From NCBI GenBank assembly GCA_016188155.1, contig JACPIH010000002.1, positions 1-63,398 of the forward strand: DNA of 63,398 nucleotides, given 5' to 3'. Under the pieces are notes generated by a model, which did not search any database, was not told the origin of the DNA, and was given only the letters and a program-made list of their open reading frames with translations. The DNA comes from Candidatus Woesearchaeota archaeon. GTDB lineage: Archaea > Nanobdellota > Nanobdellia > Woesearchaeales > UBA10216. Of the stretch, positions 1 to 63,398 are shown piece after piece. The number at the start of each line of letters is the position of its first letter. Positions within the stretch are counted from its first letter, which is position 1. Both the position numbers and the translations under genes were made by a program.

Positions 1-1131
1 AAAGACATGCTAGCAGAAATGAGGAAATATTATAATGGCAAGATTGGCATTGGTGTTGTTGGTTCTTGGCGTGACTGTGACTATAATTTTAAAGAATATG
101 ACTATCTCACTTTCAGCGCTTACCCATCAAGATCCAGAGGGATAGATCCGTGGCTCACTCCAAACTTGAATGTTCCAGCTAACAGCGATGATGCTTTTAA
201 TCTAGCATTCCTCACAAGCTGGGCTAGAAAAGTAGCAGACAGGAGCGGAATTCAAACTTTGCACATAGGCGAAACAGGCGTACTCAACCCAACCGATCTC
301 AAAAGAGCAGATGCATCATCATATGCAGAAGGGGATAAGCAAAAAGAAGCTGAATTCTATCAAAAATTATTTGAACAAACAGCAGACAAAGTTAATGGAA
401 TTTCAGTATTCTACAATAGTTTAAATAATTATTTTAGTATTAATAGTGATCCAGCGGAAGAAGTTGTAAAAGAATGGTACAATAAACTTGGACCCGGTAT
501 AGAAAGCAAAGAAGAAACAACAAAATTAATTATAGCAAATCCACTTGACCTTTCACAAATAGCTCGCATTTCAAAATTCCGCAGCTGTTATGGCCACGAT
601 TATAGCGGATTAAACATCGAAGGAGAAAATGAAACATTAAGGTCTATGAAGCATTATATTGAATTTTCCTCGAAATTCCTCGGCTCTAAAAATGCAGTTA
701 AAGTTTTCGCCCCTTTTGAAGGAAAGATTGCAGAAATCCTGGAAGCTGGTGGTAAACAAATATTCATTTCTGCTGATAAAGATCCACAATGGAATTTTAT
801 TTTTTTCCATATAACCATTGAGCCAGACATCAAAGTGGGCACGGCTGTGAAAGCGGGTCAGCTGGTTGGTCATGCCTATGTGCGTGAATGGCCCAATTTT
901 GACTTTGCCTTAAAAGAGTTTAGTAGAACAGGGGAGACTTTTGAATCACCATTCCTCCACATGCAGGACTCTATCCTTGACGAATATGCTTCTTATGGCG
1001 TTACGCCAGAGAACATTATTGTTACTAGACAATTTAGGGATATCCATCCTTGCCCTATCAAAGGAGCTATAGATGGTGAAGAGGCTTTCACCGGAGAAAC
1101 TGAAAAGGAGGATTTTGTTGTCCTAAAATGA
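1..1131 (+). CDS. 5'-truncated protein: C-terminal part of a clan GH-A-like glycoside hydrolase TIM barrel fused to a peptidase M23-like (barrel-sandwich hybrid) domain
   Basis: Frame is open from base 1 (first ATG at 7). RKYYNGKIG..W..F..YDYLTFSAYP and LHIGETG resemble GH113/GH53-type barrels. VFAPFEGKIAEI..FFHITIEPDIKVGTAVKAGQLVG resembles the M23/hybrid fold. Visibly AT-richer than its neighbours. Confidence 0.5.
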   Translation, partial: KDMLAEMRKYYNGKIGIGVVGSWRDCDYNFKEYDYLTFSAYPSRSRGIDPWLTPNLNVPANSDDAFNLAFLTSWARKVADRSGIQTLHIGETGVLNPTDLKRADASSYAEGDKQKEAEFYQKLFEQTADKVNGISVFYNSLNNYFSINSDPAEEVVKEWYNKLGPGIESKEETTKLIIANPLDLSQIARISKFRSCYGHDYSGLNIEGENETLRSMKHYIEFSSKFLGSKNAVKVFAPFEGKIAEILEAGGKQIFISADKDPQWNFIFFHITIEPDIKVGTAVKAGQLVGHAYVREWPNFDFALKEFSRTGETFESPFLHMQDSILDEYASYGVTPENIIVTRQFRDIHPCPIKGAIDGEEAFTGETEKEDFVVLK

Positions 1132-1216
1132 CGGGTTTAATTTTATCAAGATAGGCGGGTTTTCGAATTACATTTAACTATAATTATGTAGCATTGTCTG
1201 CCGGGCTGCTGCGAAG

Positions 1217-1518
1217 GTGCAAATCAGTTACGCCGATTGCACAGGTCGGCAGTGGCCGACCGTGCAATCCTGCCGATGCAGGATTTGCACACAGCATCGG
1301 CAACAGCCGATGCGTATAGGCGGCGTAACCGCCTATATTCCGCATAGCGGAATTGTGTCCAGTGGCTTCTGAAGGCGTTTTTGCGGCTTCTTGTGAATAA
1401 AATGCTGAAAAACTTGCGGCTGACGTTAAAAGAATTTCGGAATTTTAGTGGCACTGGTCACTGGACAATACCACGTAGGGTATTTAAGCCAGAAGGCTGC
1501 ATAAACCGGTTATGCAGC
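1217..1518. repeat. Intergenic array of perfect GC-rich hairpins (composite palindromic repeat element)
   Basis: Stems at 1235-1269 (15 bp, one bulge), 1294-1313 (8 bp), 1315-1337 (9 bp), 1337-1353 (7 bp) and 1496-1518 (9 bp). Long-range pairings 1217-1225/1282-1290 and 1356-1364/1459-1467. Confidence 0.85.
1354..1421. repeat. ~68-bp dispersed direct repeat, copy 1
   Basis: tgtgtccagtggcttctgaaggcgtttttg... aligns with 6799-6866 tgtgtcaagtggcttcttcaggcgtttttg... Confidence 0.75.
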
Positions 1519-1554
1519 GGGTTATGGTCTTAGTGGCGCATGTAAACCATCACA

Positions 1555-1596
1555 TTTAAATACTAAAGCGTATTTTTGCGTATTTATGGGTACGCA
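1555..1596 (+). promoter_or_regulatory. TATA box and probable RHH operator of the mazF-type TA operon
   Basis: TTTAAATA at 1555-1562. GCGTATTT is repeated at 1568-1575 and 1578-1585 (10-bp spacing), with an inverted TACGCA at 1591-1596 just inside the antitoxin CDS. Confidence 0.55.
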
Positions 1597-1828
1597 GATA
1601 AGCTTGAAGCTGTCGGAGAAAATGCTGGTCATAGCAAAGAGGTATGCAAGAAGGCAGGGATACGATAACCTGCAGGACTTCATCAGGGAAATGCTAAGGG
1701 AGAAGCTATTTGACAGGGAAAATATCAGCGGGCTTAACACTTACAGAGCAAGCGAGGCATCACTTGCCAGAAACTGGCTGAGAAAAGAAGAGGACGAGGC
1801 ATGGGAACACTTACAAAGGGAGATGTAG
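1586..1828 (+). CDS. Ribbon-helix-helix (CopG-like) antitoxin
   Basis: 80 aa. N-terminal beta strand QISLKL followed by helices (..GYDNLQDFIREMLREKL). Acidic WLRKEEDEAWEHL tail. Overlaps the downstream toxin gene by 28 nt. Confidence 0.8.
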   Translation: MGTQISLKLSEKMLVIAKRYARRQGYDNLQDFIREMLREKLFDRENISGLNTYRASEASLARNWLRKEEDEAWEHLQREM

Positions 1829-2136
1829 TACTTTTCCCTTTTCCTTACACTGACTTGAGCGACAGAAAGCTCCGCCCCTGCCTGGTGCTCTCAGAGGAGA
1901 TGAGTGACGATATAATTCTGTGCCAGATTACCTCGCAGCGGCTGCGAAAGGATGAGTATTCTGTTGACCTGAAACCGGCAGATACGACAGATGGAACCAT
2001 AATGATTGACAGCTACGTCAGGGCAAACATGATATTCACCGCAGCCAAAGCGCAGATACGCAGGAAGCTGTGCAAAGTCAAAGATGATAAATATAAGCAG
2101 GTCACAAACATCATTACAAAAATAATTGCAAAATAG
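1801..2136 (+). CDS. mazF: PemK/MazF family type II toxin (endoribonuclease)
   Basis: KGDVVLFPFPYTDLSDRKLRPCLVLS...LCQITS is the typical PemK/MazF signature. 111 aa, directly downstream of an RHH gene. Confidence 0.9.
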   Translation: MGTLTKGDVVLFPFPYTDLSDRKLRPCLVLSEEMSDDIILCQITSQRLRKDEYSVDLKPADTTDGTIMIDSYVRANMIFTAAKAQIRRKLCKVKDDKYKQVTNIITKIIAK

Positions 2137-2204
2137 CTGCGAACTTCTCGACTTATCATGCAAGGCAATACCTATTTAAATGCCTGTAGCATGCTGCTTT
2201 CTGA

Positions 2205-3446
2205 ATGAGGGAGCTTTTGATAGTTGGGGTGGATCCTGGAACAACCGTAGGGTATGCTGCGCTTGACACCCACGGGAGAGTGCTGAAAACAAGGTCGTCA
2301 AAGCAGCTGGAGCTGAACAGCCTTCTTGAGGAAATTGTAAAGCTGGGAAGCATCCTTGCCATAGGAACAGACAAAGGAAAATGCCCATCGCTCATAGGGA
2401 AAGCCGCAGCAAAAACAGGAGCCAAGATAATTGTTCCAAAGGAAGACCTGCTCGTGGCTGAGAAAGACGCCCTCACAAAAGGCCGCATGTCAGGCAACGG
2501 GCACGAGAGGGATGCGCTGGCAGCAGCGCTTTACGCCTACAAGGAGCTTGAGCCGCTCCTGAACAGGATAGAAAAGGCCCTCGAAAGGGAAGGCAAGCAG
2601 GACATCTTCAGGGAAGTGACCGAAATAGTTGTGGCAACAGGAACAAACATAAAAGACGCAATAAGAGATGCTGATGGGAAAAGGAAAGAAGAGGCTGAGG
2701 TGCTTGAAAGGAGCTTAATAACCGCTGCGACTGCCGCAGCTGCCACTGACGCTTCTGAATTGAAAGAAAAAACATCACAGGAGAAAATGCAGGAAATGCT
2801 GCTGAAAAGGATGAAAAACGAAAACGAGATACTAAGGAACTACAACGACAAGCTGATAGCAAGGATAAAACTGGCAGGCAAAGAACTAAAAAAGGCAGCC
2901 AAAGCCAAGCTAAGGGAAAGCGCTGCAACTACTGATCTGAGAAAGCAGGAAATAGAAACACGGCACAGGCAGCTCCTTGCAAAGATGCAAGGCATCATAA
3001 ACCAGAAAAACACCAAGCTGGCAGGGCTCATGCACGAAAAAGAGCTTCTGGAAAGGATTCTGGCAGCAGAGGTTGTCGTGATAAAGAAGCTGGACACTTT
3101 AGGGTATGATGAGCTAAGACAGAAAAACAGCAGGCTTGGCCTGAAGGAAAATGACACAGTGCTTGTTGAAAACCCTGAAAGCTTCAGCCAGAAAACCCTT
3201 GAACAGCTGCAGCACAAAAACATCACAGTCATAGCAAGAAACAAGATAAACAGCACTGTTGCAAAAACGCTCCACGACTACGGGATTACAGCAGTTCCAG
3301 CTGCAGGGATACAGCTCATCGAATCAGAAAACTTTGCCGCCGCAGACAAAGAACAGCTTGAAAGGGCAAAAGAAAGACACGCTGACAAAAACATTGCCGG
3401 GCTGATAGAAAGCTACAGGGAAGAGAGGAAGATGCAATATGATTAG
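2205..3446 (+). CDS. DUF460 / COG2433-type protein (RNase H-like N-terminal domain plus coiled coil)
   Basis: LIVGVDPGTTVGYAALD N-terminus, HERDALAAA motif and a long K/E-rich coiled-coil region. Confidence 0.8.
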   Translation: MRELLIVGVDPGTTVGYAALDTHGRVLKTRSSKQLELNSLLEEIVKLGSILAIGTDKGKCPSLIGKAAAKTGAKIIVPKEDLLVAEKDALTKGRMSGNGHERDALAAALYAYKELEPLLNRIEKALEREGKQDIFREVTEIVVATGTNIKDAIRDADGKRKEEAEVLERSLITAATAAAATDASELKEKTSQEKMQEMLLKRMKNENEILRNYNDKLIARIKLAGKELKKAAKAKLRESAATTDLRKQEIETRHRQLLAKMQGIINQKNTKLAGLMHEKELLERILAAEVVVIKKLDTLGYDELRQKNSRLGLKENDTVLVENPESFSQKTLEQLQHKNITVIARNKINSTVAKTLHDYGITAVPAAGIQLIESENFAAADKEQLERAKERHADKNIAGLIESYREERKMQYD

Positions 3447-4458
3447 CAACGAACTGAAAAAGGCGCTGCTCTCAAACGGCTCCTTCACGGACATAATAGG
3501 CCAGGGCACAACGAAAGAACAACTCAAGTCAGCGCTGCTGTCAGAGAGAAACGTCATAATCATAGGGCCGCCAGGGATAGGAAAAACAACCCTTGCCAAA
3601 AACGTTGCAAAGCTGCTGCCGGACATGACAGTAAACGACTGCGGCTTCAACTGCCTCCCTGAAAAGCCCGTGTGCCAGCAGTGCAAATCCGGAGCCAAAA
3701 CAGCAAAGAAGAAAAGCAAAGGCTCGGAGCGGTTCATAAGGGTGCAGGGCAGCCCTGACTTAACAGCAGAGGACCTGCTCGGAGACATAGACCCGATAAA
3801 GGCGCTGAAGTTCGGGCCCACATCGCTGGAGGCGTTCTCGCCAGGCAAGGTATTCCGGGCAAACAACGGAGTCCTGTTCTTCGACGAGCTAAACAGGTGC
3901 CCGCAGAGGCTGCAGAATGCGCTGCTGCAGGTCCTGGAAGAAAAAAAGGCAACACTTGGCAGCTACAAGGTTGACCTTGATGCGGATTTCATATTCATAG
4001 GAACGCTAAACCCGTATGACACAAGCACAGAAAAGCTCTCCGACGTGTTTCTGGACAGGTTTGACCTTATCTACATGACTTACCCTGAGAATCACGAAAC
4101 AGAAAAAAAGATAGTCATTGAGAAAGGCAGAATTATTGAGCCGGTTGAATTCCCGCAGCAGCTCCTTGACTTCACCATAAGCTTTGTGCGGCAGCTGAGG
4201 GAAAGCAAAAAACTGGAGAAGCTGCCAAGCGTAAGGGCAACACTAGGGCTTTACGAAAGGGCACAGGCAAACGCCCTGCTCAGAAAACACAAACAAGTGC
4301 AGCAGGAGGATGTCAAGGACGCGATAATGTCAGTCCTTGCCCACAGGATAGGGCTGAAGCCCTCTGCGAGATATGCGATGAGCCCGGAAGAATTCATAAA
4401 GGAAGAGCTGGAAGACTTCTCGCAAGACCATAAAATGCTACAGGGTGATGGCCGGTAG
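3439..4458 (+). CDS. ChlI/MoxR-like AAA+ ATPase (chelatase subunit I-like)
   Basis: Walker A GPPGIGKT, Walker B LFFDELNR, sensor GTLNP, LDRF arginine finger and a CGFNC-x6-CQQC cysteine insert. Confidence 0.88.
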   Translation: MISNELKKALLSNGSFTDIIGQGTTKEQLKSALLSERNVIIIGPPGIGKTTLAKNVAKLLPDMTVNDCGFNCLPEKPVCQQCKSGAKTAKKKSKGSERFIRVQGSPDLTAEDLLGDIDPIKALKFGPTSLEAFSPGKVFRANNGVLFFDELNRCPQRLQNALLQVLEEKKATLGSYKVDLDADFIFIGTLNPYDTSTEKLSDVFLDRFDLIYMTYPENHETEKKIVIEKGRIIEPVEFPQQLLDFTISFVRQLRESKKLEKLPSVRATLGLYERAQANALLRKHKQVQQEDVKDAIMSVLAHRIGLKPSARYAMSPEEFIKEELEDFSQDHKMLQGDGR

Positions 4459-5635
4459 CTTAGATAACCGACCAAAAGAATTCTCACTGATAGACGAGCT
4501 GTCTGGAAAGCTGAAATCAGACCCTGAAGAAAAGCGGCTGATGAAAACAATCCTTGAAGACGACAAGGGAGCAACAGACGACGCCCACCTCATACTCGAA
4601 GCCATAAACCAGGGAATAGGGGCACTGACACCTGAGCTTATGCTTGAGCAGATAGTAAAAAACTACAAGCTAACAAAACAGCTCACCGGCGAGACCATCA
4701 TAAGAGCGCTAACCGGGTATGAGCCTGAGCAGATTGAAAGAAACCTCAACATTCCAGAGTTCAGGCAGGAGCTCAGAGAAAGGATAAGGCAAAAGCTGGA
4801 CCAGCTGCAGAAGCACAAGCTCATAGACACGCAGTACCAGCTCACAGACAAGGCACTAAAGCTCGCAGCGCTCATAATATTCACAGAAGAAATCGACAGC
4901 CTGGCAGCAAAAGGCTACGGCGAAAAACACAGGAAAAGAATCACGAGAACAGGAGAAACCGAAGAGACAAAGCCATACACCCGCGAAAGGTACAGGGACA
5001 TAGCAATAAGGAAAACGATAAAAAAAGCCGCAAAAAGAGGCCACACGGCTGTACAGATGGAAGACCTTGAAAGCCTTGAGCGCGAGTCAAAAGGCAGGAA
5101 CACGATAATCTACGCCCTCGACGCGTCAGGAAGCATGAAAGGAAAAAAGCTCGAGCAGTGCAAAAAAGCAGGAGTAGCGCTGGCATACAAGGCAATCGAA
5201 GGCAACGACCTAGTAGGCGTAGTGGTGTTTGGGAAGCAGGTAAGGGCAGAGGTAAACCCGACAAAGGACTTCAGCCACCTGCTGCACGAAATAGCCAGGA
5301 TAAAAGCCCTTGAGCAGACAGACATAGCAGCAACCATACGGAAAGCTGCAGAGATGCTGGAAAGGGAGAAAGCAGAGTCAAAAAAACACCTAACGTTGAT
5401 AACGGACATAATGCCGACAGCGGGGCAGGAGCCGGAAAAGGAAACGCTTGAAGCCGTATCGAAGATAGCATCAGAAGGTGTAACAGTATCGGTAATAGGC
5501 ATAAGCCCCGACGAGGAAGGCAGGAAGCTTGCGGAGAAAATTGTCGAGATAGGAAAAGGAAGGTTCCTGGTTGCGAAGAGCATTGAGGACGTTGACGTGC
5601 TGGTTCTGGAAGATTATTATGCAACAATAGCGTAA
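4445..5635 (+). CDS. VWA domain protein (ChlD-like partner of the AAA+ ATPase)
   Basis: MIDAS motif YALDASGSM, plus TDIAA and LITD. Overlaps the ATPase stop by 14 nt. Confidence 0.88.
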   Translation: MMAGSLDNRPKEFSLIDELSGKLKSDPEEKRLMKTILEDDKGATDDAHLILEAINQGIGALTPELMLEQIVKNYKLTKQLTGETIIRALTGYEPEQIERNLNIPEFRQELRERIRQKLDQLQKHKLIDTQYQLTDKALKLAALIIFTEEIDSLAAKGYGEKHRKRITRTGETEETKPYTRERYRDIAIRKTIKKAAKRGHTAVQMEDLESLERESKGRNTIIYALDASGSMKGKKLEQCKKAGVALAYKAIEGNDLVGVVVFGKQVRAEVNPTKDFSHLLHEIARIKALEQTDIAATIRKAAEMLEREKAESKKHLTLITDIMPTAGQEPEKETLEAVSKIASEGVTVSVIGISPDEEGRKLAEKIVEIGKGRFLVAKSIEDVDVLVLEDYYATIA

Positions 5636-5669
5636 AGTTTTAAATAGCGCCTCAACTGCAGCAACAACG

Positions 5670-6317
5670 ATGAAAAAACGCAAAATAAAAGCAGTTGCCA
5701 AACGAAAAATTCGAATCTTGGCATTCAGCGACCTGCACGGCAGCGAAAAGGCGCTGGGAATAGTTGCAAAAAAGGCAAAAAGAGCTGATGTCGTTGTTTG
5801 CGCTGGCGACTTCACGGTTTTTGAACACAACATACTGCGGATAATGCGAAAGATTGACTCAATTGGCAAGCCGGTTATGCTTGTGCACGGCAACCACGAG
5901 GACCAAATGCTCGTTGCAGAGATATGCAGGACGCTCAAAAACGTTAAGCAGATACACCGAAGAGTTTACGGCAACAATGAATTTCCGAATTATGTTTTCA
6001 TTGGCCACGGCGGGGAAGGATTTGACACTGTAAGCGAGGACTTTGAAAGGTTTGCAAGAGGAATTTCGTTCCGGCTGCAGCAGCTGCGAAAAAAAAAAAA
6101 AAAAATAATATTCATCACACATCAGCCCCCTCACGGCACAAAGCTGGACTACATCTGGAGCCATCACGGCAACAAGAGCTACACGAGGTTTATCAGAAAA
6201 GCGCAGCCGCTGCTGCATGTTTGCGGTCATTTGCACGAGACGCAGGGCAAGAAAGACAGGATTGGAAAGACGCTGATTATCAATCCGGGGCCGAAGGGGC
6301 AGATTGTTGAGGTTTGA
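5670..6317 (+). CDS. Calcineurin-like metallophosphoesterase (Icc/COG2129-like)
   Basis: SDLHG, AGDFT, HGNHE, ITHQPP and CGHLHE motifs. Confidence 0.9.
   Translation: MKKRKIKAVAKRKIRILAFSDLHGSEKALGIVAKKAKRADVVVCAGDFTVFEHNILRIMRKIDSIGKPVMLVHGNHEDQMLVAEICRTLKNVKQIHRRVYGNNEFPNYVFIGHGGEGFDTVSEDFERFARGISFRLQQLRKKKKKIIFITHQPPHGTKLDYIWSHHGNKSYTRFIRKAQPLLHVCGHLHETQGKKDRIGKTLIINPGPKGQIVEV
6089..6105 (+). repeat. A17 homopolymer within the metallophosphoesterase CDS
   Basis: 17 consecutive A, read in frame as R-KKKKK-I. Confidence 0.95.
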
Positions 6318-6323
6318 AATCTG

Positions 6324-6788
6324 ATGAATGAATACGAAAAGAAACTAAAGAAGTTTTTACAAGAAAACAATGTAAAAGGCGAGCATCTGCATTTTGAGAA
6401 CTCTGTGCATACCGTTGAGGATGCGTGCAGAGAAGTAAATGCTCAACCTGACGATTTTGTTAAAACTATCTGCATGATTGCTAACGATGGAAAAGTTATC
6501 GGTGCGCTTGTGTTGGGTTCGCATAGGGCTAGCACAGAAAGAGTGGCTAGTGTATTAAAGATAGAAAGACCGCATGTTGCCACACCGGAACAGGCTTTGA
6601 AGAAAACAGGATACCTTGTAGGCGGCACACCTCCATTCGGGTATGAGGCAACATTCCTAATTGACCCAAAAGTCATGGAGAAAGATATTGTGTACGTAGG
6701 TGGAGGAACTCCTAACGCCCTTGTGAAGATCAGCCCAGAAGAAGTACAGAGAATCGATCACGGCATAATTGCAAGGATTAGTAAATAA
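6324..6788 (+). CDS. ybaK: YbaK/EbsC family aminoacyl-tRNA deacylase (trans-editing)
   Basis: FVKTI, KTGYLVGGTPPFG and VYVGGG motifs. 154 aa. Confidence 0.88.
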   Translation: MNEYEKKLKKFLQENNVKGEHLHFENSVHTVEDACREVNAQPDDFVKTICMIANDGKVIGALVLGSHRASTERVASVLKIERPHVATPEQALKKTGYLVGGTPPFGYEATFLIDPKVMEKDIVYVGGGTPNALVKISPEEVQRIDHGIIARISK

Positions 6789-6798
6789 CCTTTTGGCC

Positions 6799-6866
6799 TG
6801 TGTCAAGTGGCTTCTTCAGGCGTTTTTGTTGGCTGCTGTGAGTGAAACGTTGAAATTCTTCCGGTT
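6799..6866. repeat. ~68-bp dispersed direct repeat, copy 2
   Basis: Homologous to 1354-1421. Lies between the converging ybaK and fic genes. Confidence 0.75.
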
Positions 6867-6906
6867 ATGGCTGGAAAAAAAATATCGTATGGGCACAATT
6901 TGAGGA

Positions 6907-7845
6907 TTATTGTTTTTTGCTGTGCCCGTAACTTCTTATTTGATCTATAATCAACCGCAGCATCCTGGAGACATATTCCTTATAATTGCCCTTATCAGCA
7001 AAATCCAATGATTGATAATATTCTTCTCTTTTCTCAAAAGGGATAAAGAACATAGGGAATCCTTTTCTCATCAGGATAAAATTCATAAGTGTTCTCGCAG
7101 TTCTGCCATTTCCATCTTCAAAGGGGTGTATCCAAGTTAATTTTGCATGAGCCAAAGCAGCTAATTCAAAGGGGTGCAGCTTATTTTTATTTGCACTATA
7201 CCACTTAAAGAAGTTAAGCATGTGTTTCTTGACTTCAGTATGCGGCGGTGGAACATGAGTTGAGCCCTGTATCTGCACATCAAAGAAGCGCATTCTTCCA
7301 CCATAAACCACGCCAGTATTTTTAGTAAGGATTCCATTTACTTTTTCAAGAAATTTAGTGTTTAATTCGCCTTTATACGATTTTATGTAATCTAAGCATT
7401 CTTTGCCGTTTATTGCCTCATTATAGTCCTCTGCCCTCACTCCAGAAGGGATAACTTTATCTTTTAGGATAAGGGCAGTTTGCCTTAATGTCAGCCTATT
7501 GCCTTCAATTGCGTTAGAATGATAGGTAAACCTAATTACAAAATCTTCATTCAGCTTTTCTTTAACACTTTTGGGAATCTGCTTAAGCCATGTGCTGTAA
7601 CTTCCTTTTAAATCCTGCAAAGTTTCTGCGTCATGCTCTGACAGGCAAGCGTAGTTTGATAATTTCAAGAATGGCTTTGCTTTATCTTCTATTTCTTTAG
7701 CATGTTTTTTTAGTTCTTCCTTTGAAGGTTTTTTATCTCCCAAGAAAATCCTGATTTTTTTCCATTTGTTTAAGCTGAGCCTTACATTTTTGGTAAAGTA
7801 GTAATATTCCTTATTATTCCGTTTTATTGTTTCTATGTAGGCCAT
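6907..7845 (-). CDS. Fic family protein (class II, internally autoinhibited AMPylase)
   Basis: Canonical HPFEDGNGRTAR motif, with the inhibitory SNAIEG [(S/T)xxxE(G/N)] motif N-terminal to it. Start placed at ATG 7845, about 23 nt below a TATA box (ORF track starts at 7863). Confidence 0.9.
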   Translation of the reverse strand: MAYIETIKRNNKEYYYFTKNVRLSLNKWKKIRIFLGDKKPSKEELKKHAKEIEDKAKPFLKLSNYACLSEHDAETLQDLKGSYSTWLKQIPKSVKEKLNEDFVIRFTYHSNAIEGNRLTLRQTALILKDKVIPSGVRAEDYNEAINGKECLDYIKSYKGELNTKFLEKVNGILTKNTGVVYGGRMRFFDVQIQGSTHVPPPHTEVKKHMLNFFKWYSANKNKLHPFELAALAHAKLTWIHPFEDGNGRTARTLMNFILMRKGFPMFFIPFEKREEYYQSLDFADKGNYKEYVSRMLRLIIDQIRSYGHSKKQ

Positions 7846-7854
7846 ACCATATTG

Positions 7855-7898
7855 TATGTGCACATAATATATAAATGTTTCGGTTATTTGTGCACATA
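7855..7898 (-). promoter_or_regulatory. fic promoter: TATA box flanked by two TGTGCACA palindromes
   Basis: TTTATATA on the minus strand at 7868-7875. Perfect palindrome TATGTGCACATA at 7855-7866 and a second TGTGCACATA at 7889-7898. Confidence 0.6.
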
Positions 7899-7977
7899 CA
7901 AATTTAGGCAGGCAAAGGTAAGTCTACACTCTCTAAGCAAAAGTTCTGGATGATTAAGAAGCCTAAATGGAAAAAGC

Positions 7978-10900
7978 TTAATTAAACGCCTCAGGAGGCC
8001 TTCCTCTCTGGTCCTGCTGTGGCTGTTGCCTGGACTGTTGGCCTCGCTGCGCCTCGTATTCCCTCACAATCTCTGCAGCTTCTTCCTCATCGGGCTTTGA
8101 AGAAGCAGCCCTCTTGCCGCCACCGCCGCCAAACTTCTTAAATGGGTTTGGGAGGCTGAAGCCGCCACCCATCCCACCGCCTTTCTTCTTGATAATAAAG
8201 AACACCCCACCTCCAACAGCTGCTGCAACAACTATAACGCCAATCACCACCAGAATTGTTGAGGAAAGGCCCTTGCCGCCAGGGCCCTTGCCTTTTCCTG
8301 TAGCGTTCTTTTCAGACTCGTTGCCAGCCAGCTGGCTGACATTTATTTCCGCAGACTCATTCCCAAGCTTCGCAAGCTTCTGCTCTTCAGGAGTTTTAAG
8401 CACAATGGCAAATATCGACAGCCCAGGCGAGGTTGCCGTAAAATAGTTGTACAGGACATCTGAGCGCGTGAAAGACGTGTCCAGGGAAGTCCAAAGGTCA
8501 TTGAAATAGCGCTGAAGCACGATATTCTTGACTGAGCCTGAGTTCTGGTCAAACCATTTCCTTTCAACCTTAAATTCAATCGTTACGTTAGAAATGTCAG
8601 CTTCCTTTATATTTGCCTTGTCAATCCTGATGTACTGGTAAACCTTGCCCTGAACATCGCGCTTCACCTTAGGAGCGCTGTCAAGCTTGGTAACAGTCAT
8701 TTCAGCACTCGTTGCTGAGTTGGCAATGGTGAAATCAATTGCCTTGAAGCCTATCTCATCCTTTGAAATTGTCATGGAGGCAGCACCGGCAGGGAGAACG
8801 TCCCACTTCTTTGAAACCTTAACGCCCTCGCTCACAGCAGGAGTGCCGCCACCGCCGCCTCCTCCGCCTCCACCAGAGGAGTCGCTGCTTCCAGTTGTAG
8901 CGGAGGTAGTAATATTGGCATAGTTGCCTGGGGTAAGGACTGAAAGGTTTACGTTGCCACCATCATCTGCAGTGACAACAGCAAAATGGTGCTTTGTTAC
9001 CTGGGAAAGCCCGGTAACCGTAGTTGAATTTGTTGCGGTTCCTGAGATGCTCTTGACAAAGGTTGTAAGGTTAGACAAGGTCACGTTGACCCCGCCAAGG
9101 TTAACAACAGACTGGTTAGCGTCAGAACGGTAGATGTAGTAAGTCAGGTTGTAAAAGTCAGCTCCGTTAAGGACGTCCTGGGTCACGTTAAGCCAAGTGA
9201 TGGTAACTGAAGTATCTGAAGCCGTAAGGGTAATATTTGCTGGCACCTTTGGAATGGCAGTATCATTAACGGTCACGTTGTAGCTGTTTGAAACGTTAAC
9301 CCCGCCGCCTAAAGAACTGTTCTGGAGGTTTCCGGTTGCGTCAACAGCAGCAACAGCGTAAAAGAAAACGCTGCCATTCAGCGTAGTGTTATCAATGTAG
9401 GTCTGTACGCCCTCGCCAATCCTGGCTGCAGACGTAAGGTTTGTGACGTTTATAACATAATTTATCCCGGAATAATTGGTAAGGTTATTCCAAAGCGTGC
9501 TGATGTTCGTAGCTGACCTGAAGATGATGTAGCCCTCGCCTGTCTCTCCAGGAACGTCTGTCCAGTTTATCATCACGTTGCCGCCAAGCGTTGCATTAAT
9601 TAAGATAAGCACAGGCGCCGCCGGAGGGGTAGTATCGCCGCCCTGCGGGCCACCCTCGCCATCAGAGAAATGCGGCAGGTTTACCCAAACATAGTTTGTA
9701 GTTGTGTTTACATAGCAAGTGGCATTCGTGGAGTTTCCGCCCTCACTGTTCGTGCAGGGCATGCCGCCAGAAGTTGTATTAAACCATCTCGTGTCATAAT
9801 CAGACCACTCTGACGGTATGCTTGAATTAGGGGTTTGGCTGCCATTCCACACCAACTGACCAGTGTCATCAAAAAGCCCGTTCATTGAAAAGTTAATGGG
9901 CTTTGAATCATCAAGGCGCGAATAATTGTAAGGAATGCCAACAAAAACCATGTCGTAAATGTTGGGTGCAGCGCTGCCAAACTTGAAGAACTCCTGATAT
10001 GAAGTGGTGTTGGTCTTTGTGCTCAAGGCACTATCGCTCATTGAAGCCTCAGGGGGGCCGGAAGCGAGCATGTCAACGCCGATGAAATAAACCTTCACGC
10101 CTGTAGTGTTAATCTCCATGAGCATGTTGACCTTTCCTGTTGCCATGACCTTCAGCGGGTTAAACCCGCCAGCGTCAAAGTCATCCTTGAACAGCCTGCA
10201 GCTGTCAATACTGGCATTAAACACGTTGCAGGCATCGCTGTTCCTCATGAAGGTAAGCCTGAACTGCCCTGCCTTGCTGCCAGAGAAATCCTCAAAGCTG
10301 CCGTTGGCATGGAACTTCCTGGGCTTGAAGGCATTCAGCGTGACCTTGATTATGCCATTCTGCTCTTTTGAAGCGTTAGTCACGTTGAGCTTGAACTTGA
10401 GAGGGGCAAATTGCCTGTTGAAAACCAGCACGGTAGCGTTGCTGCCGTTAAGGATTGGGAGGCTTATTATTCCGCCACTTAGCTGGTCAACCATGTAACG
10501 GAACGTTGGAAAATTCGTCTTATGGCCAACCATGTCAACCTTGATTTCGACATGCGCGTCATCCAGAGGCAGGCCGTTTGCGTCGCTGATGTTTACCCTG
10601 ATGAAGCTGGTGTTAAGGGCCGTTGAACCGCCGCTGCTAATGCTTGAATAATTGCCAGCTAGCCGTTTCAATGTCAGGTTGTGGGCGATATTCCCTGTTA
10701 CTGTGAAGTTGCTGAAATAAGCAAAGTATTCACCCATGCCTGAGCTGGTTGCGGTCGTATTTGCGCCGTAAATCTCGATAATCTGGTAAATGCCGGCTGC
10801 AGAGCCCAAAACAGTTGCGCTGAAGTTGGCAACGTAATTGCCACCGCCTGGTGTTTGGTTTATTGCAGTACCGCCGGGAATCTGCAGGTCAGAGTTTGGA

Positions 10901-11790
10901 GGCACCAGTCCAGCAAGGCCGAGCTTGACAACAATCTGGGTGACGTTAACAGCCGTTGAGTTACTGCCATCAACTGTTATGTTGCCCGAAATAATGTTCA
11001 GCGTGAATGCCAGGCTCTTGTTAAAGCTGATGACAAAGTCGCTACTTGAATAGTTTGACGCGTTCTGGACAGATATTGTCTGGGGCGGCAAGGCAAGGTT
11101 AAAGGGGTCAGGGTCGCCGGGGTTAAATTGCGGCGGCCGCATCATCATAATAGTATAGTTCTTAGCCCTTGGCACAACAATGGAAGTGTTGAAGCGGAGG
11201 GTTCTAAAGTCCTCAGAAATAGGAAAACCCAACGCGTCATCAAAGACGAGGTTGCTGAAATTAACCATGGCAGAGCCATTCCATGCTGTAAGGTTCAAAG
11301 TGACAGCAGGCTGAAGGTAAAGGGTGCTGTTGTCCATGAACGCCAGCAATGCACCCATCGGAACAGGAGGGAGCGAAGGACCGATTTCCCATGCGTTCAG
11401 GGTTGAAACGTTGTAAGCCACAACAGTCATAGTGTATAAGGTGAAACAGTTGCCAGAACTAACACCAAGACTGAAAGAGCCGTTATTTGAGCTCGTGTTC
11501 GTATGGTTAACGAATACCCTCTGGGGCTCGCCAAACTGGGAGAAGCTCATGTTGTAAATGGAAATGTTAACATTAGTGCCCCACATGGTTGCATTTGAGG
11601 TTGCGTTGTTGAAGCTGCTGTTAAGAACTGTCCCACGAAGGACAAAAGGACCTGACGTGCAAGGGGGAGGGCCATCCTGGCCGCTGCCAAAAGAGCTGAA
11701 CAACAGAATCAACACAGCAGCAAAAACTGCCAGCGCAGCAACAGCAGCCACTGAAAGACCTATAAGCTTGCCAGCCTTACTCATAACCAT
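7978..11790 (-). CDS. Large membrane-anchored surface glycoprotein with FN3/Ig-like domains and a PGF-pre-PGF domain
   Basis: N-terminal signal/TM, very many N-x-S/T sequons, DTTPPAAP..W.DV FN3-like modules and a poly-Gly linker. VQGKVYQY..SPGLSIFAIV marks the PGF-pre-PGF-like domain. C-terminal TM, basic cluster and Q-rich cytoplasmic tail. Confidence 0.75.
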   Translation of the reverse strand: MVMSKAGKLIGLSVAAVAALAVFAAVLILLFSSFGSGQDGPPPCTSGPFVLRGTVLNSSFNNATSNATMWGTNVNISIYNMSFSQFGEPQRVFVNHTNTSSNNGSFSLGVSSGNCFTLYTMTVVAYNVSTLNAWEIGPSLPPVPMGALLAFMDNSTLYLQPAVTLNLTAWNGSAMVNFSNLVFDDALGFPISEDFRTLRFNTSIVVPRAKNYTIMMMRPPQFNPGDPDPFNLALPPQTISVQNASNYSSSDFVISFNKSLAFTLNIISGNITVDGSNSTAVNVTQIVVKLGLAGLVPPNSDLQIPGGTAINQTPGGGNYVANFSATVLGSAAGIYQIIEIYGANTTATSSGMGEYFAYFSNFTVTGNIAHNLTLKRLAGNYSSISSGGSTALNTSFIRVNISDANGLPLDDAHVEIKVDMVGHKTNFPTFRYMVDQLSGGIISLPILNGSNATVLVFNRQFAPLKFKLNVTNASKEQNGIIKVTLNAFKPRKFHANGSFEDFSGSKAGQFRLTFMRNSDACNVFNASIDSCRLFKDDFDAGGFNPLKVMATGKVNMLMEINTTGVKVYFIGVDMLASGPPEASMSDSALSTKTNTTSYQEFFKFGSAAPNIYDMVFVGIPYNYSRLDDSKPINFSMNGLFDDTGQLVWNGSQTPNSSIPSEWSDYDTRWFNTTSGGMPCTNSEGGNSTNATCYVNTTTNYVWVNLPHFSDGEGGPQGGDTTPPAAPVLILINATLGGNVMINWTDVPGETGEGYIIFRSATNISTLWNNLTNYSGINYVINVTNLTSAARIGEGVQTYIDNTTLNGSVFFYAVAAVDATGNLQNSSLGGGVNVSNSYNVTVNDTAIPKVPANITLTASDTSVTITWLNVTQDVLNGADFYNLTYYIYRSDANQSVVNLGGVNVTLSNLTTFVKSISGTATNSTTVTGLSQVTKHHFAVVTADDGGNVNLSVLTPGNYANITTSATTGSSDSSGGGGGGGGGGTPAVSEGVKVSKKWDVLPAGAASMTISKDEIGFKAIDFTIANSATSAEMTVTKLDSAPKVKRDVQGKVYQYIRIDKANIKEADISNVTIEFKVERKWFDQNSGSVKNIVLQRYFNDLWTSLDTSFTRSDVLYNYFTATSPGLSIFAIVLKTPEEQKLAKLGNESAEINVSQLAGNESEKNATGKGKGPGGKGLSSTILVVIGVIVVAAAVGGGVFFIIKKKGGGMGGGFSLPNPFKKFGGGGGKRAASSKPDEEEAAEIVREYEAQRGQQSRQQPQQDQRGRPPEAFN

Positions 11791-11869
11791 AAAACGCCTC
11801 TTTCACACCTTTTTCCAACCAATAAACTGCAGAAACCGTATTTAAAGGTTTCTACAAAAAAGCCTTAAA

Positions 11870-14800
11870 TTACCTACGCCCTCTTCTAGATGACTCAGAA
11901 ACGAACTCGCTGATTCTTTCCTTTTCCCTCAATCTTCTGAAGATAATGAAAAACAGGATGATGAAAAAGAGCAAAACAGCAGCTGCAAAAGCTGCGGCAA
12001 GCCTGGCGTTACTTCCCGAAATTATTGAAGGCCTTCCAGGCTGCACAGCAGGCTGAGAAACGTTCGTTGACTCATTGGCAACCTTATGCTTAGCGGGAAC
12101 CGAAACGGTCCTGTTCACAGCAGCCTGCTCAGGAACAGCCTCTGCCGCAACAGCAAAAAGCGAGAACGCCGGAAGCTCAGCAGAGTAATAGTAATAAGAG
12201 CTGTCCTCGCCAATCAAAACAATCATCATCCTGTCCCAGGAACCGGCAGAGTGCCTCAGCAGGGAAACCCCTTTGGGCTTAAAGCTGTTCTGAACCAGCC
12301 ACAACTTTGGAACACGGAACTCAACGCCTGCATCAGCGATGTCAAGGAATGTGAGCTTTGTTGTCACGGAGAGATACTGGTAAGCCCTCAACCCAGGCAA
12401 AGGCATGCCTGCAATACCTGACTCGTTAACAATCTCAACGTCAACATTTATGTTGGATAGCGAAGACGCTGCGGTAAAGCGCAGCTTGGTAAATGAGATT
12501 GAAGAGCGGTTGATTTTCATAATGGCGGTATCGCCCTCCTTAATAGCCGTGAACAGCTGAGACGCCCTGCTTGCAGAGCCGCCTGTGCCTCCAGCACTGC
12601 CGCCACCACCGCCACCTCCGCTGCTTCCTGCACCTTGGACTGACGGACAGACAGCATCAGAACCTGAACAATCCTCATCAATGCCATTCCCGCACGTGTC
12701 AGCTGCGCCAGGGTTAATGCCTGAGTTACTGTCGTCGCAGTCATTACCGCTGCCGCAACTGGAAACGTAATAGTTGTCAGCATCTGAGTCAGCGCACTGC
12801 TCCTTCGCCGCAGTAAAGTTAGCGCCGGTAATTTTGTAATAAGCGCCATTATCAACCAAGGAGCAGTTGTAGCTGCCGCTAACGCCCGGGCAACTAACCA
12901 GCGTTTCATTGGCGCCGTTGCAGCTGAAGCTGATGTTGCCGAATGAGGAAACGTCAGCATCCTTTATGCAGGTGCTGTTAATCGTGTTGTTGAGCTTGCT
13001 TAGCGTTATGTTCTTGGCCTGCCCGGGCTGGAGGCGCAGCCCCTTTACTATTATGCCGCCAAAGGACGATGTTAAATTCTGTACGTCAACAGTAAAATTA
13101 AGCGAAAGGTTGCTGAGGCTGAAGTTCCAGTAAAACTCCACCAAGGGGCGGCTGCCGTTCGTAATATTAACAAAGAAGGTGCCATTTAGAAGCCTTGACA
13201 TGTTTGTTGTGCCGTTGACTGTTACATTAAAAGCGGCTGCGGCGAGAGTTGATGAGTTGATGCTCGTTATATTTCCAACTATTGAATCATCACCATCAGC
13301 AACGCCGTCATTATCATCATCAGAGTCGTAAATGTCAGGAATGCCATCACCGTCAAAATCATGTCTGTCAATCACTGTAACGTTGAAAAAGCCGATGCTT
13401 GAGCTGCCGAAGTCTGTAACGTTCACCCTGAACTGGTAAGTGCCTGAGTCAGAAAGATTAGTTTTCCAGCTGAAGTTTGCAGCAGACTGGTTCCTTGTTG
13501 TAAAGTTAAACCTGGCAGTGTCGTTGACTGTAAAATTGAGGAAGTCATTCTCAGCATCATCAGCAACTGCCGTGATATTGGCAAAGTCCGTCTCATTAAC
13601 CGTAATGTTGCTGATTGTGAACAGCATTGGAGTGTCGTTAACGGGGGTGATATTGACGAAAATAAACTCAGAGGCGTTAGCCAAGCCATCTGAGGCGTTA
13701 ATTGCGAGGTAGAAAATGCCGGAAAAGTTACCGGCTCCGGAAAGGTTAAATGTTATGTTCCCTGCTGTGGCGTTGATTGTAAAGTTCACTGTGTTATTGA
13801 TGAAGTAAGTTATTGAGTCATTATCCAAGTCAGCAGCAACGACCGTGAAATTTAGCGGTGTATCCTCAGCAGATGTTTGATTCACAAGAGCAGCCCAAAC
13901 AGGAGCCCTGTTCGTGTTATTAACAATCAATGTCCAGTTAATCTGCGTTGAGAGGCCGCCGTCCGAAAGAACTGCTGTGATGTTGTAGGTGCCGTTCCTC
14001 TGCTGCGCTGCCTGCGTGAAGTTGCCGAGGAACGTGAAATTGGTATTCCTGGCAGCTGCCTGAATGGTTCCGTTTACATACCAGTCAACAGTCAATGCGT
14101 CATTTTCAACATCAGTAAATGTGAGGTTGAAGGTTTGGTTATTTGGCTCTGCAACGTTGGGTGCAATGCTGGAAGGCAGAAACGTGTCAATCCTTGGAGG
14201 TGTGTTGTTTACCTGAACTGTCCTAAGCTCTGAGACGCCCAGGCGGTTGTTGGAATCATTGCCCCAGACCCTGTAGGTTATCACGCCAAGGCTGCTGGAG
14301 CTGTGATTCCTAGCCCAGTTAAGGGCTGAACCGTTCTGGACCATGCTGTAGTTGACGACGTGGGTATTGTTGTTCCACTCTAACAATGCAGAAGCCAAAA
14401 CCTCGTTGCTGGTGATGTTGACAAAGACGTTGGCTGAAGAAACGTTGGTGTTATTGGCAGGTGTCGGTGCAACAATGGTGATGTTCGGAGGGTCAGTGTC
14501 CAGGTAAAGAAGGGCCTTGTAAACGTTTATTCGCGCGAACTGTATGCCGCTGCCGCCAGTGTCTGTGAGGTTAACGCCGGTTGTGTTCAGCGCCAAGAAC
14601 GCGTCATTTGGGCTAATGTTCAAGCCAGTTGTAAGCTTCTTGAACTGGGCTAAAAGCGCAATGGCTCCTGAAACGTGAGGGGCAGCCATTGAAGTGCCGT
14701 CCTTTGAAGTGAAGCCGCCCTGGTAGTTGACAGACGTTATGCCGGTACCAGGCGCAAGCAGGTCTGTAATGTTGTTGCGGTTGTAAGGCGAGAAACCGTC

Positions 14801-15796
14801 AGACTTTGTTGTGGAACTGACGGCGGTAGCGTTTTTTATGCAGGCAGGAGCGCTCAGGTTTGTGGTAGAGCCTGCATTGCCGGCAGACACAACCACAGAG
14901 ATGTTTCTCACCACAGCGTCGTCAATAGGCCTGCGGAAAATACCCAGTGGGTTATCATTGTCACAGTACGTGTTGAGCGTCTGAGTGCTGCCAATGCTCA
15001 TGCTTATTACAGAAATATTAAACCTTGAAGCGTTGTTAACGCACCAGTCAATGCCTGATATTATATCGTCGCTTCCACAGTTTGCCGGGTTACCATCATC
15101 ACAAGCCTTGATGGCAATTAGCGAGGCATTGGGAGCCATTCCGCGGTAAGTGCTGTCAGTGGACGCTATTATGCCCCCCACGTGGCTGCCGTGGCCTTGA
15201 TTGTCCATGGGGTCAGAGTCGCTGTTCACAAAGTCATAACCAGAAGGCACCTTGGCACAGTTGCCATTTGCAAAGTCAGTCATGGTGCAGCCGCCAAGCG
15301 CAGCGTGGGTGTAGTTTATGCCTGTGTCAATCACACACACGCTTATGCCTGTGCCTGTGAGGTTGGTGGCGTTGTAAACAAGCCTGTTGACAACGGTCGC
15401 ATTCAGAAGCGGGCCGCTGCCGTCAAGGGCTGTCTGGAGCACTATGTTCTCGTAAACCTCCAGGTTGGGATCAGACCTAAGGCGCTCATACGCTGCACGG
15501 CTCACAGTAGCAGTAAAGCCATCAAAAGAGCTAAAGCGGTGCTTCTCTAGAACTTCGCCTTTAGGAATTGACTGTAGGACAGACTCAGCATTAACAGACG
15601 CAGAAACCGGAATAAAGCCCCTTACAAGCTTCGTTTCCTTAGCCCCTTCTTTCGCGTAAACTATGACCTTGACAGGAGCCTCAGGGGATGCTGAGACAGC
15701 TGAAAAAAGCTTCCCAAACAGGACAGCAGCCGCAACTACAGCCACAAGCAAAACAAGAAGCCTCAAAACCGCTTTACTGCCCAATTTTCCGAACAC
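11870..15796 (-). CDS. Cell-surface S8 (subtilisin-like) serine protease with cadherin/Ig-like, TSP3-like and MopE-like metal-binding motifs, PGF-pre-PGF domain and C-terminal TM
   Basis: Catalytic triad VIDTG / HGSHVGG / GTSMAAPHVSG and oxyanion SAGN, with an I9-like propeptide. Also DFDGDGIPDIYDSDDDNDG, DCDDSNSGINPGAADTCGNGIDEDC and LPAFSLFAV. GTG start. Confidence 0.88.
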   Translation of the reverse strand: MFGKLGSKAVLRLLVLLVAVVAAAVLFGKLFSAVSASPEAPVKVIVYAKEGAKETKLVRGFIPVSASVNAESVLQSIPKGEVLEKHRFSSFDGFTATVSRAAYERLRSDPNLEVYENIVLQTALDGSGPLLNATVVNRLVYNATNLTGTGISVCVIDTGINYTHAALGGCTMTDFANGNCAKVPSGYDFVNSDSDPMDNQGHGSHVGGIIASTDSTYRGMAPNASLIAIKACDDGNPANCGSDDIISGIDWCVNNASRFNISVISMSIGSTQTLNTYCDNDNPLGIFRRPIDDAVVRNISVVVSAGNAGSTTNLSAPACIKNATAVSSTTKSDGFSPYNRNNITDLLAPGTGITSVNYQGGFTSKDGTSMAAPHVSGAIALLAQFKKLTTGLNISPNDAFLALNTTGVNLTDTGGSGIQFARINVYKALLYLDTDPPNITIVAPTPANNTNVSSANVFVNITSNEVLASALLEWNNNTHVVNYSMVQNGSALNWARNHSSSSLGVITYRVWGNDSNNRLGVSELRTVQVNNTPPRIDTFLPSSIAPNVAEPNNQTFNLTFTDVENDALTVDWYVNGTIQAAARNTNFTFLGNFTQAAQQRNGTYNITAVLSDGGLSTQINWTLIVNNTNRAPVWAALVNQTSAEDTPLNFTVVAADLDNDSITYFINNTVNFTINATAGNITFNLSGAGNFSGIFYLAINASDGLANASEFIFVNITPVNDTPMLFTISNITVNETDFANITAVADDAENDFLNFTVNDTARFNFTTRNQSAANFSWKTNLSDSGTYQFRVNVTDFGSSSIGFFNVTVIDRHDFDGDGIPDIYDSDDDNDGVADGDDSIVGNITSINSSTLAAAAFNVTVNGTTNMSRLLNGTFFVNITNGSRPLVEFYWNFSLSNLSLNFTVDVQNLTSSFGGIIVKGLRLQPGQAKNITLSKLNNTINSTCIKDADVSSFGNISFSCNGANETLVSCPGVSGSYNCSLVDNGAYYKITGANFTAAKEQCADSDADNYYVSSCGSGNDCDDSNSGINPGAADTCGNGIDEDCSGSDAVCPSVQGAGSSGGGGGGGSAGGTGGSASRASQLFTAIKEGDTAIMKINRSSISFTKLRFTAASSLSNINVDVEIVNESGIAGMPLPGLRAYQYLSVTTKLTFLDIADAGVEFRVPKLWLVQNSFKPKGVSLLRHSAGSWDRMMIVLIGEDSSYYYYSAELPAFSLFAVAAEAVPEQAAVNRTVSVPAKHKVANESTNVSQPAVQPGRPSIISGSNARLAAAFAAAVLLFFIILFFIIFRRLREKERISEFVSESSRRGRR

Positions 15797-15850
15797 CTGA
15801 TTAGAAAAGTGAACAGTTGTTTATATTTTATGCGCTTTAAAACAGAAAAG

Positions 15851-15917
15851 CTTATATACCAAATATGGCACTTAAGTACTAAAAATGGTACTTAAGAACC
15901 AAAAATGGGACAAAATC
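15851..15917 (+). promoter_or_regulatory. TATA box and three tandem 20-bp operator-like repeats over the MNT start
   Basis: CTTATATA at 15851-15858. Repeats accaaatatggcacttaagt / actaaaaatggtacttaaga / accaaaaatgggacaaaatc at 15858-15917. Inverted pair CTTAAGTAC / GTACTTAAG at 15871-15879 / 15888-15896. Confidence 0.65.
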
Positions 15918-16394
15918 TTGTGGCTGCTGTTTGAGCACCCGGGAAAGAGATTCACTATAAGGCAGATTGCCAGCAAGACAGGAATCCCCCCCTCAAGCGT
16001 TCAAAGGTACGTAAAAGAGATAAGGAAAGAAGGGCTGGTGGCAAGCGATAACAGGGCTGCCAGCAGCCAGTATGCAAAGTTCATAAAAGCCGCGTTCATG
16101 ATAGATAAACTTTTTCAGTCAGGACTTATAGAATATCTGGATAAAAAGCTCTCGCCCTCGGCCGTAATAGTCTTCGGAAGCGCGAGAAAAGGGGAGTACG
16201 ATCAGGATAGCGACGTAGACGTCTTCGTAGAAACAACGAAAGAAGCAAAGGTTGAGCTGCAAGAATTTGAAAAAAAGATTGGACATTCAATACAGCTGTT
16301 CGCAGAGAAGGATATCAACAGCCTGCCGCCGCACCTGCTCAATAACGTGGTAAACGGCATGAAGCTTACAGGCTACTTCAAGGTGAGAAAATGA
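15885..16394 (+). CDS. HTH-fused minimal nucleotidyltransferase (MNT antitoxin)
   Basis: N-terminal wHTH (FTIRQIASKTGIPPSSVQRYVKEI) and GS-x10-DxD motif (GSARKGEYDQDSDVD). ATGA overlap with the next gene. Confidence 0.88.
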   Translation: MVLKNQKWDKILWLLFEHPGKRFTIRQIASKTGIPPSSVQRYVKEIRKEGLVASDNRAASSQYAKFIKAAFMIDKLFQSGLIEYLDKKLSPSAVIVFGSARKGEYDQDSDVDVFVETTKEAKVELQEFEKKIGHSIQLFAEKDINSLPPHLLNNVVNGMKLTGYFKVRK

Positions 16395-16819
16395 CTGACA
16401 TCATGGACTGGAAAGACTGCGAGGAAGGCTTTATCAGGCAGGTAGAAGCCGATAAAGAAAAAATAGAGTCGGTAATTGAAACTGCTGAAGCGAGGCTGAA
16501 GTTCCTAAAGGGCCTGCAAGCTGACAAGAATAACAGCTCGTTCATAGTAGAAGGATATTACGAGGTAATTAAGGAACTGCTAGTTGCGCTTCTCCTGTCA
16601 AAAGGGCTTCGCTCCAAAAACCACCAGTGCCTCATTTCCTACTTTTACCGCACTTATCCGGAATATGAAGCAGAAGCTTACCTGATAGCGCAAATGAGCT
16701 ACTTAAGGAACAGGCTTGACTATTACGGCGAAGGGATAGACTTTCTGTTTTACGAGAAAAACAAGGAGGAGTTTAACAAAATAGCGGAGTTGCTGAAAAG
16801 GCTTAATCAGGAGAAGTAG
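16391..16819 (+). CDS. HEPN domain protein (COG1895-like), partner of the MNT
   Basis: All-helical 142-aa protein with YY..IKELL.ALL..KG..SKNHQCL and LRNRLDY motifs. Coupled to the MNT gene. Confidence 0.8.
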   Translation: MTDIMDWKDCEEGFIRQVEADKEKIESVIETAEARLKFLKGLQADKNNSSFIVEGYYEVIKELLVALLLSKGLRSKNHQCLISYFYRTYPEYEAEAYLIAQMSYLRNRLDYYGEGIDFLFYEKNKEEFNKIAELLKRLNQEK

Positions 16820-16830
16820 ATCGCGATGCC

Positions 16831-18150
16831 TCACTTCATCGGCTTTTTCCTGGTTTTTATGAAGAGCCATCCCGCAACAACCAACAGGGCAACAATAACA
16901 GTCAAGGCAGCTGTGCTGACTGGCGTGGGCTTCTTAACCTCCTTCGGAAGGGCAGTTTCCACCTTCCCTTTTTCAGGAACTGCCGGGGCTGCAGGAGGCT
17001 GCACAGAAGGAACTGCCTCTGCCCGTCCCTGGACGCCAACAGTGGTTGTTCCTACGTTCCTGATGTCCTTGTTTACTGTGTAGCTAAGGTCCTTTGTAGT
17101 GCCCTTACTGACTTGCGAGAAGAACCACTTGACAACAGGGTCTGCCTCAAGCACTTGCGGCTTTTCGCCCTTAAAAGTGACCTGGTTAACGTTGCTGGCA
17201 GCAGCCTTGGGAATGACCTCAACGACCTCAACGTTCTTCAAGTCCTGGTTTCCAGGAGCAGTAATCGCTAGCTTGACAACCGAGACAATGATTTCTTCTT
17301 TAGTGACTGTGTTAGTTGCCTTGACCACTTCTATGGTCTTCTTAACAGACACCGCGGTTGCTCCGCCACTGGAAACAGCTTCCTGGATTGCGTTCAGAGC
17401 CTGCTTGGCTTCCTCTGTCTTAGCCAAATAGTCAACTGCGTACTCAATGGCTGAGGCAGCTGCCGCAGAACTGATAGGAACGGTCTTTATTTCAGGGGCA
17501 GCAACAGTGGTAATCTTAACGTTTCCCGCAGCATCAGCTTCCTTGAACGACTCGGGCAACGCCTCTTTCACAACATCCTTGGTATCCTGAGAAGGAGCAG
17601 GAGCAGGAGCAGGAGCTGCTGCACCGCCGCCACCGCCACCTCCGCTGCTTCCACCGCCACCTGTATCGGTTGTAGTGGTTGCTGCGCAGGTTGACTTGCA
17701 AGTGCCGCTTGATGTAGAGCTGTTAACCTGGGTCGTTCCGGAGCAGCAGACTGTACTTGAACAGGCGTTGCTGTAGCTGCAGGTGCCATCGTTGGCAACA
17801 AGCGAAACAGACAGGTTTGTGTTGTTGATTAAAATGTTACTGCACGTCCGCCATGTGGCGTTAATGCCCCATACCTTAAGGAAAGCTACGCTGCCAGAGG
17901 CACATTCAAAATCAAGGATATACCTGCCACTTCCAACAGAGTCTGGTTCTGAGCCAACCGTGTACGATGCTGCGGGGGAAGAAGCGCTCCCTATAAATGC
18001 ATCAACAACCGAGCCGTTTGCAGGAGCTCCTCCAATAGTGGCATTGCCTATAAAGGTGTTAATCTTCTCCTGGGCTGACACGCTTAATGATAGAAACAAT
18101 GACAAGCTCAAAATAAGGATTATTAATGCGAAATTTTTAGCTTTACCCAT
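16831..18150 (-). CDS. Membrane-anchored surface protein (signal peptide, Cys-containing N-terminal domain, Gly/Ala-Pro linker, C-terminal TM)
   Basis: Signal MGKAKNFALIILIL.., GSSGGGGGG linker, VEVVEVIPK..VVKWFF..DLSYTV beta domain and TM followed by KTRKK. Confidence 0.7.
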   Translation of the reverse strand: MGKAKNFALIILILSLSLFLSLSVSAQEKINTFIGNATIGGAPANGSVVDAFIGSASSPAASYTVGSEPDSVGSGRYILDFECASGSVAFLKVWGINATWRTCSNILINNTNLSVSLVANDGTCSYSNACSSTVCCSGTTQVNSSTSSGTCKSTCAATTTTDTGGGGSSGGGGGGGAAAPAPAPAPSQDTKDVVKEALPESFKEADAAGNVKITTVAAPEIKTVPISSAAAASAIEYAVDYLAKTEEAKQALNAIQEAVSSGGATAVSVKKTIEVVKATNTVTKEEIIVSVVKLAITAPGNQDLKNVEVVEVIPKAAASNVNQVTFKGEKPQVLEADPVVKWFFSQVSKGTTKDLSYTVNKDIRNVGTTTVGVQGRAEAVPSVQPPAAPAVPEKGKVETALPKEVKKPTPVSTAALTVIVALLVVAGWLFIKTRKKPMK

Positions 18151-18196
18151 GCAGATTCCCCTACTATGCCAAAGATAGAAGCTATTATTTATATTT

Positions 18197-21100
18197 TTAG
18201 TTTATCTCCAGCCTTTCCAATGCTGTTACGTTAATCCAGTACGTTGTCTGGTTGGTAAAGTTGATAAAGCTGTTGCTCGTACGCCCAACCACAAAGGTTT
18301 CCCACGAGTTACTGCTTGCTGTGTAAGCGTATATTCTTGTAAAGTTTCCTGCGACTGTGCCTGACAATAGTGAGGTAAGGACGTTTGTAACGTTGTAGCC
18401 GCCAACGGCAGATGCCAAGGTTGTCGACTCAAGCGCGCCTGTTGCAAGCACAAAGCTTGACCAGCCATTAGCGCTGCCACCAGATGCCGGCTGGAAGTAG
18501 TTTGGCCACTTGCTATCAGTCTTGCCCGGGATTGTGACGTTCCAGCGGGTTCTCGTGTCAACGCCGAACTGGAACTGGCTTGCAGCACCTTCAGCAGCCG
18601 TGAAGTTGCCGCTTATGTCCTTGCAAGCGTAGTATATTGTGTGGCCGCCGCTTCCTATGTCGCGCTGCGAACCAAAGTTTATCCTGTGCGCTCTGCTGAC
18701 ATTGTTGCTCATCGTGCTGGTCATGTCATCATAGTAAGTTACAGCCGTGTCAAGGGAGTACCTACATGTTGCATTAGCTGTTGTGTTAACAAGAAAGGTA
18801 TATGTATCTGTGCTGCTGTTGGCCAAGCCGTTCCAGAACCCTTCAAGGAAGGTCAGGTTCCTGGCCTTCACGCTGCTGGCTCCGTTCTGTACGGTAACAT
18901 CAACGTACACTGACGTGTTCTGGTTGCCAGCTGAATCTGTTGCGTTAATCCTGAGCTTGTAGTCGCCGTCAGTTAAGGTTGTGGTGACGTTTGAAGCGTT
19001 AAACACAACATTGTGAGGCTGGTTTACTGATTGGGATTGTAAGGAGTGGGTGCTCATTGGCAGCCAGGCTGTGGTGACTGAAGCGCTCTCAAAGCGGTAG
19101 AACACGCCAAAGCTGTTGCCTTGCGTGCTGGTGTTGCTGGCCATGCTGATGTTAACAGGAAGGTTTTCGGTTATGGTGGTGTTAAACGTCAAGGTGCCTG
19201 AAATTCCAGCCCCGCCACTCGGGGTAGGGGTCAAGTTGTTTACGGACAAGGCAACGCCCGGAGCAACGTTGTCAAGCATGATATTACTAACCCTGACGCT
19301 GTTGTTTTGGTTGCCGGCTGTGTCGTTAACCATGAACCTTATGTCGTAAAGGCCATTAGCCACAGAGCTGAAAGTGAAAGTCGCATTGGTCCTGTTAGAG
19401 TCTGTATTTGTCAGGTCCGTGGTTGCAAATCTCAACCCGAACCAGCTGCTGTTAAACGTTGCGTTCTCAAGCCTGAACGCTGAGCTGTTAATGTTTGAAG
19501 TGTTAATCCTGCCAGGGTTATTGTTCCATGAGCTGGTGTCGTTTATCGTCAGGTTAACAAAAAAGTCTCCGGTCCGGTTGGTTTTGTCAAGCGCGCCCAT
19601 TGCTGCAATCAGCGGCGGGTTGTTGTCGAGGAGAAGCGTGATGTAAACTGAGGCGTTCTGGTTGCCTGCCCTGTCTGTAACGTTGAGCTCGATGCTGTAG
19701 TTGCCGTCGAACAATGTTGGGGCAACTGTCAGGTTGATAAAGGTGCCGTTGAAAGAATTGGCAGCGCCTTCGGTCATTGGCGTCCAGTTGCCTATACTAC
19801 CGACAGCGCCTGTTTTGCTGCTGTCGTTAACCCACCTGAACCAGACGCCGGCCACGTTTGACTCGGTAACAGTGGAGTTCACTGTGAAGTTGCCAGTCAT
19901 GTTGTTGGCAAAGTTGTTAAGCGGGCTTATGAAAGAAATGCCAGGAAGGACAGTGTCAATCGTAAGGTTTATTGTCACTGAAGTGTTCTGGTTTCCTGAA
20001 GTGTCTGTAACGTTTAGCCTGACTGTGAAGTTGCCGTTTGTGGCGTTAGTCAGCTCCCCTCCCCAGTGGGTGAGGTTAGCATTGTTAGGGCTGAACAAAA
20101 CGCCTGTGGTAAGGCCGCCAAAGCTGCCATAAGTGACTGAAGGCACCCAAGGCCAGTTAAAGCTGCTGTTCTCAAGCCGGAAGCTGACGTTGAAAATACC
20201 TGACTGGTTGCCGAGTGCAGTGTTTCTCGACTCGTTGGCAACAGCAGTAATGTTAGTAGTGCCCCAGCCCGAAAATGTGGCATTGCCAATGTGGAAGGAG
20301 TTTGAGACAGGCGTCCTTATGCTCACGTTGAACGGCCTTGTGGAGTCAAATATCACTTGTGAAACAAACTGTGACGTGTTACTGTTGCCTCCGCTGTCCG
20401 TGGCGTTAATCTCAATGCTGTAGTTGCCGTCAACCAGTGCGCTTATGTCAAGCGTGCCTGTCCATGAGCTGTTGGTGCTGAACTGGTTGTTGGTGCCGGT
20501 GCTGAGCGTCATGGACTGCCAGTTGCTTACGTTGCCGCCGCCAGACTGGGTGCCTTCGCTAAAGGAGTTTGTGTTGTTTCTCCACCTGAACGAGACATTC
20601 CTAAGCGGGCCGACTGTGTCGTTCACTGAAACGTTAACCGTTAAAGTAGTTGAGTAGTTAGTAGCTGAGTAGTTAACAGGGCTCACTAGTGCGTAAACGA
20701 AAGGCGCTATTGTGTCAACAACCACGGTCAGGTTCAGGGTGTCGTTGAACCTGCCCAAAACGTCTGAGAAGTTGAAGCGGAAATTACATGTGCTGCCGTC
20801 AGCGCCGCTGAGGTCGCAGAATTCGCTCAGGTTATATGTGTTGTTACCACCGCCTATAGAGCCAGAAACATTAGTAGCATTACCTATCGTTATGTTCCAG
20901 AAAGAAGTGCCGGAAAGCGTACCACTTTCAAAAGTAAGGTTGTGTATCAGCCCCTTGTTTCCAAACACGCTTGCATTTCTGGTTAAGTTGCTAGCTATGT
21001 TGCTAACCGTCTGAAGCCTGAGAACAAATGAAGAGTTTAAAGTAAGGGCTGAAGTGACGTTGCCTTCCGAGAGTTTACCATCTATCGTGAGGTTTGAGGA

Positions 21101-22498
21101 AACAGAGCCTGTTGGCGGGGTATCATCAACTTCAATGGTTATGTTAGTTAGCCGCGCATTGCTTACATTGTCAGTAACCCTGAAGCTTAAGTTGTAAACG
21201 CCGTCACCGTTAAAGCCGCCAACGCGCTGGGCTAAATCGGTTATGTTGAACGCAACAAGGCCTGAACCGAGATCGGTGGTGTTCAGACTCCAGCTTGTCT
21301 GGCCGCTTGAGCCATTTGTGCCAGTGATTATGCCAAGGCTCATAAAGCCGCCAGTTCGGTTCATTACCTCAACTTTTGTCGTGCCTACGCCACCATCGTC
21401 ATTAACCAAAACGCTCACATTCAATGGAACAGTACTATTTAAAATACGGGCAACAGCGCTGCCAGGACTGGCTGATGTGTTAAGGGCTGACGTGTTTACG
21501 CTGCTGTAATTAGCAAGCAGGAAAACGTTAATTATTGGGGCAGCAGCGTCTATGGAGAAGTTCCAGCCGACTGTTGATGTCTTGTTTGAAACATTGCCGT
21601 TGCGAACCGTGTCGTTAGCCAAGATAGAGAAGAACACCTTCGAACCGTTGTAGAAATTGTTAGTTGATATCGTGTATGTGAAAATTCCTGGAGCGGCCGA
21701 ACTATTGGCCATGGGCACTACGCTGAAATTGGCAGGACCGCTTAAAAAGTACGTAGCGACAGGCGCCTGGGTGGTAAGGGGAATCGCATTAATATCAATT
21801 GTGTAATTGTAAATCAAAGTGACGTTGCCAACGCCTGAGCCGTTATCCACCACCTGGACAGCAACCACTATGCCACCACTGGCATTGTTAAGGAAGATTT
21901 GCGCCAAGCTGTCAAAGTTGGCAAGATTGCTTATGTTCCTCGCAGCAGTAGATATGTTAAGGAGCGTGATGGTTGGCGGATGAGCATCAACAGAAACATT
22001 GACGTTTGTGCTGTTAATGTTAGTGGTGCCACCTGTGTTCTCAAAAGTATCAATTGTGAAGGTTTGGTTGCCTGCCCCTGCGGGAGGTGTTATGTTGACG
22101 TTGAAGCCCGCTGATGAACCAGCTGCAAGGCCATCTGAGTTTGTGAACTTAACAAACACATCCCCGCTTCCCCTGACGCACGTCCATCCCGTTGGGCTAT
22201 TAGCTCCACACTCTATATTGCTTACACCACTTGGCTTTGTTATGTCAACCCTCTTTATTGCTGCAGGGCTGCTCGCATCGTTAGTTATTGTGACGTTAAG
22301 GGAAGCGTTAACAGCAGAAGCCTGAACCCACCTCGGGGAGAATGACTGGCTAAGCTCCCCGCTAGTGGAGAACTTGGCGCCGCTAACTGAAAGTATTCCA
22401 ATAACCAAGGCAAGCACAGCAACGAGCAGAACGAGGCTGTAAATTGCACCTGTTTTCTGTGAAGGTAAGGAACGCAGTGAACGCATGCTGAACAACAA
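18197..22498 (-). CDS. Very large secreted glycoprotein with tandem Ig-like (Big-type) repeats
   Basis: At least seven modules of the form D..P ... (D/N)G.Y.I.(L/I)N(A/V)TD..GNQN. Dense N-x-S/T sequons and a signal/TM at the N-terminus. No C-terminal TM; ends ..TYWINVTALERLEIN. Confidence 0.75.
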   Translation of the reverse strand: MLFSMRSLRSLPSQKTGAIYSLVLLVAVLALVIGILSVSGAKFSTSGELSQSFSPRWVQASAVNASLNVTITNDASSPAAIKRVDITKPSGVSNIECGANSPTGWTCVRGSGDVFVKFTNSDGLAAGSSAGFNVNITPPAGAGNQTFTIDTFENTGGTTNINSTNVNVSVDAHPPTITLLNISTAARNISNLANFDSLAQIFLNNASGGIVVAVQVVDNGSGVGNVTLIYNYTIDINAIPLTTQAPVATYFLSGPANFSVVPMANSSAAPGIFTYTISTNNFYNGSKVFFSILANDTVRNGNVSNKTSTVGWNFSIDAAAPIINVFLLANYSSVNTSALNTSASPGSAVARILNSTVPLNVSVLVNDDGGVGTTKVEVMNRTGGFMSLGIITGTNGSSGQTSWSLNTTDLGSGLVAFNITDLAQRVGGFNGDGVYNLSFRVTDNVSNARLTNITIEVDDTPPTGSVSSNLTIDGKLSEGNVTSALTLNSSFVLRLQTVSNIASNLTRNASVFGNKGLIHNLTFESGTLSGTSFWNITIGNATNVSGSIGGGNNTYNLSEFCDLSGADGSTCNFRFNFSDVLGRFNDTLNLTVVVDTIAPFVYALVSPVNYSATNYSTTLTVNVSVNDTVGPLRNVSFRWRNNTNSFSEGTQSGGGNVSNWQSMTLSTGTNNQFSTNSSWTGTLDISALVDGNYSIEINATDSGGNSNTSQFVSQVIFDSTRPFNVSIRTPVSNSFHIGNATFSGWGTTNITAVANESRNTALGNQSGIFNVSFRLENSSFNWPWVPSVTYGSFGGLTTGVLFSPNNANLTHWGGELTNATNGNFTVRLNVTDTSGNQNTSVTINLTIDTVLPGISFISPLNNFANNMTGNFTVNSTVTESNVAGVWFRWVNDSSKTGAVGSIGNWTPMTEGAANSFNGTFINLTVAPTLFDGNYSIELNVTDRAGNQNASVYITLLLDNNPPLIAAMGALDKTNRTGDFFVNLTINDTSSWNNNPGRINTSNINSSAFRLENATFNSSWFGLRFATTDLTNTDSNRTNATFTFSSVANGLYDIRFMVNDTAGNQNNSVRVSNIMLDNVAPGVALSVNNLTPTPSGGAGISGTLTFNTTITENLPVNISMASNTSTQGNSFGVFYRFESASVTTAWLPMSTHSLQSQSVNQPHNVVFNASNVTTTLTDGDYKLRINATDSAGNQNTSVYVDVTVQNGASSVKARNLTFLEGFWNGLANSSTDTYTFLVNTTANATCRYSLDTAVTYYDDMTSTMSNNVSRAHRINFGSQRDIGSGGHTIYYACKDISGNFTAAEGAASQFQFGVDTRTRWNVTIPGKTDSKWPNYFQPASGGSANGWSSFVLATGALESTTLASAVGGYNVTNVLTSLLSGTVAGNFTRIYAYTASSNSWETFVVGRTSNSFINFTNQTTYWINVTALERLEIN

Positions 22499-22562
22499 GC
22501 CTCAACACCTCTTTTGGAATAACGCAAACATACATGAAATATGACTTATACCTGACGTATGC

Positions 22563-22612
22563 CTTCAAGTATGATGAACACTTGAAGTTAAGTTGTATTT
22601 AAACTTTTTGGA
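22563..22612 (-). promoter_or_regulatory. BRE-TATA promoter of the 1433-aa surface gene with a downstream inverted repeat
   Basis: Minus strand reads CCAAAAAG-TTTAAATA (TATA 22596-22603). 8-bp inverted repeat CTTCAAGT-N9-ACTTGAAG at 22563-22587, over the expected transcription start. Confidence 0.55.
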
Positions 22613-22741
22613 AATGCGCTGATGCGCCTTGATTGGCTGAACGCACCCCCTTCAAAGACATGGCAAGGACAACAACAGCCGCCATATTTAAATTATTGTA
22701 ACTTCTTTAAAGTGGAAACTGATATGATGAGCGAGTATGTT

Positions 22742-23149
22742 TCAGTCGCTGGCCCTGCAGACGGTGATGCGCTTGCCGTTGCCTGTCTTCCTTTCAACAA
22801 CCTGCAGGAAGGCAACCTCGTCACCTACCTTAGTCTTGCTCTTCCTTATTGTGCCGGCAGGGAGCTCTATTACGTACTTTGCCTTTTTCGTTGGGGAATA
22901 AGTGGAGAAGGGCTCCATGCTTTCAGTCATCTCTGCAATACGCAGCCGGCTGTCGACAAAGAGTACATCGATAGGGAAAAACACAAAGAAGGTATGAAGG
23001 CTGATAATCGCTTCTGATGAGAATTTAAGAATCATGGCAGACTGCGCAGGCTTTGAAAACATCAGTCCAATGGAGCGGCCGAGCACAGACTCAGCGGTCT
23101 TAGAGCGCAGGGCAATAATAGTGTTTCTGGTAACGTTCTTTACAGGCAT
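22742..23149 (-). CDS. DUF192 (COG1430) family protein
   Basis: IGLMF, HTFFVFFPIDVLFVD and YVIELPAG motifs. Confidence 0.88.
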   Translation of the reverse strand: MPVKNVTRNTIIALRSKTAESVLGRSIGLMFSKPAQSAMILKFSSEAIISLHTFFVFFPIDVLFVDSRLRIAEMTESMEPFSTYSPTKKAKYVIELPAGTIRKSKTKVGDEVAFLQVVERKTGNGKRITVCRASD

Positions 23150-23229
23150 AGAATATCAAGCAGGCGGATTAAACAGGTTGTTATTAAGCTTTTTTGTTTT
23201 TTTGAAAAGAACAAGTGGGGACGCTGGGA

Positions 23230-23375
23230 CTTTCACAGCCCTTTTGTTCGCTGATGCTCACAAAAGCCCAAGACGCCTTTGAGGGCGTCTGGGCACAGTC
23301 GTCAGCTGACGACTTGTGCGCTGGCGGAAAAACGTTTTCCGTCAACGCTTTTTTCGCGCACGAAAAAAGGGTTGG
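23230..23375 (-). other. 146-nt non-canonical tRNA intron in the T loop (59/60) with a strict bulge-helix-bulge
   Basis: Central helix U54U55C56A57/UGAA, 3-nt bulges AA|C and AG|U, and outer helix CA(A)CCC/GGG(C)UG. The interior consists of five hairpins. Confidence 0.88.
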
Positions 23376-23396
23376 TTTGAACCCAGATCCGAGGCT

Positions 23397-23453
23397 TTCT
23401 TCTTATGGGTAAGTCATCGCCTTCGGTTTGCCGTTGGCTCAGTTCTCCAATCA
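23397..23453 (-). ncRNA. 57-nt canonical-position tRNA-Trp intron carrying a box D / box C-like kink-turn and a C34 guide
   Basis: UGAUUGGAGAA-CUGA-GCC-AA-CGG-CAAA-CCG-AA-GGC-GAUGA. The fifth nucleotide upstream of CUGA (G at 23447) pairs with C34. Confidence 0.65.
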
Positions 23454-23517
23454 CTGGAGGCCCCCATAATGCCGGGTTATACTACGTCCCCTTGAGTTTT
23501 CCAGCGCCACCACAGCA

Positions 23518-23525
23518 TATTTAAA
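23518..23525 (-). promoter_or_regulatory. TATA box of the tRNA-Trp gene
   Basis: TTTAAATA on the minus strand, 26 nt upstream of tRNA position 1. Confidence 0.7.
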
Positions 23526-23574
23526 TGTTGCTGCAAAATATGGTTAGCATTGTGCAAAAGAGGCTTAAATAACC

Positions 23575-24723
23575 ATGAACAAAAGATTCTTTGAAGCAGT
23601 TGCTACGCTAACCGGCACGACAATAGGAGCCGGTGTTCTTGGCATACCTTACGTTGTGGCAAAATCCGGCCTGGCCATAGGGCTGCTGCACGTTATAATA
23701 ATAGGCGTAGCTGTTATGCTTGTTAATCTGATGCTTGGGGAAGTGGTGCTAAGGACAAAAGGTAACCACCAGCTAACAGGGTATGCGGAGAAGTACCTTG
23801 GAAAGGCAGGCAAGAGCGTAATGACCCTGTCCATGGTGGCGGGCATATATGGGGCATTAATCGCCTACATTATAGGCACAGGCATATCACTTAATGCTGC
23901 ACTGCCGCAGCTACCTCCCCTGTATGGAAGCATAATATTCTTTGCTATAGCAGCAGCCATTGTCTACATCGGGCTTAAGGCAGTTGAGAAATCAGAGCTG
24001 CTACTGGCGTTCTTTACGGTTATGTTAATCACTATTATAATAGTGGCTGCGCTGGCATCTGACAAGTTCTCAGCTGCAAACTTCACAAAAACAAGCATAC
24101 AAAATATGTTCCTGCCATACGGCGTTGTGCTGTTCGCATTTTTGGGAGCGGTTGCAGTGCCTGAGATGAAGGAAGAGCTAGGAAACGGCAAAGGCAGAAA
24201 GCTGCTGAAAAAGGCGATAATAATCGGAGGCATTGTGCCGATAGCGCTGTATGCGCTATTTGCTGTCGCCATTGTGGGAATAAGCGGCGTTTCAACAAGC
24301 CAGATAGCAACAACAGACCTGGGCAGTAGGCTTGGCGAGCTGATGGTAATAATGGCAAATGCCTTTGCGGTTCTGGCAATGAGCACATCATTCATAGCTC
24401 TTGGCCTGGCACTAAAAGAAATGTACCAGTACGACTACAAGCTCGGCAAAAAAACAGCGTGGGCACTCACATGCATAATTCCAATAACCGCATTCCTGCT
24501 TGGGGCCAAGGGATTCATAGCCGTGCTTGGAATAGCAGGGGCAATTGCTGGAGGAACAGAGGGAATCCTGCTTGTCAGAATGCACGCTGCCGCTGCAAAA
24601 AGGAAAAAAAGCGAACTCAAGCCGGAATACTCAATCAACGGCAAGCGGATTCTATCAATTGCACTCGCCCTGATGTTCCTGCTTGGAATAACATATGCTG
24701 TGCTAAAGCTTATTAGAGGCTAG
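23575..24723 (+). CDS. Aromatic amino acid (Trp/Tyr) permease family transporter
   Basis: LTGTTIGAGVLGIPY, LPYGVVLFAFLG..AVPE and STSFIALG motifs; about 11 TM segments. Confidence 0.85.
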   Translation: MNKRFFEAVATLTGTTIGAGVLGIPYVVAKSGLAIGLLHVIIIGVAVMLVNLMLGEVVLRTKGNHQLTGYAEKYLGKAGKSVMTLSMVAGIYGALIAYIIGTGISLNAALPQLPPLYGSIIFFAIAAAIVYIGLKAVEKSELLLAFFTVMLITIIIVAALASDKFSAANFTKTSIQNMFLPYGVVLFAFLGAVAVPEMKEELGNGKGRKLLKKAIIIGGIVPIALYALFAVAIVGISGVSTSQIATTDLGSRLGELMVIMANAFAVLAMSTSFIALGLALKEMYQYDYKLGKKTAWALTCIIPITAFLLGAKGFIAVLGIAGAIAGGTEGILLVRMHAAAAKRKKSELKPEYSINGKRILSIALALMFLLGITYAVLKLIRG

Positions 24724-24726
24724 GAT

Positions 24727-25893
24727 CTATTTCCTGCCTTTGCGCTCAAGCATGTAAAGGATTCCAATGACCACCAAGAGTACGAAGATTCCTATGAAGA
24801 TGTAAAGGCGGTAAACAAAAAGAAAATTACGCACAGATATAAGCAGGCCGAATATTGCAGGGCCAGCATTTGACGGCAGATTGGCTGCCGCTGCCCTGGA
24901 AGCTGCGGCAAAACCACCAAGGTTGGCAAGCTTGTTCCTGAAAACAAAAGCTGCAACACCGCCGCAAACAACAGCTACCGCCAGGGCAATGACTAACGAC
25001 TTCAGCTTGTTCCTCATAATTGCGGAAGGAAGCGAGAAAAGCCATACCACCCAGCCCTTAACCCACAAAACCACCTCGCCAAGCTGGCCTGTCCTGTGAG
25101 ACAAGAAAACAGTTGTTGCAAGGACAACAGCGAGAACAGCTGCCGCAACGGATTGCCACACATTATATGGCACTTTTCCTATGCTGGACTTAATATCCGC
25201 CACAGACCTGCCGATTGAGCTGCGAACATTTGCAAAGGCTTTGCCAAAATCAGCCGGCTCAGTTTTTTCAGCAGCCTTGACATGTGCAACTTTAGCGGTT
25301 TCATTCCTTGCAGCAAAGACTTTCCTAAAGAAAGCTGATATGTTAATTTTAGAAACATTAGCGACAGGAACCTTCTCACTGATATTTGCAGTTGTAATTG
25401 CCGAAACATTCCTCGTTTCATTGGCCGTTTCGTTAGCGCCTACGAAAATAGAAAATTCCTTGAGCGTAGACGTAAAAAAGGAGAGAGCAACGAGAGCCAG
25501 GACAACTACTGCAACAACTGCGACAGCTTTAATGCCAGCGCCACTTTTTGGCTTGTCAACAGGAACAGCAAGCTTTTTGCGTGGAACCACAACAGCTGCT
25601 GCAGCAGCAGCAAACTCCTTCTGCTTGAATACGCCTTCCCAGGGATAATGCCTTGGCTTTGGAATGAATTCGCGCTTCCTCGCCGAAGCCAGGGCAACTA
25701 CTGCAATCAAGACAAAAATCAAGGGAACAACAAGAAGGCCTGCAGCAGCAACAGCCGCAATGCTGCCATAATCAAGCTGCGGCAATGGCAGGATTTTGAA
25801 GTAAAACGCGAACGCCAGAACAGGGATGGTTACGAGGAACAGGAAAAGGGCGACAACCAGCCAAAGGACAAAAGCATCGTTATTTCTCATCAA
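24727..25893 (-). CDS. Hypothetical multi-pass membrane protein
   Basis: 388 aa with several hydrophobic segments and N-x-T/S sequons in a central loop. GGGGG SD-like motif and TATA upstream. No family recognised. Confidence 0.6.
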   Translation of the reverse strand: MMRNNDAFVLWLVVALFLFLVTIPVLAFAFYFKILPLPQLDYGSIAAVAAAGLLVVPLIFVLIAVVALASARKREFIPKPRHYPWEGVFKQKEFAAAAAAVVVPRKKLAVPVDKPKSGAGIKAVAVVAVVVLALVALSFFTSTLKEFSIFVGANETANETRNVSAITTANISEKVPVANVSKINISAFFRKVFAARNETAKVAHVKAAEKTEPADFGKAFANVRSSIGRSVADIKSSIGKVPYNVWQSVAAAVLAVVLATTVFLSHRTGQLGEVVLWVKGWVVWLFSLPSAIMRNKLKSLVIALAVAVVCGGVAAFVFRNKLANLGGFAAASRAAAANLPSNAGPAIFGLLISVRNFLFVYRLYIFIGIFVLLVVIGILYMLERKGRK

Positions 25894-25980
25894 ACCCCCT
25901 CTTAAAAATCAGTTACTACTTCAAAATAGGTTCTATTATTTAAAGGTTTTGGGGGCGAATTAAGGTTATGCATTAAAGAA

Positions 25981-26022
25981 GGAAAAAATGAAATAAAAAA
26001 AGAAGAAAAAAAGGAAAGTTTT
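25981..26022 (-). terminator. Oligo-T terminator after the S-layer-like gene
   Basis: Minus strand reads TTTCCTTTTTTTCTTCTTTTTTTATTTCATTTTTTCC immediately after the stop at 26025. Confidence 0.65.
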
Positions 26023-26024
26023 CC

Positions 26025-27317
26025 TCAGTAGTATGTCTGGGTTCCTTCCTCTCCCTGGCCTGGGCCCTTCATTCGCCTGAAAGCAACAACAACGCCCACG
26101 ACAACGAGCACAACTATCAGGGCAATAAGGCCAAGCTGCAACAGCTGCACGGTGCTGCCAAGATTCGAGGCGCCAGCGCCTGCCGCAACAACGTTAGCAG
26201 ACAACGGGAACTCCTTTACAACGTCGCCTGCCTGGTCCTTTACCCTTACGACCAAGACCTGTGCTCCAGCTGGCGAATTCTTATTGGCCGAAACCATAAG
26301 GTAAACTGTCTGGCTGTCGCCACCCTTTACAGCTACAACGTTGCCCTGGCTTAACCTGACAGTTGCCCAGTCCGAAGCGGCTACAGACAAGCTGAAGCTC
26401 TTGCTGGTTGTGCCGTCGTTTGTTATCGTTATCGGGTATGAAACGGCTACACCACCTGCTACAACATCCTGCTGCTCCGGGGCGTATATCTTAACGCCGT
26501 TTGCCGAAACAGATGTTGAAGTTGCTGGTGTTTCGCATGCTCCCTTTGTAACAGTTATCTGCCTTGTGGCAGTTACCGTCTTGTCACCTTCCTCGAAAGT
26601 AACCTCGGCCTTCACATCATAAGTGCCAGGCTTTGCGCACGACTTAATCCTCAGGAAAAACTCTTCAGACGTTGCAGACTCTTCCGCATCAAGCTCGTCA
26701 ATAAAGTCAGGGTTATCTGTAACGCCAAGCTCAGGAATGCTGACCCTTACCTTAACGTCATCTTCCTGGCTGTCGCCAAGGTTCTTGACCCTGACAGTTG
26801 CCAGAACAACACTTCCTGCCTTCACCGTATCCTCCGGGTTGACGCTGAGGTCCTTGATTACAACCTCGTGGTCAGATGGAGTAACCTTTATCCTGAAGTT
26901 CTTGATAACCTCGTCGTTGTCCCTGCCAGCCACTATAATCCTAAGCCTGTACTTGTCCTCGTCAGCCCTCTCAGGCAGCTTGAGCTTCAAGGTCTTGACG
27001 TAGCTGACGTTTGTCTCAACATTGAAAGGCCTTGTCTCATCGCTGATGTCTTCAGTCTTTGAGAACTCAAAGCCGCTAACGAATGCCCTTATTTCAACAT
27101 CATTAGCATCGGCAGACGCCTTTACCTTTATCTTGACATCGAAAGCCTCTCCCCTTTCCAAATCCCTGATGTTAAGCTCAGAAGCGCTTAGCTCAAAATT
27201 GTCAATATCGACAGCCTCAATGGAAACAGGCACAGCTGCCGCAAGGGCAGAACCTGCCATAAGAACTCCGAACAGAATAACAACCAATGGCAAAAACAAA
27301 CTCTTTGACATCTTCAT
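26025..27317 (-). CDS. Putative S-layer / CARDB-type Ig-fold surface protein with C-terminal TM
   Basis: Signal peptide, three beta-sandwich domains (VRVKNLGDSQEDDVKVRVSIPELG; ITITNDG), TM and basic tail. GGGGTGG SD, TTTATATA at 27397-27404 and a strong terminator. Confidence 0.7.
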   Translation of the reverse strand: MKMSKSLFLPLVVILFGVLMAGSALAAAVPVSIEAVDIDNFELSASELNIRDLERGEAFDVKIKVKASADANDVEIRAFVSGFEFSKTEDISDETRPFNVETNVSYVKTLKLKLPERADEDKYRLRIIVAGRDNDEVIKNFRIKVTPSDHEVVIKDLSVNPEDTVKAGSVVLATVRVKNLGDSQEDDVKVRVSIPELGVTDNPDFIDELDAEESATSEEFFLRIKSCAKPGTYDVKAEVTFEEGDKTVTATRQITVTKGACETPATSTSVSANGVKIYAPEQQDVVAGGVAVSYPITITNDGTTSKSFSLSVAASDWATVRLSQGNVVAVKGGDSQTVYLMVSANKNSPAGAQVLVVRVKDQAGDVVKEFPLSANVVAAGAGASNLGSTVQLLQLGLIALIVVLVVVGVVVAFRRMKGPGQGEEGTQTYY

Positions 27318-27513
27318 TTTATAACCACCCCAACACTTGTTGATTTAATAATCGCTATGCTTTATGCACCGTATTCCAATCGATAAAGGAAGCTCCTATA
27401 TAAACATTTCGATTTTTTAGCATACAAGAGTAGTTACTTTTATTACTTATTATATAGTAGTTATGAACTTTGGGCTGCAATTCGCGATACTGTGACGTCT
27501 ATGCTTAGTCGAA

Positions 27514-27909
27514 TCATTGCAGGATTAACGGCCTGTACTTTACCCTTCTGCCATCGTCGCTGTTGAAGACAACCTTCACGAAGGGGTCAAATACGTCAGG
27601 GAAGGAGAGCTCGAAATGGACTGACTTCTTGTTTGTTTTTGAAAAATCAACGTTGCGCCTTTCCCTAAGCCCGAGCTCAGGAATGGAAACAGTTACCTTC
27701 GAGTCAGCGTTATCAGCCTTCGACTCAAGGCTTACAATCACGAGGGCTTCGGAGTTCTTGACTGCCGAAACCTTGCTTATTTTGACGACTTTCTCAACTG
27801 CCGCAACATCTAGCGCGGCTGAAACGACAGCAACGAGAAGAACAACGGAAATGAAGAAAAGCCTTAACGATGCCATTTTTTGACCCCCAGCAACAGCTGT
27901 TAAAAACAC
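27514..27909 (-). CDS. Small secreted protein with a single IPELG-type Ig-like domain
   Basis: Signal peptide; VTVSIPELG motif shared with both neighbouring genes. Confidence 0.6.
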   Translation of the reverse strand: MFLTAVAGGQKMASLRLFFISVVLLVAVVSAALDVAAVEKVVKISKVSAVKNSEALVIVSLESKADNADSKVTVSIPELGLRERRNVDFSKTNKKSVHFELSFPDVFDPFVKVVFNSDDGRRVKYRPLILQ

Positions 27910-27967
27910 TGAAGGATGAGCTATTATTTAAAGTTTTTGCAAGTGACGCTACTTTAGAATAGAAACA

Positions 27968-28047
27968 TGACCTTTTTAAGAACCCAAGTCGCCTCCTGCG
28001 ACTGGGCCCAATCGACAGATGTCGATTTGGGAAAGGTCAATCAAAAA
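27968..28047. repeat. Palindromic element: TGACCTTT...AAAGGTCAATCAAAAA shell enclosing two GC-rich hairpins
   Basis: tgacctttt-taagaa-[cccaagtcgc ctcct gcgactggg][cccaatcgac agat gtcgatttggg]-aaaggtca-atcaaaaa. Confidence 0.85.
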
Positions 28048-28051
28048 CGAG

Positions 28052-29497
28052 TTAACAGCTGCTGTCGACAACGAAAGTCCTGTGAACGGTCCTGCTGAAC
28101 TTGTTGTTGCTGATTGAAAAGCGCATGTAGTACGTGCCTTCCTCAGCGTCTTCTGGAATGTTAAGCCTCAATAGCTGCGTTAATTTGCCATTTGCCTTGA
28201 GCTTTACAGGCCCCTTGCTGATCCGTACGCCAAGCTCTGGCACTGTTGCCGCAAAACTAATATCTTTCAAAGCCGCCTTCGCCGTGTTCTGGACCTTAAC
28301 AGCCAGCAGGGCTGACTCGCCTGGCCTTACGCAGTCTGTGTCCGGGAAGTTCAGCGCGCGCATGAAAAGCGGCTGCAATGGAAACTTCACTGCTATGACC
28401 TGTAGCGGCTTGGGCATTTCTGCAACCTCAGCAGCAGGGGGCGTTATTGGAGGAGTAACAGGAGGCGGAGTTACTGGGGGCGGAGTTATTGGCGGAGGAA
28501 CAACTGGCGGAACAACAGGTGGTGGCACAACAGGCGGAACTGCAGGAGCTGCGGTGGTGGTGCCTGTTCCCGAAACAAAACCTGAAAGCTGATTCGCGGA
28601 GTCCTTGCTCCTTGCCTTGAAAGTGTAAGCTGTGCTAAATGCCGAAGGGGCAGTTACTGTAAAAGCATGGCTGCAGCTTGTCAGGATGCCAGCGCAGTCA
28701 AAAGGAGTGCCAATCTGAACATTGCTGCTGTCAAAAAGAAGCAGCTGCGAAACGTCCTTATCGTCATTGCCTGTAACCAGTATGCTTAGCTGCGAGCCTG
28801 GAGCTGCTGAAGCCGGAACATTAATAGTTGCTGTTGGGGCATTATCAACTACTGCCGGAGCAGGGCAAGAGCCGCAGAAGTTGCCGCAACTGTCAGTTTT
28901 ACCGCATCCGAGGGAAACGCACGAAACAACAGGCGTACATCCTTCGTCAGGAGCAGGTTCACAGCCAACAGGCAAGCCAGAGTCAGCCCAAATTTTCCTG
29001 CAACCATAAGCGCAAGTGTCAAGCGTTACCCATTCTTTGCTGCAGTCAGACTTCTGCTTTTCCCTCTGCCTGTCGTAGCCGTTTGTACCACAACGGTAGC
29101 TGTCAAGAAATTTTTCATCACAAGCACCGCAGTCTTTTGCACAAACCCCTTGCTCGCCAGAATCACAAAAGCCGTCACCGCAGAAAGGCTTTACATCACA
29201 GTCTGAGCACCAGCCACTTTCACCGGGGTCACAGAAGTTATCGCCACAGTAAGAAGGCACGGTGCAGTCTGAACACCACGTGCTTTCGCCAGGGTCGCAG
29301 AAACTGTCACCGCAGTAAGGGCTAACCGTATCGCAATCTGAACACCAGCCCTGCTCGTCTGGATCACAAAAGTTATCGCCACAAAGAGGAGCAACGTATT
29401 GGGCACTAACCGGAACTGAAGCTAACACCGAAACTGAAAGGAGGAAAAGCAGCAAAACGATGCTACCGACAACGCCGGGAATGAAAGCTGACCTCAT
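28052..29497 (-). CDS. Secreted protein with Cys-rich CGDxFCDxGExxWCxDC repeats, Ig-like domain, Pro-rich linker and C-terminal VPELG domain
   Basis: Four tandem CGD(N/S/G)FCD repeats, DNAPTATINVP Ig-like module and VVPP/VTPP repeats. Confidence 0.75.
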   Translation of the reverse strand: MRSAFIPGVVGSIVLLLFLLSVSVLASVPVSAQYVAPLCGDNFCDPDEQGWCSDCDTVSPYCGDSFCDPGESTWCSDCTVPSYCGDNFCDPGESGWCSDCDVKPFCGDGFCDSGEQGVCAKDCGACDEKFLDSYRCGTNGYDRQREKQKSDCSKEWVTLDTCAYGCRKIWADSGLPVGCEPAPDEGCTPVVSCVSLGCGKTDSCGNFCGSCPAPAVVDNAPTATINVPASAAPGSQLSILVTGNDDKDVSQLLLFDSSNVQIGTPFDCAGILTSCSHAFTVTAPSAFSTAYTFKARSKDSANQLSGFVSGTGTTTAAPAVPPVVPPPVVPPVVPPPITPPPVTPPPVTPPITPPAAEVAEMPKPLQVIAVKFPLQPLFMRALNFPDTDCVRPGESALLAVKVQNTAKAALKDISFAATVPELGVRISKGPVKLKANGKLTQLLRLNIPEDAEEGTYYMRFSISNNKFSRTVHRTFVVDSSC

Positions 29498-29513
29498 TTA
29501 GCTGCGCCTCCGG

Positions 29514-30533
29514 CTACCTTCCCTGCGTTATTATAGTAACATCCCCAACCCTGCTCGGGTTTTGCGTCAAGTAGCGCACCAGAAAGTTCGTTACCGTCTG
29601 TAACTGGACGGTAAAGGTTGCTGCCGCGTTGTTTTGCAGGTAAAACCTTGACCTGCCTGCAATCTCGTCAACAGCAACAGCTATGCCATTCAGTGGTGTT
29701 ACCTCGCCGTTAGCAGCATTCCCGTCAAACCAGCCAGGCACTTGAGACCTTGCAGCAGGCACAACTCCTAAAGCTGTGTAGAATCCTTCTGGGTTAGATG
29801 CGTGCATGTCCTTTGCCAAATTGTACGAGATTCCCCACCTAACGGCACTAACTATGGCGTCGAGATTTACCGGAGTTGGAGTGGCTGTAGGAGTCACGGT
29901 TGGCTGAGGCGTCGGAGTAGCGGTTGGTAGAGGAGTAGCTGTTGGCTGCGGAGTTGGAGTTGCAGTTGCATAAGGTGTTGGAGTGACGGTAGGTTGCGGT
30001 GTAGGTGTATGAGTAGGCGCTGGTGTGGCTGTTGCATAAGTAGTAGGGGTAGCTGTAGCTTCAGGAGCTGGCGTTTGCGTAACAACAGCTTCAAGCGTTG
30101 AAGTAGGTGTTCCTGTGGGAACAGCCGTAGCAATCGCGGCTGGAACTGGATAACTTTCCCAAATAAACCTTGTGCCTCTGTCGAAGCGGTCGTAAACGCC
30201 AGCAGTAACGAGTAACATTAAAGCTGACACAGCCACGGCACCGTTCCTGAAAATTGTTCTGCCGCGAATTGTAACGTTATTATAAGCATGCTTACTTGCC
30301 GAAACAGCGACGTCTGCAGCAGTTGCAACAGCTGCAAGCCCACCAGCAGTCACTAAGCTAGCCTGAAGAGGATGCTTGGTGTAGAAATCAGCGATTGATC
30401 CCAACAGACGACCAGGGGTAATGAGATCGAGAATTGGTAAAGCTATTGTGACACCGCCGGCAAGCAAAAGGGAATACTTAGTTAACCTCTGACCCAAATC
30501 AGGAGAACCTCCTAACGGACCTTGCGTAGCCAT
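29514..30533 (-). CDS. Hypothetical membrane protein with a long Thr/Pro (TPTP) linker
   Basis: Start placed at ATG 30533, behind a GGGGTGG SD (ORF track starts at 30617). Three hydrophobic segments, about 70 aa of ATATPT/TPTPQPT repeats, then a globular C-terminal domain. Confidence 0.65.
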
Positions 30534-30722
30534 CAAAAACCACCCCAACTGTTTGTAAATTAAATCGTGATTGGCAGGCGAAATGAACAGCAATATAAAA
30601 ACCTTTCGTTGTGTCACTATTATAAAATAGATACAAATTTGTCTCAGTCTGGTGGTGGTAAAGTTTCAACGGAAACAAAGCAGCAACAATTAAAAATACT
30701 GAGGCAATGCTGCCAAACGAAA

Positions 30723-31850
30723 ATGGTAAGAGTGGTTATTGTTGGAGCGGGGCCTGCGGGGGGATTCTCGGCTTATTTGCTGGCGAAGGCAGGGCATGAC
30801 GTGCAGGTTTTTGAAGAGCACGCAACAATTGGAGAGCCGGTTGCGTGCACTGGCGTCATAACCGGTGATGTAATGGCGCGGAGGCTGCAGCTGCCGAAAG
30901 AGCTAATTGTAAACAAGATTGCAAAGGCTAGGATAATTGCACCCAATGATGAGTTTATTGAAGTGAAGCTGAAGAACGACATAATAATAGACAGGGCAGG
31001 GCTCGACAGGCACATCTCGCAAATGGCAAAGGATGCCGGCGCAAAGTATTACATGAACAACAGGTTTGAAAATTTTGAAAATGTAAAAAACAAAGGCAAA
31101 AAAATTGTTGTGGCTGTGAAAGACAAAACGAAGAACGAAATCAAAAAAAATGAAACAGACTACGTGATTGGGGCTGACGGGCCAATAAGCTCTGTTGCGA
31201 AATCTGCAGGGCTGTTTGGCAGCAGGCAGTTTTATTCAGGCATACAGGTAACGATTCCTGTTGAGAATGACAACACCATTGACTTTTACCCGAGCGAGGA
31301 CGGAATAGCGTGGCTGGTTCCGGAGAATGAAAAAGTTGCGAGGGTTGGGATTGCTGCGAGAAAGGAGGCGAACTCATATTTCCGAAAATTTATCACGGCA
31401 GTCGTGGGAGAAGGATTTGAAAAGAAGATAATGGGATGGCAGGCCGGGCCAATACCACTTTACGACCCTAAGCTGAAATCAACGACAAAGGACGGAAAGG
31501 TGCTCCTTGTTGGGGATGCGGCAACAATGGTAAAGGCCCCCACACTGGGAGGGATAAACCAAGGCCTGATAGGAGCTGAAGCAGTCGCTGCCGCAATTAC
31601 TGAAAATAAAAACTACGAAGGTTTATGGAAGAAAAAAATGGGAACGGATTTGTACCTCTCACTGCTGATGAGGAAGGCAATGGAAAGGTTCAACAACAAC
31701 GAATACAACCAGCTTGTTGCAACGTTCAAAAAGGAAAAGAACAGGGCCATCCTGGAAAGTTATGACAGGGATGAGCCGAGGAAGTTTGCACTGAAGCTCC
31801 TGCTGAAGGAGCCAAAGCTGATTCTGCTTGCAACGAAGGCGTGGTTTTGA
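30723..31850 (+). CDS. Geranylgeranyl reductase family FAD-dependent oxidoreductase
   Basis: VVIVGAGPAGG Rossmann motif, PVACTG, IIDRAGLD, VIGADG, LVGDAA and GGI motifs. Start placed at ATG 30723. Confidence 0.88.
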   Translation: MVRVVIVGAGPAGGFSAYLLAKAGHDVQVFEEHATIGEPVACTGVITGDVMARRLQLPKELIVNKIAKARIIAPNDEFIEVKLKNDIIIDRAGLDRHISQMAKDAGAKYYMNNRFENFENVKNKGKKIVVAVKDKTKNEIKKNETDYVIGADGPISSVAKSAGLFGSRQFYSGIQVTIPVENDNTIDFYPSEDGIAWLVPENEKVARVGIAARKEANSYFRKFITAVVGEGFEKKIMGWQAGPIPLYDPKLKSTTKDGKVLLVGDAATMVKAPTLGGINQGLIGAEAVAAAITENKNYEGLWKKKMGTDLYLSLLMRKAMERFNNNEYNQLVATFKKEKNRAILESYDRDEPRKFALKLLLKEPKLILLATKAWF

Positions 31851-31879
31851 CCTTCTCTCGGAAACGGTAATTATCGTCG

Positions 31880-31919
31880 TTTTTGGATTGAACCTTTTTT
31901 TGCAAAAAGGGTCAAATCC
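31880..31919. repeat. Diverged, inverted copy of the TGACCTTTTT..AAAAAGGTCAATCAAAAA element; probable terminator of the GGR gene
   Basis: Minus strand reads ggatttgacccttttt-gc-aaaaaaaggttcaatccaaaaa. The T-rich strand follows the GGR stop. Confidence 0.55.
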
Positions 31920-31950
31920 GCAACTAATTTAAATAGCGTCCGAATTCGGC

Positions 31951-34900
31951 ATGGGAAGGAAACAGTTGAAAAGGGTTGAGGCAACAAGAGTGGCTGAAGA
32001 ACAAGGCAAAAAAGAAGAGAAAAGCGCAGGGAAAGACTTTGGGGAAGGCATCGAGGTCGTAAAGGCCGAGCCTCAGGAAGAGAAAGACATAGAGATAAAC
32101 TTTGGGAAAATCCTCTCATTCTTCAAGCAAAAGCCGGAAGAAAAAAAAGAAGCAGCCGAGCACAAGACAGAACACCTACCTCATCACGAAGGGCACCATG
32201 GTATGAAAACCGCAAAGGACGAACATGGGAAGGATGATGAAGGGGAAATAGACGTCGGCAAGCTTGTTTCTGGTATAAAGGGCATATTCAAAGGCGCGAA
32301 GGAACCTAAAACAGAAACGGGGAAAAAAGGGGAAAAAGAATCTGCCGAAGGCGAGGATGTTTCTCTCAACCCGCAAGCAGTGGTTGAGTTTCTCAAAAAG
32401 AGGGGGATGCTGATACTCCTAATAACAGGCATTCTGATAGCCATGGGCATCACTGCAAACGTGAGAACGCAGGTTGCAGGGCTGCCATTCACTTATGAAT
32501 GGGCCCGGAATTCTGTCTCCAACACAATACAAAGTGACATAAGCAGCGCCATAAGCCAGCAATACCCTAACCTCCCGGAAGCGAGAAAAAACCAGATACT
32601 CAGCGATGAGGTAGCAAAGGCCAAAAAAAGCAAGACATACGCATTCAAAACAGGCCAGTACACAGGCCAGACAATAAACATCCAGGACCAGGTTAAATCT
32701 ACAGCAGAATTCATAAAAGGCTTCTACAAAGACGAAAACGGCAGGTCATACAGCCCCGACATAGACCCGTACTACTGGTACCGCTATGCGAAAAACATTG
32801 TAGAGACAGACCACATTGGAGATGAGGTAAAAAATGGCGAGGAGTGGGACAACCACCAAGTTGCCCCACTTGGAAGGGGCATATCACCACAAGATAGATT
32901 CTTCCCATACTTCATCGCTTACCTGTACAAGACCATGAAGTTCTTCAACCACTCAGCAACGCTGTTTGAAGTGCAAACAAACGTCTACCCTGCGCTGCTA
33001 TCCGCGCTTACTGTGCTGTTCATCTTCCTCATAGGCAGGAAAATAGCAGGCAACGTGGCAGGATTCCTCGGCTCGCTAATGGCAGGGCTACACGCAGCTT
33101 TCGTCAACAGGACAATACACGGCGACAACGATGCCGCAGTCATGTTTTTTGCAATACTGACCCTATGGCTGTTCGTAGAGGCAATATACGCAAGTAAGGC
33201 ACTAGCCAGGCTCGCGCTTGCAACGCTCGCAGGGCTGGCTGCTGCCTTATTCAGCATTGGCTGGGGAGGATGGTGGTTCGTACTGGTGTTCATAACAATG
33301 GCCTCAGCAGCCGCAGTTGCAGCAGGCGCACTGAACAGCTTCATCTTCTCACTGACGAAAGGACGTCGTATAGCCGAAGCAGCAATTGATGGAATAAAAG
33401 CTGCCACAACAGGCGTAACGGGGAAACTTGTCACGATGCCAACAGTGGTCTTCATGATAGCTACGGCATTTTTCGTTGGCATATTGACGAACTTTGACAC
33501 AATCCTTCAACTGCCAAGGAACATATTCGGCATAGCCAAGCTGAAATCGGCAGTGCTCTCCCAGTCTTACTGGCCAAATGTTCTCACAACGGTCGCAGAG
33601 CTGAACGAAGGAAACTTCCAGCAGGTCATAAGCCAGATAAAGCCCGGAATATTCTGGCTCTCAGCGTTAAGCGCAGCACTGCTAATTGCGCTCGCTGCAA
33701 TACACTTCCTGCTGCCGCTGATGAAAAACCAAGCAAGCCAGAAGCTCAGGCAGCACTTCCAGCCAAAGGAAGAAAACGCGCTTTACTCGATATTCTTCGC
33801 AACACTTGTTGCAGTATGGTTCGTGGGAACAATTTACGCGTCAACAAAAGGAATAAGGTTTGTGCTGCTGCTAGCCCCAATGGCAGGGCTCGGCTTCGGA
33901 ATGACGCTAGGGCTCATATTCAAGACAGCAATGTGGACAAACGAAAACTTCCTGAAAATAAACAAGATAGCCACTGCAGCGGCAATATTCGCAGTCCTGA
34001 CAATGGCAACGTACTCAACCGATGTGATAAAAGACGCGTACAACGTAGCCAAGAACGACGTCCCAATAATGAACGACGCATGGTACGGCGCCCTTACGGC
34101 AATACGCGATGATTCAAACAGCACAACAAAGGACGCAATAATAACATCGTGGTGGGACTTCGGCCACCACTTCAAGGCCATAACAGACAGAAGGGTGACA
34201 TTTGACGGCACAACCCAGCAGGGGCCGCAGGCGCACTGGGTAGGAAAGTTCTTCATGACAAGCAGCGAGACAGAAGCTGCAGGCATACTAAGAATGCTTG
34301 ACTGCGGCAGCAACACCGCATTCGATGCGCTAAACAGCGTCAAGAACGACTATCCCAATTCCACAAAGATACTATACAAGATGACACAAATAACCTCAAA
34401 AGACGAAGCCAACAAGGTACTCACGCAGGAATACGGCCTCAATGCTGAGCAGGCAGCAAACGTCACCAGATACACGCACTGCGAACATCCTCCAGAGGGC
34501 TACGTCATAGCATCAGAAGATATGATAGGCAAGTCAGGGGTATGGGGCCACTTCGGAAGCTGGGACTTTGAAAAGGCAATAATATGGCAGGTCATGAGAG
34601 GCACGAGCGAGAAGGAAGCAGTAACCCAAATGAAAGAAAGATTCAACTACAGCGAAGAGAAAGCAAAATCGGTTTACAACGAGCTTAGAAGGATAAAAGA
34701 CGACCGCGAAGCAAACACGTGGATAGCGCCCTGGCCAAGCTTCTCAAGTGACATAAGCGGCTGCCAAACACTGGCCAATCCAGAAAACGAGCAGGAAAGA
34801 ATAGTAAGGTGCGGTAATGGGCTCACAGTAAACCTAACAACATACGATGCCTATTTCCAGGCGCAGGATGGCAGCGCTCTGCATCCCATATCACTTGTTT

Positions 34901-35169
34901 ACCTGTCAAATGAAACAGGAACGCAACAAGTTGTTGAAAAGATATACACAAACAACACAGTGCCGCAAAGGCTGTCAACAATACTAATACCGCAGGGAAA
35001 CAGCTACGCCAGCATACTGGCAAGCCCTGAACTCGCCTCTGGTATGTTCACGAAGATGTTCTTCTTCGGGGGAACAGGGCTGAAACATTTCAAGCTCCTG
35101 ACGCACCAAACAGGGCTGACAGGAACAAACGTATACGTCTACAAGACCGGCTGGGACAGCCTCAAGTAA
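31951..35169 (+). CDS. aglB: Oligosaccharyltransferase AglB (STT3 family)
   Basis: DIDPYYW, GDND, TVAE (TIXE-like), WWDFGH, TFDG and DMIGK (DK) motifs; about 13 TM segments; long charged N-terminal extension. Confidence 0.93.
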   Translation: MGRKQLKRVEATRVAEEQGKKEEKSAGKDFGEGIEVVKAEPQEEKDIEINFGKILSFFKQKPEEKKEAAEHKTEHLPHHEGHHGMKTAKDEHGKDDEGEIDVGKLVSGIKGIFKGAKEPKTETGKKGEKESAEGEDVSLNPQAVVEFLKKRGMLILLITGILIAMGITANVRTQVAGLPFTYEWARNSVSNTIQSDISSAISQQYPNLPEARKNQILSDEVAKAKKSKTYAFKTGQYTGQTINIQDQVKSTAEFIKGFYKDENGRSYSPDIDPYYWYRYAKNIVETDHIGDEVKNGEEWDNHQVAPLGRGISPQDRFFPYFIAYLYKTMKFFNHSATLFEVQTNVYPALLSALTVLFIFLIGRKIAGNVAGFLGSLMAGLHAAFVNRTIHGDNDAAVMFFAILTLWLFVEAIYASKALARLALATLAGLAAALFSIGWGGWWFVLVFITMASAAAVAAGALNSFIFSLTKGRRIAEAAIDGIKAATTGVTGKLVTMPTVVFMIATAFFVGILTNFDTILQLPRNIFGIAKLKSAVLSQSYWPNVLTTVAELNEGNFQQVISQIKPGIFWLSALSAALLIALAAIHFLLPLMKNQASQKLRQHFQPKEENALYSIFFATLVAVWFVGTIYASTKGIRFVLLLAPMAGLGFGMTLGLIFKTAMWTNENFLKINKIATAAAIFAVLTMATYSTDVIKDAYNVAKNDVPIMNDAWYGALTAIRDDSNSTTKDAIITSWWDFGHHFKAITDRRVTFDGTTQQGPQAHWVGKFFMTSSETEAAGILRMLDCGSNTAFDALNSVKNDYPNSTKILYKMTQITSKDEANKVLTQEYGLNAEQAANVTRYTHCEHPPEGYVIASEDMIGKSGVWGHFGSWDFEKAIIWQVMRGTSEKEAVTQMKERFNYSEEKAKSVYNELRRIKDDREANTWIAPWPSFSSDISGCQTLANPENEQERIVRCGNGLTVNLTTYDAYFQAQDGSALHPISLVYLSNETGTQQVVEKIYTNNTVPQRLSTILIPQGNSYASILASPELASGMFTKMFFFGGTGLKHFKLLTHQTGLTGTNVYVYKTGWDSLK

Positions 35170-35222
35170 CGCAACAACAATATTTTATTCCGGCAGCAGC
35201 AATAAGCGACAAAAAGGCAAAA

Positions 35223-35885
35223 ATGAACTTCTACATCATAATACCAGCCCATAATGAAGGAAAAAACATAGGGCGAGTAATAGAAAGAACCAAAAAGTTT
35301 GTTCCTGGCAACAGGATAGTTGTAGTTGACGACGGCTCGAGGGACGGCACAGCGGCTGAAGCTAAAAGGCATAACGTCGCTGTTCTGCGGCACCAGATTA
35401 ACCTTGGAAAAGGCGCTGCACTAAGGACAGGCTGCCAGTACGCCTACGCCAAAGGCGCAGAGGCTTTAGTCTTTATGGATAGCGACGGGCAACATGACCC
35501 TGAAGACTTGCCAAGGATAGTGGCTGCGCTGGCTGGAAACGACATCGTGTTCACTTATCGTGACAGGAGAAGCCAGCATATGCCCTTCGTCAAGAAATTT
35601 GGCAACGCATTCATCGACTTGGTGATGAAGCTTCTTTTCCACATAAACGTTACCGACACCCAGTGCGGCTACAAGGCCATGACCAGGGCTGCTTATGAAA
35701 AGCTTGGGCTGATGTCGAACGACTACAGCATAGAGTCAGAGATAGCCGCAAAGACCGGCAAATACCGGCTTAAGTTCACACAGCTGCTGATAAGGACATT
35801 CTACTCAGACAGGTACAAAGGCACAACAGTCTTCGACGGCATCAACATTGTGCTGAAAATGCTGTGGTGGAAGATTGCGAGGTAA
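35223..35885 (+). CDS. GT2 glycosyltransferase (dolichol-phosphate glycosyltransferase-like)
   Basis: IIPAHNE, VVDDGSRD, NLGKGAAL, FMDSDGQHDP and DTQCGYKA motifs. Confidence 0.9.
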   Translation: MNFYIIIPAHNEGKNIGRVIERTKKFVPGNRIVVVDDGSRDGTAAEAKRHNVAVLRHQINLGKGAALRTGCQYAYAKGAEALVFMDSDGQHDPEDLPRIVAALAGNDIVFTYRDRRSQHMPFVKKFGNAFIDLVMKLLFHINVTDTQCGYKAMTRAAYEKLGLMSNDYSIESEIAAKTGKYRLKFTQLLIRTFYSDRYKGTTVFDGINIVLKMLWWKIAR

Positions 35886-35946
35886 AGGCACAGGTAATTA
35901 ACAGTTGGCGAAAACAATATAAACAATAGACAAGGGGCTCTATAAC

Positions 35947-36327
35947 ATGGCACTAGGCATACAGGTATTCGGAATCGTGTTCGGGGCATTCATGCTTTAC
36001 ATGAGCTTCCTTCAGTGGAAGAAGAAAGAGTTCACGTTCAATGAGTGGGCGTTCTGGAGCCTATTTGCCTTGGCGTTTAGCGGAGTATCGCTTTTCCCAC
36101 AAATACTTGACCCTGTGATAACATTGCTGGAGCTAGGAAGGAAGCTTGACCTTTTCATCATCATTGGCTTCATGTTCCTGATAGCGTCCACATTCTACAC
36201 GTACAAGGTAGTAAGGAAAGTCCAGAAAGGGCTTGACGAGCTAGTAAGGCAGCTCGCATTGGAAAGGGCGCAGGAGCCTGACCTTTTTCCGAAAAAGGTC
36301 AATCAAAAAACTAAAAGAGAAAAATAA
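35947..36327 (+). CDS. DUF2304 family membrane protein
   Basis: Three TM segments, LFPQILD..LELGRKLD, and a C-terminal coiled ending ELVRQLAL. Typical position next to a DPM-synthase-like GT2. Confidence 0.8.
   Translation: MALGIQVFGIVFGAFMLYMSFLQWKKKEFTFNEWAFWSLFALAFSGVSLFPQILDPVITLLELGRKLDLFIIIGFMFLIASTFYTYKVVRKVQKGLDELVRQLALERAQEPDLFPKKVNQKTKREK
36279..36310. repeat. TGACCTTTTT-CCG-AAAAAGGTCAATCAAAAAA element embedded in the 3' end of the DUF2304 CDS
   Basis: Perfect 10-bp inverted repeat plus ATCAAAAAA tail; translated as DLFPKKVNQK. Confidence 0.8.
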
Positions 36328-36383
36328 AAACAACTGCTGCAAAAATACTTAGACGGCAGTCAAATTAATTAACTGGTGATTGA

Positions 36384-37148
36384 ATGCAAGTAGGAATAAA
36401 ACTGTGGAGCACAAATTCTGTCAAGTACGTCAACGACTCGGATTTTGCTGACTTCATAGAGGTTCTGCCCGTAAATGCGATAAGCCTTGGCAAATTCGCA
36501 AAAAGGAAGAACAACTACACCATCCATGTTCCTCACGAGTTATTTGGCTTTAACCCGATCCTTAACATGAAAAAAAGCCAAAAACTGCTGCAAAGGGCAC
36601 TAAGCGCTGCAAAAAAGCTAAAGGCTGAACTGCTGATAATGCATACAGGACGCGTTAAAGAAGAGCCAAACGAGGAATTCATCAGGGAATCAATCAAAGC
36701 TGCGGCGAAAATCGCAAAAACAGCAAGCTACGGCAGAATACTGATAGAGAACAGCTATCCGAAAAGTGCATTCAATATAGATAAGGGGAACTACTACCTC
36801 TGCTATGACTATGAACATATAAAAGAACTGCTTGAAATGTCCAGAGCAGGGTTCTGCCTAGACTTCGAGCATGCCGCAATCGCAGCCCACCAGCTGGGGC
36901 TTGACTACAAGAGGTTTGTTGCTGAGCTAATGAAGCTGAAGCCGGAGTATTTCCATTTTAGCGGCACAAGACTGCCAAAGCTTCCATCAAGCACTAGTTC
37001 AGAAGGGCACCACACGAGCATATTCGAAGGCGACGTAGACCTAGACTTCGTGAAAGAAACCGTGAAGAAGGCGAACAAGCCCGTATGCCTGGAAACGCCA
37101 GTAGACATAGGGCAAAGGAAAAGGGAAGTTGAGTTTTTGAAAGCGTAA
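36384..37148 (+). CDS. TIM-barrel sugar-phosphate isomerase / AP-endonuclease-2 family protein
   Basis: TIHVPH, IMHTG, LIEN, CLDFEHA, FHFSG, HTSI and CLET motifs. Confidence 0.75.
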   Translation: MQVGIKLWSTNSVKYVNDSDFADFIEVLPVNAISLGKFAKRKNNYTIHVPHELFGFNPILNMKKSQKLLQRALSAAKKLKAELLIMHTGRVKEEPNEEFIRESIKAAAKIAKTASYGRILIENSYPKSAFNIDKGNYYLCYDYEHIKELLEMSRAGFCLDFEHAAIAAHQLGLDYKRFVAELMKLKPEYFHFSGTRLPKLPSSTSSEGHHTSIFEGDVDLDFVKETVKKANKPVCLETPVDIGQRKREVEFLKA

Positions 37149-37199
37149 ATCAAAAACAAACACGTTTAAATAGCTGCAACAGCAACCAATTCTTTCAAG

Positions 37200-38369
37200 A
37201 TGAACATCCTATTCGTGATAGAAAACTACCTCCCGCACATTGGAGGAGTCGAAGTTGTTTTCAGGAACCTTGCAGAGGGGCTTGTCAGAAAAGGCCATAC
37301 TGCAACGATAATAACGCACCGAATGAAAGGGGCAGCCTCAGAAGAGACAATAAACGGCGTAAAAGTAAAAAGAATCAGCTGCCTTGGCAGCAGGTACTTA
37401 TTTACGTTCCTTTCAATTCCGGCAGCAATTTCTGCCGCAAGAAAAGCAGACCTTGTGCACACAACAACCTTTAACGGCTTCTTTCCTGCATGGATTGCTG
37501 CTAAAATAAACAGGAAACCGCTTGTTGCCACAATACATGAGGTATGGATTGGAAAATGGAGAGAATACACCGATTTTGGATTTTTAAAATCGCCGTTGCA
37601 CGACTTTATTGAACGGCTGATTTACTGGCTGCCGTTCGTGGACAAATACGTTGCGGTCTCAAACTCAACCCGAAAGCAGCTGCTGCGGATTGGAAAGAGC
37701 GAAAAGAAAACAGCTACGATTTACAACGGAGTTGATTACGACCATTTTAATCCGAAAAAACATAACGGGGAAAAGATTCGGAAGAAGTATTCGCTGCAGC
37801 AAAATTATGTACTGCTGGTCTATGGAAGGCCAGGTGCGAGCAAGGGAATCGAGTACGCCATAGCAGCAATGAAAGAGATAAGCCAAAAACTGCTTGCTGC
37901 AAAGATGCTGCTCATGCTGTCAAGGGATAAGCAGTATGCTGGAAAATACAAGCAATTACTGCAGCTGATAAGCAAACTAGGGTTAAATGGCAAAATAACA
38001 AGCATTGAGCCAGTGCCCCATTCTGAACTGCCAAGCTACATAAAGGCAGCAGACTGCGTGATTGTGCCATCAATAAGCGAAGGGTTTGGCTACACTGCCG
38101 CAGAGGCTGCTGCAATGGGGAAGCCAATCGTTGCAAGCAATACAACGTCATTGCCTGAAGTTGTGAGCGGAAAGCACATCCTTGTTGAGCCAAAGAACAG
38201 CAAGGAAATAGCAGATGCTGTTGTGAACATGTTCCACGGCAAATGCCACAAGACAAAGCTAAGAAAGTTCACGATTGAAGAGAACGTCAGGAGCTACCTT
38301 TCAGTATATGGAACGCTGGTGGAGGGAGCAGCAAAACGAACTCTCCGGTCTATTGGGCGCAATGTGTAA
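37200..38369 (+). CDS. GT4 glycosyltransferase
   Basis: YLPHIGGVE, IYNGVD, GRPGASKGIEY and PSISEGFGYTAAEA motifs. Confidence 0.92.
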   Translation: MNILFVIENYLPHIGGVEVVFRNLAEGLVRKGHTATIITHRMKGAASEETINGVKVKRISCLGSRYLFTFLSIPAAISAARKADLVHTTTFNGFFPAWIAAKINRKPLVATIHEVWIGKWREYTDFGFLKSPLHDFIERLIYWLPFVDKYVAVSNSTRKQLLRIGKSEKKTATIYNGVDYDHFNPKKHNGEKIRKKYSLQQNYVLLVYGRPGASKGIEYAIAAMKEISQKLLAAKMLLMLSRDKQYAGKYKQLLQLISKLGLNGKITSIEPVPHSELPSYIKAADCVIVPSISEGFGYTAAEAAAMGKPIVASNTTSLPEVVSGKHILVEPKNSKEIADAVVNMFHGKCHKTKLRKFTIEENVRSYLSVYGTLVEGAAKRTLRSIGRNV

Positions 38370-38731
38370 ATGCCAACTGCAGAAACGAATCCTGTGGAAT
38401 CTCCACCATTGGTAAGAACTGGAATCTGAACCACGGTTGGTAATATAAGAAGCTTGGGCCTGCCAGAAGCCGAGACACCTATGATGTGAGAAGGATTAGT
38501 CTCACCAACAAGCCCAACAACGCCTCTGCGATTCGCGTATTGAAGCGTGGCGAAGGCCGTGACCTGCTCGAGGCCATGAATCAAGCCACTGGCATCGTAC
38601 TGCGAGAAGATGGGAAACTCATTCATATGCACGTCCAAAGTAGAAGTAATAATGCAGCCGTACTTGTGAGCAATTTCAGAGGCTGAAGTGCGTATCACGA
38701 TTGAGGCCTTTTCGACAACAGACTCCAGCAT
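38294..38731 (-). CDS. Hypothetical protein
   Basis: 145-aa ORF filling an otherwise empty gap, with a TATA-like sequence upstream (~38755). Converges on and overlaps the GT4 3' end by 76 nt. Confidence 0.45.
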   Translation of the reverse strand: MLESVVEKASIVIRTSASEIAHKYGCIITSTLDVHMNEFPIFSQYDASGLIHGLEQVTAFATLQYANRRGVVGLVGETNPSHIIGVSASGRPKLLILPTVVQIPVLTNGGDSTGFVSAVGIYTLRPIDRRVRFAAPSTSVPYTER

Positions 38732-38809
38732 GCAACAGTTAAACCTTGGAGCTTATATTTATAGGTTATCATAAAAAGCTTTAAAAACACAGCAACCGGG
38801 TAAGGCAAC

Positions 38810-39076
38810 ATGCCACAAAAAAGAGGGAGCAAGCTAGCTGTCACTCTTTACTTCTCGCTGCTGCTGCTCATGCTTCTGATACTTGGCATTTACCTCTTCA
38901 ACCTATACCCTCTGCAGTCAGACTTCTTCGCAAGGTACCTCATAGCACTGCTGTTCGTGCTCATGCTGCTGCCCCTCATCCCAAAAATAAAGATATTCGA
39001 CATGATAGACATAAAGAGGGAAACAAGGATGTTCAAGGCCGCCACTGGGACAACTGCTGCAAGGAAAAAGAAGTAG
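38810..39076 (+). CDS. Small two-TM membrane protein
   Basis: 88 aa; two hydrophobic helices and a basic C-terminus. Confidence 0.6.
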   Translation: MPQKRGSKLAVTLYFSLLLLMLLILGIYLFNLYPLQSDFFARYLIALLFVLMLLPLIPKIKIFDMIDIKRETRMFKAATGTTAARKKK

Positions 39077-39115
39077 ATTTTTATACCATTTTCTCAATTC
39101 TGATTGTGAAGCAAA

Positions 39116-40168
39116 ATGAAAGTTGCCATACTCACCCCAACGTTCTCAAAGTTCTCAGGGCCCGACAGGGTAGTGCTCAATGAAGCTACGGAGTTAGCTG
39201 CTGCAGGAAACAAGGTTACGATACTAACTTTCAAAACAGACTTTGACGCTCGACAGCTGCAGCAGAAAAGGATAGAGGTTGAAGTCCTTGGAATGCCAAA
39301 AAGCCCCATGCTTGAGAGGATTTACAGGCTGCTTTTCTTTGCTGATTTATTGAAAGTAAATAAAATTGTTGGGAGACTGCGGCAGTTTGACGAAGTTATA
39401 AGCTTCCTTTACCCCATGACGCTTCCGGTAATGCTTGCAAAGAAAAGATACAAGGAAAAGCTAAAATACATTTACTATGACGTTGGAGTGGCTTACCCGC
39501 AGCTTTTTGACAGCATTCTAGAAAAGGCCTACATGAAAATATTTGCGGCTTTTACAAGAATGACGGTGAAAAATGCCGATGCTGCAATTTCAATAAGCAA
39601 GTTCTGCGGCAGCGAGCTCAAAAAAGAGACTGGGCTTGATAGCACAGTGAAGTACGTAAAAATAGATGTTGAGCGGTTTAACAAAAATGCGGCTGTGAAA
39701 TATAAAAAAGAAATTGCTGCCGTGATTAAAAAACACGGGCTGAAAAAGCCGGTGCTGCTATACGTTGGAAGGATATCACCCCACAAGGGAGTGCATCTGC
39801 TGCTGGATGCTTTCAGGATTATTAAACAAAAAATGCCTGCAGCGACGCTTGTTATTGTCGGGAAGCACACTTTCCCAAAATACTCAGGGCAGCTGCAGAA
39901 AATGGCGGCGGAGATTGGAGGGGTAGTGTTTACAGGATTCGTTGCTGACGAAGAACTGCCAGCATACTACGGCGCATGCGACGCTTATGCGACGTGCAGC
40001 ATGTGGGAGGGCTTTGACATCCCGATTGTTGAGGCGAATGCTGTCGGGAAGCCGGCTGTTGCCTTCAGGATAGGCTCGCATCCAGAGGTTTTGAAGAAAG
40101 GAACCCTTGTTGCTGCCGGGAATGTGCAGGAGTTTGCAACGGCTGTGATTAAGCTTCTGGCAAAATAA
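39116..40168 (+). CDS. GT4 glycosyltransferase
   Basis: FSGPDRV, YVGRISPHKG and SMWEGFDIPIVEA motifs. Confidence 0.92.
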   Translation: MKVAILTPTFSKFSGPDRVVLNEATELAAAGNKVTILTFKTDFDARQLQQKRIEVEVLGMPKSPMLERIYRLLFFADLLKVNKIVGRLRQFDEVISFLYPMTLPVMLAKKRYKEKLKYIYYDVGVAYPQLFDSILEKAYMKIFAAFTRMTVKNADAAISISKFCGSELKKETGLDSTVKYVKIDVERFNKNAAVKYKKEIAAVIKKHGLKKPVLLYVGRISPHKGVHLLLDAFRIIKQKMPAATLVIVGKHTFPKYSGQLQKMAAEIGGVVFTGFVADEELPAYYGACDAYATCSMWEGFDIPIVEANAVGKPAVAFRIGSHPEVLKKGTLVAAGNVQEFATAVIKLLAK

Positions 40169-40214
40169 ACTGCCCGCAAACTTTATAACATGCCAATAAA
40201 ACGCCAGTAAAGGA

Positions 40215-41942
40215 ATGGACAAGGAAACAGCAATAGAGACCGTACTGATAATTGCTTTCTTCACCGCAATACTTTTCCTCGGGCCGGCTGCTGCGTCAGA
40301 GCACAGGCTCAAGCACGACTACCCCGTTGGCTACGCGGCAAGTGACGCCTTTCAGCACCAGTCAAGGGCCGAGGGCATAAAGGGCATGGGCCAGTACAGG
40401 TACGAAGCGCCCTACATGATGTTCGGGCTTACTGATGTGATAGGCTTCTACCCGCCTGTGCTTTACCACGTAACAGTGCTATTATCGCACGTGAGCGGCT
40501 TGGAAACGTATGACGCATTGTTCCTTATTGTGGGATTTGCACTGGCACTGGGCGCTTTGGTCGCTTACCACTTGACAAAAAGCCTTGGCAAATCAGTTGC
40601 TGTTCTGGCATTGCCACTAGCCATTTTCACAACAACCGGAAAGCCATTCCTTGGGATGGCAACGTTCGGGCAGATGCCCTTCGTGCTGTCAAGCCTGTTC
40701 CTGATAACGACTGCATGGGCAATAACAAAGCTAAGCTTGCCAAGAAGCTATTTACTGGTGGCTGCGTTCCTGACAGGAACCATCATGACGCATACCTCTG
40801 AAACATTATTTTTAGCGATGATAATGGCAACAGCGTTCGCACTGATTACGGCATTGAAGGTTGCAAAGGAAAAAATGAGCACAGTGAAGAATGTGTTCAA
40901 AGAGAACAGGAAACTGCTTATCGCATTTGCAATAGCATCAGCAGCAACCCTATACTTCTGGCCGATGTTCATGGGGATTTGGCCAAAGCTGCAGCCGTAC
41001 AGGTTCAACGTCGAAAGGATAAGTGCGAGCTTTCCAGCAGCTTCCTTCTTCTTCAAAGACTTCGGATTTATGCAGTTCCTAATAATTGCAGGACTAATAG
41101 CCGCAGCCCTTTTTGCGGTGCAGAAAAGGAAAGAGCTCGAGACACTGCTGAACTCGCCAAAGCTTTTCACGCTGGCGTTCAGCGCGTACATGCTCCTGGC
41201 AGGCCTGGGCAATTACTTCGGCTTCGGCCTGAGGTCTTTCCAGACAAGGCTTTTTTGGCCAATCACCTTGGCACCTTTGGCTGGCTTTGGCGCCTACCAG
41301 CTCACAAAAATTGCCTGTACAGCTTCAGGGCGCGTCATGAAGTTAAAGGGCTTCAACCTTTTCGCAGTTGCTGTGGTCGTCGCTGCTGTGCTAAGCACGG
41401 CAATAACGGCAACGTATTATAATCCACCATCGAAGGGCTCAATGAACATCAACCACTGGGAAGCTATGAAGTGGCTTTCTGAAAATGCGCCAAAAGACGC
41501 AAGGGTGTACGTGCCTTACAGTCACGTTTACAGCCAGACCTCGGTGCTTTACAACACAGAGCGCGTAAGCTACTTCCTAGGGCTCGAAACGTTCATAGAC
41601 ATGATAAGGCAGCTTGTCAGCCAGGGAAGGTTCAACAAGACCATGATAGTGACAACTGCTGCCGATACAGGAGCAGGTCTGCCTTACAGGACAGGTCTTC
41701 TAAGCTTTGACCAGCACACAAAGCACGTTTCAGCAGAGGGAGCCAGGATAGACATCTGCACTGTAGACTATTACCTAATAGACAAATCCATGCCGGAACA
41801 GGCGCTGTCACAGGCAAACATGTTCCTGCTGCAGCGCTTTTTGGCATCTAACATGACGGTAGAGTACGATAACCCGTATGTTACCGTGCTTAGGAACACA
41901 GAGGCAAATAAGGCAGGCGGTGATTGCATTGGCCTTAGCTAA
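40215..41942 (+). CDS. GT-C-fold-like polytopic membrane protein (putative lipid-linked-sugar glycosyltransferase)
   Basis: Many TM segments, SDAFQH and FYPP in the first external loop, and a C-terminal soluble domain beginning AMKWLSEN. Confidence 0.55.
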   Translation: MDKETAIETVLIIAFFTAILFLGPAAASEHRLKHDYPVGYAASDAFQHQSRAEGIKGMGQYRYEAPYMMFGLTDVIGFYPPVLYHVTVLLSHVSGLETYDALFLIVGFALALGALVAYHLTKSLGKSVAVLALPLAIFTTTGKPFLGMATFGQMPFVLSSLFLITTAWAITKLSLPRSYLLVAAFLTGTIMTHTSETLFLAMIMATAFALITALKVAKEKMSTVKNVFKENRKLLIAFAIASAATLYFWPMFMGIWPKLQPYRFNVERISASFPAASFFFKDFGFMQFLIIAGLIAAALFAVQKRKELETLLNSPKLFTLAFSAYMLLAGLGNYFGFGLRSFQTRLFWPITLAPLAGFGAYQLTKIACTASGRVMKLKGFNLFAVAVVVAAVLSTAITATYYNPPSKGSMNINHWEAMKWLSENAPKDARVYVPYSHVYSQTSVLYNTERVSYFLGLETFIDMIRQLVSQGRFNKTMIVTTAADTGAGLPYRTGLLSFDQHTKHVSAEGARIDICTVDYYLIDKSMPEQALSQANMFLLQRFLASNMTVEYDNPYVTVLRNTEANKAGGDCIGLS

Positions 41943-42312
41943 CAAGCCAGCAACAGGGCTGGGTCGGTTAAGGGGTGAGTTAAAACTACTTGCCATCACG
42001 TTTTTTGTCGCTGCTGCCGCGTTGAAAATAGCTTACAACAAAGAAAGCATCATTGAAGTTGCGAAGGTTACAGCAGCATTGTTCTGGCTCTTCGTAATAC
42101 CCGGCTATTCGTTAATGTTGCACTGGAAGGACAGCCTGGGATTTTTGGAAAGGGCTGTTGCCGGCTCAATAGCGGCGATGGCAATAACCGGATTGGCAAG
42201 CTATTACCTAGGCCTGATTGGGCTAAAGCTCCAGAACCAGACAATAATACTGCCGGCAACAATAATTGCAATTTCGGCGGCAATTTATTTTAGAAGCAGA
42301 GGCAAAGGCTGA
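41929..42312 (+). CDS. Small multi-TM membrane protein (DUF1616-like)
   Basis: LFVIPGYSL..LERAV motif. Probable TTG start at 41929 behind a GGCGGTGA SD (ORF track starts at 41878). Confidence 0.55.
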   Translation: MALANKPATGLGRLRGELKLLAITFFVAAAALKIAYNKESIIEVAKVTAALFWLFVIPGYSLMLHWKDSLGFLERAVAGSIAAMAITGLASYYLGLIGLKLQNQTIILPATIIAISAAIYFRSRGKG

Positions 42313-42326
42313 ACAGATAACAAGAC

Positions 42327-43478
42327 TCAACCAAGCATCTCATCGTAAGCATTGCCCATTCTCTTCTTAATGACACCGTAATCCCACTCTTTCATCTTTT
42401 CCTTCAAGTAAGAGGTGTTCCTCTTAGCAAGGGCCTTATCCTCGTGGCAACGGAGAAGATTCTTAGCAAGGGTAACGTGATCTGTGACTTCGTGATAAAG
42501 GGCGTAGTCGCCAAAGACAGTAGTGTGAGTTCCAATGTTGGAAAGGCACAGTGGGACTCCCGCGGCTGCCGCCTCATAGCTAACAAGCCCCTGATACTCG
42601 TTGTCAGCGCCGTGGACAAAAGCGGTAGAGCCGTGCAGCAAAGCCCTGACAGTGGACATGTCCTGAAATCCTGTCCAGATTACTGAGTCCTCTACGCCAA
42701 TCTCCTTTGCGGTTGCCATTATGCCAGGCAAATTCTGGCGTGGAAGCCAGTCCTCGCCAACAGCCAAGAACTTCGCAGAAGGTATTTTCTCACGGATTAT
42801 CTTCAAAGCACGCATGACATCATCAAAGCGCTTGTGGCGCCTAATTTGCGCGATTGAAATGACAACAAATTCAGAATCGGCGTAGCCAAATTTCGCAGCA
42901 ACTGACTTCACGCCATCTGGTTTTGTGGAGAAAAAGCCGTAGTCAATCGAAAGAGGCACATGCCTTATCCTTTCCTCCTTAATGCCGGCCCTTTTGTAAA
43001 TGTCAATCTCATAAGGCGTGCAGCAGAAAACAATATCGTACTTTGGAACAGAAAGCCTTGTTAGGATTTCAACAGCCTTGTTGGAGCCAAGAAGATAAGT
43101 AAAAGTCCTCAGGGCCTTCTTCTGCGGAACAAAGAAAGGCGCAAACTGGGAAGGCGGGTAAGGCCTCAGGTGAACCTGCACAAGCGCACCACGCTGCTTC
43201 CTGATGTAGCTGAAAAGGGAAAGCATGTTCCCAAAGCGCCTGACAGGGTAGCCCTTGACCATTTCAAACTCAGGAGCGAGGTTGCCTGACTCTGTTTTGT
43301 ACTCAGGAGTAGGGGCTGTGTTGCGAAGCGTAACAAATTCAACCTCAAAGCCCTTCTCCCGCATTATATCAGCAGGCATCAGGAAATAATCCTCCTTGGG
43401 ATGCAGCTCATAAGGAGTCGGGTAAAAAGGAACAAGCTGGATAAACTTTCTTAGTATTTTCGGCATGAAAACATGCAT
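42327..43478 (-). CDS. GT4 glycosyltransferase
   Basis: IAQIRRHKRFDD and EYQGLVSYEAAAAG (E-x7-E) motifs. Confidence 0.85.
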   Translation of the reverse strand: MHVFMPKILRKFIQLVPFYPTPYELHPKEDYFLMPADIMREKGFEVEFVTLRNTAPTPEYKTESGNLAPEFEMVKGYPVRRFGNMLSLFSYIRKQRGALVQVHLRPYPPSQFAPFFVPQKKALRTFTYLLGSNKAVEILTRLSVPKYDIVFCCTPYEIDIYKRAGIKEERIRHVPLSIDYGFFSTKPDGVKSVAAKFGYADSEFVVISIAQIRRHKRFDDVMRALKIIREKIPSAKFLAVGEDWLPRQNLPGIMATAKEIGVEDSVIWTGFQDMSTVRALLHGSTAFVHGADNEYQGLVSYEAAAAGVPLCLSNIGTHTTVFGDYALYHEVTDHVTLAKNLLRCHEDKALAKRNTSYLKEKMKEWDYGVIKKRMGNAYDEMLG

Positions 43479-43537
43479 CTTGCCGAACGTTTATAAATTT
43501 TTTCAACACAAACAGCACAGCACAATAGAAACGTTTA

Positions 43538-43671
43538 TAGACAACTTTGATTATCCCCGTTATATGGCAAAGTTGTCTAAGAGAATGTCAGTGATAACTG
43601 ACATCCCTCAGCGATACGCTGAGAGAACTTTGAACAAAAATCATAAAATAGGTGATTATTCAAAGTTCTCT
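43538..43671. repeat. Cluster of three inverted repeats in the divergent GT4/GT2 spacer
   Basis: TAGACAACTTTG-N18-CAAAGTTGTCTA (43538-43579), ATGTCAGT-GATA-ACTGACAT (43585-43604) and AGAGAACTTTGAA-N24-TTCAAAGTTCTCT (43622-43671). Confidence 0.85.
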
Positions 43672-43698
43672 ATAATAAAAAACAGGAAACACACGGCC

Positions 43699-44721
43699 AT
43701 GGTTTTGAACGCTCCTGAAGTTTCCATAGTTGTCCTGAACTTCAACGGAAAAGAGTACTTGCGGAAGTTCCTGGAATCTGTAAGGAGACAGAGCTACAAA
43801 AACTTCGAGGTCATTGTCCACGACACAAAATCTGCTGACGGCTCGCTCGAAATGCTCAGGGACCTTTACCCCGAAGTAAGAGTCATACACACAGAGGAAA
43901 ACCACGGCGTTTCGAAAAGCTATAACGTAGGGACAGAACACGCCAAAGGCAGGTATGTTGCAACATTACCAAACGACTTTATTCTTGACAAAGACTGGAT
44001 AAAAGAGATGCTGGCTGCCCTTAAAAAAGACAAAAAGGCGGCCTCAGCAGGCTGTTACATAGAGAATAAGGAAGACGGGTACTATAAGGGTGAGAAATGC
44101 TATGGCTTCTACACAGACCTGCTTGGCAATCCTCTCACAATCCACCAGCCAGCAACAACATACATTTTCGGTTCCGCAGGGGTAATGTTTAGGAAAGACC
44201 TAATCGAAAAACCGTATGATGATGAATACTTCTTTTCAGGAGATGAAGTCTACCTGGGCTGGAAAGTGCTTCTGGCAGGCTACAAAACAATTGAAGTCAA
44301 CACGGCGAAGGCTTTTCACGAAGGCAGGGCCAGCCGAAGGGCTTCGGATTTCGTTGAGTTCCACGGAGAAAAAGACAAATACATGAACCTTTTAATATTT
44401 TACTCGGCTCCAATGCTGTTAAGGCTTCTGCCCCTTATTTTAGCTAACATTACTGTAACGATGCTTACTTCACTGTTCCGAATGAGGCTGCATGTGAGAC
44501 TCAAAGCCTACTTGTGGCTTATAACCCACACAGCCCTCATAGCAAGCAAAAGGAGGAAGATTCAGAAGCTTAGAAAAGTTGATGATGTGGAAATATTCAA
44601 GTACGTAAGCGCAAGAACTCCGTATGAACTGGGGGCATTTACGCCAATAGTAAATAAGCTGCTGCTGCTGTACTGCCTCATATTAAGTATACCGGTAATG
44701 GAACTGCAGAAAAGAAGCTGA
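43699..44721 (+). CDS. GT2 glycosyltransferase
   Basis: VSIVVLNFNG, VHDTKSADGS, LPND and FFSGDEVYLGW motifs. Start placed at ATG 43699. Confidence 0.88.
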   Translation: MVLNAPEVSIVVLNFNGKEYLRKFLESVRRQSYKNFEVIVHDTKSADGSLEMLRDLYPEVRVIHTEENHGVSKSYNVGTEHAKGRYVATLPNDFILDKDWIKEMLAALKKDKKAASAGCYIENKEDGYYKGEKCYGFYTDLLGNPLTIHQPATTYIFGSAGVMFRKDLIEKPYDDEYFFSGDEVYLGWKVLLAGYKTIEVNTAKAFHEGRASRRASDFVEFHGEKDKYMNLLIFYSAPMLLRLLPLILANITVTMLTSLFRMRLHVRLKAYLWLITHTALIASKRRKIQKLRKVDDVEIFKYVSARTPYELGAFTPIVNKLLLLYCLILSIPVMELQKRS

Positions 44722-44759
44722 CATTTTAAATGTTTCATTTAAGGCAGAAAATGCCTGCT

Positions 44760-46286
44760 CTACTTGCCTGACTCGACTACTGCCTCCATCACAGGCTCTA
44801 CTATTGCCTCTGGTTTTTCTTCGGGTAGTTTGGCAAACCCATTAGGCGCTCCATGCCCTTTGCCCGCCAGAACCTTCTTAAAAGCCATCTTTATCAGGTC
44901 ATTGCCCCCGAGGAAGTTAGCCCTAAAGTCAGTCCAGCTTCTAACCTTACTAAGCTTTCTGAGAAGAAACTTAGGCCTCAGATAGTACTCCAAAATAGCC
45001 CTGCCATTCCAGTACAGCAGCTGCTTGGAAGTAAGCTTCGTTGTCTTTATCAGAGCCTCGGTTCCATGAATAATATGGCCGTCAAAGTTTTCAGGCTGCT
45101 CGAAAAGTTTGTTTGCAACGACCTCATCGTAGACAGGAGTGCCCGGGTATGGGTTCAACAGGTTAAAGAACGTCAAATCAGCGTTAACCTCTTTGGCGAA
45201 CTTAATTGTAGCTTTAAGCTCCTCCTCGCCCTCCCAAGGGAAGCCCATAATGTAAGTTGCCTTGACCATGATGCCGTGCTTCTGCGCCATCCTGACCGCT
45301 TTTAGCACCATATCGCACGTGATAGGCTTGTTTATCTTCTTGAAGCCCTCTTCGTAGCCGGTTTCCACGCCGAAAAGAATGCTCTTGCAACCGGAACTCG
45401 CCATGGCACTGAGCAGCTCATCATCCATGTGATTGACTCTTGCCAAGCATTCCCACACCAGGTCCATCTTGGACTCCCTGATCTTATTGCATATGTCTAT
45501 GACGCGCTTATGATTAACAGCGAACTCATCATCCTGGAAATATATGTGCCTGATGCCATAATTATCATAGAGCAGCTTAATCTCCTCGAATACCTTCTCA
45601 GCCGACCTCTGGCGCCAGTACTTGGCCTGCAGCGAGCTTTGGCAAAAGTTGCACTTGAACGGGCAGCCCCTGGAACTTATCATTGTTGTGAATTTTCTGC
45701 CGAGGTTCAGCCAGCCATAAGAATGATACCTGTCCATGGGAAAAAGGTGATATGCTGGCATGGGCAAGGCATCCAAGTTTTTCACTACGCCACGCTCTGC
45801 TGTCCTAACCTTATTCTTGCCATCCATGTACACTATCCCTTTTATCTCGCTTAAAGGCATGTCACTCTTCCTGTAAATGTAGTTCAGCAGGTCAACTATG
45901 GTTTCCTCTGCTTCATTAATCACCACGTAATCAACAACACCCTTTTCCTCAAAAGCAGAGTCTGGGTTGACAGTAACGTGAGGACCGCCAATAATTGTAA
46001 TGACAGACGGGTTGAACTCCTTGGCTTTCTTTAAGACAGACATAGCTATCCTGAAATTTGCTGTAGAACTGCCCAAGAGAACCATCTTGGGATTATGCTT
46101 CTCAAGCTCCTTAGCCGCATCCTCTTCTGTAAGCTCCAGCCCGAAGCAATCAAGAATCTTCACATCATAGCCAAGGTCTTCTATTACGGCAGCTATTATC
46201 CCAAGGCCAAGATTAGGGCATTTTGGGCCCACAGAATCCAGCTTCCCATAGCTAAACGGCGGCACTACGCACAATATCTCTGTCAC
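44760..46286 (-). CDS. Cobalamin-binding radical SAM protein
   Basis: PNLGLGIIAA and GGPHVT B12-binding domain; SRGCPFKCNFC radical SAM triad; YFQDDEF, GVETG and PYPGTP motifs. GTG start. Confidence 0.92.
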   Translation of the reverse strand: MTEILCVVPPFSYGKLDSVGPKCPNLGLGIIAAVIEDLGYDVKILDCFGLELTEEDAAKELEKHNPKMVLLGSSTANFRIAMSVLKKAKEFNPSVITIIGGPHVTVNPDSAFEEKGVVDYVVINEAEETIVDLLNYIYRKSDMPLSEIKGIVYMDGKNKVRTAERGVVKNLDALPMPAYHLFPMDRYHSYGWLNLGRKFTTMISSRGCPFKCNFCQSSLQAKYWRQRSAEKVFEEIKLLYDNYGIRHIYFQDDEFAVNHKRVIDICNKIRESKMDLVWECLARVNHMDDELLSAMASSGCKSILFGVETGYEEGFKKINKPITCDMVLKAVRMAQKHGIMVKATYIMGFPWEGEEELKATIKFAKEVNADLTFFNLLNPYPGTPVYDEVVANKLFEQPENFDGHIIHGTEALIKTTKLTSKQLLYWNGRAILEYYLRPKFLLRKLSKVRSWTDFRANFLGGNDLIKMAFKKVLAGKGHGAPNGFAKLPEEKPEAIVEPVMEAVVESGK

Positions 46287-46507
46287 TGGACACCCCTCCA
46301 GCTCATTAATCCTTTTTTAATACGGTTAATGTGGCTTCACCATAGTGAATAATAATACTACTACACCGCTAGTTAATAAAATTATCGTTCTTACAGGCGT
46401 TCTTGCGGCAGCGGCAGCAGCTACCGGCATAACCCCCAAACCACACACACCACCACCACCCCACGAAGAAAATTTTTTAAACCGACGCAGGGCACCTAGG
46501 AAAGCAA

Positions 46508-47827
46508 ATGAAGAGACCAAGCCCCGAATTGAAGCTTATGCTTGTTTTACTGGTGCCTGTTGCAGCCATCCTACTCGTCCATTATTTCATGACAGGGTTT
46601 GTTGTTTACAACGACGGAAGGGGCTATTACACCTGGCTAAGATCGGCAGTTATTGACAGGGATGTTAATTTTACGAACGAGTGGACTTACTACAACACCA
46701 CCCACAGCAAGTTTGCATCAGGCCAAAGGGCAGAGAGCGTTTCCAGCCTGAAAACGCCGAAAGGCTACATGGTAAACATCTATCTTATTGGAAATGCCAT
46801 AATGTGGGCACCTTTCTATCTGACAGCCCATGCCGCTTCCCTGCTTTTAAACGCTGCAGGGTTTGCCGTCAGGACTGATGGCTACGGCTTCCTATACGAG
46901 ATGAGCGTAGGCATTGCAAGCCTAATTTACGGATTTTTAGGGGCATGGATGATTTACAAGTTCTGCAAAAAGTGGTTTGAAAGCAAAACGGCGGTGCTTG
47001 CCACAATTGCGGTCTGGTACGGAACTGCCTTCTTTTGGTACCACGCTGCTGAGCCAAGCATGTCCCACATGAACTCAATATTTTTAACGGCGCTGTTCAC
47101 TCACCTTTGGTATAACACCCTTGGGAAAAGGACAAAGGTGCAGTGGCTGGCGCTTGGGCTTCTGCTGGGGCTTATTTACCTTGTAAGGCAGCAGGAAGTC
47201 CTGTTAGGACTACTGCCGGCTTTTGAACTGATTAAAAGGCTGGCGAAAAAGGTTAATTTTGACACGATAAGAAAAACAGCTATTGCCTCTGCCCTGTTAG
47301 GCATTGGCATCTTCATAATAACCCTGCCCCAGATGCTGATATGGAAAAGGATGTACGGAAGTTACCTGGTGTATTCCTATGGTGACCCGGAGACACTAAA
47401 GTATTGGTACTGGACAATGCCGCAGATACTGCCTTTGTTCTTCTCACAGGCAGCCGGAATGTGGAGAGTGCCCATAATGCTGCTTTCCATCATTGGGCTG
47501 TTCCTCTTTGCAAAAAGGGTAAAAGGCGTTGCCTGGTACTTCGCGGCAGTTGTGCTTGCACAGGTGTTAATAGTTTCTGCGTGGACAGGATGGCCAATTG
47601 GCTACGGGGTGAGGTACCTCCTGGGAATGAGCATATTCTTTGCTTTGGGAGCAGCTCAGCTCATTAGAATGCTAAGAAGCAGGCTAAGCATGAAGGCAAT
47701 TTGTGCAATAGTTTTCTTATTAATCCTGGCAAACTTCATAAATATGCTGATTGTCATGCTTACTGAGATAACCTCAAGAATTCCACTGAGCGAGGTTCTA
47801 AGACTGCTCACCAAAACAGTGCTATGA
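46508..47827 (+). CDS. GT-C-fold-like membrane glycosyltransferase
   Basis: TM1 followed by NDGRGYYTWLRS..D.DVNFTNE; SMSH and VRQQ motifs; about 11 TM segments. Confidence 0.6.
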   Translation: MKRPSPELKLMLVLLVPVAAILLVHYFMTGFVVYNDGRGYYTWLRSAVIDRDVNFTNEWTYYNTTHSKFASGQRAESVSSLKTPKGYMVNIYLIGNAIMWAPFYLTAHAASLLLNAAGFAVRTDGYGFLYEMSVGIASLIYGFLGAWMIYKFCKKWFESKTAVLATIAVWYGTAFFWYHAAEPSMSHMNSIFLTALFTHLWYNTLGKRTKVQWLALGLLLGLIYLVRQQEVLLGLLPAFELIKRLAKKVNFDTIRKTAIASALLGIGIFIITLPQMLIWKRMYGSYLVYSYGDPETLKYWYWTMPQILPLFFSQAAGMWRVPIMLLSIIGLFLFAKRVKGVAWYFAAVVLAQVLIVSAWTGWPIGYGVRYLLGMSIFFALGAAQLIRMLRSRLSMKAICAIVFLLILANFINMLIVMLTEITSRIPLSEVLRLLTKTVL

Positions 47828-48577
47828 AACCCGACCAGCCTTTGGCTTTGCCGACATTGTCTTTACACACAATATTTGAAAGGCACGTTCAGGGTGCTTT
47901 CTCAAGAACAATTGCGTTAAGTCTGAAACAACCAGCCAAAAATACTTGGGCTTGAGCCTGATAGAGGTGAACTCTTCCCCAAATTTCCCCTCACACCCAC
48001 CCCACCTAAGAGGCTTAAAGCCGTTTACGCCCGTAACTTTGTAACCTCGCTTCCTCATTTCATTGACCGCCCATCCTGACTTGTGAAGTTGCCAAGGATT
48101 GCCCTCATATGCGGCCTGGGGCATAAAACCATTTGGTGTAAAGATAATCACCTTCCTCCTGGCAATTTTTTCCATCATATCCAACAGCTTATAGCCATCC
48201 TCTTTTGCAAGGTGCTCTATCACGTCAGAAGCGAGCACGCAATCAAAGGAACCCGGCTTAAACGCCTTCCCTATTTCTAATACGTCCATCACATAATACT
48301 TGTTATGCGTTTTTTCCCCTTTCGCCTTTTCAACGCTTGGCTTAAAGGCGTCCACCCCAACGCTATAAAGCCGATGCTGGAACAATTTGACGGGTGAATT
48401 TGAGCCGCACCCGACGTCAAGCAAGGTTTTGCAATCCCCAACGGCCTTTTCAAGCTCAACCGGGTAGTCAGGGAAAATCTTCCTGTAAAAGCCATAGTAC
48501 AGCTTTCTCAACAGTCTCATAGGCAGTACGCTGCCTATGCGCATCAGCTGCTGCCAATGCTGTTTAATCAAACCCAA
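47822..48577 (-). CDS. Class I SAM-dependent methyltransferase
   Basis: LLDVGCG, FDCVLASDVIEH and FTPNG motifs. Confidence 0.88.
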   Translation of the reverse strand: MGLIKQHWQQLMRIGSVLPMRLLRKLYYGFYRKIFPDYPVELEKAVGDCKTLLDVGCGSNSPVKLFQHRLYSVGVDAFKPSVEKAKGEKTHNKYYVMDVLEIGKAFKPGSFDCVLASDVIEHLAKEDGYKLLDMMEKIARRKVIIFTPNGFMPQAAYEGNPWQLHKSGWAVNEMRKRGYKVTGVNGFKPLRWGGCEGKFGEEFTSIRLKPKYFWLVVSDLTQLFLRKHPERAFQILCVKTMSAKPKAGRVS

Positions 48578-48583
48578 TCAAAC

Positions 48584-49372
48584 TCACCTTTCCTTTTTCC
48601 TGCACACCATGATTATGTGGCTTCCTATGTTGGGAGAGTAATCGCCCAGCTTTATGGCAAGCGACCTAAGGAGAGGGATGTTGTACTGGACAGGGAACAT
48701 CAAGTTGGAACTCAGCTTTTTAATTACTGAGAAATTATGTTCCCGTAATTGCTGCTCAAGAGCCGGGAACGTGTAGTTCCTGATGTGGCCTGCATTGTCC
48801 TTTCCAAGCCGAACCTCGCTGCCTACAGGAAGCTTCCCAAACAAGAGCATGACCCTATTAGAGAGCGAAGCAAGGTTAGGGGTGGTTACGATAAAAATGC
48901 CATTTGGCTTCAACACCCTCCAGACTTCCCCGATAAAAAAATCGGTGTCATAAAGGTGTTCTATAATGTCGCCAGCGTAAGCAGCATCGAAAAGATTGTC
49001 ATGAAACGGGAATGCCTCCTCTGCGCTGCCAACAAATGCCCTAATCCCCTTCTTCCTTGCCTTCGCAACCTCAATCCTGCTTATTTCAAGACCAGCAACG
49101 TCGTAGCCAAGCGACTTCAGGCGCAGCGCAAAGGTTCCGTCCTGGCAGCCAACATCAAGCAGCTTAAGCGGCTTTTCAGCATCGGCAGCAGCCGATGCGT
49201 ATTGGCTATCAGCCAATATCCCGTGGTTAAGCTTCCTGAAGATACTGTAAGCCTTTTCGCGGTAAATGTACACGGGCCGGCGCACAGGCTTAAGATTATA
49301 ATCGCCCTCGTAATAATCCTTTACGCTGCGCCCCTTATGCTTTTTTATCGGTTTCATAAGCATTGACGTCAA
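48584..49372 (-). CDS. Class I SAM-dependent methyltransferase (type 11) with an in-frame hairpin-repeat insertion
   Basis: LLDVGCQDG, GDIIEHLYD, RVLKPNG and TTPN motifs. The start may be ATG 49363. Confidence 0.88.
   Translation of the reverse strand: MTSMLMKPIKKHKGRSVKDYYEGDYNLKPVRRPVYIYREKAYSIFRKLNHGILADSQYASAAADAEKPLKLLDVGCQDGTFALRLKSLGYDVAGLEISRIEVAKARKKGIRAFVGSAEEAFPFHDNLFDAAYAGDIIEHLYDTDFFIGEVWRVLKPNGIFIVTTPNLASLSNRVMLLFGKLPVGSEVRLGKDNAGHIRNYTFPALEQQLREHNFSVIKKLSSNLMFPVQYNIPLLRSLAIKLGDYSPNIGSHIIMVCRKKER
49178..49219. repeat. Two-hairpin repeat module inside the methyltransferase CDS
   Basis: 49177-49202 matches 1292-1317 at 25/26 nt. Adjacent hairpin tattggct-atc-agccaata. The segment encodes ILADSQYASAAADA. 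Confidence 0.8.
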
Positions 49373-49402
49373 ATTACTTCATTTAAAAATTTTCTTTTAG
49401 TT

Positions 49403-50932
49403 CTATTTACGCTTATACACCTTAGTTCCGGTAACCTTATTCTCGTATACAGGAACAAAATCCCGCTCTATCTGCTGAAGATAGCTCGGCTGGACTATGC
49501 TCTCAGGTTCAAGCCTGAAGTCCTGATTGACCCACGCATAACCAGCCCTGTCAAGATCGTAGTTTGAGAAGCGGTGCGCGTTGTAGCTCATGCACTGCCC
49601 GTTGTAGCCAATCAGAGCATCCTTAGGCGTATTTTCCCTTATCCAGCCAAAATCAGAGCTATAGGCTGACCATGCGCTTGCTGCCACAACTGTTTTTGCT
49701 GTTTCAACAGCGGAAAATGCAAAAACGCAGCCAATGACAATTACTACGATGACGGCAAAGGATTTTACCCCAAATAATTTGTTGCTACTGAACTTTTTCA
49801 GGATTGAATCAAGGCCAAGAGCCCAAAGGAGCGCCACCGCAGGGGTTGCCGGCAGGAAATAGCGGGCAGAAACAAGCCCTGTAGTTGTGATAAAGGCGGC
49901 TTCTACAAGCAGGAAAGACAGGATCCAGCCGTAAAGGAAAAACGTGTGCTGCTTCCACTGCCTGACAAAAACACCAATGAAAGCCGGCAGGATGAAAAGC
50001 AGGGTCAGGGCAATCCAGACCGCAACAGCAACTCCCGGAAATGGCAGGTTAACAAATGACAACGCACCAAGGCTGCCGACCGGGGCTCCGAAAAGCTCAA
50101 AGTGGAACCTTGCAAGCCTGTCAAACGAAAACAAATGCCCAAAAGAAAACTGGGCATGCGCATTTGCAAGCTCAGGCAGAGGTAAGCCGCCAAAAAACTT
50201 TGACATAAAAGGCCATACAGGATTGCCAAAAAGGATGTAGTTGCGGACAAACCATGGAAGCCCGATAAGGGCAATGATTACTCCCGAAACCATCGACTTC
50301 GAAAAGAAAGCCTTTAAGTTGCCCTTGCAGTAAACCAGCAAAATAAGAAAGAAAAATGGCAACAGCACTAGCATAGTTTGCTTGGCCTCCAGGCTCAATC
50401 CGATAAACAGCGCTGATAGGAAAATCCTTCTGCAGAAAAGCAGGTATACCGCAACAACAGCCAAAAGGGTGGCTAACGAGTCAACAAAAGACACCGCACT
50501 GGAGTTTATATGCAAAGGCAGGAAAGCTACGAACAGGGTTGCAAAGAAAGCTACCCTGGAGTTGTACAGCTTTTTGCCAAGAAGAAAAACAAAAGGCAAT
50601 GCCAAACTTCCAAAAAACGGAGAGACCATCTTGAAAGCAAATTCCGCAGAGGCCGGGCTGAACAAGCTGAAAAACTTGTAAACAGCTGCTGCAATAAGGT
50701 GAAATAGGGGAGCTGCAGAAAAAAACTGCCTGTCAACAATGCCAAAAGGCTCTGCAAATGGGATCCTGCCGTTTTCTGCCATGAAGCGCGCAACAGAAAG
50801 GTGCCAGCATGCGTCACCAGCAGGATGGCTTACGGCTGCGAGTGCAAAACGCACAACAGCGCCAATTACTATGATGATCAATGCCAACTTGGCATAGTCG
50901 CCTTTAAGCTTGCTTAAAAATTGCATCCCCAT
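49403..50932 (-). CDS. ArnT/PMT-like (GT39/GT83-type) membrane glycosyltransferase
   Basis: GDACWH after TM1, APLFH, F.D, KQT, LPWFVRN..FGNPVWP and RYFLP motifs. Confidence 0.75.
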   Translation of the reverse strand: MGMQFLSKLKGDYAKLALIIIVIGAVVRFALAAVSHPAGDACWHLSVARFMAENGRIPFAEPFGIVDRQFFSAAPLFHLIAAAVYKFFSLFSPASAEFAFKMVSPFFGSLALPFVFLLGKKLYNSRVAFFATLFVAFLPLHINSSAVSFVDSLATLLAVVAVYLLFCRRIFLSALFIGLSLEAKQTMLVLLPFFFLILLVYCKGNLKAFFSKSMVSGVIIALIGLPWFVRNYILFGNPVWPFMSKFFGGLPLPELANAHAQFSFGHLFSFDRLARFHFELFGAPVGSLGALSFVNLPFPGVAVAVWIALTLLFILPAFIGVFVRQWKQHTFFLYGWILSFLLVEAAFITTTGLVSARYFLPATPAVALLWALGLDSILKKFSSNKLFGVKSFAVIVVIVIGCVFAFSAVETAKTVVAASAWSAYSSDFGWIRENTPKDALIGYNGQCMSYNAHRFSNYDLDRAGYAWVNQDFRLEPESIVQPSYLQQIERDFVPVYENKVTGTKVYKRK

Positions 50933-51054
50933 AACCGCAAAATGACATTTTGAAGAATATATAAAAGTTATCCAAGAAACGAGCCGGGGTTTACTTTATA
51001 CGTGCAAAAGAAAACATTTATAAAAATACGTTTTAGGCATTCTGGCAGCACAAA

Positions 51055-51840
51055 ATGAAAACAGCAATAGAAGCAGACTACTTTTATAGAGACAGGTATA
51101 AACCAAGGGAAAGGGTAAACTTGTTTGTTGAAAAGATTTTCCTGGCGTGGATTTCAGCAAATGCAAAAGGCAAAAAGGTCCTTGATTCGGGCTGTGGCAA
51201 TGGCATACGCACTGCCCAGCTAACCAAAGATTTTGATGTTACTGGGATTGATATTTCTGAAAACAACCTTAAGCAGGCACGAATGCTGGGGCTTAAAGCT
51301 ATAAGGCACGATTTTACCAAAAAGCTGCCATTCAGGGACGCAGAATTTGATACGGCAGTAAGCTGCCAAGTGATTGAACACGTTTACGATACGGATTTTT
51401 ACCTGTCAGAAATTCACAGGGTATTGAAAAAAGGCGGCACACTGCTGATAACAACCCCGAATGCCGTCAGTCTAACAGACCGCTTAAGAGTAATGTTCGG
51501 GAAGCTTCCCGTAACCTGCGAAGTAAGCCTGCATTACAAGATTGGCTCAAAAGAAAAACCAAACGGCCATATCAGGCCTTATACTTTTCCTGAACTGAGG
51601 CATCAGTTACAGCGGATAGGCTTTAAGGTTGTTGAAGAGCGAACGACAAACTTTCCTTTTCCAGTCTACTGGGCAATGCCTGCCGCATTGAAGAAGCTCG
51701 CCACTAGGCTGGGCGCATTAAAGCCTTCGTTTGGTGGTCAAATAATGGTTAAAGCTGTAAAAATAGTGCTTAGTCAACAGTACGGGCAGGAGCGGCAGCT
51801 TCTTCTCGCAGCCGATCGTGATAAACGTATAAGACAATAG
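51055..51840 (+). CDS. Class I SAM-dependent methyltransferase (type 11)
   Basis: VLDSGCGNG, QVIEHVYD, RVLKKGG and TTPN motifs; paralogue of 48584-49372. Confidence 0.88.
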   Translation: MKTAIEADYFYRDRYKPRERVNLFVEKIFLAWISANAKGKKVLDSGCGNGIRTAQLTKDFDVTGIDISENNLKQARMLGLKAIRHDFTKKLPFRDAEFDTAVSCQVIEHVYDTDFYLSEIHRVLKKGGTLLITTPNAVSLTDRLRVMFGKLPVTCEVSLHYKIGSKEKPNGHIRPYTFPELRHQLQRIGFKVVEERTTNFPFPVYWAMPAALKKLATRLGALKPSFGGQIMVKAVKIVLSQQYGQERQLLLAADRDKRIRQ

Positions 51841-51886
51841 ACAACTTTGAACAAAAATTATAAATGGGCAGTTATTCAAAGTTCTC
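51838..51886. repeat. AACTTTGAA-N23-TTCAAAGTT inverted repeat, homologous to the 43538-43671 cluster
   Basis: tagacaactttgaacaaaaattataaatgggcagttattcaaagttctc; contains a TTATAAAT TATA-like box upstream of the flippase. Confidence 0.8.
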
Positions 51887-51928
51887 AATAAATAAAATAA
51901 ATAGATGTTGCTAAAAGCACATACTTGC

Positions 51929-53359
51929 ATGTCAAACGCCGAGACCATAGCAAAAAACGCAGGATTCCTGTTCATTGGAGAAATAGTTACAAGAGTGCTC
52001 GCATTCGGCCTAGTTGTTGCAATAGCACACTACCTTGGCGAGATTGGGCTGGGGGCTTACTCTTTTGCGTTCGCCTTCACAGACCTTTTGCTCCAGTTTG
52101 TTGACCTCGGCATACCATCTTACATCATGAGGGAGATAGCAAGAGACAAAACGGCAACCCCCTCTTACATAAGCAACGCGCTTGGACTACGAACTTCTAT
52201 GCTGCCATTCATACTCCTGATAGGAGTAGCAGCCGCTTACCTAATCCAAGCAAAGTCAGCTGAAACAAGAATTATCCTACTGCTAGCAACAACTGGCATG
52301 GGGCTTAACTTCTTAACTGACCCTTTAAGGACTGTTTACCTTGCTTACGAGCAAAATTCTTACTACGCAGCACTCACCATTTTTGAACGGCTAATCTTCA
52401 CAGCAGGAGGGTTTGCACTACTCATAACTGGACAAGGACTAGTGCCAATCCTGGGCTTGTTTGTCGCGTCACAGCTGATTTCCTTTTTAACAAACGCGTA
52501 CATCGTAAGAAAAAGGTTCGCGAATTTCACGATCAGCTTTAACAAGGCACTCGTTATAGATACCATTAAACGTGCATTCCCGTTCTGGCTTACCAATCTT
52601 TTGAGGACAGTATACCTTAGAGCTGACACGCTAATGCTTTCGGCGATGAAGGGCTTTGCAACTGCCGGATGGTACAATGCAGCTTATAGGCCAGTAGAGG
52701 CACTAACGGCGATACCACTAGTCATTGTAGCATCAACCTTTCCGGCGATGAGCAGAATGCATGTGCAATCAAGAGAAACATTAAAAATCCTGTACGAAAA
52801 AACATTCTACTATTTACTAATAGCCGCCTTTCCTTTAGCTGCTGGCCTAACCCTCGCGGCTGACAGAATAATACTTTTCTTCTACGGCCAAACATTCTCT
52901 GCATCCATAATTGTGCTGAAAATGCTCGCGTGGGCAGAAGCACTCCTTTTCCTGCACTTAATCATGGGATTTCTCCTAAACGCAATTAACAAGCAGCACC
53001 TGTTCACAATAACAACTGCAACATACGCTGCAACGAATGTGGCGCTTAACCTCTTCATGATTCCGAAATATGGCCATATAGGAGCGGCAACGGCTGCAAT
53101 AATAACACAGGTAATTGCTGTCCTTATGCTTTACTATTTCTGCGCAAGAAATGGCTACGGGCTTAACCTGCTTAAACTCGCTTATAAGCCGATTATCGCT
53201 GTCTCTGCAATGAGCGCAGTGCTTATCGCGTCTAAAAACGTAAATCTGCTTGTTGCGGCACCAACGGCAGCAATAGTTTACGTTGCGATACTTGCACTGG
53301 TAAAGGGCATAGGAAAAGAGGAGTTAGGTCTAATAAGGAAAGTGCTTAGACTGGCCTGA
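51929..53359 (+). CDS. Flippase (Wzx/RfbX, MOP superfamily)
   Basis: IAKNA start, LG.YSFA, DLG, RADTLMLS..GWYNAAYR and PKYGHIGAA motifs; about 14 TM segments. Start placed at ATG 51929. Confidence 0.9.
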   Translation: MSNAETIAKNAGFLFIGEIVTRVLAFGLVVAIAHYLGEIGLGAYSFAFAFTDLLLQFVDLGIPSYIMREIARDKTATPSYISNALGLRTSMLPFILLIGVAAAYLIQAKSAETRIILLLATTGMGLNFLTDPLRTVYLAYEQNSYYAALTIFERLIFTAGGFALLITGQGLVPILGLFVASQLISFLTNAYIVRKRFANFTISFNKALVIDTIKRAFPFWLTNLLRTVYLRADTLMLSAMKGFATAGWYNAAYRPVEALTAIPLVIVASTFPAMSRMHVQSRETLKILYEKTFYYLLIAAFPLAAGLTLAADRIILFFYGQTFSASIIVLKMLAWAEALLFLHLIMGFLLNAINKQHLFTITTATYAATNVALNLFMIPKYGHIGAATAAIITQVIAVLMLYYFCARNGYGLNLLKLAYKPIIAVSAMSAVLIASKNVNLLVAAPTAAIVYVAILALVKGIGKEELGLIRKVLRLA

Positions 53360-55616
53360 AAATTATTGCCGACTGACCCTGATTGGCAACAGTGAAAAGG
53401 CCAGAAGAGGCAACAGCATCAATCATGGCTAATGTGCTGTTAAAGCTGTAAGTCTTTGTATCAATCCCGCCTATGATAAAATAATCGTAATTATTGTCCC
53501 TCATGAAGCTGTGCAGCTCCACAGGGGTGATGTTGTAGAAACGCTTCTTCATATCGTACTCAGGCTTGCACCAGCCGCAAGAGTACTTGTCAAACCCTAT
53601 AACCTGGTCAGGGCTGGAAAAGGTAAACACCCTTGTGTTAGTCGGAAGGCTCATAAGCCAGGAGAATGTGATAACCTCAGACTGTGTAACGCAGCCAGAC
53701 TCCTGGTCAAGAACAAGCTCTCCAGACCAGAAAGCCCCAGCAGGCCAGCAAGCGGTGTTGACATCGTACTTCTGCTTGGCAGACGTGAACAAAACACCAG
53801 CTACCACAATAGCAATTAAAATTACCTTCGCAGTTGTTGCTGTTGCCTTATCAAGCCTGAACAGGTTTATTGCGTTTAGTAAGGAAAAAAATCCTTCTGC
53901 AGCAATAAGAGCAACAGGGATTGCAAGAATCATCCAGAAGCGGAAAGCAAAAAGCCCAACAGGCAGGTTGAATGTTTTGTTGTTAACTCCCAAAAAGGCA
54001 AAAAGAAGCCAGCCCAGAAGGATTGCTATGAAAATAGGCCTGCTATCTGTGCCAGAGACACCTTCGACGCTGTTGCTGCCGCTACTACTGCCGCTACGAT
54101 GACTGGCGACAACAACAGAAACTAATGACAAAAGAAACGCTGCAGCCAAGGAAACAAGCACCAGGGACAATGCAAAAACTCCAGCATAGGAGGGAGGGTT
54201 AGCCCAGTTCTGCGATATAGCATACGGCCTAGCGACCTGGTCCTCCTCATAGAACTCCTTTTGAAACTCAAGCGTATTTGAAGCAATGATTGCAGCTAAA
54301 AATATGCACAAGACAACTGCCAATAAGGCAACTACTTTGGGCCTAGGCAAATGCTTCACAGATTCAGCAGCGAAGGAAAGGAAGCCAGCAAGTGCTAAGA
54401 TAGAAACAACCAAGCCAAGCCCTACCGGGTTGTTAATCATGTTCTGGCTGTGCACTACGACAAAGTCCCTAAGTGTGTAAGCCCTCGTAGCAGTCCCACT
54501 ATTAGGATTAAGTGCCTTGGTAATCAGGGCAAAAAACTTTGACAAAATGTTTGAAGTGCCTTGCAGCGTAGCAGTTGCCGCTTCGGCCCCTCCTTTAAAC
54601 CCGCCTTTGGCGGCATTTGCGAAAGCCTTCCACTTCAGTGCCCACCAGAAGAGCGAGAGAATAATGCCAAGAACAACAGCCTTGGCGTAATCGATGTTCA
54701 GCTTCAGCCATGACTTCCTGTCGGCAACAAACGATGAGAGAGCTTTAATTCCAAGGTAGATTGCAATAAAGCCAGAAAGCTTGACAGCGTGCGTTGGGTG
54801 GACAAGAAGTATTGAAGCAAGGCAAATTCCTGCAACAACCCACCATCTTTTGTCATTCCTAATCATCTCAAAAGCGTACATCGTCTGGAAGAAAACAGCC
54901 ATTGCAAGGGCAGGAGCCCAAATAAAGTGGCTCAGGTAAGCCGGGACAGAAGCCAGGACAAATGTAGAGAACAAAGCCTTCGCCCTGCTATTCAAGAATT
55001 GTTTCGCAAAAAAGTAAAAGAAAACAAGGCTCAGCGCTATAAAGAAGGCGTTAAAGAACTTAATGGTCCAGCTCATCGAGGGAGAGGTCTGGTGGAGTAT
55101 GCCAAAGGTCATGTCATAGCCAGGAGGGTAAGGGTCCATGTAATGGAAAGGGTAATACGACAGGGGAAAAGCTGTTTTCTCAATTGAAACGTATTTTACC
55201 GCAGAGGCATGCCCCCACGGGTCATCGTCTTCAAGGAAAGGATACTTGAAAGCACCTGAAACATACATGAACAGGGAAGCAAAGAAAATAATCAGGACAC
55301 AAACATTAATGAGGTTAGACAGCGTAACCTTTGCTGGAACACTGGGAAGATGCGAAAGCTGCCTGTACCCCTCTTTGAAAATGAGAAAATACAAAGGAAC
55401 AGCAACCGACAACAGCAGAAAAACCCGATAGTCCAAAGAAACACGCAACGTGTTAAGAACAATGCCTAACACGATAAAGGCTGAAAGGCCGAAGCCGACA
55501 CGCATAATGTTGCGCTCCAAGAAATTCTCGCTCTCCCTGACAAGCCTTGTAAGGGAAAAGCCGAGGCCCCAGGTGTACACGAAAAACAGGGCTATTGTGA
55601 ACAGCGAAGCAGGCAT
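53346..55616 (-). CDS. GT-C-fold-like polytopic membrane protein
   Basis: EDDDPWGHA and DPYPPGY in an early external loop; many TM segments; RFW motif; soluble C-terminal domain. Architecture resembles 40215-41942. Confidence 0.55.
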   Translation of the reverse strand: MPASLFTIALFFVYTWGLGFSLTRLVRESENFLERNIMRVGFGLSAFIVLGIVLNTLRVSLDYRVFLLLSVAVPLYFLIFKEGYRQLSHLPSVPAKVTLSNLINVCVLIIFFASLFMYVSGAFKYPFLEDDDPWGHASAVKYVSIEKTAFPLSYYPFHYMDPYPPGYDMTFGILHQTSPSMSWTIKFFNAFFIALSLVFFYFFAKQFLNSRAKALFSTFVLASVPAYLSHFIWAPALAMAVFFQTMYAFEMIRNDKRWWVVAGICLASILLVHPTHAVKLSGFIAIYLGIKALSSFVADRKSWLKLNIDYAKAVVLGIILSLFWWALKWKAFANAAKGGFKGGAEAATATLQGTSNILSKFFALITKALNPNSGTATRAYTLRDFVVVHSQNMINNPVGLGLVVSILALAGFLSFAAESVKHLPRPKVVALLAVVLCIFLAAIIASNTLEFQKEFYEEDQVARPYAISQNWANPPSYAGVFALSLVLVSLAAAFLLSLVSVVVASHRSGSSSGSNSVEGVSGTDSRPIFIAILLGWLLFAFLGVNNKTFNLPVGLFAFRFWMILAIPVALIAAEGFFSLLNAINLFRLDKATATTAKVILIAIVVAGVLFTSAKQKYDVNTACWPAGAFWSGELVLDQESGCVTQSEVITFSWLMSLPTNTRVFTFSSPDQVIGFDKYSCGWCKPEYDMKKRFYNITPVELHSFMRDNNYDYFIIGGIDTKTYSFNSTLAMIDAVASSGLFTVANQGQSAIIFRPV

Positions 55617-55781
55617 CGGCTGCCGAGCAGGCAGAACGGTATATAAAGTTATTCGGTGGAACGCATTGGTAAAAGAAGGGAGGGTAAATGAAGGCGGGTA
55701 ACGGCTGGCAAATATGGGCTGTAAAAAGTTTTAAATACCACCTTCTTAAACAGAACGTCAAATCTTTAAAGGGACTGGTAA

Positions 55782-56981
55782 ATGACAAATCCTGCGCGGT
55801 TTGACTTGGCCATAGTTGGCGGATTAGGGCATGTTGGATTACCTCTTGGCATAACCTTCGCAAACAAAGGGCTGAAGGTCTGCCTCCACGACCTTGACGA
55901 AAAAAATGCAGAACTGGTCAGGAGAGGAGCGATGCCATTCCTTGAATACGATGCAGAGCCTGTCCTAAAAAAAGTCATTGCAAACGGCAACCTAGCCGTT
56001 TCAACAGAACCTAGCTGCTTGTCAGAGGCGAAAACAATAATTATCGCGATAGGCACGCCTGTTGACGAATACTTGAACCCGAAAACGAGGCAGTTCCTCG
56101 AAATAATTCTTGGGCTGAAAAAATACTTCAACAAAAACCAAACAATAATAATACGAAGCACAGTCTACCCCCACACTTGCAAGCAGCTGCTCAAGCAGCT
56201 AAACCAGAATGGAAAGGAGCAATGGCACATCGCATACTGCCCAGAAAGGATAATGCAGGGCCATGCGATGAGAGAACTTTTGGAGCTGCCACAGCTCGTA
56301 GCAGGGCTGAGCGAGAAAGCAATAAAAGACTCAACAGAACTCTTCAGCATCATCTCACCAAAGATAATACCGGTCTCCATTGGAGAGGCAGAGCTGGCAA
56401 AACTTTTCGCCAATGCGTGGAGATACATCCAATTTGCAATAACAAACCAGTTCTACATGATAGCGCACAACTTCGGAGCTGACTACAACAAGGTCAGGAA
56501 GGCAATGATAGACGGCTACAAAAGGGCAGAAACGCTGCCAACAGCAGGATTTGCCGCTGGGCCGTGCTTGTTGAAAGACACAATGCAGCTTGCTGCCTAC
56601 AGTGGCAACAGCTTTCTTCTTGGCCATACTGCAATGATGGTTAATGAAGGGCTGCCACACTTCATAGTTGAAGACCTGAAAAAAAGGTGGGACCTGAGCA
56701 ATACGAAGGTTGGCATCTTGGGAATGGCATTCAAGGCAGACATTGATGATGTAAGGGACTCGCTGTCATTCAAGCTTGGAAAAATTCTGAGATTTGATGG
56801 GGCAAAAGTCTACTACTCTGATGAATATGCAAAGAATCCAGACTTTGTAACTAAAGAAGAGCTGATAAGAGAAAGCCAAGTGATAATCGTGGCGGTTCCA
56901 CACTCGCAATATAAAGGGCTCGTAATACAAAAAGGGAAAGAAGTCTTGGATCTTTGGGGCGTTATCAAGCAGGAACAGTAA
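55782..56981 (+). CDS. Nucleotide-sugar dehydrogenase (UDP-glucose/GDP-mannose dehydrogenase family)
   Basis: VGGLGHVGLP, IGTP, RSTV, YCPER, ELAKLFANAWR, GPCLLKD and GMAFKADIDDVRDS motifs. Confidence 0.92.
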   Translation: MTNPARFDLAIVGGLGHVGLPLGITFANKGLKVCLHDLDEKNAELVRRGAMPFLEYDAEPVLKKVIANGNLAVSTEPSCLSEAKTIIIAIGTPVDEYLNPKTRQFLEIILGLKKYFNKNQTIIIRSTVYPHTCKQLLKQLNQNGKEQWHIAYCPERIMQGHAMRELLELPQLVAGLSEKAIKDSTELFSIISPKIIPVSIGEAELAKLFANAWRYIQFAITNQFYMIAHNFGADYNKVRKAMIDGYKRAETLPTAGFAAGPCLLKDTMQLAAYSGNSFLLGHTAMMVNEGLPHFIVEDLKKRWDLSNTKVGILGMAFKADIDDVRDSLSFKLGKILRFDGAKVYYSDEYAKNPDFVTKEELIRESQVIIVAVPHSQYKGLVIQKGKEVLDLWGVIKQEQ

Positions 56982-57015
56982 ATTTAAATAATGATAGCTG
57001 GCACTCGCTGATAAA

Positions 57016-57789
57016 ATGGGTGGCAACAGTGTCGTGCGGATCTTGCTGACAGGAGGCTCAGGTACGCTTGGAAGGCACATCCTCAAGTCAGGACTCTTCA
57101 AAAACGTCACTGCACCAAGCCACCATCAAATGGACGTTACAAAGCAAGAATCTGTCGAAATGTTCTTCGCAGAAAACGATTTTGACGCGGTAATACACTG
57201 TGCAGCCCTTGCCAGGGTTAGCGAGTGCGAGCAGCAGCCCGAAAAGGCAATAGCAGCTAACGCAACAGGAACTTGCAATCTAGCCGCTGCCGTAATTAAA
57301 AAAGAAAGGAAACGGAATAAGAGCATAAGATTTGTCCACATATCAACAGACGCCGTTTATGAGTGCACGAAAGGCAACTACAACGAAGGAGACGCTACAA
57401 TTCCATACAACAAATACGGGTGGACGAAGCTCTGCGCAGAAGCGGCGGTAAACCTGCTTACAAACTTCTGCATCATAAGGACAAGGTTCTTTGACCCAGA
57501 AAACATAAAATACGACTCATACGCTACAGACACGCACTCTTCCCAGATACAAGCCAGCGAGCTTGTAAAAGCAATCGCTACATTGCTAGAAAACGGGTTT
57601 GTTGGAGTAATAAATGTTGGCGGTGAAAAAGTGTCGGATTATGACGCTTACAAAAGGTTAAAGCCCTCGATAAAACCGTGCAAACTCAAAGACATACAAG
57701 CAAAGGTAAGCTTCAAGCTGCCAGAAGACGCCACACTTGACACAACGTTGTGGAAGAAGATTGAAAAGCGACACAGGGAGAAAGCATGA
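57016..57789 (+). CDS. RmlD/RfbD-like NDP-4-keto-sugar reductase (SDR)
   Basis: LLTGGSGTLG, HCAA, HISTDAVY and YGWTK motifs. Confidence 0.85.
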   Translation: MGGNSVVRILLTGGSGTLGRHILKSGLFKNVTAPSHHQMDVTKQESVEMFFAENDFDAVIHCAALARVSECEQQPEKAIAANATGTCNLAAAVIKKERKRNKSIRFVHISTDAVYECTKGNYNEGDATIPYNKYGWTKLCAEAAVNLLTNFCIIRTRFFDPENIKYDSYATDTHSSQIQASELVKAIATLLENGFVGVINVGGEKVSDYDAYKRLKPSIKPCKLKDIQAKVSFKLPEDATLDTTLWKKIEKRHREKA

Positions 57790-57833
57790 AAAGGAAGAAA
57801 TACCTTGTGACCGGAGGAACAGGATTCATATGA
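57786..57833 (+). pseudogene. 15-codon abortive NAD-epimerase N-terminus (MKRKKYLVTGGTGFI*) terminated by a palindromic element
   Basis: ATGA-coupled to the upstream stop. Duplicates the KKYLITGGSGFI start of the next gene; the stop is the TGA of the repeat. Confidence 0.7.
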
Positions 57834-57863
57834 CCTTTTTAGAAAAAAGGTCAATCAAAAAAA
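57831..57863. repeat. TGACCTTTTT-AGA-AAAAAGGTCAATCAAAAAAA element
   Basis: Near-identical to 36279-36310. Confidence 0.85.
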
Positions 57864-58882
57864 TGAAGAAAAAAATGAAGAAGTACCTCATAACTGGCGG
57901 AAGTGGATTTATCGGGAGTGCCATAGTCAAAAAGCTTGTCTGGAATGGGCACAACGTAAGAGTGCTTGATAATAACCTAAGGGGCGCCTCTGAAAGGCTA
58001 AAGGAAGTGGCCGGAAAAATAGAGCTTGTGCAGGCAGACATACGCGATGCCGCAGCTGTCCAGAAAGCATGCAAGGGCGTTGACTCGGTAATACACCTTG
58101 CCTACCTTCAGGGAACACAGTTCTTCTACACAAAGCCAGAGCTTGTGCTCGACATAGGAGTAAAGGGCATGATAAATGTTATTGGCGGCTGCATCAAGGA
58201 AAACGTAAAGGAGATTGCAGTGGCATCAAGCTCGGAAGTCTACAACATGCCGCCAAAAATCCCAACAGATGAAACCGCTCCTCTTATGATTCCAGACCCG
58301 CTCAACCCCAGATACTCATACTCTGCCGGGAAAATAATAAGCGAGATTATGACGATAAACTACGGCAGAAAAAACTTTGACCGCGCATTGGTCTTCAGGC
58401 CGCACAACGTCTACGGCCCGGACATGGGATGGGAGCACGTAATACCGCAACTGGTTTTGAAAATAAGGAAAATCGCGGCTGCAACTGCGGAAAATAAAAT
58501 AAAAGTGCCTATCCAAGGCACAGGAAAAGAAACAAGGGCATTCATATTCATTGAGGATTTCGTAGACGGCCTGATGCTCGTGCTGGAAAAAGGCGAGCAC
58601 CTCGGAATCTACCATATTGGAACAATGGAGGAAATGCCTATAGCAGCTGTTGCGAAAGAGATAGGGAACTACTTCGGAAGGCAGGTTGAAATCGTGCCAG
58701 GAGAGGCTGCAAAAGGCTCGCCAGCAAGAAGGTGCCCGGACACAACAAAGCTCAAAAAGCTCGGGTTCAAGCCAAAAACGCCATTCAGGGAAGGGCTAAG
58801 GATAACTGCAAAATGGTACGGCCAAAACTCTGAAAAACAGCCAAAGATTTCCCAGAACAGAGGGAAGCTCTATGAGAAATAG
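57863..58882 (+). CDS. NAD-dependent epimerase/dehydratase (UDP-glucuronate decarboxylase-like SDR)
   Basis: ITGGSGFIG, ASSSEVY, YSAGK, RPHNVYGP and RRCPD motifs. In-frame starts at 57830, 57863 and 57875. Confidence 0.9.
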   Translation: MKKKMKKYLITGGSGFIGSAIVKKLVWNGHNVRVLDNNLRGASERLKEVAGKIELVQADIRDAAAVQKACKGVDSVIHLAYLQGTQFFYTKPELVLDIGVKGMINVIGGCIKENVKEIAVASSSEVYNMPPKIPTDETAPLMIPDPLNPRYSYSAGKIISEIMTINYGRKNFDRALVFRPHNVYGPDMGWEHVIPQLVLKIRKIAAATAENKIKVPIQGTGKETRAFIFIEDFVDGLMLVLEKGEHLGIYHIGTMEEMPIAAVAKEIGNYFGRQVEIVPGEAAKGSPARRCPDTTKLKKLGFKPKTPFREGLRITAKWYGQNSEKQPKISQNRGKLYEK

Positions 58883-60140
58883 CCCGGACAAGCTCGCATT
58901 CAACACAGGCACAAGCGTTGTTGTGGAACAATGCCAGGTATGCGACTATGCTGGGCTCGAGCCAATACTCTTCCTCGGATATTTGCCGCCGGTAAACACA
59001 ATGCACCCCATGGGAGCCAGACCGAGGGAGCAGCCAAGCTACCCGGCACAGATGCTATACTGCCCAAAATGCGGCATGGCACAACTAGGGCTAATCGTTG
59101 ACCCAAAAATACTCTTCCCCCCGGAATACCCGTACACGAGCAGCACAACAAAAATCCTGCGGGATAACTTTTCGGAGCTGTATCAGGAGTGCAAAACAGT
59201 TGTAAAGTTAGGCGCGAACGATTTGATAGTTGACATTGGCTCAAACGACGGCAACCTTTTGAGCAACTTCAAGGACAACCACCGCGTCCTGGGAATAACT
59301 CCGGAGGAGATAGGAAAAATAGCCATTGAACGCGGAATACCGACAATAATAAGCTACTTCAGCCATGACCTTGCAAGAAAAATCGCTGCAGAAAAGGGCA
59401 AGGCAAAAATAGTAACCGCTACCAACGTATTTGCTCACATAGAAAACATACACGGCATCCTTGACGGGATACTTGAATTGCTTGCGGATGACGGTGTTTT
59501 CATATCAGAATCGCACTACCTGCTCTCGCTGATACAAACACTGCAGTACGACACAATCTACCATGAGCACTTAAGGTATTACTCGCTGCACAGCCTCAAG
59601 TACCTGCTTGAAATGCACGGCCTGGAAGTTATCCATGCTAAAAAGATACCTACTCATGGCGGCTCAGTGAGGGTGTATGCTGCACGAAAGGGAAAATACC
59701 CTGTAAAGCAAACCGTTGCTGAACTGCTGGAAGAGGAAAAGCCTGTAGTGCTGGACAAGAAAAACTTGCTGGAATTCAAGAAAAGGGTAACAGTTTCAAA
59801 ACTTGCACTGCACTCGCTGCTGCATAAAATAAAGAAAGACGGAAAAAAGGTTTACGGCATAGGAGCGCCTTCAAGGGCAAGCACCCTGGTCAACTACGTT
59901 GGAATAGACGACGGCATAATGGACTGCGTGCTGGAAATAAAAGGCTCGCACAAGGTAGGGAAGTACATGCCCGGAACCCTCATACCAGTGCTGGATGAGG
60001 CAAAGCTCTACGAAGACCAGCCGGAATACGCTATGCTGCTGTCGTGGCACATAGCAGACGAACTAATCCCAAAGATACGGCAAAAAGGCTTTAGGGGGGA
60101 ATTTATTGTGCCGCTGCCGGAGCCGAGGATTGTGAAATGA
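58872..60140 (+). CDS. NDP-hexose C-methyltransferase family protein (EryBIII/TylC3/NovU-like)
   Basis: CQVC...CPKC Zn site, YPYTSS, DIGSNDG, NVFAH, YDTIYHEHL.YYS, HGGS and GIGAPSRASTL motifs. Confidence 0.88.
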   Translation: MRNSPDKLAFNTGTSVVVEQCQVCDYAGLEPILFLGYLPPVNTMHPMGARPREQPSYPAQMLYCPKCGMAQLGLIVDPKILFPPEYPYTSSTTKILRDNFSELYQECKTVVKLGANDLIVDIGSNDGNLLSNFKDNHRVLGITPEEIGKIAIERGIPTIISYFSHDLARKIAAEKGKAKIVTATNVFAHIENIHGILDGILELLADDGVFISESHYLLSLIQTLQYDTIYHEHLRYYSLHSLKYLLEMHGLEVIHAKKIPTHGGSVRVYAARKGKYPVKQTVAELLEEEKPVVLDKKNLLEFKKRVTVSKLALHSLLHKIKKDGKKVYGIGAPSRASTLVNYVGIDDGIMDCVLEIKGSHKVGKYMPGTLIPVLDEAKLYEDQPEYAMLLSWHIADELIPKIRQKGFRGEFIVPLPEPRIVK

Positions 60141-60229
60141 AACAGGACAAATTTCTGCTAGAAATACAGAAGCCAAAGATGAAAGAGCTTTGGGACAACA
60201 CCGAAGACGAAAAGTGGGAGCACACATAA
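60137..60229 (+). CDS. 30-aa ORF resembling the acidic C-terminal tail of MazF-type antitoxins
   Basis: MKQDKFLLEIQKPKMKELWDNTEDEKWEHT; ATGA overlap with the upstream stop. Its EDExWEH motif matches the antitoxin at 1586-1828. Confidence 0.5.
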   Translation: MKQDKFLLEIQKPKMKELWDNTEDEKWEHT

Positions 60230-60237
60230 ACTCGGCA

Positions 60238-61278
60238 CTACTCAAACAGCTTTTTATTCTCAGAAACAAACCCAACCAGCTTCTTCACGCCCTCTTCCGG
60301 AGAGACCTTGGGCTCCCAACCAAGGGCTGATTTTGCTGCGGAGATGTCGGCAACGAACACTTTCTGGTCGCTGGGGCGCCAATCGCTGAAGCTGAGCTTG
60401 CTGCGCTTGCCAGTAAATTTTTCCAGCAAATCGAGCAGCTGCAGCAATGACAGAGTATTTTTAGGACCGCCGCCAGTGTTAAAAACGCCGTGCTTAAGGC
60501 TGCTTTTCAGGAAGCGGTCATAAAGGTCTATAAGGTCGGAAACGTAGAGCACGTCCCTGACCTGCTTGCCATCGCCATATATCGTGAGAGGCTTGCCGAG
60601 AATAGTAGCGATGGCGAACCACGCAACCCAGCCTTGGTCCTCAACGCCAAACTGCCTGGTTCCGTAGATACAGCTCATCCTGAAAACGCCAGTCTTCAGG
60701 CCGTAAACATGCGCGTAGTCCTGGGCGTAAAGGTCACCGGCCAGCTTGGAAACGCCGTAAGGGGTATGCTCGCACATGTCAATTGAAAAAGGTTCAGGGA
60801 CACCGGCCTTGAATGAGGGCTCAAACTCATAATGGTCCTGCCTTTCAACAATCCGGATTTTGTTAACATTACTGCCAAAAACCTTGTTAGTTGAGCAATG
60901 GATGATGGATGTGTTTTTGCCAGACTTCCTGGCAGCCTCCATAACGTTAAAAGTTCCGACAATATTCGCCTCAAAATCTGGCCTGGGATCAGTAATTGAG
61001 GTGGTAACGGCCGTCTGGGCGGCAGCGTGAAAAATAACGTCAGTATCTTTCGCTGCTGCAGCGATTTCCTTCTCGTTCCTGATATCCCCCTTAATGAATT
61101 TGACATTTTTGAACTGCTCAAGGTACTTTTTGTTGTAGTCAGCGTGCCTGATGGGCTTTTTCAGCAGTTCTGAACGGGAAAGGTTGTCAAAAACAACGAT
61201 ATCATGGCCTTCCTTAGCGTATCTTTCCGCTATGTGGCTGCCGATAAAGCCAGCCCCGCCAGTAACAAGAACTTTCAT
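60238..61278 (-). CDS. rfbE: CDP-paratose 2-epimerase (RfbE/Tyv)-like SDR
   Basis: VTGGAGFIG, HAAAQTAV, STNKVFG, TPYGVSK and GVEDQGWVAWF motifs. Start placed at ATG 61278. Confidence 0.8.
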   Translation of the reverse strand: MKVLVTGGAGFIGSHIAERYAKEGHDIVVFDNLSRSELLKKPIRHADYNKKYLEQFKNVKFIKGDIRNEKEIAAAAKDTDVIFHAAAQTAVTTSITDPRPDFEANIVGTFNVMEAARKSGKNTSIIHCSTNKVFGSNVNKIRIVERQDHYEFEPSFKAGVPEPFSIDMCEHTPYGVSKLAGDLYAQDYAHVYGLKTGVFRMSCIYGTRQFGVEDQGWVAWFAIATILGKPLTIYGDGKQVRDVLYVSDLIDLYDRFLKSSLKHGVFNTGGGPKNTLSLLQLLDLLEKFTGKRSKLSFSDWRPSDQKVFVADISAAKSALGWEPKVSPEEGVKKLVGFVSENKKLFE

Positions 61279-61368
61279 TTCAGCGTCAGGCAAGGCAGCC
61301 AAAAAACGCACTATAAAAAGTTTATTGAACATAACATATTTAAATCGGCAGAAAGCCACAAAAACAGA

Positions 61369-62259
61369 ATGAACGTCGTAGTCAGCATACCGGCTTATAA
61401 TGAAGAGGCAACCATAGCTGCTGTAATCAGGAACATAAAGGGAGTCCTGGGGAAGCACAGCAGCTATGTATATAGGGTTCTGGTTGTAGATGACGGCTCA
61501 ACAGACAGGACTGCGGAAGTTGCCAAAAATGAAGGGGCAGTGGTTTACTCGCACCCAAAGAATTATGGGCTTGCTGAGGCATTCAGGACAGAGATACAGC
61601 AGTTCCTAAAGCTAAAGCCTGAAGCTGGCGTGATGGTGCACATTGACGCAGATGGGCAGTACAAGGCAGAAGAGATACCGCTGCTGCTGCAAAAGATAGA
61701 GCACGGCAACGACTTTGTTCTCGGCTCAAGGTTCAAAGGGCACATCGAAAGCATGCCCCTAATCAAAAAAATTGGGAACAAGGCATTCTCAAAGGTTATT
61801 TCTCAGATAACAAGGACAAAGGTGTCAGACGCGCAGTCAGGGTTCAGGGCGTTCACCCGTGAGGTTGCTGAGGCAATACCAATAATATCAGGCCACACAT
61901 ACACGCAGGAGCAGGTAATAAGGGTAATAAGGAACAAGTTCAGAATGGCAGAAGTTCCGGTTTACTTTGCCGAGAGGAAGGGAAAAAGCAGGCTCATAAG
62001 AAACCCGTTTGAGTACGCAATAAAGGCGTGGATAAACATACTGCGGATATACCGCGACTATGAGCCAATAAGGTTCTTCGGATTGGTTGGGGGAGCAACA
62101 TTCGCAACTGGCTTTGCCCTTGGGCTTCGGCTGCTGTACTTTTACTTCACAACAGGCATCGTAGGCCACACCCCAAGCCTCATACTAAGCGTGCTGCTGA
62201 TGAGCGTAGGGGTGCAAATAGTAACGTTCGGGTTTTTGGCGGATATGATAAAAAAATAA
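61369..62259 (+). CDS. GT2 glycosyltransferase with C-terminal TM helices
   Basis: IPAYNEE, VDDGSTD, HIDADGQY and DAQSGFRA motifs. Start placed at ATG 61369. Confidence 0.9.
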   Translation: MNVVVSIPAYNEEATIAAVIRNIKGVLGKHSSYVYRVLVVDDGSTDRTAEVAKNEGAVVYSHPKNYGLAEAFRTEIQQFLKLKPEAGVMVHIDADGQYKAEEIPLLLQKIEHGNDFVLGSRFKGHIESMPLIKKIGNKAFSKVISQITRTKVSDAQSGFRAFTREVAEAIPIISGHTYTQEQVIRVIRNKFRMAEVPVYFAERKGKSRLIRNPFEYAIKAWINILRIYRDYEPIRFFGLVGGATFATGFALGLRLLYFYFTTGIVGHTPSLILSVLLMSVGVQIVTFGFLADMIKK

Positions 62260-62268
62260 AACAAAGAA

Positions 62269-62643
62269 ATGGCAATCACATATAAAGTCCAGATAAAATT
62301 GGCAAAGACGCCACAAAAGCTAGATTTGACTCCGTTTCCCGATATGATGGATGTCAACATATATGTTATGTTCGGAGTTAGTGGACTAGACGAGATTTTT
62401 ATCTTTCTAAATGAGCATGATGATGAATTAAACTTTTTAAAAGATCTGGATGAATTCATAGGAAGACTGAAAAAAGAAACCGGAATCTTAGCCATTGACC
62501 TTGAAGATTTTGTAGCCCTCTGCAATTACGAACAGTTCTTTAATGATATCAAAAAAATGGAATTAAAGAACTTACCAACCAATGATGTCGGAAAAATAAA
62601 ATCAGAAAACAGACATATGCTAACAAAAGACATTTTAAAATAA
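62269..62643 (+). CDS. Hypothetical protein (AT-rich, acidic)
   Basis: 124-aa ORF tightly packed between GT2 and rfbF; no family recognised. Confidence 0.55.
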   Translation: MAITYKVQIKLAKTPQKLDLTPFPDMMDVNIYVMFGVSGLDEIFIFLNEHDDELNFLKDLDEFIGRLKKETGILAIDLEDFVALCNYEQFFNDIKKMELKNLPTNDVGKIKSENRHMLTKDILK

Positions 62644-62645
62644 AC

Positions 62646-63398
62646 ATGAAAGTCGTAATCCTGTGCGGCGGAAAGGGAACAAGGTTCAGGGAATACCCTG
62701 AAGAGATACCGAAGCCCCTGGCCCCTGTAGGGGGAAAGCCAATACTATGGCACATAATGAAAACCTATGCCCACTTTGGCTACAAGGACTTTGTCCTGTG
62801 CCTGGGTTATAAGGGCGACCTTATCAAAAAATACTTCCTGGAAGAAGAATGGAGAGCGGCTGACTTCACAATGAACCTGAAAGAGAAGAAGAGGGTAACG
62901 CATACAAGCGAGGAAGAAGACTGGAACATAACATTTGCAGACACAGGGGCAGAAACAAACACAGGAGGAAGGCTGAAGAAGATAGAAAAATACATTCCTG
63001 AGGGAGAGGACTTCTTCACGACATATGGCGACGGACTTGCAGACATAAACTTAAGCCAACTCCTGCAATTCCACTATAAACAGAGAAAGATAGCAACCAT
63101 AACCACGCTCAGGCCTTACTCGCAGTTCGGCATAGTGGAGACAGACGACGGCCTTGTGACCAGCTTCAAGGAAAAGCCGAAGCTTGACTACTGGATAAAC
63201 GGCGGGTTTTTTGTTTTCAAAAAAGAGATTTTCAGATACATTGATGAAAATGACGTGCTTGAGCAGAAACCTTTTGAAATGCTAGCTGCAAAAAAAGAAA
63301 TAGCAGCCTACAAGTTTGAAGGGTTCTGGCAGTGCATGGACACGTTCAAGGACTACCAAAGCTTTAACGAGCTGTGGGAGAAAGGGGCGCCGTGGAAG
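62646..63398 (+). CDS. rfbF: Glucose-1-phosphate cytidylyltransferase-like sugar nucleotidyltransferase, 3'-truncated by the window
   Basis: Not in the ORF track (no stop in window). Reads MKVVILCGGKGTRF..IPKPL..VGGKPILWHIMK.Y..G.KDFVLCLGYKG..., DTG.ETNTGGRLK, TYGDG, FKEKP, INGGFF and FWQCMDT. Confidence 0.85.
   Translation, partial: MKVVILCGGKGTRFREYPEEIPKPLAPVGGKPILWHIMKTYAHFGYKDFVLCLGYKGDLIKKYFLEEEWRAADFTMNLKEKKRVTHTSEEEDWNITFADTGAETNTGGRLKKIEKYIPEGEDFFTTYGDGLADINLSQLLQFHYKQRKIATITTLRPYSQFGIVETDDGLVTSFKEKPKLDYWINGGFFVFKKEIFRYIDENDVLEQKPFEMLAAKKEIAAYKFEGFWQCMDTFKDYQSFNELWEKGAPWK

Follow-up and report, generated by a model that had tools for sequence, protein, structure and literature searches.

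The gene for a class I SAM-dependent methyltransferase in a groundwater, genome-reduced DPANN archaeon (Woesearchaeota) very probably carries a 42-nt, non-autonomous palindromic unit that was copied into its coding sequence, and that is translated there as a tolerated loop within a linker of the protein. The unit itself is a discrete, dispersed and genus-specific repeat, which is otherwise at home in hairpin arrays between genes. The stretch of DNA that we analyzed (the window) is contig C36, 63,398 nt in length, from a 1.08-Mb metagenome assembly of 41 contigs that represents a genome 88.7% complete. Positions in the window are collected in Table 1, together with the hosts of similar inserts elsewhere in the genome.

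Table 1. Features of the window, and genes elsewhere in the same genome that carry in-frame hairpin pairs
Feature	Position	Strand	Remarks
Class I SAM-dependent methyltransferase (host gene, MTase1)	48584..49372	-	longest ORF 262 aa, from TTG
42-nt two-hairpin repeat unit (CAGC...AATA)	49177..49218	+	boundaries ambiguous by 1 nt
Hairpin 1 ("B")	49179..49198	+	stem GCATCGGC/GCCGATGC, loop AGCA
Hairpin 2 ("TAT")	49200..49218	+	stem TATTGGCT/AGCCAATA, loop ATC
Closing stem, 5' arm AGCTTAA	49161..49167	+	host coding sequence, L-K codons
Closing stem, 3' arm TTAAGCT	49227..49233	+	host K-L-N codons
Paralogous methyltransferase "MTase2"	47822..48577	-	lacks an insert ahead of motif I here
Diverged 45-nt unit copy	48518..48562	-	5' end of MTase2; CAGCATTGGCAGCAGCTGATGCG + CATAGGCAG-cgta-CTGCCTATG
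Third paralogous methyltransferase	51055..51840	+	without insert
Intergenic array of six adjacent hairpins	1219..1353	+	includes reference copy of unit, 1292-1337
In-frame hairpin pair, DHH/DHHA1 protein			Pfam: inter-domain linker
In-frame hairpin pair, Elp3			between Radical_SAM_C and GNAT
In-frame hairpin pair, PurL			host named from inspected translation only
In-frame hairpin pair, two-domain PLD-like protein			between its domains
In-frame hairpin pair, DTD2			16-residue gap exactly at insert vs PDB 2gfq
In-frame hairpin pair, Ogg-type glycosylase			only partly gapped at insert vs PDB 4ejy
In-frame hairpin pair, FtsY			before SRP54_N

The unit, its host gene and the filled site

The host ORF matched the Pfam families Methyltransf_11, Methyltransf_23 and Methyltransf_25 with complete domains (Methyltransf_11 at 1.3e-17), and matched solved class I SAM methyltransferases in the PDB (3cc8 at 1.9e-14); the top Foldseek matches of the modelled host protein were also class I methyltransferases, in agreement with the fold. 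Translation probably starts at the ATG at 49357, which would yield a protein of 257 aa. Homologues of the host gene, 185 in number, were retrieved from 5.8 billion proteins, and the source names that they carry place the genome in Woesearchaeota. The sequence LLDVGC, which is the glycine-rich SAM motif I that follows strand beta1, is invariant in the family alignment. The gene sits in a surface-glycan gene island, with GT2, flippase and PMT_2 genes as its syntenic neighbours, and two paralogues that are 25-40% identical to it lie within 3 kb.

On the plus strand the unit starts with CAGCATCGGC and ends with GCCAATA, and its two hairpins, which are 1 nt apart, both have perfect stems. Folded as DNA, the whole 42 nt gave a predicted energy of -14.8 kcal/mol (z = -6.4). 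Five of the 6 reading frames through the unit are open. The host gene reads the unit on the minus strand, where it encodes ILADSQYASAAADA, residues 52-65 of the 262-aa ORF; the tryptic peptide that would be tied to the insert is LNHGILADSQYASAAADAEKPLK. Hairpin 1 encodes ASAAADA in whichever orientation it is placed, because it is a palindrome and so yields A-S-A-x-A-D-A in either direction. Among the copies that are described below, a length of 42 nt is the commonest, and others measure 45, 46 or 48 nt.

The original prediction, made from the letters of the window, had pointed to 3 features of this region, each of which was borne out. First, the plus-strand 26-mer from 49177 to 49202, CAGCATCGGCAGCAGCCGATGCGTAT, is identical at 25 of 26 positions to the intergenic sequence 1292-1317; a mismatch-tolerant search of the window found 3 copies of the 26-mer, and none in 100 shuffled sequences. 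Second, hairpin 2 (49200-49218, TATTGGCT-atc-AGCCAATA) resembles the hairpin that occupies 1315-1337 of the array (TATAGGCGG-cgtaa-CCGCCTATA), from which it differs by a compensatory swap of T-A for A-T at stem position 4. Third, the 2 hairpins make up 42 nt, or 14 codons, just ahead of SAM motif I, and the corresponding 14-residue segment is missing from both paralogues in the window. A further stem, AGCTTAA/TTAAGCT, had been proposed to close the region. As RNA, the region is indeed predicted to fold with this stem around it (-38.9 kcal/mol, z = -4.2), but the stem was already present at empty orthologous sites, in G008 (where it extends to 9 bp) and in L003, and it arises from two K-L codon pairs; its occurrence at empty sites makes it part of the target sequence, outside the element. 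Neither Rfam, at gathering thresholds, nor ARAGORN matched a known RNA family anywhere in the window, so that the hairpin arrays do not correspond to a known RNA family.

We aligned the protein with 25 of its closest orthologues, which are up to 87% identical to it, and observed that the 14 residues ILADSQYASAAADA are present in the query only. They are missing from all 25 orthologues as an exact gap of 14 residues, and no orthologue was seen to have a homologous segment of equal length at this position. The site reads ...FRKLNHG / ILADSQYASAAADA / EKPLKLLDVGC, with the insert lying six codons before motif I. At the DNA level, comparison with the two closest orthologues (L001 and L003) gave a single clean gap of 42 nt between near-identical flanks; the same-genus orthologues in two other species, G008 and G002, also have the empty site, which in G008 reads NHDEKPLKLL. 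The inserted 42 nt consist exactly of the conserved 26-mer and the second hairpin, i.e. the ends of the unit coincide with the ends of the insertion. The codon that precedes the insert is GGG and the codon that follows it is GAA, and comparison of filled and empty sites revealed no target duplication at the flanks. Judged from these alignments, the insertion would post-date the split of this species from its closest sequenced relatives. We infer that the insert is translated and close to neutral, as well as the route of insertion that is considered in the last section.

An AlphaFold2 model of the host protein, built from the 26-sequence alignment and of moderate confidence (mean pLDDT 73, pTM 0.75), places residues 52-65 between a helix (36-49) and strand beta1 (70-74), outside the Rossmann core. 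Most of the insert falls in a 10-residue block with a pLDDT of 54, vs 86 and 93 for the neighbouring blocks. As modelled, the insert is most likely a 14-residue flexible surface loop. Rossmann-like folds bind the SAM cofactor at the C-terminal ends of their strands. Since the insert is placed at the N-terminal end of beta1, it would lie away from the cofactor site.

This linker between helix and beta1 has been hit independently twice more. In the MTase2 orthologue of G006, a 48-nt version of the unit is cleanly inserted in frame, two codons before LLDVGCG; it encodes K[TASAKADAYRRPNAAY]TLLDVGCG and, with respect to the gene, has the opposite orientation. Also, an unrelated insert of 42 nt with two perfect hairpins, GCA-CTCGGC-aaaa-GCCGAG-GCA-GTTTCGCC-ata-GGCGAAAC-C, is common to 3 orthologues of the host gene (P0008, P0009 and P0031; identity to the query about 57-66%), where it is located three codons upstream of the insert in the query. 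Assignment of this second insert to a repeat family of its own genome is tentative, and is based on its build of two hairpins and on the lack of it in other orthologues; a search of its own genome for further copies of these hairpins, with up to 2 mismatches allowed, found only the insert itself. Inserts at other positions were seen in the MTase2 gene of G008, which has a unit near the N-terminus and, after motif I, a nested composite of 93 nt, with two more hairpins inside the loop of its hairpin 1. Given the repeated inserts between helix and beta1, this linker is marked in class I methyltransferases as a site that naturally permits loop insertion.

Copies of the unit and hairpin pairs in genome and genus

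About 8 copies of the unit are present genome-wide, including a perfect (26/26) copy of the 26-mer at C14:8253, and the composite formed by the intergenic array is also found in G006, G008 and G009. Of the 11 genomes of the genus, 8 contained the 26-mer pattern with up to 2 mismatches, compared with none of 50 from other genera, and a reversed-pattern control gave no matches. The genus as a whole has 30 or more copies of the unit, which was also detected on 8 metagenome contigs. Some of these copies lie within other hairpins. In G001 (locus L010), which represents another species, a unit that is identical at 41 of 42 positions occupies the loop of a hairpin, as AATCGTGC-aaaa-unit-GCACGATT, and a variant of the unit is nested inside AATCGGGC/GCCCGATT on C14 of the present genome and at L012, L015 and L046. 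Within genes the unit occurs in both orientations, which argues against a strand-specific role as RNA.

Two lesser matches can be mentioned here. The diverged copy at the 5' end of MTase2, which is the third in the window and had been overlooked in the original prediction, is part of 57 extra in-frame nucleotides that this gene has relative to its L001 orthologue. Also, a weak match to the 26-mer at C30:56330 appears by eye to be coding and is without the second hairpin.

The genome is rich in hairpins of this general kind. We counted 597 perfect hairpins vs about 245 in shuffled sequence, an excess of over twofold, and 70 clusters of adjacent hairpins vs 2-11 in the shuffles. Most of the clusters belong to a second, larger hairpin family of the form CCAAGTCGnnn-loop-nnnCGACTGGGCCCAGTCGnnn-loop-nnnCGACTTGG, some hairpins of which begin with CGTC or AGTC. 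A scan of coding sequences across the genome identified in-frame hairpin pairs in at least seven genes other than the methyltransferase (Table 1). In the five hosts that were scanned for domains or aligned with a clean gap, i.e. all except PurL and the Ogg-type glycosylase, the insert falls at an inter-domain linker or at a gap relative to a solved homologue. The insert in DTD2 is unique to this genome, and is lacking from eight orthologues in the genus. All of the gene-internal pairs that we found are multiples of three nucleotides and free of stops in the frame of the host; in a genome census of hairpin pairs that would break the frame of a gene, the sole candidate looked spurious.

Hairpin maintenance and alternative readings

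To describe the pairing, we aligned 13 copies of the unit and compared them with 500 shuffles and with controls in which the pairing register was slid. In the 13 copies 98.5% of the cells were paired; none of the 500 shuffles reached the covariation that we observed, and the slid controls collapsed. Hairpin 1 is conserved. Hairpin 2 exists in at least three stem versions, which are always complementary, and across the 13 copies 4 of its 7 shared stem pairs exhibit double, compensatory changes. A similar pattern was seen within the coding insert that is common to P0008, P0009 and P0031: two compensatory pairs account for four of its six substitutions, the other two are in a loop, and the stems remain fully paired; with substitutions placed at random, and codon constraints ignored, the probability of this outcome is about 0.002. 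Changes of this kind in coding inserts suggest that the hairpins are being kept up in some way, and they make pure neutrality of the inserted sequence an insufficient explanation. One-mismatch hairpins inside genes included 57 with G-T and 40 with A-C, in a set that is swamped by chance hairpins of coding sequence.

A co-opted structural function is hinted at by these compensatory changes, which can nevertheless be explained in other ways. The hairpins or the loop might have acquired a role in mRNA or DNA (as a translational pause ahead of the Rossmann domain, a determinant of RNA stability or a protein-binding site) or in the choice of substrate by the enzyme, and the covariation of hairpin 2 and the arrival of three independent inserts in a stretch of about six residues of a single linker are in keeping with such a role. 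Yet the inserts are species-specific and differ from each other in sequence, orientation and exact position, and the same units occur in intergenic DNA as well as in unrelated genes. Selection against disruptive insertions would also be expected to leave inserts clustered in the linker, and palindromes may stay perfect through repair or conversion within the hairpin, with no function needed. We consider co-option to be quite unlikely.

It is very unlikely that the insertion inactivated or crippled the methyltransferase, leaving a young pseudogene that has yet to acquire stops and is tolerated thanks to the paralogues nearby. A species-specific and therefore recent insertion, its position only six codons from SAM motif I and the two paralogues within 3 kb could each be read in this way. 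Against this, the ORF runs uninterrupted through 262 codons, the gene retains 64 of the 64 columns that are invariant in the family, and in the model the insert would be away from the SAM site. Inserts occur in the linker in three other lineages, and the one that is common to three diverged orthologues has persisted through speciation. Finally, at 25-40% identity the paralogues are unlikely to be redundant with the host gene.

The very stable fold of the insert, enclosed as it is by a stem of host sequence, raises the alternative that the 42 nt never reach the protein, either by removal from the transcript as a bulge-helix-bulge mini-intron, through tRNA-splicing endonuclease, or by ribosomal bypassing, for which there is precedent in the bypassed GC clusters of coding regions (PMC8811140). 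The archaeal bulge-helix-bulge intron is a poor match: by thermodynamic prediction only, both the minimum free energy and the centroid folds are a three-way junction, with an internal loop of 3x1 nt and a helix of 3 bp, and lack the 4-bp helix with two 3-nt bulges at the insert boundaries. A bypass element of the byp or T4 gene 60 type is likewise a poor match, as GGG before and GAA after the insert do not provide a matching take-off and landing codon pair, and as the insert is open in the frame of the host. The fact that every genic hairpin pair is stop-free and a multiple of three would also be needless if the sequences were removed, a point that is weakened by the openness of 5 of the 6 frames of the unit in any case. 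In our judgement, splicing or bypassing is highly improbable.

Chance similarity, alanine-rich coding sequence of low complexity that formed in situ, or a faulty assembly that joined copies of the repeat is effectively refuted: although GCA/GCC/GCT-rich coding sequence can mimic a palindrome (the weak match at C30:56330 being a case in point) and the source is a metagenome assembly in 41 contigs, no matches are expected by chance, the 41/42 identity in another species covers the whole unit, including its second hairpin, and both flanks continue the gene in frame and match the orthologues base for base, up to insertion ends that are those of the unit.

Relation to known elements and mode of spread

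In-frame palindromic repeats are known, as a textbook curiosity, from Rickettsia and from a few bacteria besides. Our full-text search of a collection of papers, with chosen terms, found no description of an archaeal counterpart, including in Woesearchaeota or other DPANN. The original prediction had seen in the methyltransferase a repeat-derived protein sequence, as described for Rickettsia palindromic elements (RPEs), and each check proposed with it had the predicted outcome: the exact gap in orthologues, the linker position in the model and the in-frame hairpin pairs in other genes support this reading. The likeness to RPEs is one of behaviour; it does not extend to membership of the RPEs. 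As outlined in secondary accounts, RPEs of Rickettsia are about 100-150 bp in length and occur both between genes and in frame within them (PMC10969869, PMC3733652, after Ogata et al. 2000). RPEs and the archaeal unit are alike in being dispersed palindromes in the small genome of a host-dependent organism, in occupying intergenic sites as well as in-frame sites in unrelated housekeeping genes, and in adding a peptide at positions compatible with the fold, without destruction of the ORF. The unit is a dispersed hairpin repeat with in-frame copies in MTase1, in MTase2 of G006 and G008, and in an AAA-ATPase-like ORF, and its site in the methyltransferase is a linker; other inserts of this genome lie between Pfam domains or at the 2gfq gap. 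By description, RPEs are set apart from the unit by size and taxon: the unit is 42 nt long and archaeal, it consists of two short covarying hairpins, and it nests in the loops of other hairpins.

Intragenic REPs tagged with GTAG or CGTC were surveyed in bacteria by Di Nocera et al. (2013, PMC3733652), with stems of 5-13 bp and loops of 2-20 nt. That set includes RPE-4, RPE-6 and inserts in Opitutus terrae, its dimers and groups encode 20-30 aa, and REPs of the CGTC type also occur without a dedicated transposase (PMC3733652). Like the unit, these are short stem-loops, often arranged as adjacent dimers and sometimes located in coding regions. Unlike them, the unit carries neither GTAG nor CGTC at its ends and resides in a genome without a RAYT; its hairpins are 1 nt apart, and the 42-nt pair behaves as a single unit with exact ends.

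GC clusters of yeast mitochondria, which are mostly intergenic, can be in frame in var1, where they cause size polymorphism of the protein, whereas the "byp" clusters of Magnusiomyces mitochondria are bypassed and untranslated (PMC8811140). GC clusters resemble the unit as short, GC-rich, palindromic mobile sequences, some of them in frame in a protein gene. However, they are organellar, in an AT-rich context, and mostly have terminal repeats that are taken as target duplications, which the unit lacks; byps, moreover, are not translated, while the frame through the unit is open. MITEs of archaea and bacteria, usually 70-300 bp, can create in-frame fusions (PMC10969869), and share with the unit that they are small, non-coding, multicopy and presumably mobilized in trans; the unit, at 42 nt, differs in having neither terminal inverted repeats nor target duplication, and no parent IS was found for it. 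Elements of the IS200/IS605 and REP/RAYT types are similarly defined by hairpins and produce no target duplication, and a single-strand mechanism would fit well with the apparent preference for hairpin loops, but the present genome lacks the Y1 (HUH) transposase that defines them, as do 9 of the 11 in the genus. The unit is an archaeal and very small variant of RPE-like, intragenic-REP-like elements, and a member of none of the systems compared.

The value of the system lies in the tiny size of the unit, in filled and empty sites at the level of the genus, in recurrent inserts in one linker and in the maintenance of hairpins within coding sequence. Filled and empty sites within one genus make the chemistry of insertion, the tolerance of a 14-residue loop and the upkeep of palindromes open to direct test. 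For annotation, such units explain odd, species-specific inserts in conserved enzymes, and warn against reading these as functional motifs.

With regard to the way in which the unit spreads, we propose that it is a non-autonomous copy-and-insert element, with exact ends and with neither terminal inverted repeats nor target duplication, which would have landed in the loop of a weak hairpin that was present in the host gene beforehand. The gene would stay open by virtue of the length of the unit, a multiple of three, the lack of a stop in the frame used and the location in a linker. The insert would then be transcribed and translated as a flexible loop, tolerated rather than useful. A closing stem of 6 bp or more was present around 28% of the hairpin pairs, compared with 5% of control sites. 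The stem that pre-existed around the methyltransferase insert and the nested copies together suggest insertion into hairpin loops, and so provide a hint of a route that may use hairpin loops or single strands, and not classic cut-and-paste with inverted repeats and duplications.

A search for the Y1/HUH transposase (RAYT, PF01797) gave no match in this genome and matches in 2 of the 11 genomes of the genus, with 6 of 14 reference genomes positive as controls. Presence of Y1 does not track the abundance of units, and it is absent from the genomes that are richest in them. We found no dedicated transposase or other mobilizing function for the unit, no transposase-like or nuclease-like genes were evident by eye beside the four largest arrays of the genome, and unit copies are not flanked by a conserved target tetranucleotide. 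It is conceivable, though we think it unlikely, that a mechanism yet to be described, which recognizes hairpins of DNA or RNA, both spreads the units into hairpin loops, with no target duplication and no Y1 transposase, and keeps their stems paired in coding DNA; if so, protein linkers would be repeatedly rewritten by nucleic-acid structure. The nested units, the excess of closing stems, the earlier stem at the methyltransferase site and the two compensatory changes in the insert of P0008, P0009 and P0031 are hints in this direction. A microhomology that the unit (TCGGCTGC) has with the codons of motif I (TTGGCTGC) was also noticed by eye, and may have a role.

Hairpin pairs in coding sequences

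At the four sites of the source genome, G000, that are listed in the table, the surviving in-frame hairpin pairs are all located between Pfam domains, with borders at DHH/DHHA1, Elp3 Radical_SAM_C/GNAT, PLDc_2/PLDc_2, and the FtsY acidic N-region/SRP54_N. The DTD2 inserts of G000 and of G001, another genome of the same genus, are unlike each other, species-specific and at separate positions, and no DTD2 insert was present in the other 7 orthologues within the genus; together, these observations indicate that such inserts turn over rapidly.

The paralogous methyltransferase MTase2, which neighbours the unit-bearing gene, has at its 5' end 57 in-frame nt more than its orthologue at L001, a locus with close orthologues that were used as empty-site references. 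These additional nucleotides contain a diverged 45-nt unit that ends in CCTATG, and this end provides an in-frame ATG; MTase2 may therefore owe a new start codon, or an extended N-terminus, to the repeat. An MTase2-like gene at L026 carries a nested composite after SAM motif I and before beta2, where two other hairpins are situated inside the loop of the GCATCGGC hairpin, followed by a TAGAGGCAGC hairpin.

Locations of repeats, inserts and transposase genes
Feature	Location	Remark
Surviving in-frame hairpin pairs	G000 C1:8354, C6:1541, C11:4065, C40:5817	
DTD2 insert, 16 aa	G000 C13:24148-24187	
DTD2 insert, about 31 aa	L042/L043 (G001:C45)	
MTase2 5' end with extra nucleotides	window 48518-48577	
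Nested composite, 93 nt	L026 (G008:C16) 796-889	in frame (31 aa)
84-nt composite	metagenome contigs L047, L050, L052	A hairpin + unit + ATTCCGC hairpin
66-nt repeat	window 1354-1419, 6799-6864	two copies, 76% identity
Hairpin TGACCTTTTT..AAAAAGGTCA + A-rich tail	window 36279-36330, 57831-57882	repeat
Y1 transposase genes (PF01797)	L031, L033 (G002); L032 (G005)	two genomes of genus

Composites in metagenomes and Y1 transposases

The reading frame of the metagenomic 84-nt composite is identical to that of the window copy (…YASAAADAE…). Its three sites lie within an AAA-ATPase-like ORF, within an unknown ORF and adjoining the start of a gene that, as judged by eye, resembles a transketolase C-terminal subunit. 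The unit-rich genomes of the genus are without a Y1 transposase (PF01797).

Flanking repeats

Elsewhere in the genome, hairpin pairs are also enclosed by TGACCTTT/AAAGGTCA stems, as if these terminator-like hairpins were preferred landing sites. The first copy of the 66-nt repeat, which could be a promoter, leader or small RNA, is immediately 3' of the intergenic hairpin array at 1219-1353, and in G006 (L024) this sequence likewise comes after the corresponding array.
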